Source of the DNA: Geosiphon pyriformis uo1
Lineage: Eukaryota; Fungi; Glomeromycota
Assembly: GCA_016748015.1 (NCBI GenBank)
Contig: JAAOMT010000577.1
Location: 1-64,000, forward strand
Length of the DNA stretch: 64,000 nt
Reading direction: 5' to 3'
Shown: in pieces, positions 1-64,000 of the stretch
Layout: each line of letters opens with the position of its first letter
Numbering within the stretch: the first letter of the stretch is position 1
Position numbers and translations under genes: made by a program
Notes under the pieces: generated by a model
Seen by the model: the letters and a program-made list of their open reading frames with translations, nothing else
What the model was told of the DNA's origin: nothing
The model's database searches: none

Positions 1-8
1 TTTCACAG

Positions 9-451
9 GGCTAAAAACGGAAACCATTCAAGAACGTATACTAAAATGCACTTATGGGATTGAAATCTTAAACGCTTTTAAACCCAATATCGATAAGAAA
101 AGGCGAGTTATTGATGGGGGCCTCTGTTACCGATTCAGTCCATTAATTGAACGCGGTACAAAAGTGAATGTCGATCACAAGATAACAAATGAATTTGTTC
201 CTGTGTACCATAATCAAACGTCGGCTACGTTTAAAGTATTCGCCACAAGCAGGGATAAAGTCAAATATTGTGACGAATATGGCGTTATATTTGTGGGCAC
301 CTTGAGGATCGACCTACCCGATATTCATATGGGAAAAAATCGCCCTATTGAATTTACATTGACTTTCTCAAAGTTTGAAATTGAAGCGAGTGCGAGGAAT
401 AAGAACACGGGCAGAATTTATAAAACTGTTCTCGAATATCATGATGTTTAG
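9..451 (+). CDS. Last exon of an HSP70-like (HSPA12-type) protein; gene starts upstream of the window
   Basis: Acceptor tttcacag ends at 8. Exon reads ...LKTETIQERILKCTYGIEILNAFKPNIDKKRRVIDGGLCYRFSPLIERGTKVNVDHKI...LEYHDV*. Colinear reverse complement of 9029-9471. Confidence 0.85.
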
Positions 452-1459
452 ACTAAAGATCCTTTCAAAAATGCCAGCAAACATTTATTTTAAATCTCAA
501 TATTTCATATTTTTAAATATAAAATTAACTTCATAAATGATGGCTTTTCCCAGTGAAGCAATTGAGATTTATCGAATTCATCTATAAGGTCGGTAAACTT
601 TGGGACGACTAAAAATAACCAAGTCTAGCCTTAAAGGTTTTTTTCTCAAATTGAAATCTCAGCTGTGTATTATATCCTTTTAAATCGTAAATGAGCAATA
701 TAGCGAACAAATCTCATATGTTTGTTTTATGAAGTTTGAAGTAGTCAAACCATAAAATACAAAAGTCAAGAAGGATCTTTATTATAGTAATTAGCCAATA
801 TTTTTTTCATGCAATATGCATTCAAAGAAATGATCAGCTGATTGTGAATTTAATAACTAATAATCTTATTAATCAAAAGTTTTTTTTCTACGTTTATTAT
901 AATTTAGCTTTTTTTTCTTAATTTTAACTACCAAAACTAAAAAGCCACTTAAAGACACTCTTAATAAAAGCTATCTATTTTCTTAAATATTTTTTGTCTT
1001 ATTGTTATATATATCTTATTATATTGTCTAAATTAAAAACCCGGAGATTTTTTTTAACTATAAACCAAATTAAATATGTAAAAAAAAATATATAAAAGTT
1101 TTATAAATAGTAATAAAAAAAATGAAAAAACTATATTAAAATATTTAAGCTATTACTTTTTTCAATAGAAAAACATACTTAAAAAATGCTAAAATTCTTA
1201 AAACATTAAAAACAAAAAATATAATACAGTCAGACCTCTATAAAAGAACACAGTTGGGACATGCAAATTATGTTCCATTTTAGAGGTGTTCTATTATAAA
1301 GTTTTATAATTATTATCAAATAAACTATATTTATTTATTAAATCAATCAATTATTATTATTATTAATATTATTAAAATATTGATTAATTTTTACCTGTTT
1401 TTTAGAATTTCCTTCATTTTTTTGTATTCATATAATTTTTTTCTAAGTAAATTTTGGTT

Positions 1460-3069
1460 TTATATACTAAAATTTTCTTCTGCTAATTGCTTTTCAAATC
1501 TAATTACCTTTTTTAATGCTTCATATGCTTCTGTAATTGTAATTATAGCAGGTGGAGATTCTTCTAATTCTTCTTCCGAGTCATTAATTGTATTGGTTTC
1601 AATTTGAGCATCGGCTAAAACCATATCTACAATTTCATTATTATCAAGAATATTTTCAGTTGCCAATAATTCATCAACTGCTACAGTATAATCTTCGANN
1701 NNNNNNNNNNNNNNNNNNNNNNNNNNNNNNNNNNNNNNNNNNNNNNNNNNNNNNNNNNNNNNNNNNNNNNNNNNNNNNNNNNNNNNNNNNNNNNNNNNNN
1801 NNNNNNNNNNNNNNNNNNNNNNNNNNNNNNNNNNNNNNNNNNNNNNNNNNNNNNNNNNNNNNNNNNNNNNNNNNNNNNNNATTATATAATATATAATGAT
1901 AATAATACTGTATATATTATATTACTTAACTATTCAATATTAATTTTTTGTTCAAATTGATGTAAAATATGTTGACATTATAAGTGCTTATATTTGCCTT
2001 TAAAAGATTTGATAATGCCAGCATCCATTGGTTGAAGATGTGATGTAGTATTTGGAGGAAAATAGTGCAAAGTAATATTGGTTAATTGGAATGAAACTTC
2101 TCCGATTTAAGTATGATGAGAAGTTGCATTATCAACCAAAAGTAATATATGCCGATTTTGAATTCGAAAGTCTTCATTTATATATTTGAGCCATGCTTTC
2201 CATATATCTGAGTGCATCCATGCTTTGGAATTGAATTTGTAAATCACAGGTAGGTTGGAAGTATTAATTCCTTTAAAGCATCTTGGATTTTTTGCATGTC
2301 CAATTACTAAAGGCTGCAATTTGTGAGATCCAGTTGAATTTGTAGCAAGAAGAATTGTAATCTGAGATTTATCCTATAAAAAACCCAATTAATTTAATAT
2401 AACAATAATATATAACAATAACAATTAGTAAATATAATATACCAATTTTTTTCCTGCATTTCGACATTTTGCAAGTGTTTGATTTGGTCCCATACGAAAA
2501 AATAATCCTGTTTCATCAGCATTATATATGTCAGCAGGATCAAATTTGGATATAATGGTTTTTAATTTTCTTCGTTCTTCTGGTAAACTTTCAGTTGATA
2601 CACTTCCTGCTTCACCATGAAATCGGTAAACACGTAACTGGTTTCATTTTTTGAATTTTTGAACCCATCCATTTGAGAATTGCATTTCATTTTCGTGCAT
2701 ACCAAGAAGTTTGGCAAATTCTTTTCCTTTCTCTTTAATTAGTTGATCATTGAATTCGATAGTGGCTGCAGTTACTTGTTCTACCCAATAACTTAAAGCT
2801 TGGTCTAATAATAGAAATTTAACGCTTTTGTGTCGAATAGATCTTTCTGAGATTTCATCAATTTCAATATTCAACCACTTTGTATGCTCTTTGATTATCT
2901 TGGAGACAGTTGGACGAGAAATATGAAGTTCTGGATATTTATTATTGAAGTAAGCTACAATATCATCATGTTTCGTGCCATAGTAATTTTTGGAATATTG
3001 ACAAATTTCTTTACGAAAAGCATCATTAACTGCTGCTCGTTTTTGTTTTTTGAATAAAGGTTCCGACAT
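1460..3069 (-). pseudogene. CENP-B/Tigger-type DDE_1 transposase, disrupted, with a spliceosomal intron
   Basis: Double-HTH N-terminus (ISRPTVSKII; FSNGWVQKFKK), IYNADETGLF, NSKAWM, LLLVDNATSH, HLQPMDAGII, acidic tail. GT-AG intron 2374-2442 (GKKL|DKSQITILL). Premature TGA at 2644-2646 and TAA at 1978-1980. Interrupted by an assembly gap. Confidence 0.88.
1699..1880. other. Assembly gap (182 N)
   Basis: Run of n inside the transposon. Confidence 1.
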
Positions 3070-3311
3070 TGTGATAATTTAGCAAGTCTAACTCTTTTCC
3101 CAATTACCAATTAACATCTAGCACGTGGTATTTGTTCTTATATGAAGGTAAATTTCGAATAAACGTTTAATAAAATTACTGTTCTTGTTCCTTTATAGAT
3201 TGTTCTTATATAAAGGGAAAATTGTTAATTAATCAATTGGTTCTATAAAGAAATGTTCTTTGTAAGAGGTTGTTCTTTTATTGAGGGTTCTTTTATGGAG
3301 GTCTGACTGTA

Positions 3312-6300
3312 GTAGTATTAATTGTAAAAAAGCTAAATTTTAATGAAAAAAATAAAAAACTAGGTTTTTTAAAGCTCAAATATCTTTTTATATTAAATTT
3401 GGCAAGCATTTTTATTTAAACATAAATTTGCTTAGCAATTAAAAAATATAGCTATATTATAATCAACTTTAATAGGTCTATTTATATGATTAAAGCAATA
3501 AAAACCAAAAAACTTAAAATTACAAAGTAATATTAATTAATTTGTTTAAAAGTATTTGAATTAAAAACTTTTTGTTTTCTTATTTTTATAACTATGACCA
3601 AAGAAAAAAGTAAAATAGTTGCAAATTTTTTATTATCTGAAATAACTGGTAGTTTTTTTTACCAATAAAACATTAACAGTTATAAAAATTACTCAATAGT
3701 ACTCTTTTTAAATAAAGTAATAATTAATCAGCTTTTTGCTAATTTGAAAACATTTTTTTTTCTTCTAAAGTTTTATTAAAAAGACTTATCTAAAATAATT
3801 CCGGTGTAGTTTCTGTTTTCTTTAAAAGTTCTAAAATATTTAATAAAAAACTGGTAACCAAGTTACTTTTTTTTTACTATTGCTTAAATGGCCAAAAAAG
3901 TCAAACCAATTTTTCAAATATCTGCAATGTCTAATAACAACTTATTTAAATACTAAAAAGTTTTTTTTTGATATGTTTAGTAGTTTTAATGTTTTAAAGC
4001 CAGCTTTTTCTTTTGTAAAAAATAAAGCTTTGATTTTTTAGTCTCTTTTGGCTTTTTTATTAATTTAGTATAATCAGTATTAATTACAGTACCCAAATTT
4101 GTTATGGTTATAGATAAGAAAAAATCTTTTATTTAGAACAATAATAATAAAAATATATTGATTAATTTTAATTTAAATTAATTTTTGGTTGTATTTTCTG
4201 ATATGTCAATTTCTGATCAACTTTTGTCTGTTTTAAAACCAAAACAAGACATGTTTTTTTATATATTTTTAATTAATTAGTTTATTAAATTATCTAATTT
4301 TAAAGATTAAACTAATTAGATAAAAATTAAAGCTATATTTTTTGGTGTTGTTTTTAGTAGTGTTAATAATTTATAGAATAAATAATTTTTATTTTGTATT
4401 AAAAATTTTTATTATGATTAAAATAATTTATATTAAATTGTATTTTAGTTTTTACATAGTTTTTTTAAATTAAATTCAATTATAATAAACAATATTAAAC
4501 TTTTTTGTATAGAGTTTATATTTTAAGATTTTTTAAATATTGTTATACAAATTAAGCTTGCTAAAAATTTTTCTATTTTAAAAATTGCAGTTTTTTGTAA
4601 TTTTTATTGGTTTTTTTTTGGCTATTGTTTTTTGTAATATTCTTCTTATTACTTTTAATAATATTAAAAATATTCTAAGTATTTTTGGTAAAGTTTTATT
4701 TATTAAATTAAAGCCTGCTAATTTGTACTTTATGCTATTATTTATTCAATTTTTTTTTGTTTTTATACTGTTTTTGTTTATTAATTTGTGTTAATAAAAA
4801 AAAATAGTATTAAAATTTTTTTTGATTAACTAATATAAAATTATTGTTTTCTATAATATTTTTAAAACCAAATTAGTTAATTTTTCTTTTGGCTATATTG
4901 TTTTTGAAATTAACAAGTTGGTTTGTTAAGTTTATAGTCATATTTGTTTTGTTTTTATTTTTTTTATTTTATTTAACAGTTATAATATATAATTATTACT
5001 TTTAATATTAAAAAAACTTGAATATTGCAGTTATAAAACTAATACTTTAAAAAAGTATTAATTTAGTAAAAAACTCTTAAATATTAACATCTTTTTTTTT
5101 AAGTCTGTTATTAATTTTAAAGTTTTTAATTTTTTTGTTAATATTAAATTTTATGTTAAAACTTCTGTTTTATTAGTTTTTTTGTTATTATTTTTTTAAT
5201 TGCTTTTGTTGTTGCTATTATTGATCTTTTAATTAGTTTTTATTTGGCTTTTTTTAAGTTTAATATAACTAATTTAGCTTTATTAATCAAATTAATTATT
5301 AAATTTATTAATACTTTGGTTTAGTTAATACTTAAATTAGTTAATGTTTTTTCTGCTTTATTAGCAAAATTAAGAAATTTGAGTCTTAATTTTCAAATTA
5401 AGTTAAATAATATTAATAAGTCTGTTAAAAAATTGGGTTTAAATATTACAAGATTTAAAATTAAGTTCGATTATAATAATAATAATAATATAGATATTGC
5501 AGATATTGCTATTAATATAAAAATATATACTTAAATAATAATTTTATAAGAATTTTAGTTATTAAATATCAAGTTTTGTATTAATAAAACTGTTATATAA
5601 TTGAATAGTTTGTTGGTTGTTTTTGTTTATAAATATTTGCTTAAAATAAATTTTTCTTTGCAAATCTAACTTAATTTAGCTTTAATTAACTTGAATGACT
5701 GATTATATGTAAAAAATACATAAATTGCAATTATGTAAATATTTTTGTATTTTATGTTTTAGTTAATAATTAAATTATATTTTGTTAAAACAAATAAAAA
5801 AAATTTATTAACTAATTTAAAATTTATTAATAAAATAACATGTATAATTAATTAAAACCAACAAATTTATATTAAAAAAAAATTATTATGTATTTTAATT
5901 TTACATATGTTTTAATGTTTTTAATGTTAATTGAATTAAAAGAAATTAAATTATACATAAAAACTTTTTTATTAACTGGCTAATTTTTCAATAGTTTTAT
6001 ATAAATGTAAATAATTAGTAAAAAGTTAATTTTATTAAGGTTGAGAAATAATAAGAACAAGTATACAACTTTTTTAATAATATTATTTAATAATATAAAA
6101 TTTAAGCATTTAAATATTTATTCATAATATAATAAATTTTATAAACATATTACTAAGTTGGTTAAAAGTATAGTACTTTACTAATTATAACAAAAGTTTA
6201 AGAAACTCAAGTAAAAAAATCTTTGGTTTCAAATTTTGTAAATATTTTGAATATAAAAATAGACAACATAAGTAAAAAAATATTAAACAAAATATTTATA

Positions 6301-6480
6301 TACTTAAAAAAAAGATTAATGAATTGTTTATTATAATTGTAATTTGGTTGTTAATGTAAAAACAAGTAAGGTTTTTAATAAAACTATATTAGTTTTTTTA
6401 TATATAATTACATAAAAAAGTTGTTACGTACGATATAAAAAAGATATACAATCTATTAAACAAAAACCAAATGCATAATT
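3312..6480 (-). repeat. Hypermutated AT-rich transposon relic, family not assignable (possibly retrotransposon gag-like)
   Basis: Extreme G/C depletion. Minus strand near 5170-5230 reads DQ**QQQKQLKK**QKN**, consistent with a Gln-rich coding stretch with CAA>TAA and CAG>TAG. Boundaries approximate. Confidence 0.45.
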
Positions 6481-6524
6481 TCAATTATTATTAAAAAATA
6501 AAGATAACTTGTAAATTAAAAGGA

Positions 6525-6780
6525 TTTTTTTTATTTTTTTTTATTCGCTGTAACAAAGTGTGGCTCATTCGCTAATTATAGCGCAAGATTGCAACATTCT
6601 GAATACAGCCGCGAATTACGCGTTTTCTACACAGCCCCACACCTGAGGCAAGCCACACTCACGTAATCACTAGTTTATCTCATCTTACGCACAGCGACAG
6701 GAAGCCTGCCGTGCAGCGTCTTAAGCAAGTAAGTTCTGAGTTTGGAATTGCTTTTACCAGTTCAAAAAGTAAATTTTTGT
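6525..6780 (-). mobile_element. 5'-truncated non-LTR retrotransposon (LINE) 3' fragment
   Basis: Minus strand 6740-6621 = LRTYLLKTLHGRLPVAVRKMR*TSDYVSVACLRCGAV*, resembling the zf-RVT-like C-terminal Cys domain of LINE ORF2. Followed by motifs shared with the LINE end at 46960-46985 and an A-rich tail (T-runs on + at 6525-6545). Confidence 0.72.
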
Positions 6781-9028
6781 ATATATATATATATATTACT
6801 AATAAAAAACAGGTTTTATGGATTTTAAAATAACAATAATAATTTTTTTAAATAAAATAATAAAATAAAAGAAGATTTTTAAATATTATGTTTTTTTAAA
6901 AAACAAGATTAATGTCTAAATTATTGGTATATATATAGAAAAATAAAGTCAAAACAACAAATTAAATTTATAAAATAATATTTAAAACTATAAATAAAAA
7001 CATTTATGAAAATGAACTTAAAGCAATTTTAATAAAACAAAAAAAATATTAAATTTTTTTTTAATTAATAGCCAATTGGTTTAATTGTAAAAGTTAAAAT
7101 AAAATTTAAACATCAAATTAAATTTTTTACACTATAAATTAATAACTTTGAGATTGAATAGCTATTAAAAAATTTTTAATTATTTATAAAAAATTTTATT
7201 ATTATTAAAATATAAATTGTTTAATTTAAAAATAATTAAGATTAAACTTTTTGCTCAAAATATAACTTTATAAAATAATGATAGTTTAAAAAATGGTTTT
7301 AACACAAAAATTAAAAATTATTATAAAAAAACAATATTAAAATATCGATGCAACATAAAAAAAAAATCAATTATTTAGCTTTATCACAATATTTAAATAA
7401 AATACAATTTAAAGCAACTGTATTTTTCTAATTATAAAAATTTGAAATATTTTATTACTACTTAAATATTTAATTGATAATAAATTAAATGGTTTTATTA
7501 TTATTAAATCTTATAATTTTAATTATTTATAAACTTTAAAAATAATAAAAAAGCCAAATACACTTTTAAAAATTTTTAAATATTAATCAATAAATCTTTT
7601 AGTTAATAATAAATAATATTAATTAAATCAAATTAATCATAATCGCAAAATTTTTTATCTATTTTTGTAAATATAATATAATTTAATAATTAAACAATTT
7701 TCAATAAATTAGATTTTCCTACTCTTATGAATTGGAATAATAAGCTAATGGATAGCAAAAAAAAAGGTAGTTGTATAACAATAGAAAAATTTAAATAAGA
7801 GAGCAAATCGAATGAATAAGTGATCTAATTGATATAATTAGTCTAATAAAATCACAGTTACTAATCTTTTTAAGAAAATCTGAAGGTTGAGAAATAGTTT
7901 ATAACAATCAAAAAAAAATAACACAGCTGTTATAATTTTATATCTCAATCAGCACTCTTAAAATTCGATAACAAGTATTGTTTTTCATTAATTGTTTATT
8001 CATTAATTTTTCTACTAAGACTAACAATAATACAAATCAAAAAAAGAAAAGAGAATTATGATCTTTTCTTTTAAGGTGTTTAGATTAAAAGAGGATTAGA
8101 TACAAGAATTATAAGAGTAAATTGGATCACTGATACGTAAATGGTCAGATGTTTTTTTTACAGTTTTGGAAAATTTTGCTTATATATCGTCTAACAAAGA
8201 CAAATGATTAAGTCAACAGTTAAATCAAGAGTTTGGTGACATATTTCTCAAAAATCCAAATACCGATGTTTACCTCAGAGGTAATACAAGCCCTGTAAAA
8301 AAAACTATTAATTCGGTTGAACTTTCCACGAATCGGTAACTTTCATATTTCGCGTTGATTTCAAAGGTAAATTCATGTACATAGTGTGTGTTTTCTAATA
8401 ATTTGTAAATCTTAAACTAGTTGAATATCTTTGTGGCAAATATGTTTTCCCAAACAGATGTATAAAATTTAAAGCTGAACTTTAGTTATGTTTAATTCTC
8501 AATGGATTTTGATTATTATAAACAATAATTTAAAATCAAAAATCTATTACAAAATGTCCGTGTTTGATTTTAAAATTTTAACAAAATATCAAAATTTGAG
8601 GATATCTAACTTACAGACCAAATGCTATGTATTTATCTAAATTGCTTTTTGCTAGTAAAAATAGAAAAATTCTGCATCACTAAATCAAATACTACATTTC
8701 ACATTTGAATGTTAATTCCAATTAAACAACTTTCAAAAGCTATAAGTGGTAAATCAATGTCTTGGAAAATAGTATCTAAATAAGCATAGCGGATCTCATT
8801 TCAAATTTTTATCTTACAGAACTTCCTCAATACGTTTTGAACATAAATCATGTTTAAGGATTCCTTGGTTAAAGCTTTCACATAAATTATTTATCTTGAG
8901 TGGAGAATGCTTGAAAAAAATAAAGGAACTGCGTTAAAATCAAGGCCATGGTTGATATATTGAGTAACGTATACTTATTTTCAAAGGGAGAATTTAAATC
9001 AAAGAATGAAAAAGGTATAATCATTTGT

Positions 9029-11245
9029 CTAAACATCATGATATTCGAGAACAGTTTTATAAATTCTGCCCGTGTTCTTATTCCTCGCACTCGCTTCAAT
9101 TTCAAACTTTGAGAAAGTCAATGTAAATTCAATAGGGCGATTTTTTCCCATATGAATATCGGGTAAGTCGATCCTCAAGGTGCCCACAAATATAACGCCA
9201 GGCTCGTCACAATATTTGACGTTATCCCTGCTTGTGGCGAATACTTTAAACGTAGCCGACGTTTGATTATGGTACACAGGAACAAATTCATTTGTTATCT
9301 TGTGATCGACATTCACTTTTGTACCGCGTTCAATTAATGGACTGAATCGGTAACAGAGGCCCCCATCAATAACTCGCCTGTTTTTATCGATATTGGGTTT
9401 AAAAGCGTTTAAGATTTCAATCCCATAAGTGCATTTTAGTATACGTTCTTGAATGGTTTCCGTTTTTAGCCCTGTGAAATAATATATTTTTTAGATATCA
9501 GGTATGAGATTTATAATTTAAAATACAGAATATCTTTCTGAATGCATAAAAGCCTACCATAAGCTACTGCTCCACGTACAACAGCTGCGATTGGAACAGG
9601 AGGAACAGCGATAATTTTCACTTTTGTTCCAAAGATTTCATTAACCCTTCGAACCAAGTATGGGGATTCACTAAAACCTCCAACAAGAAATATAGCATCA
9701 CATTGTCCTTTTGCTAGCTCGAATTGTTTCTGAATCAGATCCAGAATTCTTTGAATGACTGGATCAAACATTGCTTGAACATCTTCAAATGTTAGCTCAA
9801 TTAGCCAATCCGCTTCTTCCATCTTATTCTTGGCATCCTCGTTCATATACTCCATGACTGCTGGACAATAATATGGAATATCAAGTTCTATTGTTCTATA
9901 TGATGATCGATCGCCTTTGAATGGCTCTTTTATTCTTTTACAAAAGAAACGTTGAACGAGGTATTGCATTTGTTTATAATTGTTCCTTTTGAGCTTCTCC
10001 ATTGCTCCATACCCAAGTTTTTTACCGAGGAATCGAATAAATTCACGATCCACAAATGTTGAACCACACAAATCACCTGTTCGTTCGGTAATTTCGCTAA
10101 TTTTGTTGTCTTCTAATAACTTTCGAACCGTTATGTCGACCGTGCCACCTCCACAGTCCACAACCATAAAGTTTGCTGAAATAAAATAAAATAATTTTCA
10201 GTTTCTAAGCACTAAACGCAGGAATGGATTAAGAGAGATGAGCTAATCCACTATAAACTTATTTACCGCCAGGGCCTAGTTTGTGTTCTTTTAGAACTGA
10301 TAGGCAATGAATAGCCGCAGCTTCAGCTATTTTTAAAAGCCGATTAATAATGAAAAGCATAATTGAGATCTTAACGAAGAGGGTCGAATTTTAGCCTTAC
10401 GCTCAGTGGTAAATTCTAAATTTCGTGAACGAAGACTATCCAATAGCCCAGCGTTAAATGCCGCGGTTCTGAGAACGGTACGAGTATTTACTGAAAGGGG
10501 GAAATAAAATGTCAGTTAGAAAATGTCGAAATCAAAAACTTTGCCTTCTATTGTAAATAGTTTGAATTAGCTTACAATTCCATTCGGCTGGTACAGTAAG
10601 TACCAGGCTCATCTGCTGAGGGAAAACCAATCCGGGCCATCGGTTTTGCAGATTCTCTTTTATTATCTATTAGTTTTAATCAAAGTCATCTTATTTTTTC
10701 CAGGTAAAAGCTTCGAATATCATTAGAAGTCTATATTTATACCTTTTGAATTTCCCTGAGATAATCAGTGATAGCTTTGACAGGAGTCAATCCATTTGGC
10801 AACCAAGGTTTTTCATGATGTCTCAATGCTGATAAATGCAACTTGAATAATTCGACCGGATGAGAATCGGGAATTTTTCCAGTACGACGTCGTCTCATAG
10901 GCTCTTCAACTAGTGCTGTTTCGCCCCAATGAATGACGTTCCAGTTTTCATCATATTGAAGTACAGTTGGAACCTTGAAATGTCCATTTCGATTGGGCCT
11001 TTAGCAATGATAGTACCTCAAGTTAGACGAGTTTACCATGCAAAAATCATAGCTAAAATTTTTTCCATACCACTGACTGTTTGTTTCAATTTCGGGATTC
11101 ACTCTGTTTGCAAAAGCGAAGGTGCTAAAAGTAACGCCAAAATCTTAAATGCAAAAAACTAATTTCAGATATGATAAAATATACATAAAATTCATTTTAA
11201 CATCTTACCAAGAGCAACAACTACACGCGTATCTGGTAATGTCAT
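9029..11245 (-). CDS. HSP70-like protein (HSPA12-type actin-like ATPase), multi-exon
   Basis: ATG at 11245: MTLPDTRVVVAL|DFGVTFSTFAFANRVNPEIETNSQW|PNRNGHFKVPTVLQYD...VELFKLHL..., LVLTVPAEW, FTTE|PEAAAIHCL, MVVDCGGGTVD, CGSTFVDREF, FLVGGFSESPYL, AVVRGAV. GT-AG introns. Confidence 0.93.
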
Positions 11246-11753
11246 TATCAAATAGAGGTTTCACTTAAAAAGTTGTACCGTTTTTAATAGTTAAGAGTGG
11301 GGACGTTAAGCAAAAGTAACGAATGTTATAGTTCAACAAAATCAGATAAAATGAATTTGGTGGTTTATATTATAAAATTAAGAATTTCCTATTTGAATAA
11401 AAAGGAAACGCTGGTGAGAATGTAATAAAACTTGATTCTCATTGAAAAGGAAACTGAGTGAAAAAAGACAACGAATCCCGGCATTTTGTCCCTTGCTTTC
11501 ACAATATATAAAATATAAAACAATTGGGAACCATAAATTCCTGAGAAAATAATGGAAACTGTTTACTCGTGAAATTTGCAAACTTTATCCTCAGCCTCTC
11601 ATTTAACCATATTGGGCTTCTATTAAAATTAAGATTTTTACACAAATACCCAATGCGGAAATTACCTGTTTGCTTGATTTCGCAAATAACGTTGATTTAA
11701 ATTCTAATCATTAATAAATGATTTAGCTTTAGGCTTTGGACATTCTTTCGAAA

Positions 11754-13418
11754 ATGACTCATACTGAACCACCTCTCGAGTCCGCCCCTGAAAAATTTAA
11801 GCAAAACCAAAATTTCACAGGAGGTGAACAAGAGTATGAATTTGTACACAAGCCAGAGAAGACTCATCAAAACCGTTCAAGCCACCGGTCTCAAACTCAG
11901 CCCTCTAACTCGAGAAAACATTCTGGAAATTATTACAATCGCGATCACACTCGCCCTCAACATCCCCTTCCTGAAGGGAACGGTGACATTTGCGTTCACG
12001 ACCATTATAGTATAATTTTCAACATTTATGGAATCGCGCAAACTATTGAGGAATATGTATTACTCTTCATTATGGCTTCAGATGTTGAGGAACCTGCGCA
12101 ATTACCCAAATTCTTTACAATCCGAGATATACTAGATGAGTGTTGTCGAGAGGGCTATATAGAGATGGAATCCAACAAACTCATGAAAGATCTACTCCAG
12201 TCATATGCTAAAGCTCGAAATCCAACCGATGAGAATAAAAGAAAGCAAATAATGGAATACATTTTTCAGAATTTGAGAATAATTGGCGAAATCAAAAGCT
12301 GGAAGAGCTTTCATAACGATTATTTAAGCAAAGTTCGCATGTCAGAAACTCGTTACTTACGTTGGATATGTCTTCAACGCATTCTCGCTTTTCGCTCCTT
12401 TGGTCACGTTTTGAAGGGAAATAAAAACTCAAAATCTATCCTAAATGAGTTTAAAGATATTAAAGATTATGATGATGGTGTTAATGATGATGTGGAATCC
12501 GCCAATTCTTTAGGAGCTGAATCTGAAATCAAAGATCTTCGAAACCAAATCCATAAGTTAAAACAAGAAGCCTCACAATATCAGGCGACTCTAGGGAATA
12601 TAACACATGTTGGTTGGAAAGATGATGATCCTAACAACGTGGTTCAATTGGCTAAAGATATTGAAAATTTGCAACATTTAATCCGCGATTTTACTCAAGT
12701 CCGAGGTAGTAATTTTAAGCTAAATTCTGAAAACTGTCAAAAGCTTCTACAGGAATCCAATTGTGAAACCCAACTTTCGAGTTTTAAAGGAAAAACAGCT
12801 ATAAGCTTTGCATTACAACAACTTATTATAAGGACCATTGAGGAAGCGGTTCAAAAGTACTATACAATTAATCAAAACACACAATCGACATTTGATGAAA
12901 CCCAAAACCTTGAAGTCTCAATTTCTTCAAAAGTAAATTCATTAATCGGTTTAATGCAAAAGTTTTCTAACACTCGTATTGACAACGACGACTTTACTAG
13001 AGTTGCTCCTGTCAAGCTTCGACAACAAGTTTATTCGGTACTGGGATCTCATGCATTTTCAAGTCCAAACCATCCCTTTTTTAAATATCTGATAAAAATT
13101 GTACTCGATAAAATGGAAATTTATCGCGAAATACTTTCAGAAGAATATAAAGCAGAACTACCACGTCGAGCAGCTGAAGTTATTCGTCAAGTTATCTGTA
13201 TTTTTCTATATCGGATAAAGACTCAAGCAGAAATTCCTCAAATTAAATTCTTTGAAGCAGGAACACCTTTAGATAACGGATTGATGGAAGGTTCATTTGA
13301 TAGTGAAAATGAGGTAGTAGATATCTGTGGGTTCCCAGCTATTGGTACCAATCTTGATGATGCTAAAAAGCGAAAAATTCTTTGTAAGGCCTTAGTACAG
13401 GCAAGATACAATCAATAG
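11754..13418 (+). CDS. Intronless hypothetical protein (554 aa from the first ATG) with a coiled coil and a putative GrpE/MIEAP-like C-terminal domain
   Basis: Long ORF. Heptad segment EIKDLRNQIHKLKQEASQYQATL, long helices, then FFEAGTPLDNGLMEG...EVVDICGFPAIG...RKILCKALVQAR. Divergent from the HSP70-like gene, ATGs 509 bp apart. Confidence 0.85.
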   Translation: MTHTEPPLESAPEKFKQNQNFTGGEQEYEFVHKPEKTHQNRSSHRSQTQPSNSRKHSGNYYNRDHTRPQHPLPEGNGDICVHDHYSIIFNIYGIAQTIEEYVLLFIMASDVEEPAQLPKFFTIRDILDECCREGYIEMESNKLMKDLLQSYAKARNPTDENKRKQIMEYIFQNLRIIGEIKSWKSFHNDYLSKVRMSETRYLRWICLQRILAFRSFGHVLKGNKNSKSILNEFKDIKDYDDGVNDDVESANSLGAESEIKDLRNQIHKLKQEASQYQATLGNITHVGWKDDDPNNVVQLAKDIENLQHLIRDFTQVRGSNFKLNSENCQKLLQESNCETQLSSFKGKTAISFALQQLIIRTIEEAVQKYYTINQNTQSTFDETQNLEVSISSKVNSLIGLMQKFSNTRIDNDDFTRVAPVKLRQQVYSVLGSHAFSSPNHPFFKYLIKIVLDKMEIYREILSEEYKAELPRRAAEVIRQVICIFLYRIKTQAEIPQIKFFEAGTPLDNGLMEGSFDSENEVVDICGFPAIGTNLDDAKKRKILCKALVQARYNQ

Positions 13419-14575
13419 CCTTTTCGAGAATAGTGGAAATATATTATTAAAGTATAATATTATCTTATGCTCGTTATACATAAAAGCAAATTTCTTTGAT
13501 TGATTTTAAAATTATATATAATTTTTCAGCCCTCAGTTTTTGAGTTTTAAATGAACATTTTTTGAAATTTAAGAATATATGGCCCGAACCAATTGACCTT
13601 TTGAAATCAGAAATTACTAAATCGGCTTTAATTTAATAATTTTTTTTGTTATGGTAAAACAGTAAAATACTTGAATTTTCTAGACTGATTGAAGAATGAT
13701 TTTACGAAGCCTTAAATAAATACCTTAAGTTTTCAACTATTTAATTTCAAGATATTTTGTTCAGAAAATTTTAAAGTAAATAAATTATTTTACATTCATG
13801 TATCTTTCAATTTCAATTTTAAATTTAAAGCTTAAAGGGTTTAAAATTTTTTAATAAAAAATTATCATTTAAAGTTTTTTTTATATTTACATACTCACAG
13901 TATGAATTATTATTATTATTATTTACAATTTAATTTTTTTTTTGAAACAGGATCTAAATTTTATGTTATTAATTTAATAATATTACTAAATTAAAAACCA
14001 ATAACTAAAAAAAATAGTATAATGTTTTGATTTACTTATAAATTATTTAAAAATTAAAATTATTTTTTTTATAACTAAATAATATTAGTTTTTATTCTAT
14101 TATTGTTTTATTATAATTTTAAAAAGTATATTTTTATTATTTATTAAATCAAAATTTTTATCTCATTATTAATTGAGAATAAAAACAGTTAATTTTCAGT
14201 TTTTTGAAATTCATTATTTTTAATAATTGTAAAAATTTTAATTATGTTGTAGAAAAAAAAATATTTAGAAAAAATAATACTAGACAAAAGTTGACTAATA
14301 AGAATTTCATATTTAATTTTAATATTATCAATTAAAAGATATATTTATTTAAAATATAATAGTTTTATTATATTATTTTTAATTCGGAAGAAACCGAAAA
14401 ATTAAGTGTCTGTACATATTAAAAGCAAAAGAATATTATTTAAACTTTTTATAAACAATAGACAGCATAAATTTATTCATTTAATTGTTGAAAACAAAAT
14501 TTTATAAAAACCTTAAAGGAAAAGAATTTAAGTTTATAAAACATTTACCTTCAAATAACGAGATATCGGTTACTT

Positions 14576-15736
14576 TTAAAATAAATCGAAATTAAAAATT
14601 TCCGAAAGATCGCGAATTATTAGCATGTTTTTTCTTCTATTATCAGCATCATTTTTCAAAAGATTTCTCCTAAGTAACAGGGAATTAAATCCAATCTGCT
14701 TGGCTCCTTCATAATCTCTGTTTTATATTAAAAGTGTAAGAATTCTTAAAAAAAAAAATTAATTGAACTAAAACAATAAATCTAATTCAATTGAACTCTT
14801 ACCCAATTTCGTCATCTCCAACATGCAAAATTTCTTGTTCTTTGATTTCATCGTCGAATTCTAAAGCTTTTTGGAAAATCATAGGGGACGGTTTTTCATA
14901 ACCCACTTCACTACTCACAAGTACAAAATCCCAAAATTTTCCAATTCCAAGAGATGATAATACTTTGGCTGATTCAATGAAAATGAATAAGACAAAATAA
15001 AAGATATCAAATGATTCAAACTGAAGTAAATGGTTGAATACCTACGCGTTCATCTGAATTACTTATAACACCCAATTTGATGTTGCGTGAATGTAATTCT
15101 TTGAGAACTGGTTTAGTGTCGGGGTACAGCCTATAAGCGTCCGATGTAGAAAACTTTTTGTACAGGGAATCGGCGAGAACACCGATCTTAGAGGAAAGTA
15201 CTAATCGATTTATGTTATTGAAAAAAATTTTCACTCATAAATCATTTACAATCCATCTAGAAATACCGAAACGGGTTAATCAGCAAATTTTTACCTTTTT
15301 CATCGACTCCAGCACCAAGATATGTTAATCTAACAACCTTAATTAGATTTTTTCATTAACGGGAAGATGCGAAAAATGTAAAAAAAATTGACTTTGACAA
15401 TTTCAAAAGAAGTACCTGATTCCACCAATATTGACTTGTCATTTTATGAGAATAACCGTAATTAGGGTATCTTTGCCTCATGGTAGCAAAAGCATTTTTG
15501 AAGCTTTTATTTATGTCCGCTTCATTTGTTTTCATGTGATGTCTTAATGCTTCCTTGACCTAAAAATGAGTTTTTTTAGTTAATTTAATTATTGATTCGA
15601 GAAATATTCTCGTAGGAAAGTTTGAAAGGTAAAAATCGTAAAATTGATTTACATATAAATGCCCGATATTGCCACCTTGTGGCCGATAAAGTGTTCCAAA
15701 TGCATCAAAAGTAATGAGTTTAATAATATTAGGCAT
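14576..15736 (-). CDS. HAD-superfamily hydrolase, HDHD3/REG-2-like, multi-exon
   Basis: MPNIIKLITFDAFGTLY (motif I), RYPNYGY, LGVISNSDER (motif II), GYEKPSPMIF (motif III), LHVGDDE...DYEGAKQIG (motif IV). GT-AG introns; stop at 14576-14578. Confidence 0.9.
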
Positions 15737-18482
15737 TTAAAATATTAAGATTTTTAAGTGTTCCAAGCAAGAAGGAAATTAGCATCTAGATTTGGAAAAT
15801 CAAAATTTCCATCTGTTAAATTACTTTTGGTAGGTTTGTCTGATTAGCCTAAGATTTAACTATAGGGGTAAATTTAAGATATCCAAACATTTGATCAGAA
15901 AAAAAAACTACTCCATAGCTTGGATTATTCAGAATATACAGGAAGCAAAATTGAGGTATTAAAACCTGGAAGCTTTGAAATTGAAGAGGAGGATTTTATT
16001 GAGATCAATTTCAAAAATGTCTATACTGTCTGGAAAGACAAAGATCTCTGGAATTTTGACTCTTCAATAGATTATTTTCAAAGAACAAAAAACAGGCTAT
16101 TTCTCCTCTCTTGAAAAAATATTTTTCAATTATCAAAAATTGCTCCTTTTAAAGAATTAAACCTAAATTTATCTAGACATTCACAACTATTAAGAAGTAT
16201 ACTGAAGAAAATTGGTTGGTGAAAAGTTGGTTTAACATATCTATATATCTACCAAAAAACTTAATTTCTCATGCCTAAAAATTTCAGTTTGCCTAAATTG
16301 AGAATTACCATCATATTCATCTATACTACTATAAGTATGGGAAGTTCCTTGATAATAAGAAAAATATTTTATAAAATTCTAACGTATTTTCAGGTAGAAT
16401 AGGAATACATGACTTTTTGATAATCTGAACGGCATCTTTTGACAATTTGTATTTATTATTCAAGTTTCCAAACCTTTATTATATAACTCCAGTTTGGGTG
16501 TTTTCTAGCTAATAATTTTGAAATTGCTTTGTCCATATCGCAATCGATCTGAAATCTTTAGGCTTTGCCCAAATTATAGTGCATATATTAAACCATTCAA
16601 TCTTCAAACAACATTATGAGAAAGTAAGAAAATTTGTGTAATTATTGCTTTGTGAACAGGGTGCATTGTCCTCTTGGAAAAAAAAATTTCTTTAGTCTGG
16701 CGGGTAATTGTTTTGAAAATAGGAATTGCATGGATGGCAAGCAAGTAAATCTTGAAATAATTTTCCAGAAATTGAACCTATAAGTGAAATAATGGGTCCC
16801 AATTTTAAAAAAGAAAAGCCTGCCCAAAATATTCTTTGAGAAGGTTTCAGAATCTTCACGATATTATTCCCCTAGTTTATGTCACATCTTTCCCTATCCA
16901 GACTTTTGAGAAAAAGTGGACTCATCTGTCCCGAATATCCATTTTCCAGTCGTTTATAGTCCAATGCCTTCTTTCTATAGCTTATACAAGTCGTTTTCTA
17001 CTGAAATCATTGGTTTCATGCGAGGAATACAGGAATTTACGTTTTCTTTGCTTGTAGAAACAGGTTTGTTGCTATATTCTTTTGACATTTTCAGGTGTCA
17101 AAAATAGGTGGTTCTCCTAATTCATGAGCCTGCAAATACTCGTGTAACAGTTGTACGATAACATTCTAGAGTTTTCGCAATCCCAGTATTATTATGACCC
17201 GAGTTTTTGCTATAATAATGGCTCCTTTTCGCATAGAAGTAAGTTCTTTGGCAAGACCTATTACATGCGACGAATCAACAAATACAAAGGGTTAAATTCA
17301 AACAAATACAAAGCGTTAAATTCAAACAAATAAAAATTCATGGTAACTCTCGTTAACTATAATAAAAATTGATGGCTTTAATCCGAAGATCAATAAAAAC
17401 ACGATCAATTTTCGGATTAAATGGTCAATTGTTTATTAGCTCTAATAAAATCCAAGATTTATTATAAACCAAAATAAGAAAAACTTCACCTGTTGTACAT
17501 ATTTTACATACATCATCACAACTCATAAAAGCAAACATAATTTCCTTACTTTTTACTTATAAAGTGTTGAATAGTCTTTGTGGCTTGATAAAGTATTATT
17601 TTTTAAGATCATATTAGCAAAGCAATTTAACATAAAAGAATTTACAGTACATGACATTTTGAAAAAAAAAAAGTAAAAATTTAAGCCCATAAATCCTTAG
17701 CATTATAACTTGACTAAGTAAATAATGCAGATTTTTCAATTTCTTATTTCAAAAGACTAACAATTTTGCTTAATTGATAAAGAATAATGATTTTAAAGAA
17801 ATTCAAAAACTTTTTATCAAAATAAAATTTTATAAAATAAAATGAAATAAATTATAATAAAAATAAATAAATTAAAAACAAATTATAAAAAAAATAAATT
17901 AAGTTAAAATAAAATAAAACATTTAGATTTAATATGATGAAAAAAAAATACATTAATAAATAATATATTTTTTTTTATAATTAAAAATTCAATATAATTC
18001 TTAGAAATTTTAGCATTTAAATATTTTTTTTAAGTTTTCTTTTTAATTCTTTCCAAAAATGTTCAATATATTTAAGTAGACGAGCCAATCTTGAATTGAA
18101 TTGAATTGATTTTTTGCATCCACCTTTTGCTTTATTCTAATTAATAATTGCTTTTTATCGTAAAAAGACTTGCCTCTTTTTAAAATTTAAGGCTATACAA
18201 TTTTTTAGGATTACAAAAAAAAATATGGATAGATCCATTCAAAACTAAACAACAGCCCCAATTGACTAAATATCTATTTGAAGATTGACACAAAAGATAT
18301 GAAAAATATTTAATTTCTCTAGCTTCATCTTTTTACAGATTATCAAAACATTTTTTAGGACTCTTCCATGATGCAAAGTGCAATTCAATATGGGATAACA
18401 AACATAAATATTTTTTTCATGGAATGAAGCAAGATGATCAAAAGAATTATTAAAACACAATGTGGCATCGCAGAGGAAAAAA

Positions 18483-18558
18483 ACGAACGAACTAACGAAC
18501 GAACGAACGAACGAGCGAACGAATGAACGAATGAACGAACGAACGAACGAACGAACGA
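18483..18558. repeat. (GAAC)n tetranucleotide microsatellite
   Basis: Imperfect aacgaacgaac... array. Confidence 0.9.
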
Positions 18559-19120
18559 AAGAAAGAAAAATATTACTGTTTAGTATGTCTCATTATTATG
18601 TCCATCAGTTAGTAGCTCAATTAAAAGACCACTTATTAGGAATTGCTAGACCGATTTAACTTTGTTAATTACAAAAAAAAATTTTAAGTATAGAAATGAA
18701 AATACATTTTTATTCGGACTATATAATACCCGAAATTTCGTCATAAATCAAATATGAAAAACCTACCCCTGACTTTTAGTTATACATTTTTCATTTGATT
18801 TCTAAAATCAAGATATCTTTAGTTGATGATAATTGTCATTTTTAAAGTTTGAAAAATCCCGTTTTTTAGTAGTACCGTTTCAGTATATTGGGATCTGAAA
18901 ATCTCGGTGTGATATATATATATATATTTTTGTCGTAAATTTAATCACGGAGCAATATTTATCCAAATTTTTTTTTTGATATCATCGATGATGAGATTGA
19001 TCCGAAGATTTACGAGCGTATCTAATTAAAGGTAAATTACTTTAGTGAAATAACTTGGCTTCCAATAATGAAATAAGATTTATGGCAAATAATTTAATCA
19101 AAGAAACATTAAACATGCTA

Positions 19121-19196
19121 TAAATACATGAAATATACAAATCATAAATAATTATTTGTAAATACATGAAATATACACATCATAAACAATTATTTG
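19121..19196. repeat. 38-bp tandem duplication (2 copies)
   Basis: taaatacatgaaatatac(a/c)atcataaa(t/c)aattatttg twice. Confidence 0.85.
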
Positions 19197-20138
19197 TAAT
19201 CAAAGTAAAAAACTTTGTAAAAACCAAAAAACTTACAAGTTTAAAGTTGAACATGTAATTTTTTGTATATAGGTCACCAACGGCCAAAATTATTATTAAA
19301 TTCAAAAGTTGATAGAGAAAATTTTGAAATTACAATTAATATAATTTGATTAGGAATTTCTTTTCTAAGTTCTTATATTGAAATTTGATCAAGTTATCCC
19401 GAACGTTATCTCCTAATAAATATGTGGAGGACGCAAGTAATTGGATGAAAAAATTAGATTGATGTTTTATGAAATTAATAAAAAGTTAAAAAATTTTCAT
19501 CCTAAAATTTTTATCTATAGATACTTTAAAAATTAATATTTTTCCTAAAATCCGTTGAAAAATTCGGGACTAATTTTAAGAGAAAAGATAAAAGTAATGT
19601 AACTATCAAGCTCTTGATCGAAAAAAATTTACATCTTTTTCGTTCATCCATGATTAATTACGAACCATGTGTTAAATCTTCCGAGAAAATCCTAATACAT
19701 GAACGCGTTTCAAAAAAAAATTTTTTTTTTTTTTTTTTTTTTTAATTAATCCCAAATATTACTGATATTTGCGCGACGACTATCGATAACATTTGTATTT
19801 AAACTAAAGCTGTGAAAAAGTTTTAAACCTCAAAAATATTTCAAAGTTCTTATAAATATTAAAAAGCAACGATTTCTCCCAAAATTCATATAAAAAGTTT
19901 TTATTGAAAAATCTTTTTTTCTAAAAATTTCTTTTCTTTTATACTAAAAATTTTGAGATATAAAACCTTGAAGGTACTCTCTAAAGTTTTTTTAACAAGT
20001 CTCAGGAACAAAGTATATATATATATATATCCTAGAAGTTTATAATTAGCAATTAACAAATAGTTAAAACGCGTCCTTCTTTTATAATTCCTTTATAATT
20101 TGTAAATTTTTACTTTTTCTTTTAAAAAAAAATATAAA

Positions 20139-20886
20139 ATGGGAAAGCTTGTGTGGAGTCAATGGGCAAATCTTATCGCAATTACGGCTGGCGTTTGTAA
20201 GTATTTTAAGGATAATTATAATAAACTATTGATAATATTTTTTAAAGATTTTATTAAATATATATAATTTTATGATATCTTTAGTTCAAATAGTTGGAGG
20301 AATTTTTGGACTTTTTTATCGTATCGCGATGTTTGGCGGAGTAACTACGTAAGTTTTCTTTACATTTTTAAAGGGGGTTAAAACTGTAAATATGTTAAAC
20401 TTAAAATTTGAAATTTTTTTTTGTTACACTTTAGAATTTTCAATGAATTTGTCAATCCTATCAACTATTTAGCTATATTCACCATGTAAGTTTTGAGTTT
20501 ATTCCCTCCCCCTCTCCCTTTCCCTTTCCCTTTCCCTTTCCCTTTCCCTTTCCATCTCCCTCTCTCCCTCTTTACAAATTTAATTTTAACTATTTCCCTA
20601 ACTTTTGAAATCAAATCATCAAATATTTAATTTTTTTAGAGTCTCTGGATTCATTATTCTCTTTATCGAATATCCTATACAGCCTTTCAAAAATTTTTTA
20701 ATAATAACGTTATACCTCCCACGCATTTTACTCTACCTCATAATATCCGGTATCTCAATCTTAAACTATCAAAACGTCAACCCAGCTGTATATCTTCATA
20801 TCGCAACAATTATGTACGCTACTGCTATGGTAAAGGGCGAAAATAAACACCGATCAACTGGGAATCGAGTGAATCAAATGGTCTGA
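20139..20886 (+). CDS. noxD: NADPH oxidase small membrane subunit NoxD/Pro41 (p22phox-like), 139 aa, 4 exons
   Basis: Exons 20139-20196, 20285-20348, 20435-20485, 20640-20886 (420 nt, in frame, GT-AG): MGKLVWSQWANLIAITAGVFQIVGGIFGLFYR...ILFIEYP...PRILLYLII...NYQNVNPAVYL...AMVKGE. The N-terminus and EYP resemble p22phox; YQxxNPAxY and GE resemble Pro41/NoxD. Confidence 0.85.
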
Positions 20887-21291
20887 TCGAATTCTGACTT
20901 CAATTTCTAAAAGGCCTGGATAACTGCAAATCTTGTTTTAAAAAGTTTGGTCAACTTTTTCCTTGTATATTTTTTTTTTTTCTAAAGAGACATTTCATTT
21001 TATTAGATTAAACATTTGAATTTTTCATTTTCGGCTAAAAGAAAATTCCTTGATAGGAATTTGGAGTGAATTTTTATTGATTGAAGATCATCCAAATATT
21101 TTAACTTCTCCCCCTTTTGTTTCATTTCGGACAATTTTAATTTATATATTATTATTATTTTTTCACGTTGTACATTACCATATCACAAAAAATCATTTCT
21201 TTTCCCCTCAGAAATCTTTTGAAAATTTTATAGAGCTCAAATTTAAAAAATGTAGAAATCATGAGTCCTTGCTGGCCTGACTCAGTTTTGA

Positions 21292-21340
21292 TGTTGTCGT
21301 TGTTGCTGTTGTTGTTGTTGTTGTTGTTGTTGTTGTCGTC
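21292..21340. repeat. (GTT)n microsatellite (second array at about 21613-21643)
   Basis: Trinucleotide run. Confidence 0.85.
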
Positions 21341-21611
21341 AAAATAGAAATAAATTTAAAAAGTATCACGAATTAAAAACACTCAAAAATTTACATTTTT
21401 TGAAACTTGTCTTTTTCTCCTCTGATATTTGTTTAAAGGAACTGCATTTCGAATTTTAGATTTAAAAAGAATTTTAGGTTTAGAATTTCTGGAATACTTG
21501 AACTTTTGAAATTTTCTAATAGGAAATGTATATCTAATTTATCAAAAGAAATTTTTTTCTCTTGAAAAACACAATATCTTAATATATTTATCAAAGGCAA
21601 ATGATGATTTT

Positions 21612-21645
<34 letters not shown>

Positions 21646-22199
21646 TTAAATTTTTGGACCGTTACCTATAAACTTTAAAATAGTGGCTTTAATTTGTCCA
21701 GAAATTAAAGTTGAAATAAAATCTAAAAAATTATGAGTAGAATCACTTGACATATTTTGTGGAAAATTTACCTCAAATTTATGAATTTTGATATAATCCC
21801 GTAAAGCTAATCTAATTTATTTTAAACAAATTGGGAACACACACAATGAAAACATTTTTTTTTTTTTTTTTTGAATAAGACTTTTAAAATTAAAAACTCC
21901 TGATTACCAAACTTTAATATATACAAAGTAACTTATCTGTAGAACAAAATATCATGTATCTTTAAAACAAGTGGGATAAAGTTTTTGATTTTCTTTTTAT
22001 TTTATCAGAGTAAATACATAAACCATGTAAAATATATATATATATATATTTTTTTTACGTGTCAAAGATATTTTTAATTAATTTTTAATAAAATCCTTTT
22101 CATTTAAATAATAGTTTCATTTATATATAAATATATAACAAGTTTTTTTTTTAATTAATATTTTTGCTATGATTAAATGTTTTTAATCTATTTGTTTTA

Positions 22200-22256
22200 G
22201 CTTTTTTTTTGTTTTGTTTTTTGTTTTGTTTTAGTTTTTTTTTGTTTTTGTTTTGT

Positions 22257-22288
<32 letters not shown>

Positions 22289-22448
22289 ATGTTTTTGTTT
22301 TTTTTTGGTTTTGGTTTTGGTTTTGGTTTTGGTTTTGTATTGTTTTAGAAAAAAATATAAAAATAAAAATAAAAAAGTGTAAAATAAAATTTCTTTTTTT
22401 TTTTTTTTTTTTTTTACAAATAATTTTTTATTTTTAAAAATACAAGTA

Positions 22449-22514
<66 letters not shown>

Positions 22515-22730
22515 CATAATCATTAAAATTAAAATTTTTTTTTTATTTGATTTCTCTTATAAAAAAAAATTCTTTATTTTATAATAAATTAATTGTATTT
22601 TAAATTAAATTTGTAATATAATAAAATAATATAAGTAATATAGTAATAAAATAAAATAATATAATAATAAAATAATAATATAGTAATAAAGTAATAATAT
22701 AGTAATAAAGTAATATAGTAATATAGTATT
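22200..22730. repeat. Low-complexity block: GTTTT(T) repeats, poly-T, (AAT)n at 22449-22512, TAGTAATA-type repeats
   Basis: Simple repeats visible directly. Confidence 0.85.
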
Positions 22731-23132
22731 AATTAATTATTGTTTAATTATTGTTTGAAATACAAATTTATAAAATACCATTTGTTTTGTTTTTTTTTCT
22801 TTATAATTTTTTTTTTTAAAAAACAAATGGAAAAATTTCTGATACCCATTCATATATATATCTATATATCTGTAGTATATCAAAGAGAAATCTTTGCAAA
22901 AAAAAAAAAAAAAGTGTTTAAATGCAATAGAAATTCTTTGATAGCTATAGTTGATCGATTTAATCTATTCGGATCAAATCAAATACTAACTCAAGTGTAC
23001 ATGTTATTTATCCAATTTCTTATTACAATCTCTGACTATATATATATATTTTTTATCTACGTTTTTAATAATCACTAATTTCAAATGTTTAACACATAAA
23101 ACATATCAAACATGCAATACTTCGCTTTTAAC

Positions 23133-24713
23133 TTAATAATTTCCATCTGGTTGGAATACGTGATTTAATCTTCGTTCTGCGCTACTATGATCATTTTGCA
23201 AAGCTTTCTTGTACCAAAGGATGGCACTATGAAGATCGATTAGAGTCCCTCGCCCATAATAATATAGTTCCCCAAGTTTACATTGAGCATAAGGGTCACC
23301 ATCTTCGGCTGATTTTAGATACCAATAAAAGGCTTTTTGAAAATCGACAGGCGTCCCAAGGCCTGAATGATGACAATAGCCGAGATAATATTCACCTTGA
23401 GGATCATTGGCAAGCGCCGATTTTTCATACCATTCGTATGCCGCAGTTAAGTTTACAGGGGTACCAATTCCATTTTCATAACAATAAGCCTTGTTCAAAA
23501 CGTAAATTGATATATAAATGAGACCATGAAGCGATAATTGAACATCAAAAATAATAAAATGCAAATTAAACACACAGACACACACACACCAAGTTATTTT
23601 GACCTCTCGTATATCCACCATTTGCCGATTTCTGGAACCAGTAAAAAGCTTCTTTATCATCTTGAGGTGTACCAATACATTTTCGATAACAATGTCCAAA
23701 CCCACATTGACCATAGGCATCACCAGCTTCAGCTGCTCTTTGATACCAGAAAAAAGCCCTTAACTCATTAACCTCTGTACCAATTCCTTTCTGATAATAA
23801 TATGCTAATGTGGCTTGTGCGTCTATGTCACCACCTCGAGCAGATTTTAAGTACCATTTAAATGCAATTGATTCATCTTTTTTGACACCAACACCTTTCT
23901 CAAAACATTTGGCGAAATTGTATTGAGCAGCAGTGCTTCCATTCTTTGCCGAAATTTCATACCACTCAAACGCTTTCTTATCATCTTTTACCGTACCAAT
24001 TCCATCTCGATAACAATGAGCAAGCAGGTTTTGACTGTATATACCTTTCATCTCTGACCCTTTTTTGTAAGATTCGAAAGCCATTTTCCAATCAGCATGT
24101 GTCCCGATGCCCTAAATTCAAAAATTTATCGACTCTTTAATCACTACCCAAGAAAATTTTTTGATTCAAGAGGAAATTGTCAAATCATTTCTTTATCCCA
24201 TTGATTTACTAATCTCACATGTTCGTAACAAAAGCCCAGTAAACAATGAAATTCGTCTCGATCATCGTCACCCATAAGATCCTTAAAGAATCTCGGTGGA
24301 TCTTGTTTATGCTCTGCCAAGTGTTCTGTAAGCTGGACAGCCATTCTATCGAAATATTCGCCTCGAAACAGTGCATCGGCGAAAATTTTTAATGTTTTTT
24401 CGATGAATGGCGGTTTGTTGCCAAAATTTTGACGGTGAGCTGTTATTCCTTGTATTAGATTGTCAATTGTCATTGAAATTGATAAATTTTACATTGATCA
24501 AATTCTATTCGAGCTAATATTTATACCATGTTTGATCCCTATATTGACATTGATCGGGTGTGATTGCTCCCGCGTGTTCAATGCATCATTTTTTTGTGAT
24601 ATTTCGCTTGAAGCACCATCCGCCATAACGATGTCGGTATCAAGAATAACAGATTTGTGTGATTTAAAAGCTTCAGATATTTTAATGTAAAGATTCAAGG
24701 AGGCAGTTGACAT
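23133..24713 (-). CDS. Sel1-like repeat protein, 4 exons
   Basis: ATG 24713. Intron 24449-24526 joins GIKH|GITAHRQ; then LLGFCYEH|GIGTHADWKMAF; GQNNL|AYCYENGIGT. About nine SLR repeats (AQxxLxxCYxxGIGTxxDxxKAFxWYxKSA). Confidence 0.9.
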
Positions 24714-25005
24714 GATCCTGCTGCTGGTGATGATGATTATTTATTATGTGTTTGTAACTTTGAGAGAGGCAGGGTGACTTAATATATATATTATGTATTA
24801 CTGACCGTGCCCAAACAAAATTAGTGTCTAGTCTTGTACAGCAGTATTGCATCGTCACACAAAACCGATATCGTTAAGAGTTAATCTTTGATTAAAGAAT
24901 CAATCGGATCAAACAATAACGTCACCAGTCTTTGCCGATTTACATGCTTCAAAAATTCAGTCGTTTTTTTAAATGTGATCCTTTCTTGGATGAATAATAT
25001 TTCAA

Positions 25006-26046
25006 ATGGCTGATGAGGTTGAGATCTCTTGTATATTATTTGGGTGATCACTCAATTATTTCAAAAGATAATTTTGAATATTCCTGTTTTATTCAAAGGA
25101 ATCCATAGACACCTCACAATTTGAACAAGAAAGCTGGTACACTGATGCACTTGGCAAGTTTATTATTTTTTGTTTTTCGTATAGGATGGACATATTTTAA
25201 CTAACTTTATTTTACAGAATTTTGGTCTGATAAACCGGCCACTGTTGGTGGTATGCTTGGTGGCTATGACGCAATATCAAACCTTGACATCAAAACTTCG
25301 CAAATCTTTCTGTCAGAATATGTAAAGGGAAAACGTGGGAAAGGAAACGCCCTCAAGACCCCACCACGTATATTAACAAAACATGCATGTGATTGTGGTG
25401 CTGGGATCGGACGCATTTCCAAGCATTTTTTACTTAAAATATTCGATAAGGTTGATTTGGTCGAATGCACACCAAAGTTCATAGAGCATGCCGAAAAAGA
25501 GTATTTGTTAAATGAGAAGAACGAAGGAAAAATAGACAAATTTTATTGTGTTGGATTACAAGAGTTTGATCCTGAACCCCAGAAGTATGATCTGATATGG
25601 TGCCAATGGGTACTCTTATATCTAAAGGATGAAGATTTAGTTTCCTTTTTGAAGAGGGCAAAGAACGGCTTAAAACAGAATGGTATTATATGTCTTAAAG
25701 AAAATGTCTCTGTATTTGGTTATTCATTTCATGAAGATGATAGTAGTGTGACAAGGTAAGAATTTTTTTATTTTTTTATTATCTTTTCTTTTCTTTTCTT
25801 TTCTAACTAAAAAATGATGCACAAAAATTTACCCAAAAAGATCTGATAAAATATTCAAAGAAATCTTTCAAAATTCTCGACTGAAACTCTTGAAAGAGGC
25901 AACACAATATGGATTTCCAGAAGGGTTGTTTGAAGTCAAGATGTAACAAATTTTCACATTTTTTTGTATTTGCAAAATTTAGATCCCTTTTTCAAAAATT
26001 TTTTTTGTTTTGTTTTATAAGGTACGCGTTGGCGCCAGATGTTTGA
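25006..26046 (+). CDS. NTM1: Alpha-N-terminal protein methyltransferase 1 (NTMT1/Tae1)
   Basis: WYTDAL|EFWSDKPATVGGMLGGY, ACDCGAGIGRISK, KYDLIWCQWVLLYL, LKENV, EDDSSVTR|SD, GFPEGLFEVKM|YALAPDV*. Includes GC-AG intron 25154-25217. Start (MADE micro-exon) is less certain. Confidence 0.93.
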
Positions 26047-27175
26047 TTAAAGCCCCTTTTTTAATTAATTGAGAAAAATTCTGCCCATGACAAATCGATC
26101 TACTTTCACGCCAAATATCATTGTATAAAGCTTGACTAGCTATTATGAAAATGGACCGATCCTTTTTATGTAATTCTGGCCAAAGCATATGAAAATCACA
26201 AAAAAAATAGCAAAGTTTCGAATAGAAAAAGGCAGTCACTATTGATGAAAAAATTCTTTCAGATCCAAATTGATGACTTTCTAAACTTTTGAAATATTAT
26301 TTTTTCTAATTTAAAGAATTCATTTTGTTCTTTTCCAAAAATCCGCGTCACTCTTTAAAATATAAAATTACTTGGCTATAGAACCAATTTATGATACGTT
26401 AACTTGGTTAAAAAACCAGGCACAAAGATAATGATATATTGATAAATTCGCATTCATTTTATATCTCATGTAATCATTTTTTCTAAATTTCCTATTTTTG
26501 ATCGAAAATAAATAATTTTTTTTTTTTTATAAATGATGAAAAAAAAACTCCTCAAAAATATATTTATTTATTTCATTTATTTATTTGGCGGGGTTTCGGG
26601 AGCTGAGAATCAGTATCATTAAAAAAAAAAAGAAAAAAGAAAAAACTTTGTCAAAAGTTGAGCTTTGAAAATCTTTAAACATTATTAATATATTAAAGTG
26701 TCTCCTATCACTTATATTATGAGAGTCTGCTTTGTCCAGTAATTTAGTTAATCGGGATTTATAATTCATGGAATTATTGATGGGATATTGATCAATTAAC
26801 CAGATGAGGAAGACAAACTTGAAATCCGTTAAAAACGAGAAAACTCCTTGGTAAACCCTTTTTTTTTAGTTAATATCAGTCGACTTTTTTTGAATCAAAG
26901 TTACCATCCCTTTCGATAATTAAAAGAATGCTGCCATGATAAAAATAATATAAAAATCATTAAAGTAGGAACAATCTTTAAACCTCATTCGAGAACGAAA
27001 CAACATTTTTTTTAAAAATATATTTAATTGAATATGATTACGATTCAAGAATTATTAATGAAAAAAATAGGGAAACTCTTAAGTATTTCAAACATTGATT
27101 TAGAAAAGATTTAGAACTAATTAAAACTCGTGCAAGCAAGAACAATGATAAAATACAAAAAAAAACATTGTTTCT

Positions 27176-28056
27176 TTAACAAAAATATCTGCTTGAGGGA
27201 AAATAGCTCACGTTGGGTTCAAATGCTTGACAAGGAATTCGTAGAAGGGCTTCAACTAATTTTCTTTGTAAGAGTAACGAGTGATGCTGATCCTGATATG
27301 TACCATCACCACGCTCATAACAAGTTGCAAGGTATTCAAATGCGGGAGGATACATAATCTTAGTTGCTTGTACCACCCAATACAGTCCATTTTTCATATT
27401 CTTTTTCTTGGCGAATTCTGACATTAAAAGTTCACCATAATTTTGCATTCCTTTCGGGTGCCCAAGAATTGCTGATTGCCGAAAATAATATTCAAAATGG
27501 CAATTTTCGGCTTCAATTCCATGCCTTTCAAAGAGGAGAATACCAGTATAACTTGCCGCGAGAGAATCGCCACAATGTGCAGCGAATTTGTAATATCTTA
27601 GAGCCCTTTTCCGATTTCTGATTTTAACACCAATCGCGTGATGAAGGAAATACCCACGCAAAAGACATAGTTTTGGGATGTGCAAGCTGACTTTGAGTAG
27701 TTCATATATTGACTTTGGATTAATACGATATCGTTCAAACCACTGTTCAAGCTTGTACACAATGTCTGTGTCTTTTTCAAGTCGGTATTGATAATGAAGA
27801 AACATAATTAAAATCCAAGTTAATTGTGTTTTTTCCTCTTCTGAAAGCTCCGCGAAGCCCAATCGACATTTTTCAAATTCAGTAAAAGTTATGTGTAATG
27901 TCGGGCAAGGTCCTTTAGAAGAGAATGATTAGAAAAAAAAATTAACAGGCTTAATTAATTGTTGGAATGTAAAATTAAACCTTCAGCCTTTGGATATTCA
28001 ACTTCTTGAAAAACACTTTCCCCAATGGACGTGCAGGCAAAACAGGAATCTGACAT
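27176..28056 (-). CDS. Sel1-like repeat protein (divergent repeats), 2 exons
   Basis: Exon 1 28056-27981 (MSDSCFACTSIGE...PKAE) and intron 27913-27980 join in frame to ORF 27176-27862. LRGYFLHHAIGV...ALRYYKFAA, YFRQSAILGHPKGM, AFEYLATCYERGDGT. Confidence 0.82.
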
Positions 28057-28559
28057 TTGGAAATATTTCCAGATTAAACCTTATTGAGTACTGGCAATCT
28101 TTTATCGTGCTGGGAAAGTTGGAAGAGTAGTATATCAAAAGTGTGAATGGCTGACAAAAAGTGTGTCGACAATGAATCATGATAAAATCATCATATTATT
28201 CACGAACCAGGGACCCTGGAGGTAACAGCTAAGACTTTTTTCGATTATCAGTTACCTCATGTCAGATTAACTGATCTGTGATAAGCAGTTGATCACATCT
28301 AAATTTGGTAAAATTTCAAGCAAACTCAATTCGTGGGGCAAGTGGCTTTTTAAAAAACGTGTGGCCATTTCCGTTCTAATTTCAAAAAGCACAAAATGTC
28401 ATAATCTATCTCTTAATTAAGTTAAAAGCTATCTCTTGCCTCCATTTCACACTTTACCTAAATCATTCCTTTTACAGTGGTTATTTTTTTACAACTCACC
28501 TCATTAAACATCAAACATTATAAATAATGAGTGAAGTAGGAGCATTAGCATTACATCAT

Positions 28560-29926
28560 TAAAATTCGGTTTCCCGTCAATTCTGATTACTTCATCATTC
28601 ATATAGGTATTTTCAACTAAACGTATCGCAACCTTTGCAAATTCTAATAAATGTGGGTTCGCGATAAACCAGTCGTTAGAAGGTAAAAATGACTTTTTTC
28701 CTTTTATAATAATCGGTTGTTCTCAATTACTCAAGTTTTTTGTGTAAAATATGATTTTATAATCCTAATATAGGAAAAAATAAATTTAGTAATTTAAATG
28801 GTTGCTTTTTCTGCTATAAATAAAAGAGTAATTTTAATAGGAAAGGCTACATTTTCTAGTGCTTCATCTTGCTGAATACTAAGAGCCATTGGTGTATTTA
28901 AAAATATTCGTAAAATAAGTTTTACAGACTGTTTTGGCTGTCGTGGCTAATGTGTCAACCCACCAATTATCCCAGGAGCTATTTTGAGGACCTGATACCG
29001 TATCCAGAATTCATGAAAATGAACCTTGTAATAGTAAAACGCAAAACTGATCATAATATAAAGGAAAAATAAGAATAATTATATTTAAGCGTAATTCCAG
29101 CAACCTCACCCTTGGATGCTGCGTAAGCAACAAAACCGGCACTGGCTTCAATATAGGCAATGGAAGAAACGTCAATGATAACCCCACGTTCTCCTATTAA
29201 AAGAAATTTTCTCAATCAGATCTTGAAGACGCAGAAAATTTCAAATATCTAAGTAGAAATAATCATTTTGGTCTGGTTCTTGCTTATAGAACTTAAAATT
29301 ATGGGAACACTTTGCAGGTTTGTACGATAAACGATACTAGTCAAGTAGCGGCTCAGCAGGTTAAACTAAAAAGATATATTTAGGGCAAGAATCGAAAAGC
29401 TTTCCAAATTAACATCTATAATTTTCTTCACGTGGTCCAAATCAATGGGTTTAACTTTATTATCTACCGTCTTTTCAGCAGAATAGAGATCTTTAAGCCA
29501 GTGTCATGAAAGATGTAAAAAGCATATGTTACCAAACTTACTAATCCTAAAGCAAAGATTTCACCGGAATTTATCAATCCCCTTCTGAATTACTTGGGCA
29601 ACTTCCTCCTATTATTTGGTTATCTGATTCGGTTGGCTTTTGGATGTCAAGTATCTAGGGTTATAAAAATATTATAAAATAATGTTCTTTGAATATCACA
29701 AGATATATATTTAACCAAACTACCATAACACTGGTGTTTAACCCACTTGACCCTTTTAAATATTAAGTCAGTTTATGAAAAAGTTCAAGCATCTTTTTTG
29801 TTTTTATATTCAAAATTTTCGATAAGCTGTTGACTCAAACAAACACTTAATAGGGTTAATTCTCCCAAAATATTAATGTTCAATTTACCCGCCTATTACA
29901 AAGAAAATTTTTCGTTTGGTTTTCAT
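28560..29926 (-). pseudogene. Short-chain dehydrogenase/reductase (HSD17B10-like), apparently decayed
   Basis: Fragments MKTKRKIFFVIGG, PIDLDHVKKIIDVNL, ERGVIIDVSSIAYIEASAGFVAYAASKG (YxxxK motif), EFAKVAIRLVENTYMNDEVIRIDG. No clean spliced ORF could be assembled and the glycine-rich motif is degraded. Confidence 0.72.
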
Positions 29927-30590
29927 GGTAAATTTTTGATAAAACCAAAAAGTTTATGTGGGATCTAATTCGAAGTGATTGATCCTATGACGCATGAAGA
30001 TCAAACCATATTCTCAGTGATTCATTGTAGAGGATCATTGATTAAACAAAAAAGGAAGTCTCTTTTTATAACTTATTTATCCTGTTTAAATTGTAAAAAG
30101 TCGAAACATTATCAAAAGAGAAATAAATCGATTGAACAGATTTTGGAAAACTCCGACTCTCAGTAATAATGAAATCTTAATTGCATACAATAGGTTCGAA
30201 ATATTTGATTACATTTGATTAGAATTTTCAGTTTAAAAAGTAATTACACACAGAATTCGACGATAATAGAGACTTAATAATATTGGAGAGAAAACATAGG
30301 AATTATTAATCACTATTTTAAATTCATCAGTTTGGATAAATATGTTCCAGCAGCAATGAAACATCTGTGGTTTCTAGCTTGAAAAAATCAAAAGATCTTT
30401 GGTCTTCATCTTTTTCATTTTGATAATGAATTGTAAAATTTCCCAGACCTAAAATCCCAAAAATACTAAATCTTTGAAAAATATCGAATCGACTATTTGA
30501 GCCCCACAATATAGTCTGTTCAAAATCAAATAACGTTGAAGGAAATAAATTATTTCTATAAAATTAAAATTTGAAACTATCTAAATACCA

Positions 30591-32995
30591 CTAAAGGTCC
30601 AATTCAAAATTGCTCTGATACAATTCCCCAGTCTGTCTATTTTGTGCAAACGCTGTTATTTCCAACTTTCCAAAGCACAAAGAAAAATCAATTACTCGGC
30701 TATATTGGTATTCAATCTGAGGCAAATGAACCGATAATCGACCAATCAACCTTACCCCTAAATCATCACAATAAATTGCGTTGTCATATGGAGTGGCATA
30801 TATGTTGAAAGTCATTAATTTTTGGTCACGAAGTACAGGTGAAGCCTCGTACGTAAATCGCTGGTTGACAGCCACTTGAATGCCCCGCTGGGCTATTCGA
30901 CGAAAAACTGTGATATAGCCTGTTTGTGTTCTACGTTCTGGAGGATCTTGCGGTGTCCATGGTCTAAACGAATCTATCCCATATGTCCATTTGAGGACAC
31001 GCGATTGAACTGTTGCCATATACAATCCTTATGGACCAAATTTTCAATGAGTTCAATACAATTTATGAATTTTAGCTTAAAAATTACATCAATTGCTTTA
31101 CCATACTGCAAAGCCCCACGTTCTACTGCAGCAATGGGATGTTTTGGTACAGCTATAATCGGAACGTAAGGTGCAAATGCATGGCGCACTTGCCATTGCA
31201 AATAATGATTTTCTGAAAAACCGCCAACCATAAAAATTGCTCGACAATATCCACCTGAAGCCGTTAGTTGCTGACCAATTAGCATGAGAATTTTCTCGAT
31301 AATTGGATCAAACATTGCTCTTACTGTATCAAAATCAAATTCAATCAGCCATTCATCTTCTTCTAGCCGTTCCTTGGTTTCACCGGTTACATATTTCAAA
31401 ATAGCTGGACATATTCTTTCCAAATCAAATTCTTTCACTTTGTAATCATCTAAGTTCCCATTAAAAGAATGTTTGATTTTGAGACAAAATTGTTGCACAA
31501 GATATTGTAATTGCCCATAATTATTTTCACTTAAAGCTAACATAGCTTCAACTCCAACTTTCTTTGAAATATAATTAAGGAAGTTTTTATCAACAAAAGA
31601 AGAACCACAATAGTCTCCAGTTCTTATTGTAATCTCGCTGAGGCGTCTGTCATGTGATAAGCTTCTTGTAGTTAAATCTACGGTTCCTCCACCGCAGTCT
31701 ACGATCATGAATGGAGCTGGAAAAGCGAAATACTAATTAAGGGAAGTCAAAATTAATTTCAAACCATTTACCTTGGAGAAAACTTACCATCAGGGGGTAG
31801 TGAGTGTTCTTTGAGGATGGATATGCAGTGTATTGCCGCTGCCTCAGCTACAAGAAAAAAGATCAATTAAAAAAGAAAATGGTTGGGAAATAATAATGAG
31901 GATAAAAATCTTACGCTCTGTAGTGAACTCCAGGTTTCTTGAATATCTTTCTTCTATCAATCCCGCTTCAAATGCCATCGATCTAAGCATACCTCTGGCT
32001 TCATCTGACCTTCTCAATGAATAGAATGTAAATCAGTTTAAGAACTTTTTTTTGTAAGAAATTAACTTTAATATTCACCATTCTGCTGGAACAGACATAA
32101 CAAACAAAACTTGTTGTGGGAATCTTAGACCTGGCCATCGAGAATTTATGGTAGTATAAATCAGCTTATATTAGGTATCAGTTGAACAATTGATTTGATA
32201 AGTTCCTAATTGTATGATAAGAATAAAGGTTGTGAGAGGAAAAATTCGAATATCGCACCTTATTCATGCATCGAAGAAAATCAACAATTGCCCTGTGGTA
32301 TTCAAGTCCAGGTGGTAATTTTGGCCTTTCATTAGGATCTAAATTCCCTAAGAATAATTTAAATAATTCCGCTGGTTTTGGTTGAGGTTTCTGGTTAGCT
32401 TTAAGCTTTTTTCTTGGTTCTTGAGCTAGAGCTGGATATCCCCTTAAAAATAAAAGTTTCTTTTTTAAAATTTTTAAAATTTTTAAGATTTTACTTTCTA
32501 ATTAAATTACCATTCTTTCACATTGAACTCTTCATCGTATAATAGTGCTGTATTCGTTTTGAACTGTCCTGTTTGTTCGGGCCTCGAAAGTCAAAAAATT
32601 TTAAAGCTATGGCAATTAAAAAATCTCATCAAAATATAAAAGCATACCACACATCGTTTGTCACTACTTGATCTGGACTTGATTTAAATGCGTAGGCGAA
32701 ACCTATCTTAAAAATTTCAGATCAAAATAAAAATCAAATTCCAGAAATTAAACTTAACGAAGGAGCAGAGTTTACTTCAAAACTTACCCGAGAAGGTTGT
32801 CCCAAAATCTAGAGAGCCAAAACTTGTTATAAAAAAATTTAAATTAAAAGGAATCAATGGAAATTTTGGAAATTACTTACCAAGTCCCACAACCACCCTA
32901 ATATCGCTCGCCAATGGTATTCTCAAGTGTTGTAAATTGAGAACTGAAGAAGGTCGAGATGGAAATGAGTGATTTGAGCCTTCAGGTGTACCCAT
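30591..32995 (-). CDS. HSP70-like protein (HSPA12-type), multi-exon; third paralogue in the window
   Basis: ATG 32995. IRVVVGL|DFGTTFS|GFAYA, FKTNTALLYD, AELFKLFL, FVMSVPAEW, EFTTE|PEAAAIHC, MIVDCGGGTVD, CGSSFVD, FMVGGFSE, VLKWTYGI ... FELDL*. Confidence 0.92.
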
Positions 32996-34023
32996 TGTGA
33001 AAATAACTTTCAAAGATGGTTGAATTTTCTGTGCGTAAAATAATTTTACGGAGAATGTCAATCAAAAATGCGAGTTTCTCATTTGAATAGGTAATTCCCA
33101 AAAAGTCAATTAAATTTGTATAACTAAGAGGAATCATTGTGATGCCTTATTGTGCACCATGCAGTCTATGATTTTAAATTATCTTCTGATTGCATGGTAC
33201 GCCCATACTTAATAATTCTTGGACTAAATTCGAAAAGCAGACAACCATAGCAAGAATGAAAAAGGCTTTTTAAAAATTTCTGATTAAACTATTTTTTATG
33301 TAAACTCCTCTGAATCAACAAAGAGCATCTAACCAAATTAGAAATATTCCATAATCAATTCTAATGGAGCCATTTTAATAATGTGTTGAAATTTAATGCC
33401 TAGGTCTCTTAAGAAATTCGTTCTTTTAATGAAATCTTTTGCTGCTTATGTCGAATTTGAATTCTTTATACGATAAAAGATTTTTTTCTGCATTTTATAT
33501 TCCATTTTGCAAGGTTAGCCACATTTAGAATTTACGATTGCTTTTTAATAGCTCAGAAATTTCCTCCTGTTCAAGTAACCAAATTAAACTCTGAATAAAA
33601 TATATTATCAATAAAGAAATTCGTGAAGTCTCATATTTCGAATTACTCCTATATCCGAAAAACCTTTGATCTTACGTCCCCGTTAATAAAAATAAGCGTA
33701 CCTTGGGATTATTGAATTGTGAAAATGGCGGTTTCATATTGACTTTGTTAGCTCAATTTTTCAAAATCTAACTACTTGATTAGTTAATGTGATGTGTGAA
33801 AAGAATATTTTGATCTTTGAAGAGTTCGAATTTTATTATTTTTTCAAATCAATTAAAATTAGTCAACTATTTGGTACATGACAGGAAAGTAATGCCCGAT
33901 TTACATGTGTAACTAGATAAGTAAATAAAAACCTCATTTGAATTTTTTCTGGTCCCAATTTCTCGTTTATTATTTTTTTAAACGTTTAACCATATACTGG
34001 ACAAATTTTTGTTTGACTAAAAT

Positions 34024-34600
34024 ATGAAGACCCGTACACAGTTAACCGACATTGATAAGGGTAAAATACTAGCTCTTATCAAAATTATGAGTGCTGAGAA
34101 AGTTGCGAAGGAAATAAAGCGCGACCCTACAACAATACGACGGTTCCTAGCTAAATACAAAAGGACTAAGAAAATCGAAAATTTACCACGGTCCGGAAGA
34201 CCGCATATTCTAAAAGACAAACAAAAAAATGCACTTATACAAAAAGCTATAAAAGAACGATCTAAGCCACTTCGTGATATTGTAAAAGATTTAGATCTTA
34301 AGTGCTCTTTAACAACAGCTAGAATGGTACTTCATGATGCAGGAATTCGATCCCATATAGCAGCAAAAAAGTCATCTGTTTCAGAAAATCAAACAATTAA
34401 ATAAGTAATTTGGTGCCAAAGAAAATATCAACCAAAAATATATATTATTGGTGAAGTATTATTTTTTCGGATGAAACAAGTGTAGGAATTAGAAAAAAAT
34501 TACGACAAATAAGAGTATGACATCATACAGGCGAAAGATATAATGTAAAATTTTTAACTTCAATTTTCAAGAATTGTCAGAGCTCGACAACGGTTTGGAT
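34024..34600 (+). mobile_element. Tc1-like transposase relic
   Basis: HTH N-terminus (VAKEIKRDPTTIRRFL, RSGRP, CSLTTARMVLHDAGIRSHIAAKK), then stops and frameshifts. Residual IIFSDETS near 34460-34480. No TIRs recognised. Confidence 0.8.
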
Positions 34601-35965
34601 TGGCGAATAATAATTTTTTTTATTGTATTTATGACTTAAATATTCATAAAAAATTATTTAATTTGACATTTTTAAAATATTTGCTTTGATTATTATAGCA
34701 CTATGAAAAAAAAACTTAATATTTCAAATATTAAAAGAAAGATTTTATTTATTGAAAATATTATATATATTCATCACAGACTTAAAAATGGAAACACAAT
34801 GCTTTTTCACTTTTTCTCAAAAATAAAACTTTTTCAAAATTAAAAAATCCAATCCAACACTTTTAAATAATACATTAACAAATCAATTTGGAATAAAAAA
34901 ATTAACAAAATATAATATTTTAGAAAGAAAAAATGAATTTTTTAACAAAAATTTGAATTTATATACTTTTAATCTTAAAAGAAAAAAATATCCAAATTTT
35001 TGCACATTAAATAATAATTAACATTATAGCTTGCCAAAACAATTAATACAAATTTATTGATATTTTGTTTAATTTATAAACTGAATAATTTCAAAAAAAC
35101 TCAAATATAGTTGACTAATGTTAAATAATTTATCAAAATTTTATAAACAACTTTAAGTAAAATTTAGATAATATTTATAATTTTAATAAAACAGCTTTCT
35201 ATTGAAAATTAGAACACTTTAAAAAATTTTTTAAAATATTCTATTGCTAACACAAAAACAAATACATAATAAGAATAAGAATAAGAAAATAAAAATAAAA
35301 ATAAAATATTTGATTATTTTGTTCAATCTTTTAAAAAAATAAAGTGTTATTTAAGACAAATTTTTCAATCTGTTCAAAGATTTAAATTAAATATATGTAA
35401 AAAAAATTTAATTGTTTTTTATACCAACTCATATTAATAAAATTATTTAAATTGTTTATTATTTATTAATATTAAATTTTTTGTTGCTGTGCAAAGATGC
35501 TGCAACTATGGTGTCATGAAATGCAAGATAAAAACTTGAGTTCTAAAAAAGCTCAAATGTTTCTCATACATCTTTGTTGGTAACTTTAAAAAATATTTTT
35601 TAACACTATATACAATAGTTTCACGCTGGTTCGTCAAAAAGGAAATATGCGAAAAGTTATTTTCATTTTTTCCTTGTAACTTTATTTTACATTTTATCAA
35701 AAAGAAATTTGATATGTCATGACTAATGCAATATTTTACTTATTCATCATTGCTATCCGTAGTGATCTCAAAATGTAAATTACATCATTGCGCGGAAAAA
35801 TCTAAAAAGGGGTTTATATAGAGTGGCGCAGCTTTATCGTCATTTCGGAACAATAGTTTCTTATTTTAGGGAGGTAAATTCTGAGAATTGTATTCTCCAA
35901 ATTTTTAGGGATTTCCATTCGAACAAAAACTTGAGTGTTGCGAATTTGTTTCAAATGTCCCAAAT

Positions 35966-36961
35966 ATGGAATGGACTCCTCTTCCTGAAGACAGGCTTGA
36001 AATTAATCCAGCTGAAAGCGTTCTCCACATTTACAATACAATGAATAACGAATATCAAGACGATCGGTTAATTGTGAAAGAAGTTAAAAAGTGGCTAGCC
36101 TGGAATAATTATTCACCAAACCAACTTTTCTCAATTGTTACAAATCGAGCTCAAGAGCTATCATCGCAATACGCGAGTTTATATGCATTTCTTCATTGTT
36201 ATGGAATTGGCACTGTAGAAGACAAAGAACAAACTTTCATATGGTATAAAACGGCTGCTGAAAATGGTGATATCGCAGCTCAAAGTCAACTTGGGTGGTG
36301 TTGCTATACTGGTGTCGGGACACAATCTGATCATGACCAAGCCTTTTATTGGTTTCAAAAATCTGCCTTAAATGGATGTGCCACCGCTGAGGGGTGGGTT
36401 GGTGCCTGCTATGAGCATGGACACGGAACGCTTAAAAATCGAGAAAATGCTTTTGTATGGTATACCCATTCAGCCAATGATGGGGATGGCTGGGGAATGT
36501 ACAAACTTGGATATTGCTATGCTCGAGCCATTGGTACTCCTCAAGACAAGCTGCTTGCTGAACATTGGTTTCGAAGATCGGCTGAAGCGGCGAATCGCAC
36601 CGGTCAACGTATGCTTGCAAGTTTTCTTTTAGATAAAGAAGACAAGAACGATCATGAAGAAGCACTGATTTGGCTTCAAAAATCCGCAGAACAGGGTGAA
36701 TTAACTTCACAAAAGATGTTGGGTGATTATTATATGGAAACTGAAGACAAACGCGCTGTTTATTGGTATCGAAAGGCATCAGATGAGGGGTCTCAATACG
36801 CCCCATCAAATCTTGGCAGCTGTCATCAGTACGGTTTTACTGGCTTGAAAAAAGATATCCACGAAGCGATTCGTTGCTACAGAATTGCTGTGAAAAGAAG
36901 AGACTCGAATAGTCACTGTAAGCTCCGGAACCTTTTTCACCCGAATTTTAGAATAATTTAG
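35966..36961 (+). CDS. Sel1-like repeat protein, intronless, 331 aa
   Basis: About seven SLR repeats (AQSQLGWCCYTGVGT...AFYWFQKSA) after a helical N-terminal domain. Confidence 0.92.
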   Translation: MEWTPLPEDRLEINPAESVLHIYNTMNNEYQDDRLIVKEVKKWLAWNNYSPNQLFSIVTNRAQELSSQYASLYAFLHCYGIGTVEDKEQTFIWYKTAAENGDIAAQSQLGWCCYTGVGTQSDHDQAFYWFQKSALNGCATAEGWVGACYEHGHGTLKNRENAFVWYTHSANDGDGWGMYKLGYCYARAIGTPQDKLLAEHWFRRSAEAANRTGQRMLASFLLDKEDKNDHEEALIWLQKSAEQGELTSQKMLGDYYMETEDKRAVYWYRKASDEGSQYAPSNLGSCHQYGFTGLKKDIHEAIRCYRIAVKRRDSNSHCKLRNLFHPNFRII

Positions 36962-37742
36962 GAAAAAATGATTTTCATCGTTCTAGTTCCTTATTTTATA
37001 TAATTCACCTTTTCTTTGCAATGGGTTGGAATCCACATGTATTCGGGTTTATCAAAAGGTTCATGACCCTACATTCAGGGCTACAAATTTTATTTTAATT
37101 ATATAATAAACAAAATGCTTAAGTTGAAAATTCAGCCCCCTTTAGTTCGATCTTGCAATTACCCTTAATACTTAGGCGAATTTAAAGAAATGTGAGACTT
37201 TTGAAAAAAAAGATTCGTATAACAAATAATTTATCAATTTTGATAGATGTCAAATTAAGGATAATATTGCGTTGTCCATGATACTCTTAGAAACCCCTGG
37301 ACCAGAATACCTGAACAAAAGAAAAGTGGTAATAGTTCTTGAAGTTCTATGTTTTATTAGATGAAAAACAGATTGCGACATGAAATGCAAGGCATCTTTA
37401 TTTCCTGGATCAAATGCAAATTTTAATCGATTTTGTTCTGCTTATTGTTTATCAGAACACCTAGTTTAGAATATTTCTCTTGAATATTACAAAAACTTTT
37501 TCGTGATCTGTGGGTAGATTTGATTAATTCCAAATTTAAGCATTGAATTTGGGTTGGTTTTAAATTATACAGAATCACTAATTATTGTTAAATTTGTATT
37601 TTCCAAAAAAGATTTTTTATTGGTTTCATTTCTTAAATATTAAAAGTATATTGAAATTGAGTGTTTTGTATTTTTATATACTGGTATATTATAACATAAT
37701 TATTAAAATTCATCTTACTTTCTGCTATAAAACATTTAATAG

Positions 37743-37776
<34 letters not shown>

Positions 37777-38861
37777 TATATAATTATTTTATTTTTGTAT
37801 ATAAATACAATTAATTACAATTTATATATAAAATTTATTTATATACAAAAACAAAAAAATTAAATTCAATGTAAATTTATTTTCGATTATTATTTATTTA
37901 TTTATTTATTTTACATATTCTATTTTGAATTAGAATAAAAAATTAATAAATAACATGATGAAATTTAATTAAAAACAATATAAATCTAATTAAAAATTTT
38001 TTTTTAAAAAATAGAGCAATCAATAAAAAAATCTAAAAGTAAAAAAAATAGTTTAATAAAAAATAAACACATCTGTTATAATTTTTATGTCTATTGGTTA
38101 GTGTTTTTTAAAATTCAATAATAAAATAGTTAATTATTTTCAACAATTGTTTTTTTTTTTTTTAATAAATTATAAAAACAAGCTTTTTACTTTTTTAATT
38201 TAATTCTAATAAAATAAACAAATTAAAAAAGAAAAAAAAAATGGTTTTAAAGTTAACTTTTGGAGTTTTAAAAAGTGTAAAATGTAATAAATTTTTATTT
38301 TAAGAAATTTAAATAGGTTCAAATACACTGTTTTTTTGTTGAATGTTTCTTAGATTTATGACAGCAAATCAAAATTTCAGTCAAACAATTTTTTACGATA
38401 TTTGAATGCTCAATCACAATATCTCATTGTAACCATCAAGTCGCAATTCTTCAAAAAATTTGTTTTAGTCCTTTTTTTATCCAAATTACTGAAAAATATA
38501 TGAAACACCAATTATATTTTTCTTAATAATTTCAATCAGCCTCTCCTATTGATGAGATTTATAACAGGTGAATAAAAAAGTAGTAAGACCGGTTTTCGCT
38601 AAAAATTTCTCTCCACATGTCTTTACATAAGCTTCAACTTTGAGGTAAATTATCATGTTTGGATTTATTTTATAGGAAGAACAAAGTTGCAAAAAAATCA
38701 ATAATGTTTATTTTATATCACATTCACTTAAACTTCTAGAATTTTATTAGGAGAAATCTTTTCTTTTTTAGCTAAAGATAAACAGTCTATTACCAGCCTT
38801 ATTTTTTAATTAATTGTGCAATTTTTTTTATATGGAATACTGCTCAATTTATAAGGTATGA

Positions 38862-39449
38862 TTATAAATAATCTCCTGTCCAGTAGAAAAAATTCAAAGA
38901 AATGATACATAAACGAAAGCTTCTTTGCCTTTCATTTAAATTTTGCTTGGAAAGTGAATCAAATACATCTTGCACAATTTTTTGTGCTTCTTTCTTCTTT
39001 CGTACATTTTTCGGTATAATTAATTCAAGAGATTGAGATATTTTGTTTTGGTTTTTAATTGTCATCCTTCTTCTTTATCTTCAGTATTGGTTGTAAGACT
39101 GTGATCGGAGGCAACTTGGGATAAAAGTTCTTTGCATATTTCATCAATATCTTGTCTCTTGATGGTTACTTGGATTGGAGTATCAGGAATAGAAATATTT
39201 GATTCGGGTTTTTTGTCACATTTATTATTATTATTATTATTGTTATTATTGGCTTTTGTATCCTGCGGCTGTTGAAGATTTTGCTCTTCGACAGATGGCA
39301 GGGTAGGTGATTGGGAAGTCACTGAAAATGTTGAACAAACTGGAATTTTAATAGGAGTTTGCTTCTTTTTCATTTCTTCGATAGCCCATTTGAGCTCGGC
39401 AATCTCGCTCAGCATTTTGTTGTCTCAATAAATCTAGTTCCGATGACAT
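38862..39449 (-). pseudogene. Frameshifted copy of a coiled-coil-leader hypothetical protein
   Basis: ATG 39449 MSSELDLLRQQN, frameshift into MLSEIAELKWAIEEMKK, second frameshift near 39062 (QNKISQSLELIIPKNVRKKKEAQKIVQDVF). Confidence 0.5.
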
Positions 39450-40097
39450 ATATTTTATATATTTTTATTTTCTATTTGTGTATTTATGTGTAATGATTTT
39501 TAATAATGGGCCGTCACAGAAAAATCAAGTTAGTACATGTACAGCATATAATACATTTCCGCATTTATTAAATATTCAGAATGATCTTGTATTTACATGA
39601 CACACCCTGACGCACGTTCACATAAATCTATAAACAAAAGTTTTAAAAATTCAAAGCCCAATCTGGGGAAACTTATTATTTTTTCATTGACATAAAGAGG
39701 CCGAGTTAAGTAAAAAATCAATGTGATGGACTAGATTACGTTTAAAGGAAGGAATTACGCCCGCATTTTAAAGGTTAGGATAAAGATTTTGTACAAGTAA
39801 CAAAAATAAGTTTATATATTTCTCAAAGATCGCATGTAGTAGAGGGGCGAGAATCTCTCTCTAAAAGATATAGTAATAGTAGGTCTCCAATGGTTTAAAG
39901 ATGCATGAAAGGTCATGAATGGTCTACAAATCTTGATAGTGTAAATCATGGTGTCCACAGTGTTCTGGAAGACGTCTTATAAGAGCCGATTCATTTACAC
40001 AATTGTCACAATTAATGCAAAGATTGGCTTTTGGATCTGTTTATTAATATATTATTAAAAATAAACTACAGCTGGAGAGATATATGTAAGATTTTTA

Positions 40098-40360
40098 TTA
40101 ATAAGGTTTTATATTATTAGCAATCCAAGTCTTCATCCTATCTATAAAAATATAATTAATATCAAAAATATTTTGACCCGTAGCTATACCCAAGATAATT
40201 TTCTTAATGAGACATTTTATCTGCAAACAAATCATAACCATTAAGAAGTAGAAACGTAGAAATAGGCGAATGACCAGTTCTCTTATTTTCATTCAAAAAT
40301 GAATAACGCTCTCTCCAAGACCAGAAGCCATTCTATATAGTGATGCATTTTCATAAAAAA
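40098..40360 (-). pseudogene. Fic/Doc (death-on-curing-like) domain relic
   Basis: Three frames join as FYENASLYRMASGLGESVIH / FLNENKRTGHSPISTFLLLNGYDLFADK / IKKIILGIATGQ...IDRMKTWIANNIKPY*. This follows the Doc pattern HxFxDGNKRT...FLxLNG...vlxvAxG...W. Confidence 0.7.
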
Positions 40361-40378
40361 ATTAGATTATATATTGTA

Positions 40379-40420
<42 letters not shown>

Positions 40421-40859
40421 GATTTTATATAATTGAAATTGAAATTATATAATAAAATACTTGAATAACGATTATTTTATTAACTGTTAATAATATTTAC
40501 TTTTAATCAAATTTGATAAATTGGTTTATATATTTTACTTTTATTATTTCTATATATATATATATTGTTTAATTTATTTTAAACTTTATTTTTGATTCAA
40601 TCAAAATATAATTTTTTTGGTTTTTTAAATATATACTTAAGAAAATTGTTAACCATCCTCGATTTTTATTAACCATTTTAAACTAAAGTGATTTTTAGCT
40701 TTCAAAATACAAATAGCATTAATGAGAGAACGGTTTACAGTCAATTATATATAATATTTTATAATTATATTTTTAAACATAAAAGAAGAACCGATTCCTT
40801 CATCTGTTTCAAACTGTTTTATAATTAAATAATCAATAAAATCAATTAAATATCATTAT

Positions 40860-41500
40860 TAAAGTGGTTACTGATTTCGATTTAATCAGAACTTGAATTC
40901 ATAGGTTGCACACATACCATGCTAACTTGACCAAACGCCAAATCCAACTCTGAAAAAAGGCTTTTATATTAAAAGAAATAATAATAATTGAAAAGCTTAC
41001 CATTTTGAACAATTATATGGCTTGAGATTTTTTGACCTCTATTAAATGTCCTATTTTTTATCTTTTTGAAATTAAATTTTTTTCTACCGTTAAATTTATT
41101 TAAGTTACAGTTATCGTGAGAAGGGTATGTCCCGCCTCTGCTGCTTTTGAATAGAGTTCCTCATTTTTCGTTGTTCCCCTTCAATTACTGTAACAACAAC
41201 CTAAGAAGAATTTTCCAAAAGAATCTTCTGCGTTTGCTGCTTTCTGAAATTTTTCTACATATGCTTTTATTGAATCGGTAATAGTTCCAATCCCATATTT
41301 TAAGCAAAACATGGTCTATCGAATGCTTTGAACTTTTGTTGTTCAAGTACTGGAATAAATCTTCAGGTATTTTCTGATTGTACTCAAGATCTTTTTTCAC
41401 TAATTCAGGGACTTTTGAATAAAGATTTTTCAGACCCCTTTCCTTGATGATAATGAATCCTCCTTCAAAGGTGAGGTTTTTTTTTTCAATTCATGAAGTT
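40860..41500 (-). pseudogene. Sel1-repeat gene relic
   Basis: KIPEDLFQYL..., then in another frame KYGIGTITDSIKAYVEKFQKAANAEDSFGKFFLGCCYSN*RGTTKNEELYSKAAEAGH. Stops and frameshifts; boundaries approximate. Confidence 0.7.
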
Positions 41501-44019
41501 AAAGACATGATTTTCAAACAACTCAAATATATTATCAAATTTTGAATATTTTGTATGGTGTAAAGAAGGATTTCAACTAGAAGAACATTCCCGAAAAGGT
41601 TAGGCTTTGAAGAAATCTGAAACGCTAGAAAGTTCTGAAATAGACGCCTGTTTCAATAGCTCATTCTTTTAATATCAGAGATAGATTTAGTAACAAGTTT
41701 AATATAATTTCTTTGGCTCTCGCTTGCATAAAGTTTATCTTGGATTTCAGGGAGCCGATTTTGGAAATAAATTATTATATAAAATCTTTATATTACCTTG
41801 AAATTCAATTCGAAATTTTTAAATGTTAAATTTTCCAAATTTTTAACTGTTTAGGGGATCTTTCACTTGGCAGATATTTTGTATAAGCTTTTTAGGAATT
41901 TTGTTAAATACTATATATATTGCTTGAGATTTGAATATTTTAGATAAAGTCTACTTATAAAAGTTAATCTTTGCTCTGAAATGATTTATTTTTGAAGTAC
42001 ATGTATAATCGTTTTGAAATTTAATGCATTCGGCATTACTTCGCAAAATAGGAATATTTTAACTCTAATGAAACAATCAATAGATTTCAATTAAAGAAAG
42101 AAATTGAGTACATTGAAGCTTAAATATATTTTTCACAAAGTACATTAATATCAAAATTGTGAAATATTTTATAATGAACCCACAAAATGCTTTATTCAAT
42201 CAAAACCAAAAACTTGTATCAAAATTTATAATCTTTTAAGCTTTCAGGTTTGAGATTTTTATCACAATTCATTCTTTTTTAAAGAATTTTACAAAGTTAT
42301 ACATAATTCTAACAAGAATTTATTTCTTTTGTGAGCATAAAAAATTTTAGAACTTTTAAGTTAAACCATTTTAAATAAAAAAAATTTTCAACTGATTGTG
42401 TTAGTATAAGTTTAGAAATAAAATTTTCCTCGCCAGTCAAATTCAGAAAAATATTACTTATATACTATCAGCTCAAGATCAAGATCAAAAATCAATAACA
42501 CTTTCAAAAAAAAATATAGGAATTTTTAAGATTTTGGTTAAGAATTAATCATATAATTGGTTGAATAATGAAAAAATAATGCATAACTTTTATTAAATTA
42601 AAGCTAGCAGCTTTTTGTGAATACACCAAATAAGAATTTGGGTTTAAGAATTTTTTTTCATTAAATATCCTGATTTCGAAGCCTGTTAGGTTCATCATCA
42701 AATGACTTTTCTATAAAATTCTTTAAACTATTTTAATTTTCATACTAGAAAATCAGAAAATTTGTATTTCTATATATTTTGGAAATCAATAATCAATTTT
42801 TATATAGAGTATATTTTAATTTTGTAAATAGATTCAATTAAATTATGATTAATAGGTGTAAAAAGATGTAAATTAAAAAAGATACGATTAATTATTTATA
42901 TATTAAACATAATTAAAATTTTTTAAAAAAAAGTTTGTTTATTAAAAATAATTGAAGTTACACTTTAACATAAATTTTTTATTAATTTTTTATAATTTTA
43001 TAATTTTTTTAATTAATATTGTAAATTTCAATACAATTTAACATATTATTTATTAATTAACAATATATTTTAAATAGTTTATCATGTTAAATAATAATTT
43101 ATTTTATAGATTGTTATAAATCAAATTAAATACATTAAAAAATATTTTTAAAAAAAAAAGTAACTAGAAGTAATATAAATTCAACTTAAAGAAATATTAA
43201 CCAGAAAAAAAATTGAATGTTTAAACAATTTAATTAATGTAATCAATTCCAAAATCACAATTACAATAAATAACACAGCTGCTATAATTTATGTTTATAT
43301 TGATATTTTTTAAAATTTAACACAAGATTTTTAACAGTTTTTTATTCAATGAATTACAAGAGAAAATATCTTACTTTTTAATCTAATTCTAACAAAAATA
43401 TAAATAAAAAGAGATAAAATTAATATTGTTCTAAAAATAAAAAAATATTAACAATAAAATAGTTTATCCATATTATTTAAAAATTGGACATTTTGTGTTT
43501 TGAAATCGCATCACATTTCGGAACAGAGGCAAATGAAAATGATCTTGTTTACAAATTATTCGATTGAAATGTTTTTTTAGGCAGTAGACATCATATTCTG
43601 ATGAAATATAAAAATAATAAATTTTTTATTTTTAAATTCAAAAATTAGCACAATTTTTCGTCATCAAGCTTTGAAAAAATAATTAATTTGCGATATAGAT
43701 ATGACAGTATCAAATCCAAGACATTAAGAAATTACAATATTAAAGAATTCCTGATGTGCTTAAAAAGGTGTTATTTTGAAATTTTAGCTATTTAGTAAAT
43801 TTCACCGATGAAATATTTGCTTAATAATGTATATCGATAAAATGCTGGTAATATCATGTTCAAAATCGCGAAAATAAATGTACCACCTTTTTCTCTTCCC
43901 CCTCCTATTTCTTGAGGTAATCTCTCAAAATTCTGATATCACCACCTCTGCTATCAAGAAGCAAAAATAGAACTTCAAGCGACAAATCAACTCCTCTCTC
44001 CTCAGCGATATATCAATTT

Positions 44020-44566
44020 CAGATGTAGACAAGATTAGCGAACATTCTATAGTTCGCATTTAAAAATACTTGGATGATCTCATTTGCTAAAAGGATAATA
44101 TATTAGCATCCTCCTCAAAACGTAAGAATAAAATAGCCTGGGGATTTGATAAAACGATTTTTCGAATGCGGTAAAAATTTATACGTCTACAAAGTGAAAT
44201 TCAACGGAAATCAGTTAGATTCTTTACCCGCGAATTTGATGCCATTATCATTCCTCCTTTTTAAGTATCAGATATGGTGAATCCTAAGACAAGAAAGATT
44301 ACACGAAAAACTTTTCAGAAAATACTTTGTTGGGCGCATTATCGCTTTCGACAACGCCTGATCAGCAAGGCCGAGGAATTAGGAATTCGTCTTATTATCC
44401 AGAACAAAGCTTATAAATATAAGACTTGTATTTAATCTGTTAACATCAAAGAATCGGAGGGTTCGAAGTGTATAATTGCCGGAATTATGGGATTATGATA
44501 GATAGAGATGAAAATGAAACTCGGGGATCTTTTCTCGGGGCATTGGTTGATGGAGCCTGGTCATAG
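44020..44566 (+). pseudogene. Fanzor (eukaryotic TnpB-like RNA-guided nuclease) C-terminal relic
   Basis: ...RMR*KFIRLQSEIQRKSVRFFTREFDAIIIPPF*VSDMVNPKTRKITRKTFQKILCWAHYRFRQRLISKAEELGIRLIIQNKAYKYKTC, frameshift, IGGFEVYNCRNYGIMIDRDENETRGSFLGALVDG. This gives a RuvC-II region, a degenerate zinc finger and RuvC-III (DRDxN). Confidence 0.85.
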
Positions 44567-45323
44567 AGTGACCATACAGGAGCACCATCTCAGAAAGTAA
44601 TATCAATTTGAAATGTCAGATATTGTAATAATTATTTTTAGAAAACGAGAGAAACAATTTTTGTTTTTAAAAAATTTATTCATATATTTACTGCGCTGAT
44701 ATACAAATTTTGACTCTAGCTGCATTAAAAAAAGTAGCATAGAAAGATACACAAACCTAATACTTGATTGATTGTTCAATATTTGATACAAATATAGATT
44801 GATTGATCATAACCTTTGCGGGGTGAAATCCGAAAATCTTTATCGGGGTTTCACCTATCCAACCAAAGTTAAAAGATATTTTTTAAGATCAAAATTACCA
44901 TAGACCATAGAATAATTCAGCTTATTTATGTTAATTAAAAACTTTTCTTGTAAACCTTTATTTGGAATAAATTACATGTATTTTCTAAAAATAATACAGG
45001 GTAACAATTTAAAATATTATGTCATTTTTTAAAGAAACTATTAGAATAGGGGTAGGTTATTTAAACATGTATTTCTCAATTGACAGGAATTACACAGCCA
45101 GTTGACCGTCATACAAACTGAGAAATTGTGGCGGATGAATCTGATAATCGAAAAACAAATTATTTCTAAACTCTTTACAATTGATATTTTTCTTTTCTTA
45201 TTTATAAATCAAGATGGCAGTGCATTATTACATGCTCTCATAGGTTCGCATGAACAATATGTTAAAAATCAACGAATAGAAAAATCCATCAGTTAGCTCG
45301 CAAGAGTTTTGGCTTTTATGAAA

Positions 45324-45346
45324 CTCTCATAGAGACTCTATGAGAG
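45324..45346. promoter_or_regulatory. Perfect 23-bp palindrome upstream of the repeat-peptide gene
   Basis: CTCTCATAGAG-A-CTCTATGAGAG, about 65 bp upstream of TATAAAA (45412-45418) and 244 bp upstream of ATG 45590. Confidence 0.4.
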
Positions 45347-45589
45347 GTCAAATACAAACAAAAGAAAGAAAGAAAATTGAAAACAGCGTGACTTTGCCGA
45401 GGAGAATAATATATAAAAAGATGGGGAGGGCTTCAGAAAAGTTCATTGCTTCAAATCCCAAGTCTTTTATCCAACAAGTTTAGCAAATTTGATCTCATCA
45501 AATTATTTCCACAATCCAAAGAAAGAATCCGTTTTAAAGCTTCCAATTTTTGAGCCCAACTTTTAGATCTTTATAATTTCATTTCAAAA

Positions 45590-46525
45590 ATGGCACCAAA
45601 ATTCATCGCTTTATCTGCTTTGGCATATGCCGCTCTTATTTCTTTTGTTCTTTCTGCCAATGCTGATACAAATGTCAACGATAAACGTGGTAGTGGAAAT
45701 GGTAACAATAATGGCAATGGAAACAATGGTTCATTCAATGGCAACGGTAATGGAAACAACAACCAGGGATCATTAAATGGAAATTCCAACGGAAATTATA
45801 ATGATGGTTCATTCAATGGTAACGGTAATGGAAACAACAACGTGGGTTGGTTTAATGGAAATTACAACGGAAATTTCAACCATAAACGTGGTAGTGGAAA
45901 TGGCAACAATAATGGCAATGGAAACAATGGTTCATTCAATGGCAATGGTAATGGAAACAACAACCAGGGATCATTAAATGGAAATTCCAACGGAAATTAT
46001 AATGATGGTTCATTCAATGGTAACGGTAATGGAAACAACAATGTGGGTTGGTTTAATGGAAATTACAACGGAAATTTCAACCATAAACGTGGTAGTGGAA
46101 ATGGTAACAATAATGGCAATGGAAACAATGGTTCATTCAATGGCAACGGTAATGGAAACAACAATCAGGGATCATTAAATGGAAATTCCAACGGAAATTA
46201 TAATGATGGTTCATTCAATGGTAACGGTAATGGAAACAACAATGTGGGTTGGTTTAATGGAAATTACAACGGAAATTTCAACCATAAACGTGGTAGTGGA
46301 AATGGTAACAATAATGGCAATGGAAACAATGGTTCATTCAATGGCAACGGTAATGGAAACAACAATCAGGGATCATTAAATGGAAATTCCAACGGAAATT
46401 ATAATGATGGTTCATTCAATGGTAACGGTAATGGAAACAACAATGTGGGTTGGTTTAATGGAAATTACAACGGAAATTTCAACCATAAACGTGGTAGCGG
46501 AGTGTGGAAACGCCAGGATCAATAA
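45590..46525 (+). CDS. Secreted Kex2-processed repeat protein (KEP): precursor of four identical 65-aa Asn/Gly-rich peptides
   Basis: Hydrophobic signal peptide ending ..SANA, short pro-piece DTNVNDKR, 4 x (65 aa + KR), tail GSGVWKRQDQ. Intronless. Confidence 0.92.
   Translation: MAPKFIALSALAYAALISFVLSANADTNVNDKRGSGNGNNNGNGNNGSFNGNGNGNNNQGSLNGNSNGNYNDGSFNGNGNGNNNVGWFNGNYNGNFNHKRGSGNGNNNGNGNNGSFNGNGNGNNNQGSLNGNSNGNYNDGSFNGNGNGNNNVGWFNGNYNGNFNHKRGSGNGNNNGNGNNGSFNGNGNGNNNQGSLNGNSNGNYNDGSFNGNGNGNNNVGWFNGNYNGNFNHKRGSGNGNNNGNGNNGSFNGNGNGNNNQGSLNGNSNGNYNDGSFNGNGNGNNNVGWFNGNYNGNFNHKRGSGVWKRQDQ
45689..46492 (+). repeat. 4 x 201-bp coding tandem repeat with 39-bp internal periodicity
   Basis: Units 45689-45889, 45890-46090, 46091-46291, 46292-46492; identical peptides, only synonymous differences seen. 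Confidence 0.95.
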
Positions 46526-46921
46526 AGCCTCCATGAATGAGCTGTGCGCTTTGGTTTCGTAGACTTATCGTTGCGTCTCATAGACCCAGGAAAATGTCCA
46601 TTTGAGAATATGTAAGTTTGCCGTCAGGTTTAATCCTCTATGGATAGGGCCACTGTTCTTAGTTCGAACTGGAAAGGCCAGAGCACGTGTTTATCCTTAT
46701 TATATATAAAATGTACTTTAATAGCGTTAAAATTAAATTTACTTCTCTGTCAGTTAGACCATTTCTTCATTCCTTTAATAAAAGGTCACACTATCCAAAT
46801 TAGGAACACATTTTTGCAAAAACTCGAGTTGACATATAAATACCGGAAAATTTAATATTTTAAGTTGTCTGTTAAAATACAATTTTATTTGTTATGTAAA
46901 AATAAGTACTACAAATATATA

Positions 46922-49900
46922 TTTTTTTATTTATTTAAAATCACACCGGATCCTAAAATAAGTGTGGCTCATGATTTTTCTACACGTGACCAGCCACTCG
47001 AGCCAAACAAGGTTACGCTATATGCCTATATTAACAGAAGCACACATGCGCCCACAGAGACCAAAACCAACTAACTTACTTTATTATTCTATCAATAGTC
47101 AAATCAAAAGTTATTGTTTCAGTATTGTTAGATTTCTTAGATGTATGCTGTTGGTATTTGTTGCTTCAATAAATAGAGTGTTAAAAGTAAGTAATTTCAA
47201 TGAGATGAATAGTATTTGACATAATTTTATAATTTTAATTAATAAGTTTATTGTAAATAATTGATAAGTTTTATTTAAAAGAGTTTATTTCACTTATTAG
47301 ATTTCTAATTTCTGAATTAAATGTTTTTTCTATTTTTATTACTACTATTATATATACATAATTCTTATAATACAAGATATCTTGGAATTCTTAGCTATTT
47401 CTATACTTTTTCTGAAATTTCTGACATTTTTGAAATCTTTAAAATTTTTTTTGATATTCTTAGTATTATGTTTTCTGACTATTCTTACTATATGATTGGT
47501 TAATTTATACTATATTTAACTACTAAATTATTCTATAAATAACATTAAATAAAATGACAACATATTAGTAATGTTATTAAAAATAAAAATTTAAATTTTA
47601 AATAGAAGAAAGTAAAAAACTATTTGGGAATTAAAAACAATAAGCACACTAAAAAATAGTTTTTAGAAATATTTATTATTTTGTAAAAGATTTGTTTAAT
47701 TTTGTGAATTTTTCTAAATAAAAATTCAAATATGCTAAAAAATTTTGACTTAATATGTATTATTACAGTATAATATTTTAAAAAGTATCTAATGTAATTT
47801 AACTGACTAGTATTGCTAAACTTCGAATATATTTTATAAAAGCTTTGTACAAAAGACTGTTAATTATTATAAAGAAAAAATTTTATAATTTTAAGTACTT
47901 AAATATTAACTATATTTATTATGATTTATTAGGAATCTTTAATTATACTTTTTTATGTGTTTTTTATTTTACTGTTAAGAAAAATGTTATTAAAGATTGT
48001 TTGTTAATTAAATTAATTTAACTAGTTATTTATTTGTAAATTTATTAATCCTTTAAACTTTATATAATGTGAATATTAATAATTATATTTATATAACTAT
48101 TGTTAAAAATTTTGTTTTCAAAGATTGGTTTTTAAAATCACACTTAATGTTTGAAAATATTGTTAAAACTAGTATAAATATAATAAATTTTGTTTATAAT
48201 ATGATTATATATTATAGAGCAAATATTTGGTTATTAAATTTTAAGTTTAAGATTAAATATAAAAAAAAAGCCTTATTATTAATAATAGATTAATTTTGGT
48301 TAACATTTGTAATTTGTTTATATTTAGTATTAAGAGGTTATTTATACAAGTTTTGTTTAATTTTTATTTACTTTATTATTTTTATTTTATTTATTTTTGT
48401 TGTATTTGAATTATATTAAACTAATTAATTAAAAAATAAATATTAAAGTTATAATATTATAAATTGCTTAATTAATAATACAAAAATAAACATAAAATTA
48501 ATTCAATAATAATTAAATTGCTTATTAAAAAGATAAAAAACATCAGAATAACTAGTTATTATATTAAAAAAATAAAACACTAAGTATTATTTTATTATAA
48601 CTTGAATTTTTGTCTATTATACAAAAAACTTAACAATTTAAGACTTTTAATTTATTTGTAATACCAATATCAATTGTAAAAATTAGATTAGTTATACTTA
48701 ATTTTAATATGTATATATCTATAAAGTTTGATTATTTAAATTAATAACAATTATATTCAATACAAATATATATTTTAATATTAAAACAACTATTTATAAT
48801 TTAGCCAAGCCAAAATACTATTAATACTATTTTAAAATTTAGCTTTTTAACAAAAAAATTAAAATAACATTCAAATTAACTTTTTTTAAACTTTTTTAAT
48901 TATTTTTTCTTTAATAAAAGCCAAAATAGAATTAAATTATACAAAACTAAATTTTTAAGATTAAGTTTTTTTAATGATAAAAATTTTTTTTATTAAAGCA
49001 AAAACCATAACTTTTTTAAAATTAATTTGTAAAAATAATATCAAATCTCTTAAAAAATATAACTATTTTATAATAACAAGAATAACTAAAAATATTTATT
49101 AATAAAATTTTATTTTTATAATAAAAATCATTAAAAAACTATTAAAAAAGAAGATCTTAAATTCTAAAAAACATTTATTATATTAATTAAAAAATTGTTC
49201 AAAGAATTAATTAATAATTTAACAAAAAATTAAAGTAAATATTATAGTATTTAACTTAAAATTTACAAATTTATTATTTTATAAATAAAAAATTGTTAAA
49301 AATACTATTAGTATTTGTGTAAATTATTATACTAACTATATTTTTTAGTTTAAATTTGTTTAAAAGGCTTTAATTTATATAATAAAAAATAACATAAAGC
49401 TTTATTAAAAATTTTTTAAACAAATTAGTCTTAGATTTTAATTTTTATTTATATTCTTAAAAACAAAATTAAACTGAATTTTATAATTAACAATAAACTA
49501 CAAAATTACGAATATTAAATAAAAACTGTTTATTCAAAATAATTTTCTTTAAAATTATATTTGCAAAAAATTTATTAGCAATATTCAAAATAAACTAAGC
49601 AATAACCTAATTATTTTTAATTTATATTATATTAATAATAAAAGCACTAGCAATCAAATAAATAATCAAGTTAATCTTAGTTTTATTTTTTTAATTCTTG
49701 TAATAAATTTGTAATTAATTTTGTAATTATTTAAATTTTTATTTTTTTTAAAATTACAAAAAAATTGTAAAATATTCTTTAAAATAATGAAAAAAAATCT
49801 TTCTTTAATTCAACTTATTATGTATTTAGTAGTTATTTATTAAGGTAAATTATATTATAATTTTATTAAATTTGTTATTAAGAATATTTTTAAAACATTT

Positions 49901-52050
49901 AACAAATTTTTTATATATTTTGATTTAAATTATTTTTTAAATAATATTATGTTATTAAATGCATATTTTATAAAATTAACATAACTTTCAATTTTTTTTA
50001 AAGTATCTTCAATTAATAAACTTATGCATAAATAAGAAACTAAATTAAAGTGTTTTTTAAAACTAAAAAATTATTATTATAAAAAGTATTAAACTTGCTA
50101 TAAGCAAAAAAATCTAATTAAAAATAATCTTAAAAAATATTTTCCTAATAGTTTTAATCAATAAATATTTAACAAGATTTTTTTTAATTATATAGCTTAG
50201 AAATTATTGACACTTATGCTTTTTTTATAATTTAAATACTAATTTATTTATTAAATATGTATTTAATTAATCAAACAACAAGTTCAAAACAAACTTATTA
50301 CAATATTTTTACAGCTTATTATAATACTAAACAAATTTTTAATTATTTTTAAAAACTTGTTATGCTTAATTTTTATAATTTTAACAATTATTTTATTATC
50401 TATATAATTTAATAAAATGTATTAACAGCATTAAAAATTAAGAATTTTATTTAGTATTATATTCTTTTTAATCTATTTTTCTATTATTGTATTTATCTTA
50501 AAACTGACTTTTTTTGGCTTCGAAATCAGTTTATTATTCATAATTAAATAATTTAAAATAATCTTTTAAAAAAAACATTTTAAACTATTTCTAATTATAT
50601 AATTTTTATTATTAACAAAATTTTCTATATATTTTTTAATTGTTAATCTTATCTTAAATGTTTTAATCACATAAAATTCATGAAACTTAGATATTAAATA
50701 AATTTTTTTATACCAGATAAAATTATACTAATGTTATTAACACAAAAACCAATATTTAACAAATTTTTAATTCTTGTAATTTTTAATTTATTAAAAAAAA
50801 CCATATATATATAAAAGTTTTTAAATTTAATATTAACTCTTAGTCTCAATTTTTTAATAATCTTAAAAATTAATTGTTCCAAATTAAAAAACTTTGAAAA
50901 TATTTATTATAACATAATTAAACTTATATAATCAAATTTTAACAAATATTTTATTAGTTAATAAACAACTGCAAATTAATAATAATTAATTACTAACAAA
51001 ATATATGTGACAAATTTTTTAAAAAATTATATTTAAAATTAGTATAATTAAAATATTTGTAATTTTTACAATAAACCAAATTTAATCTAGTTTATAATAA
51101 ATTAATTATATAAGTTTTTTTACAAATATTTTTTAGAAAATTCTTAAAATTATATATAATAATGTTCATAAGTAAAGTAAACAACATAGTTTTAAACTTG
51201 TTTTTTTGTTTTTGATTATTCTAATTTTTAATAATTTTAATAATAGAAACAGATTTTTCACTAATTAACACAAATTATTTATTAACCAAAAAATTAATCT
51301 AATTTAAATTAGCAAATTTAATTATAGTTTTTTGTTACAGCCCAATCAACTATAATTAAATTAACACAATCCTATCAAATTTAAACAGAACTAAAATAAT
51401 TATTTATGAGAATTTTTTTAATTACAATTATTTAATCTAACTACATATTTGCTTTTTTGAGATTACTGTTTACCAAGATACTTTTATTTATTATCAATAC
51501 TGTAGTCTTATTTAAATTAGTCTTTAAAATAAATATAAATTAAATAATTTCCTAAAATTTTGAAAAAATAAAAAAACCATTTTTTTATTTTTAACAATTG
51601 TACTTAGTAAAAAAAACTATTATTTTGTTAGTATTTATTTTTTTTGTTTTAAAAGTATTAGTCTAAGAGTTTAAAAGAGCTTTTTTCTTACTATTAGCTT
51701 TAAATTTATTGTTTATTACCACAAACTTTCTTAACTCATATTTTGAATTAGTCTTTATGTTATTATATTTACCAGAAACTTCCAAAAGCTTATCTAAAAA
51801 TGCTAATTCATCCAAAAAAAAATCTGTTTTATTATTAGAATTCTTTACTTTCTTTTTCATTTTTTTCATTTTTTACATAAAACTACTACCAACAAAATTA
51901 GAAACAGTCTCTTTAGCTAACTTTTTTTAAAAAACAATGTTTTTGAGAAATTATAAATATAAAAGAGAAAAAAGCTTTTGACAATTATGTGTAAATTATG
52001 ATTAAAACCCAATATACATTTTTTTTATTTTTTATTAAACTTAAAAACAA
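46922..52050 (-). mobile_element. Non-LTR retrotransposon (LINE), about 5 kb, heavily C>T/G>A hypermutated
   Basis: Minus-strand remnants: ORF1-like LIGL*QKTIIKFA (about 51350-51310) and NKFKTMLFTLL; RT-like KKA*VSIISKLYN* and LIKTIRKIFFKIIFN*I (50225-50110), IHNKLN*RKIF/SLF*RIFYNFF (49825-49757), AFIINNI at the expected xxDD site (about 49630-49650). GC-retaining 3' end and A-rich tail at 46922-47070. 5' boundary approximate. Confidence 0.75.
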
Positions 52051-52947
52051 ATAAAAAAAGCTTTTACATTTACTATTAATATTTTAAGAATAAACTAAAT
52101 AAAACTTTTTAAGCTTATAAAAAAAAATTTACTTTAGTTTTTATTTTTGATTTAAGTAAATTTAAAAAGAATCATATATTTTTAAAATAAATACTTTATA
52201 TTATGTTTTGAATATCGTTTTTTTATAAATCGTATATTGATAAACTGATATATTTTGTAATTTTTATTTTTAGTAAATTTATTTTAGCAAAAACAATTAT
52301 AATATTTATTATAAATTTTTTTTGGCTATTGTCATAGTATTTAAAGTAAATAAAACATGTTTTCTAAACAGACAAATTAAACTTATTATAATTTAAATAA
52401 TTTGATTTAATTAATAAAAAAATATTTATTGATTGTTTCAACTTTTGAATTTTGTTTTTGATAAATAAAATAAATTTTTTATGTATAAACCAAAAATTTT
52501 ATAATAGTTTAATAACTTTTTAAATCATTAAATTACATGATAATTTTAACTTTGAAAACAACTTTCTGTATATTTGTTAAAAGAATTAATAACTAAATCA
52601 ATAACTGAATTAAAAATCAAGCTAATGTTAACTTATTACATGGATGAGAATATTAAAGGGGTAATCCAAAATAAAAGATCAGGCATAAAAATTATACCTA
52701 TAATGATTTAGATCAATTTACTGAACAGTATAAAAAAGAGAATAAACTACTGAAATAATTGAACATCGGAAATAATGCTCAAAACTTTTCTACTTTATTA
52801 CTTTCACTCAAATTAAAAAGATATGGAAAAGCGCCCATTATAAAAAAACTATTAGGCGAGTTCAAAAGAAATAAAAAAGTGATAAAAATGATGACAAACC
52901 ATAATGTTAAAATGCTTTTGTAGAATGGGTGTAATAGATGGTAAGTT

Positions 52948-53973
52948 TCAAGTGCGAAAAATGGTATGTAAGAGGTCTCTTGTATTTATTGTATCGTCAG
53001 AAATTAAACTTTTGTATAATTTAAGCGCACTGTGAGCGTCTTGACATGTACCAAATCCAGACCAAAAACAGTCAGCTTGATATTTTAGGCCTGTCGAATC
53101 TCCACAATCCGCAGCTTTTTTGAACCAGATATAAGCACGTCTAAAATCACGGGAAACACCTTCATTAACAAAATAATAATGTGCAACCCAAGTCATTGAA
53201 ACGATGTCACCGAGATATGCCGCCCGAAGAAACCATGCAAAAGATTTTTTGACATCCTTAATAGTACCACTTCCATTTCTATAGCAATTGGCGACCCAGC
53301 ATTGAGCTTCTTGAGTTCCCCGTTCAGCCGATTTCAAATACCAGTGAAATGCTTGGACTTCATCTTTCGAGGTACCAATACCTTGCCGATACCGATGAGC
53401 AAGTGTTAATTGTCCACTAGGACAACCACCTTCAGCTGATTTGATATACCATTCTACAGCTTTTTCTTCATTCTTCTCGATTCCTTCTCCACGCTCATAG
53501 CAAAAACCAACCCAAGCTTGGGCGGTGGCATAATTATTTCCTGCACTTTTTTTAAAATATCTCAAAGATTCTTCAAAATTTTGTGTTGTACCAAATCCTG
53601 TTCTGTAACAGAAACCAATTTGGTTTTGTGCTAACGGCTCGAAATCGGCGACATTTTTATACCAAAAAAAGGTTTTTTCTTTGTTAGCATCAGTTCCTAG
53701 TCCATAACAATATAGAAATGCAAGAAAAGAAGAAAAAGTTTTGTTTTTTTGTTGTTCGAAAGTCCATTGAAACAAATCTTTGGCTGATTTATCGTTAAGA
53801 ATTAACCATTTTTGACAACTTTTGACTATATCATCATCATTGTAATATGTATCACTCATTTCACGGAATAACATAAAGCAATCTTCAAAATTTGAAGATG
53901 GATCCGATATATGGTTTCGTTGTTCCTTGATCTGAAGCTCGCATTTTTTTTCGACTTTAATGTTACTAGACAT
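52948..53973 (-). CDS. Sel1-like repeat protein, intronless, 341 aa
   Basis: About seven SLR repeats (AQNQIGFCYRTGFGT; AQAWVGFCYERGEG; AQCWVANCYRNGSGT); same architecture as 35966-36961. Confidence 0.92.
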   Translation of the reverse strand: MSSNIKVEKKCELQIKEQRNHISDPSSNFEDCFMLFREMSDTYYNDDDIVKSCQKWLILNDKSAKDLFQWTFEQQKNKTFSSFLAFLYCYGLGTDANKEKTFFWYKNVADFEPLAQNQIGFCYRTGFGTTQNFEESLRYFKKSAGNNYATAQAWVGFCYERGEGIEKNEEKAVEWYIKSAEGGCPSGQLTLAHRYRQGIGTSKDEVQAFHWYLKSAERGTQEAQCWVANCYRNGSGTIKDVKKSFAWFLRAAYLGDIVSMTWVAHYYFVNEGVSRDFRRAYIWFKKAADCGDSTGLKYQADCFWSGFGTCQDAHSALKLYKSLISDDTINTRDLLHTIFRT

Positions 53974-54404
53974 TTTTTTAACTTGGGGAGTTGGAAAAAA
54001 AATGTTGTCTTAAATGTTTCTATTATTATGTAATGATTTATGTTTAAATATTTTTAAATTAATACAAATACTAGCGCTAATGAGAAAGGTATGATCTTAA
54101 AAGAGATAGTTGTACGACTACCAATGTTCAACCTTTTCACCGAATTTTAATAAGATCTAATTGATTGATCGACTAAGTGTGTGTATCTATTATAGTAATA
54201 TCAAATTCTACTATTGGGCAAAAACTGGTTTTGCAGGTAGCAGCAGATTTTTATATAATTAAAGTATTCTGTCAAAAAATGATTATTATTATTATCATCA
54301 TCTGGTAATTTACCAAGATAAATTATATTCCGTCTTGCGTTTACACAAACGAACGATTAATCCATATGAATTTTCATTAAACCATCTTTTATAAAATTAC
54401 GACA

Positions 54405-55073
54405 ATGTCCAATGAGATACGAAAACTCCTTGTAGAAATTATTGAAATCTATCGAGCGGGAGCTGAACGCTGGGAATCAGATGACATAATTCGAAGAGAA
54501 ATTGAGAATCGTTTGAATCTATTTTCTTCTGATTACACTGAAACATCCACCTCCCTCATGTCGCTTCTATCTCATACCACCACTGACACATTCAGCTTAT
54601 GTCTAAAAGGTTTTCTTACACACTACGGAATTGGAACTGTACGTGATCTTCATCAATCTTTTCGTCTATATAAAAAAGCATCAAAACTAGGTAATCGAGT
54701 GGCACAAAATGAATTAGGCTTTCTTTATCGTAACGGAATTGGAGTAAAGAGCAATAGGAACAAGGCTTTTATTTGGTATTCTAATTCCGCGAAACAGGGA
54801 TACGCTATGGGACAATCGAATTTGGCATATTGGTATATTGCAGGGAAAAGCAGTAAAAAGTATCAACAAGCGTTCTATTGGTATCGTAAAGCTGCTAGCT
54901 CTGGGCTAAAAACTGCACAATACCGTCTTGGGTCATTTTATATGTTGGATTCGGATGTTATTGTATGTAAACGGGATGTGCATGAAGCGTTGCGATATTT
55001 TACCAAAGTAGCAAAGCAAGGTCATACTAGTGCTCGATTAGCCGTAGAGTCAATATTTATGGCAGGTAGTTAA
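54405..55073 (+). CDS. Sel1-like repeat protein, intronless, 222 aa
   Basis: About four SLR repeats (AQNELGFLYRNGIGV; AQYRLGSFY). Divergent from 52948-53973. Confidence 0.9.
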   Translation: MSNEIRKLLVEIIEIYRAGAERWESDDIIRREIENRLNLFSSDYTETSTSLMSLLSHTTTDTFSLCLKGFLTHYGIGTVRDLHQSFRLYKKASKLGNRVAQNELGFLYRNGIGVKSNRNKAFIWYSNSAKQGYAMGQSNLAYWYIAGKSSKKYQQAFYWYRKAASSGLKTAQYRLGSFYMLDSDVIVCKRDVHEALRYFTKVAKQGHTSARLAVESIFMAGS

Positions 55074-56007
55074 GATCTTTATTCACGTGAGTCATCAATG
55101 AAATTTGTGATCCAAGTTAAATACTATGAAAAAGCTTTGGATAGAGATCATTTCAACATTTCAATTTGGAATAATTGGAGACCACTATATCATAATTTTT
55201 TTCGACATTGCTTATGTGAGGTAGTTGAATAATGGCGAAATAAATTCGAATTCTATTGATTGGGTCACTCACTAAAGTCTCAATAAATTTCAAAGGTTGA
55301 AGTGCAAAATACAAAGCCATCACTAAAATAGCTAGATATACAAGAGAAAGGGGATATAATAAAGCAATAAAATATTGTTAAAAGTCCCAATGTCTAGCTA
55401 AGTGTGACTTCAATTACTAAATTAACAACAAAAAAGGAGCCATAAGGAAAAAATTTTCAATTCAACTCAATTATGTCTAAATTAGTGTTTTTTTATTAAA
55501 AGTGTTTATGTGCAAAAATATTTCTGATAATGTTAAAAGAAATCTGCTTATTAATATATAAGTCTTAATATAAACAATGTTTAAAATAAATAAAATAACA
55601 TTAAAGTTAAGACAATCTTTTTTTTATTATTAAAAGTTTTAATTATTTTTTTGAATTTTAAATCATGAAAATTTTATTTTAATCATGAATAAAATTAGTA
55701 TTTACAACTGGTACCAACTATTTTTTTCTCTTAAATTGCAAGCTTAACATTTTAAAATTATTAAATATTATTTTTAACCAATTAATTAATCAAAAAAGTC
55801 TTTTAAATTTTTTTAAATTTAAATAATACAAATACAATGTGTGTATTTCAAAATGTCAATAAAAATAAAAATAATCAATACAAATAATAAATAAATAAAT
55901 TCATTCTGGTTAAAACTTTTTTATTGCATATCATGTGATCTGTTGTTATTTATAATTGATCATTCCCGTGTTATACATCTACCTACATAAGAAAAATTTT
56001 TTTCATA

Positions 56008-59000
56008 ATGCTTCAGGGTTCTTGCAATCATTCTTTAAAAAATCTAATACCATATTTTAGGCTATTTTCGACCAATTCACTTTCAAATAAAAACATCATT
56101 TTATATATTCACTGCAGAAGGTTTTCAATATTCCCTTACTTTCCACAGCGATCAATATTATTTTCTCGATTATCGATCGAAAAAAATCCTCATTTTTTTA
56201 CAAAGGCCAGGTTCCAATCTACAATAAAAAAGGTGAAAACTCTGTTCTTTGAAAATATTCATATCACTTTTTGTCAATTCTGAGCATTTGATTCTCAACA
56301 GAAAAAGGTCAAAGATCAGATTTCCCTTGAAAATTATCCAGTCGAAAGAATCCGAAATTTTAGTATTATTGCTCACGTAGGTCCGTCTTCTTTTATAATT
56401 CATTTGATGGATCGAGTCAAATTTTTTCTCTAAAATCACACTCTACTTTTCATCAAATAGATCACGGTAAAAGCACGTTAGCTGATAGGTATTCCTACTT
56501 ACTTATTCATGACTTTAAGTAACAAACCTTTCTTCAATAAATCAATCATTGAATTCACGCTAAAAAATATTTTGTTTCTTTTTCAATTATAGATTACTTG
56601 AATTGACAGGTTAACCAAAGGAAATATTTCAATTTCTTTCCATCTCCAAGATTTTTTAACTCTTTTTTGTGATCCATGAATTAGGCACCATCTCATCAAA
56701 TCAAATCAATGCACAGGTATTAGACAAATTAACAGTTGAACGTGAACGGGGGATTACAGTAAAAGCTCAAGTAAGTTTTTGAATCAATTTTGTATTCTTC
56801 GAAAAATTAAATGAAAATTCTTTTATTCTACTTTAGTCCTGTTCTATGTTTTATGAGTATAAAGGCCAGGAATATCTTCTTAATCTCATCGATACACCTG
56901 TAAGAACATTGAATTTTCCTGTTAATTTCGTAACTACAACTATTTAAAGAATTCACTGCTTTCTTCTTTAGGGGCACGTAGATTTTAGCTATGAAGTTTC
57001 TCGGTCTTTGGCGGCTTGTCAAGGTACTTTACTACTCATTGACGCCTCCCAAGGAATCCAAGCGCAAACCGTTGCAAATTTTTTTTTGGCTTTTGGTGAA
57101 GGTCTTGTGATAATCCCTATTTTGAACAAAGTAGGTAGCATATGAACATTGTTCTAAAAAAAATTTAATTCAACTCAAATCACATTTTCTAATTTGAAGA
57201 TTGACTTGCCAACTGCTGACACAGAAAAAGTGAAATTTCAAATAGAAAGCACATTTGAAATTAACACCAAAAATATTTTGGAGGTAATTTTCTAATAATC
57301 CATATTCCTTTTGATGATATTTATAATTCTTAGCAAAATTGCTTTCATAAGTTAGATATCTGCAAAATCGGGAATAAATGTAGAGCAAATATTACCCAAA
57401 GTTATTGAAAATTTGCCTCCGTAAGTGCTGTTTTTCAGTTGTGAAATCAAAAATACCTTTTTAATAATTTTTGATTTATTTAAGACCAACAGGGCAGATA
57501 AACAGTCCGTTGAAGGCTTTTCTCTTTGATTCATGGTACGATACATATGTCGGGGTGGTATGCCTGATGGCTATAATGGATGGAAAATTGCAAAAAGGTA
57601 ATAGTTACCTGGTTATTAATGTCAATTTAAAATAATTTTGATGTCAACTCTAAATCAATAATATTTTACTTGATCAGGGGATAAGATAGAATCTGCCCAC
57701 TCAAAAATTCGATATGAAGTAATCGAATGCGGAATTATGTATCCAGAGCAAGTCCCAACAGGATCCCTGTAATATTTCCCTTGGAGTTTAAAAAAAGTTA
57801 AATGAGACTTGAAAAATCAACTACTTACTGTAACTCATTTCGCTTCATCTTTTTTAGCCAGGCGGGTCAAGTTGGTTATATAATATGCAGCATGAAAGCC
57901 GCGTCAGAAGCATATATTGGGGACACTTTCTATCATGTGAAATATCCGGTTGAACCTTTGCCTGGATTTGAGCCGGCAAAACCGATGGTAAATTCTTTAT
58001 TTTAATCTATATGTTATAGTATATACTAATCAATTTAATTAGGTTTTCGCCGGGATTTTTCCGGTAGATACCAATGACTTTAATAAATTGGACGAATCCA
58101 TCACAAAACTTACTCTTAATGACGCTAGCGTCTCTGTACAAAAAGAGACTAGGTGACTGAACCTATATTTTTGACGAAATTTATATATTTCAAAAAGTAG
58201 TTTCTCTAAGTCATTTTGATATTTAAATTTCCAAATCCATCAGTGATGCACTTGGGCAAGGATGGCGTATTGGATTTTTGGGGACTTTACACATGGACGT
58301 TTTTCGACAAAGATTGGAAGAGGTGCCAAAAATTTACATACATTTTCGAAGCCATGGAAACACCATCGAAATTTTTATTGATTTATCTTCATCCCTTTTC
58401 AGGAATACGAAGCGAACCTTATCGTCACTCAACCAACTGTGCCTTATAAAAGTAAATTCTTCAGCATTTTCATTTTGCCAAAGCAATATTTTGCTAACAT
58501 GTTGTAAACCAAAATAGTCGTCACCCGAGATGGTCAATCCAAATTTATCCGTAATCCCTCTGAATTTCCCGATACTCAGGATGTGTCTCGTAAAGTTCTT
58601 GAAGTAGAGGAACCAATGGTGCTTTCCACGTTTATCGTCCCAGAGGTACATTTAGATTTCAATTATTTTAGCATTTAAAATTTATTATTCTATTATAATT
58701 GATTTGATGATTCATAAACCTCCTGAACTGTGATCATAGGAATATATGGGATCTATAATGGATCTGTGTGGGGTATACATTCTGATGTTTATTATGTCTC
58801 GCAAATCGTTTTCGTATCAATAAAATTCTACTTGCTTTTATTCATAGACGCGTCGTGGTGAACAAAAAGAATATAGCTATATAGATGAGACACGGGTCAT
58901 GATGAAATATGTTCTCCCTCTTGCAGAAATAGTGACCGATTTTCATGACGAACTCAAATCACGATCCAGCGGCTATGCGACGTAATAACCAGCCTGTTTT

Positions 59001-59820
59001 TCTTGTCATCATTAAAGTATTGAGATCCAAATTTTGGTATAGGTTTGATTATGAAGATATGGGATATCAGTCAGCTGATATTGTCAAGGTTAGTTCAGGT
59101 TTTTAGAATTTCCCTGAAAAGTTTTTTAATAGCTAGTATCCTTGAAACTCTTAAGATGAACGTCCTCCTCAATAAAAGGCCGGTTGATGCACTAGCTGCC
59201 ATCCTTCATAGATCGCAATTGGATAGAATTGGACGTGAATGGGCTAAAAGGCTCAAGGATGTTATACCAAGGTATGCTATTTCTAGCTGAAACTTTTTCA
59301 TCAGCTCTCATCATATTATTGATTTTTCTTAAATATTACAGACAACTATATGAAATAATTATCCAAACTGCAGTCGGCAACAAGGTTATTGCTCGTGAAA
59401 CGTAAGTCTTATTCTCACGTAATAAGTAAATTTAAAAGTTAATATGCAAATATCTGATTAATAATTCTTAGAATTACTGCATTACGAAAAAATGTCACTG
59501 CTAAATTGGTTAGTGTTTTCACATAATTAAATGCCAAGCTCGCACATATTATTTTTAAAAGTTTCTTCTTTTTCAACATGTAGTATGGAGGTGATGTTAC
59601 ACGGAAAATGAAGTTATTAACGAAACAAAGGGAAGGGAAAAAAAGGATGAGTTCAAAAATGATTGGTATGGACACTTTTATCAAAAAATTTGCTTTCAAT
59701 TTCTTTTTTGCATAACATTTTACTGTATCCTCTGTAGGAAATGTCGAGATTCCTCAACAAGCATTTTATGACTTTATGAAGAGAAGTGGGATGGCTGGTA
59801 ATGAAAAGAACTCGAAATAG
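56008..59820 (+). CDS. GUF1: Mitochondrial translation factor GUF1 (LepA/EF4), about 23 introns
   Basis: Basic presequence-like N-terminus. [10 protein letters not shown]|[28 protein letters not shown]|[18 protein letters not shown]|[36 protein letters not shown]|[23 protein letters not shown]. Stop at 59818-59820. Confidence 0.96.
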
Positions 59821-60431
59821 CGAGACTATACACTGCTAATAATCCTAGTGCTGAATTATGATGTTTCAATTGCTGCAATTCCGTTGCCTTTAAACTTTTC
59901 ATAATTCATATATAACTTATTCCTATTCTAGCCAAAGCCCCAAATTTAATAAAACTATAAATTGATTTTAGCCGAAATTTTGAAAAGTGCAAGACATTTA
60001 CTTGGAAAAGTGAAACCTCCATATAAGAAAAAGACTAAGCCCAAATTACCTTCAATTAAAATTCTTTGGTCATTTTATTTGCTCTGTTCAAATTAATAAA
60101 ACTTAGAATTTAGGTTATCTTAGTAAGGTGGATTTGTAGAATAAATTAATCCACCTAATAGTGTGGACTAGTTGGAAAAGGAATTACTTTTGACAGTGGA
60201 GGTTATAACTTAAAGTCTTCGGCGGCCTTGGAAACCATGAATTTTTTATTTTACCACATTAAAGATTTTTTAATGGGTGACGGGATTGCAATTCATTATA
60301 TTCAAGTAAAATAATTTTTATAAAATTACCATTTTTAAAATGTTTATTTTATATCGATTGATAATACATTTCCAAGGAGCAGTGAGAAAAATCTCCCAGT
60401 TGCTTCATCGAGCCGTTGCTTAGTAGCAGCT

Positions 60432-61390
60432 ATGGAATCTGTTACCCTCTTTCCTGCCTCATTCATGGCGACTCTACTCAGAGTGCCTTTGCATTATAAT
60501 CAACAAAGTCAAACTCGTGAGCGACCTAAAAGAAGACTTGGCTTGATTTCAACCACTTTGCTGCCAAGAATCTTACCCTATGGGCTATCTCCATACCGTT
60601 AAGAGATGGCACCATGCTTCCGAACCTTGAAAATTTCGATAAGCGCATGTTGGTCTCGGTAGATGAGAAACACGTTTATTTTATCGTGGAGCTGCCTGTG
60701 GGTGGTAAGTGTATAGTGCATCGAATGAACTTTTTACCATTTCTATGTTTCTAACTTGCATTTGAGGGTACTTTTTGCAATATAGTTATTAAAGGAAGCC
60801 GGAAGCGGAATTATCAAGTACAGAAAAAGGACAGATTATTAATTCAAAATTTCCCTCTCTTTTTTAAGCGCATAATGGCAGTTTATCAGACTTTCGTTAT
60901 GCAATATTTTCATTTATTTGTGTTTGTACTTGGCTAAAGTTATAGAGCGGCTGCTTAAGCTCCCCATTTTTTTGTGCATGCTTCATTTATCCATGTTATT
61001 GTGTTAATTAATATATATTAATTCGTTCCATTCCTCGTATTCTATTCATCTTATTTAATAATTTAGAAGATGACCCATTTATGAGAAATGTAAAGTTTTT
61101 CCTTCTCCCCGCGCCTTGAGTGATCCTAGAATTTGGAAAATTATGAAAATTTCGGTGATGGAGGCAGCAGTTTGGAGGATATTTTCATGGTGACCTTAGA
61201 GATTTCAATATTATGCTGCATCAAGATGCCGAAAATTGGCTTATAAAGTTTGTAGACTTCGATTGGGCGGGAAAGAAAAGGGAAGCCAAGTGTCCGTACT
61301 TTATGAATCACAACAATATCCCGAAGCAAAAGATGAAGCATTTATATGGAAAAAACTTGTTTTCCGGGCGAGAACATTGATATGTAATAT
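60432..61390 (+). pseudogene. Crinkler (CRN)-type gene with a C-terminal kinase, decayed
   Basis: MESVTLF/CLIHGDSTQSAFA/...KLVSDLKEDL/DFNHFAAKNLTLWAISIP...KHVYFIVELP then a donor at 60705 (CRN N-terminal domain ending in an HVLVxxP-like motif). GYFHGDLRDFNIML...IKFVDFDWAGK from 61177. Frameshifts. Confidence 0.78.
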
Positions 61391-62483
61391 GGGAAAAAGA
61401 ATGGTATAATTAATTTTATATTAATAAAAACATTTAGTTAACCTTAAAATAAAAAATTTTTAAATATATAAATATATAGTGTATTACAAAAATCTTTACA
61501 AAAGTTTCATATAATTACAATTTGTATTATATTCTAATTTGAATTTCAATTAATTTTTATTTATATGCAACCAGTTTTTTTTCAGTTTTGAAAAAATAAG
61601 CTAAAAGAATTTTAAATAAAAAAAAAAATGTGACAAAAATTTTTTTTATTTAACATTTATAAAACAAAAGAATATATATAATACAAACAAAATATATTGA
61701 TAAAACAAATATTTCAAATAGAATTATTTATTATAATATTAATACATTAAAAAAAAAATTATGCATAATTAATGTAATAACTGTTTAGAAAGAATCACAA
61801 TTGATGGTTCCAAAACTATTAAGCAATACATTTAAAAAAATTTGCCAAATGCTTTTATATCTCCAAAGGCAAAAACACATAAAATTAGGTACAAACAATA
61901 TTTGTTATTAAACTTATTTTTCAACTATTTAGAAATATCATACAATACTAAAATAAAAATGTTTAACTGATTTGGCTTATTTTGAAAAATTAAATAAAAA
62001 TTTTTGCTTGAGTGAATTTTACATACACAACAAGACAAGTTTGTCTTTTTAATATATTATAAATGGTGTTTTTTTGTACTAAAAATTAAACGAATGTTGA
62101 AGGACAACACACACATGATAAAACAAAAAAATTCTTTCAGATGAAATTCCCCGAAATTATTAATTGGCCGTAGATTTCTGACAACCTCAAACAAACTTAT
62201 AAAGGCTGCTGAATCACGTTTTTCGTATTTTAGATTTATCGATTGGCTTGAAATTATATATATAAAGTTTAAAGTCGTACATGTACAATGGAATTCGAGA
62301 TTTAGATTTTTATCGAGGTGTGCTTCTTGAACTCCAAAATTACAACTGTAAAGTTGTCTAAAATAAAATATATATTTTCGCATTCAAGATTTCTAATTTC
62401 AAGAAAAGTTTACTTGCAATATATATTCTATAACCACGAACTTCAAATCTCTTAATATTACAGAATAAATCAAAAATTTTATA

Positions 62484-64000
62484 TCAAGAAATCATCATTT
62501 CATTGAATTTCTGAATCATATCAACATTTTCATTTCCTTTGGCTTTCAAACAAGTTAACAAAGCTTTATGCTTATCTTTAAGGGTACCGATTCCTATATC
62601 GTGGCAATCAGTCAAATAGATCTTGGCATGTTTGAATGATTCTTTATCACACCGTTCAAACCAAAGATATGCCTTTCTGGGATTTCTCTCAGTACCAATA
62701 CCAAGCATAAAACAGTATCCCACCCAAAACTGACCATTGAGATAACCAGTGTCTGCGATTTCTTGATAAAGTTGAAAAGCTCTCTCTGAATCCTGTTCTC
62801 CTATACGAAGAGTATGAGCTAAATTACTTTTACCTTGGGGATGACCCATATCTGCCGATTTTTGGTAGTATGAGTTTCCTACATGACGGTTAAAGCCAAA
62901 TTCGGCCCCAAGGCTGTAGCAGTATCCAAGTTGGTTTAGAGCAAAAGGATCGTCTCCATCACCTGCCACTCTGTACCAAGGAATTGCTTTCTCAATATTG
63001 AGCCCAATCTTGTCACTATAACAAAATCCAAGTAAACAAGCACACTCAGGTAAAAATCGGAACTTTAATAGAATGTTAATAAGTACATCTTCTGATTGCT
63101 TTTCGATATCCCAATATTTTTTTAGGTGGCTAAAAACCAGCTGGTCATCTCCATCGAGTCTCGTATATTTGTCAAGAAGGGTGAGTGTATTTTCCAAAAG
63201 ACTAATTTCCTCTGGTGAGATCTCAAGACTGTAAAGCCGACGCTTGAGAGCGAAAAGAGTTGAGGCTAGTGGTGTATCAGGTATTGTAGTGTTATCTGAT
63301 TGTTGATCGGTTAATTCAGCCGTGTCAATTTTCTTAACATTCTCTGATTGTTCTTCACATGGATATGTTGAATATGAATCTGATGTCCAAGAAATTTGTT
63401 CTAAACTTTTCTCCACTTCTTTAAGATTAGGACGCTTTTTAGGATCTTGGGCACAACAACTCTTAGCTAATTGGATGAAATCTGCTGGAGCCCTAGCATT
63501 GGACCAATCACGCCTTCCTTCGTAGATATCCAGAATGAATTTTTCTTTATTTGTGAAATCGTACAGAGAAGCACCGGCTAGCTCGGCAAAAATGACACCC
63601 AACGCAAATATCACTGAATTTTCATCACGAGAGGCTTTTGGGTTCTTGACATATTGTGGGTCTGTGTATTTTAATAGATAGTACGTATTAACCGTATGGA
63701 TGTAATGATCTAATGAACGTTGAATAAACTTTAAATAGGCGATTTTAGCCCTTCCATTATGAATCCATATGTTCATCGGATTCTAAAAAAGAGTTATTTG
63801 TATGTGTGACATATTTTTTAATAAATACACTGCAGAAACTAACCATAGCTTCGATCAGCGATACCCTCTTTTCTTTAAGATATATGGTCCCAGCTACAAT
63901 ATCCTTTGCTATCTGAAGTTTTTGGGAATTTTCCAGCTGTTTTAGATCGTTTTCAAACCATTTAGAAAGTAATTCTCCATCACAATACTCCGTAACAAGA
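62484..64000 (-). CDS. Pseudokinase plus Sel1-repeat protein; 5' end lies beyond the window
   Basis: LVTEYCDG...KLQIAKDIVAGTIYL, intron 63783-63843, kinase C-lobe (YTDPQ, IFALGVIFAEL, CCAQDPKKRP), helical linker, about four SLR repeats. Confidence 0.88.

What the first reader, a model, noticed from the sequence alone, without database searches (positions are those of the whole stretch)
45590..46525. Secreted polyprotein predicted to release four identical 65-aa peptides, each five 13-residue Asn/Gly coils
Seen: signal peptide, then KR-delimited units GSGNGNNNGNGNN-GSFNGNGNGNNNQ-GSLNGNSNGNYND-GSFNGNGNGNNNV-GWFNGNYNGNFNH. All five subunits fit G-[S/W]-x-N-G-N-x-N-G-N-x-N-x, with invariant Asn at 4, 6, 8, 10, 12 and Gly at 1, 5, 9. 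The four units are protein-identical and differ only synonymously. Established: Kex2 cleaves after KR, and fungal KEPs yield pheromones, RiPP cores and surface peptides such as Ustilago Rep1 repellents. Inference: strict 13-aa periodicity with Asn ladders suggests a stacking beta-solenoid or functional amyloid, for example a hyphal or spore coat, adhesive, or mineral/ice template. No DUF3328 or other tailoring enzyme is visible nearby, so a structural role fits better than a RiPP. This is the strongest candidate for an undescribed system in the window.
Basis: partly seen in the sequence, partly recalled or inferred. Interest (0 to 1): 0.85.

Follow-up and report, generated by a model that had tools for sequence, protein, structure and literature searches.

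The report
Geosiphon RIC-family Asn/Gly coil precursor
This is a real, probably transcribed gene of the cyanobacterium-hosting fungus Geosiphon pyriformis for a secreted precursor likely cut into four 65-residue asparagine/glycine peptides; it belongs to the already named, very abundantly expressed but functionally untested RIC family, whose 13-residue repeat may fold into a narrow stacking coil rather than being disordered as published.

Summary
Observation confirmed. The 311-aa single-exon ORF has a hydrophobic leader and four identical KR-flanked 65-aa units of five 13-residue coils (20/20 fit). The genome is Geosiphon pyriformis.

The gene is under strong purifying selection (pN 0.007 vs pS 0.207 against a duplicate), evolves concertedly, and shows a transcript-like footprint. 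It is not an undescribed system. It is one of about 40 paralogs of the GpRIC / 'GN-rich IDP' family (Hoffrichter 2018; Schultz 2022, PMC8786786), for which Kex2 sites and amyloid propensity were already proposed; RIC1-3 made up 30% of reads in a cDNA library.

Not in that paper:
- the strict 13-aa register;
- an AlphaFold 13-residue-per-turn solenoid model (one of five models confident; no clear PDB match);
- the same coil in secreted proteins of Alphaproteobacteria, Methanosarcinaceae, green algae, plants and an ascomycete, a few beside FapD/FapF-like genes.

Best reading: Kex2-released coil peptides that stack into an extracellular wall or symbiotic-interface polymer (about 50%); cleavage, assembly and location are untested. 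The scan has already reported several paralogs elsewhere in this genome.

The parts
45590..45664 (+). Signal peptide (about residues 1-25; cleavage after Ala25 inferred from the -3/-1 rule)
   Evidence: Hydropathy peak 2.3; hydrophobic leaders in about 39 paralog ORFs
45665..45688 (+). Short pro-segment ending in the first KR site
45689..45889 (+). Unit 1: five 13-aa coils (65 aa, 6.5 kDa, pI 5.1, 29 Asn, 19 Gly) plus KR
45890..46090 (+). Unit 2, protein-identical, plus KR
46091..46291 (+). Unit 3, protein-identical, plus KR
46292..46492 (+). Unit 4, protein-identical (DNA identical to unit 3), plus KR
46493..46525 (+). 10-aa tail: first three residues of a fifth unit joined to unrelated, low-copy repeated DNA, then stop. 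The C773 duplicate stops directly after unit 4
45203..45589 (+). Upstream region with TATA-like boxes at 45203 and 45410; covered from 45220 by the transcript-like contig of run X2
   Evidence: contigs cannot show true starts
46526..46846 (+). Probable 3' UTR with AATAAA at 46777; matched with zero differences by the X2 contig 46468-46846, which is specific to this copy
43776..46485 (+). Segment duplicated on C773 (about 92% identical) and, more diverged, on C370; includes a TnpB/Fanzor-like relic at about 44020-44580

Best explanation
A RIC-family KEP (Kex2-processed repeat protein) that mass-produces a structural peptide. Step 1, inferred from strong precedent: the signal peptide sends the precursor into the ER; Golgi kexin cuts after each KR and a Kex1-type carboxypeptidase trims, giving four 65-aa peptides per chain. 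Step 2, predicted: each peptide folds as five stacked 13-residue turns of a narrow solenoid. The invariant Asn (4, 6, 8, 10, 12) and Gly (1, 5, 9) form hydrogen-bonded ladders and turns; variable positions 2, 3, 7, 11, 13 face out, with hydrophobic/aromatic stripes at 3 and 13. The in/out assignment comes from the conservation pattern, not from inspected coordinates. Step 3, inferred: having no capping domains, the peptides stack end to end (and co-assemble with paralogs) into amyloid-like fibrils or a film in the hyphal/bladder wall or at the Nostoc interface, as Rep1 repellents do in Ustilago.
For: Exact 13-aa register across 564 coils in about 40 Geosiphon ORFs, including uncut runs of up to 33 coils. 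pN/pS about 0.03 against the C773 duplicate. 14 deamidation-prone Asn-Gly pairs per unit, with Asp almost never replacing them, fits a folded, protected state (established chemistry; inference). AF2 with a 120-row alignment: pLDDT 83.8, pTM 0.78, one beta-bridge every 13 residues, confidence kept across the KR junction. Nearest folds are all solenoids (CsgA Z 8.3, RTX rolls, antifreeze solenoids). RIC1-3 made up 22.3, 5.0 and 3.0% of reads in an expression library (PMC8786786 Table S9), a structural-protein level. The same KR-unit architecture ending in His-Lys-Arg occurs in Paraglomus Pabra_AGL2. The coil is fused to a hydrophobin-like domain in Microdochium (Pfam E 0.022, below cutoff) and to VPLPA-CTERM-like surface anchors in bacteria (below cutoff). 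In 6 bacterial loci it lies beside FapD-like C39 peptidase and/or FapF-like channel genes. No STE13 dipeptides and no UstYa hit.
Against: Only 1 of 5 AF2 models is confident (others 34-47); single-sequence folding gave pLDDT 46. The alignment was built from overlapping in-register windows, which favours periodic contacts. DSSP shows isolated bridges, not extended beta-strands, so it is not a canonical cross-beta solenoid. CsgA match has rmsd 8.1 A and Z at background level; Foldseek found nothing. The peptide is very hydrophilic (GRAVY -1.66), unlike Rep1 or hydrophobins. The Fap-like neighbourhood is rare (4 of 120 unbiased 8-kb tiles). No proteomic, localisation or assembly data exist.
Confidence: 0.5

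Rival explanations
1. Folded but non-polymerising mini-solenoids whose regular faces bind a surface (chitin/glucan, Nostoc exopolysaccharide, mineral or ice), acting as adhesins or partner-recognition factors.
For: Variable outward positions are rich in Phe/Tyr/Trp and differ among about 40 paralogs. Antifreeze and adhesin solenoids are among the fold neighbours. Many family members are fused to other domains.
Against: No Thr-x-Thr ice-binding arrays or acidic arrays in this unit. No capping motifs. Extreme family expression suits bulk material better.
Confidence: 0.22
2. Secreted signalling or effector peptides (pheromone-like, or acting on Nostoc), or RiPP cores.
For: KEP architecture is shared with alpha-pheromones and dikaritin precursors (PMC6339444, PMC7329392). 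The family was named from a symbiosis library. Some paralogs also release 3-5 aa peptides.
Against: 65-aa units are far longer than pheromones (9-24 aa class). No STE13 signature; no UstYa hit. Most paralogs have one uncut block of up to 33 coils. The same coil occurs in bacteria and archaea.
Confidence: 0.13
3. Intrinsically disordered, hydrated gel or nitrogen-rich matrix protein, as classed by Schultz et al. 2022.
For: 74% Asn+Gly, no Cys, low-confidence single-sequence model and four low-confidence MSA models.
Against: Position-specific invariance and an indel-free 13-aa period across fungi and prokaryotes and pN/pS about 0.03 are not expected for a disordered chain.
Confidence: 0.13
4. 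Assembly artefact, or a non-expressed repeat/pseudogene.
For: No contig spans the array; the gene is absent from public protein sets; its tail is a rearrangement product.
Against: Open frame, purifying selection, a four-unit duplicate, and a transcript-like footprint with a copy-specific 3' contig.
Confidence: 0.02

Closest known systems
GpRIC1-3 and the GN-rich 'IDPs' of Ambispora and Paraglomus (Hoffrichter 2018 thesis; Schultz et al. 2022, PMC8786786)
   Same: Same organism or lineage, ER signal, Gly/Asn-rich and Pro-free, KR sites. Published Amlep_AGL4/5 and Pabra_AGL2 sequences show the same 13-aa coil and KR-separated units.
   Different: This 311-aa gene matches neither RIC2 (456 aa, probably the C773:379077 locus: 23+3x143+4) nor RIC3 (470 aa) by length; RIC1 could not be compared. 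The paper lists three Geosiphon proteins, calls them disordered, missed the 13-aa period and considered them Glomeromycotina-only.
Fungal KEPs (Le Marquer 2019 PMC6339444; Umemura 2020 PMC7329392)
   Same: Signal peptide plus near-identical motifs separated by KR.
   Different: Long units with an internal sub-repeat; no STE13 dipeptides; no DUF3328. The motif was not found in the held supplements of either survey.
Ustilago maydis Rep1 repellents
   Same: Kex2-released peptides without STE13 signature that structure the hyphal wall as amyloid-like fibrils: the functional analogue.
   Different: Rep1 peptides are about 37 aa and surface-active; this unit is strongly hydrophilic and periodic. No family-level sequence link was seen (Pfam blank).
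Bacterial functional amyloids (curli CsgA; Pseudomonas Fap)
   Same: Secreted Asn/Gly repeat solenoids; CsgA is the top structural row; some bacterial coil genes sit by FapD/FapF-like genes.
   Different: 13-residue period instead of the longer curli/Fap repeats (own knowledge). CsgA rmsd 8.1 A. No CsgA/Fap family hit. FapD/F scores are far below equivalog cutoffs.
Mycobacterial PPE-MPTR pentapeptide repeats (Pfam Pentapeptide_2)
   Same: The 13-mer parses as one N-x-G-x-x pentapeptide plus two N-G-N-x tetrapeptides. A Mesorhizobium coil protein grades from pentapeptides into 13-mers and hits PF01469 (E 3e-5, below cutoff).
   Different: The window protein has no Pentapeptide_2 hit; the period differs.

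Membership tests
GpRIC / GN-rich secreted proteins of early-diverging Glomeromycotina | Encoded by Geosiphon, Ambispora or Paraglomus | tested here: met
   Homologs named Geosiphon pyriformis G9A89 lie on contigs whose lengths equal C773, C609, C529 and C580 of this genome
GpRIC / GN-rich secreted proteins of early-diverging Glomeromycotina | ER signal, high Gly and Asn, little or no Pro | tested here: met
   Asn 38%, Gly 25%, no Pro in the mature part; hydrophobic leader
GpRIC / GN-rich secreted proteins of early-diverging Glomeromycotina | KR sites separating repeats; repeat like the published relatives | tested here: met
   Five KR sites flank the four units; published Pabra_AGL2 and Amlep_AGL4/5 show the same 13-mer
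GpRIC / GN-rich secreted proteins of early-diverging Glomeromycotina | Identity with RIC1, RIC2 or RIC3 themselves | tested here: inconclusive
   Length excludes RIC2 and RIC3 unless unit number varies; RIC cDNAs MH580277-9 could not be retrieved
KEP (Kex2-processed repeat protein) | Signal peptide plus repeated motifs separated by dibasic sites | tested here: met
   (hydropathy only; SignalP not available)
KEP (Kex2-processed repeat protein) | Kexin present in the genome | tested here: met
   P-domain plus transmembrane/acidic tail gene on C608
KEP (Kex2-processed repeat protein) | Actual cleavage and secretion | not testable with these tools
   Needs peptidomics
Dikaritin/ustiloxin-type RiPP precursor | DUF3328 (UstYa) tailoring gene nearby; short core peptide | tested here: not met
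   Neighbours are Sel1, Tyr-kinase, Hsp70 fragments and a proline dimethyltransferase 20 kb away; PF11807 0 hits genome-wide, without a positive control; units are 65 aa
Alpha-type pheromone-like KEP | STE13 X-A/X-P dipeptides after KR; 9-24 aa peptide | tested here: not met
   Units start Gly-Ser-Gly and are 65 aa
Curli/Fap functional amyloid | Sequence family match | tested here: not met
   No Pfam, NCBIfam or PDB-sequence hit
Curli/Fap functional amyloid | Cross-beta solenoid fold | tested here: inconclusive
   Solenoid model with one beta-bridge per turn; CsgA Z 8.3, rmsd 8.1
Curli/Fap functional amyloid | Fibril formation (ThT, EM, SDS resistance) | not testable with these tools
   Needs experiment
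Hydrophobin | Eight-cysteine pattern | tested here: not met
   No Cys in the protein
Beta-solenoid ice-binding proteins | Thr-x-Thr (or similar) flat array | tested here: not met
   No Thr in the unit; only weak fold rows, Z 4-7. Activity itself untested

The most novel reading that the evidence does not exclude
The 13-residue G-x-x-N-G-N-x-N-G-N-x-N-x coil is an unclassified Asn-cored narrow solenoid that polymerises as a functional amyloid. It would be used both by soil Alphaproteobacteria (protease-matured, in some cases exported by a Fap-like system) and by early-diverging Glomeromycotina, where Kex2-released units would be the main protein of the Geosiphon bladder wall or Nostoc-housing compartment.
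Probability: 0.3. Interest if true: 0.8.

Novelty: new member of a known kind. Interest (0 to 1): 0.45.

Why it matters
RIC transcripts are reported as about 30% of reads in a Geosiphon expression library, yet nothing is known about what they do, and most family genes (including this one) are missing from public protein sets. Geosiphon is the only known fungus with an intracellular cyanobacterial symbiont. A defined, synthesisable 65-aa unit makes the question 'what builds the bladder wall or symbiont compartment?' directly testable. If the solenoid model holds, it reclassifies a published 'disordered, Glomeromycotina-only' family as an ordered repeat fold that also occurs in bacteria, archaea, algae and plants. 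The gene itself is just one of about 40 copies.

Tried and rejected
- Pfam, NCBIfam and PDB-sequence searches of the protein or coil profile: blank.
- Exact look-ups of this protein and 16 paralogs (plus three neighbouring window proteins): none in the public collection, so RIC1-3 could not be matched.
- ESM Atlas by features: only 0.77 unnamed clusters.
- Foldseek against PDB and BFVD: nothing.
- Single-sequence AF2: uninformative.
- The search for related loci with a bacterial alignment failed on low complexity; replaced by a degenerate DNA pattern scan.
- The idea that bacterial coil genes are generally Fap-system cargo was tested and downgraded: C39 in 3 and FapF-like in 1 of 120 tiles. 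Commoner neighbours are further coil genes (57/120), LuxR-family regulators/two-component genes and a MacAB-like exporter.
- KEP survey and Kamel 2017 supplements hold no such motif; whether those files contain sequences at all was not checked, so this is not evidence of absence from Rhizophagus.
- Full-text search for coil motifs found no paper. The Rep1 paper and Hoffrichter thesis are not held.
- Hydrophobin and UstYa genome searches were blank but had no positive control.

Full report
OBSERVATION. The ORF at 45590-46525 (+) is a single-exon 311-aa gene. Splitting after KR gives a 33-aa signal/pro segment, four protein-identical 67-aa segments (65 aa plus KR) and a 10-aa tail. The units differ at four third-position C/T sites only. 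Lag-13 self-identity is 0.69 and no shuffle out of 100,000 reached it. The unit is 6.5 kDa, pI 5.1, GRAVY -1.66, with no Cys or Pro, 14 Asn-Gly pairs and one N-glycosylation sequon.

ORGANISM AND CONTEXT. The window is about 27% GC with Sel1 and Tyr-kinase genes. The assembly is 128.3 Mb in 792 contigs, and homologs named Geosiphon pyriformis sit on contigs of identical lengths. No tailoring gene is nearby. UstYa was not found genome-wide (no positive control). A kexin-like gene is present.

THE GENE IS REAL. A 2.7-kb segment including the gene is duplicated on C773 at about 92% identity. Between the two copies pS is 0.207 and pN 0.007. Units within a copy differ by 0-3 nt but by 9-12 nt between copies, which is concerted evolution under purifying selection, and both copies have four units. 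Run X1 (DNA) covers both flanks with both variants. Run X2, of the same sample, covers only 45220-46846 and misses the flanking high-copy repeats that X1 covers deeply, so I read it as RNA although it is labelled 'DNA?'. Its contig 46468-46846 matches this copy's unique 3' end with no difference. Its 5' contig is a mosaic of the three closest paralogs. These are assembled contigs, so they show presence, not level, strand or start. The tail is the start of a fifth unit joined to unrelated repeated DNA.

THE FAMILY. Searches of the genome give about 40 ORFs with a hydrophobic leader and the same coil (a lower bound that includes a few fragments). About 15 have two or more KR-separated coil blocks of 2-11 coils. 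The rest have one block, up to 33 uninterrupted coils, and some are fused to Ser/Thr-rich or Cys-containing regions. Over 564 coils, positions 1, 4, 5, 6, 8, 9, 10 and 12 are 90-100% fixed (partly by my selection rule). Positions 2, 3, 7, 11 and 13 vary, with 45% and 56% hydrophobic residues at 3 and 13. So the coil is the functional unit and KR cleavage is one way of packaging it.

WHAT IS PUBLISHED. Schultz et al. 2022 (PMC8786786) describe Gly/Asn-rich secreted 'IDPs' in Ambispora, Paraglomus and Geosiphon. They identify GpRIC1-3 from the Hoffrichter 2018 thesis, note their KR/Kex2 sites, and mention amyloid propensity. RIC1-3 were 22.3, 5.0 and 3.0% of reads in an expression library; RIC2 is 456 aa and RIC3 470 aa. 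Their Ambispora and Paraglomus sequences carry the same 13-mer, and Pabra_AGL2 has the same His-Lys-Arg unit boundary. Their repeat finder did not report a 13-aa period. RIC2 fits the gapped C773:379077 locus by arithmetic. The window gene is therefore a further RIC-family member; whether it is RIC1 could not be determined. Earlier agents of this scan reached the same family assignment on other contigs. Note s1-510034 prompted me to look for the literature, which I then read myself.

FOLD. Single-sequence AlphaFold of the 65-mer failed (pLDDT 46). With a 120-row alignment of fungal and non-fungal coils, the two-unit 132-mer gave one model at pLDDT 83.8 / pTM 0.78 and four at 34-47. The good model has one beta-bridge at position 13 of each coil, continuing across the KR. 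This is a 13-residue-per-turn solenoid of turns rather than long strands. Foldseek found nothing in PDB or BFVD. VIA-align lists only solenoids: CsgA Z 8.3 rmsd 8.1; springtail antifreeze protein Z 6.9 rmsd 3.3; RTX and antifreeze rolls Z 5.5-6.3. All are within the stated background. Atlas gives generic beta-helices, TM up to 0.62. The alignment design favours periodicity and I could not inspect coordinates, so the fold is moderately supported, not shown.

BEYOND FUNGI. Contrary to 'Glomeromycotina only', the same coil occurs in Coccomyxa, in hop and cassava root-cap-domain proteins (strict register seen in hop, weaker in cassava), in a Microdochium protein with a weak hydrophobin-like C-terminus, and in many prokaryotic secreted proteins. 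These genes come in clusters (57/120 tiles have two or more) near LuxR-type regulators or a MacAB-like exporter. In a Rhodopila MAG three coil-like genes carry a double-glycine-like leader and face a FapD-like C39 peptidase and a FapF-like channel. A second metagenome locus repeats the C39 arrangement. In the unbiased set only 3 tiles had C39 and 1 a FapF-like gene, so this is suggestive, not general. Homology versus convergence of such a simple repeat was not resolved.

MECHANISM. Shown: coding, selection, family size, probable transcription, presence of kexin. Inferred from precedent: secretion and KR cleavage into four 65-mers. Predicted: five-turn Asn-laddered solenoid. Inferred: end-to-end stacking into an extracellular polymer of the wall or symbiotic interface, by analogy with Rep1 and from family-level abundance. 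I give this 0.5. Rivals: monomeric surface-binding solenoid 0.22, signal/RiPP peptide 0.13, disordered gel 0.13, artefact 0.02.

VERDICT. But this is a new member of a named family with Kex2 and amyloid ideas already in print, not an undescribed system. Remaining interest lies at family level: an unclassified repeat fold, very high reported expression in a unique symbiosis, and an apparently unreported bacterial counterpart. Interest 0.45.

Noticed in passing
L055:3795-7835 (Rhodopila MAG); L056:6971-9713; L148; L098; L115; L170: Clusters of 2-4 secreted 13-aa coil genes in Alphaproteobacteria; some have double-glycine-like leaders beside a FapD/FilB-like C39 peptidase and a FapF-like channel. 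Candidate Fap-like fibre system with a new subunit.
   Followed up: partly
L059-L178 (GTDB pattern hits), L054, L057: The coil family is widespread and unannotated in Mesorhizobium, Methylobacterium, Pseudaminobacter, Aureimonas and others, and in Methanosarcinaceae; usually next to LuxR/two-component genes or a MacAB-like exporter. Some members have VPLPA-CTERM-like tails or RTX repeats.
   Followed up: partly
L054:6882-7340: Mesorhizobium protein grading from PPE-MPTR-like pentapeptide repeats (PF01469, below cutoff) into 13-aa coils; possible evolutionary link between the two repeat types.
   Followed up: no
window 44020-44580: Broken TnpB/Fanzor-like (IS605 OrfB) relic, Cas12f1-like TNB hit E 1e-4, with at least 35 copies in the genome; carried along in the duplicated segments on C773 and C370.
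   Followed up: partly
L011/L012 (G000:C773:379077-380470): Paralog with 143-aa units and an assembly gap; three units would give 456 aa, the published length of GpRIC2. Contig C773 holds at least five family genes within about 45 kb.
   Followed up: partly
L028, L023, L039, L044: Paralogs that interleave coil units with tiny KR-flanked peptides (3-5 aa) or end each two-coil unit in three Trp; these could release a second peptide class.
   Followed up: no
L048 (G000:C549:60800-63600): A different KEP family releasing many copies of a 21-aa Asn/Gln/Gly peptide.
   Followed up: no
P0011, P0023, P0009/P0012/P0015: The coil is fused to a weak hydrophobin-like domain (Microdochium), a Root_cap domain (hop) and an unnamed C-terminal domain (Coccomyxa).
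   Followed up: partly
window 23133-23723, 27176-27862, 35966-36961, 52948-55073, 62484-63776: Sel1-repeat and Tyr-kinase/Sel1 genes typical of the Glomeromycotina expansion; also a proline dimethyltransferase exon at 25253-25759 and an Hsp70-like fragment at 9511-10167.
   Followed up: no
window 1699-1880: Assembly gap (run of N).
   Followed up: no
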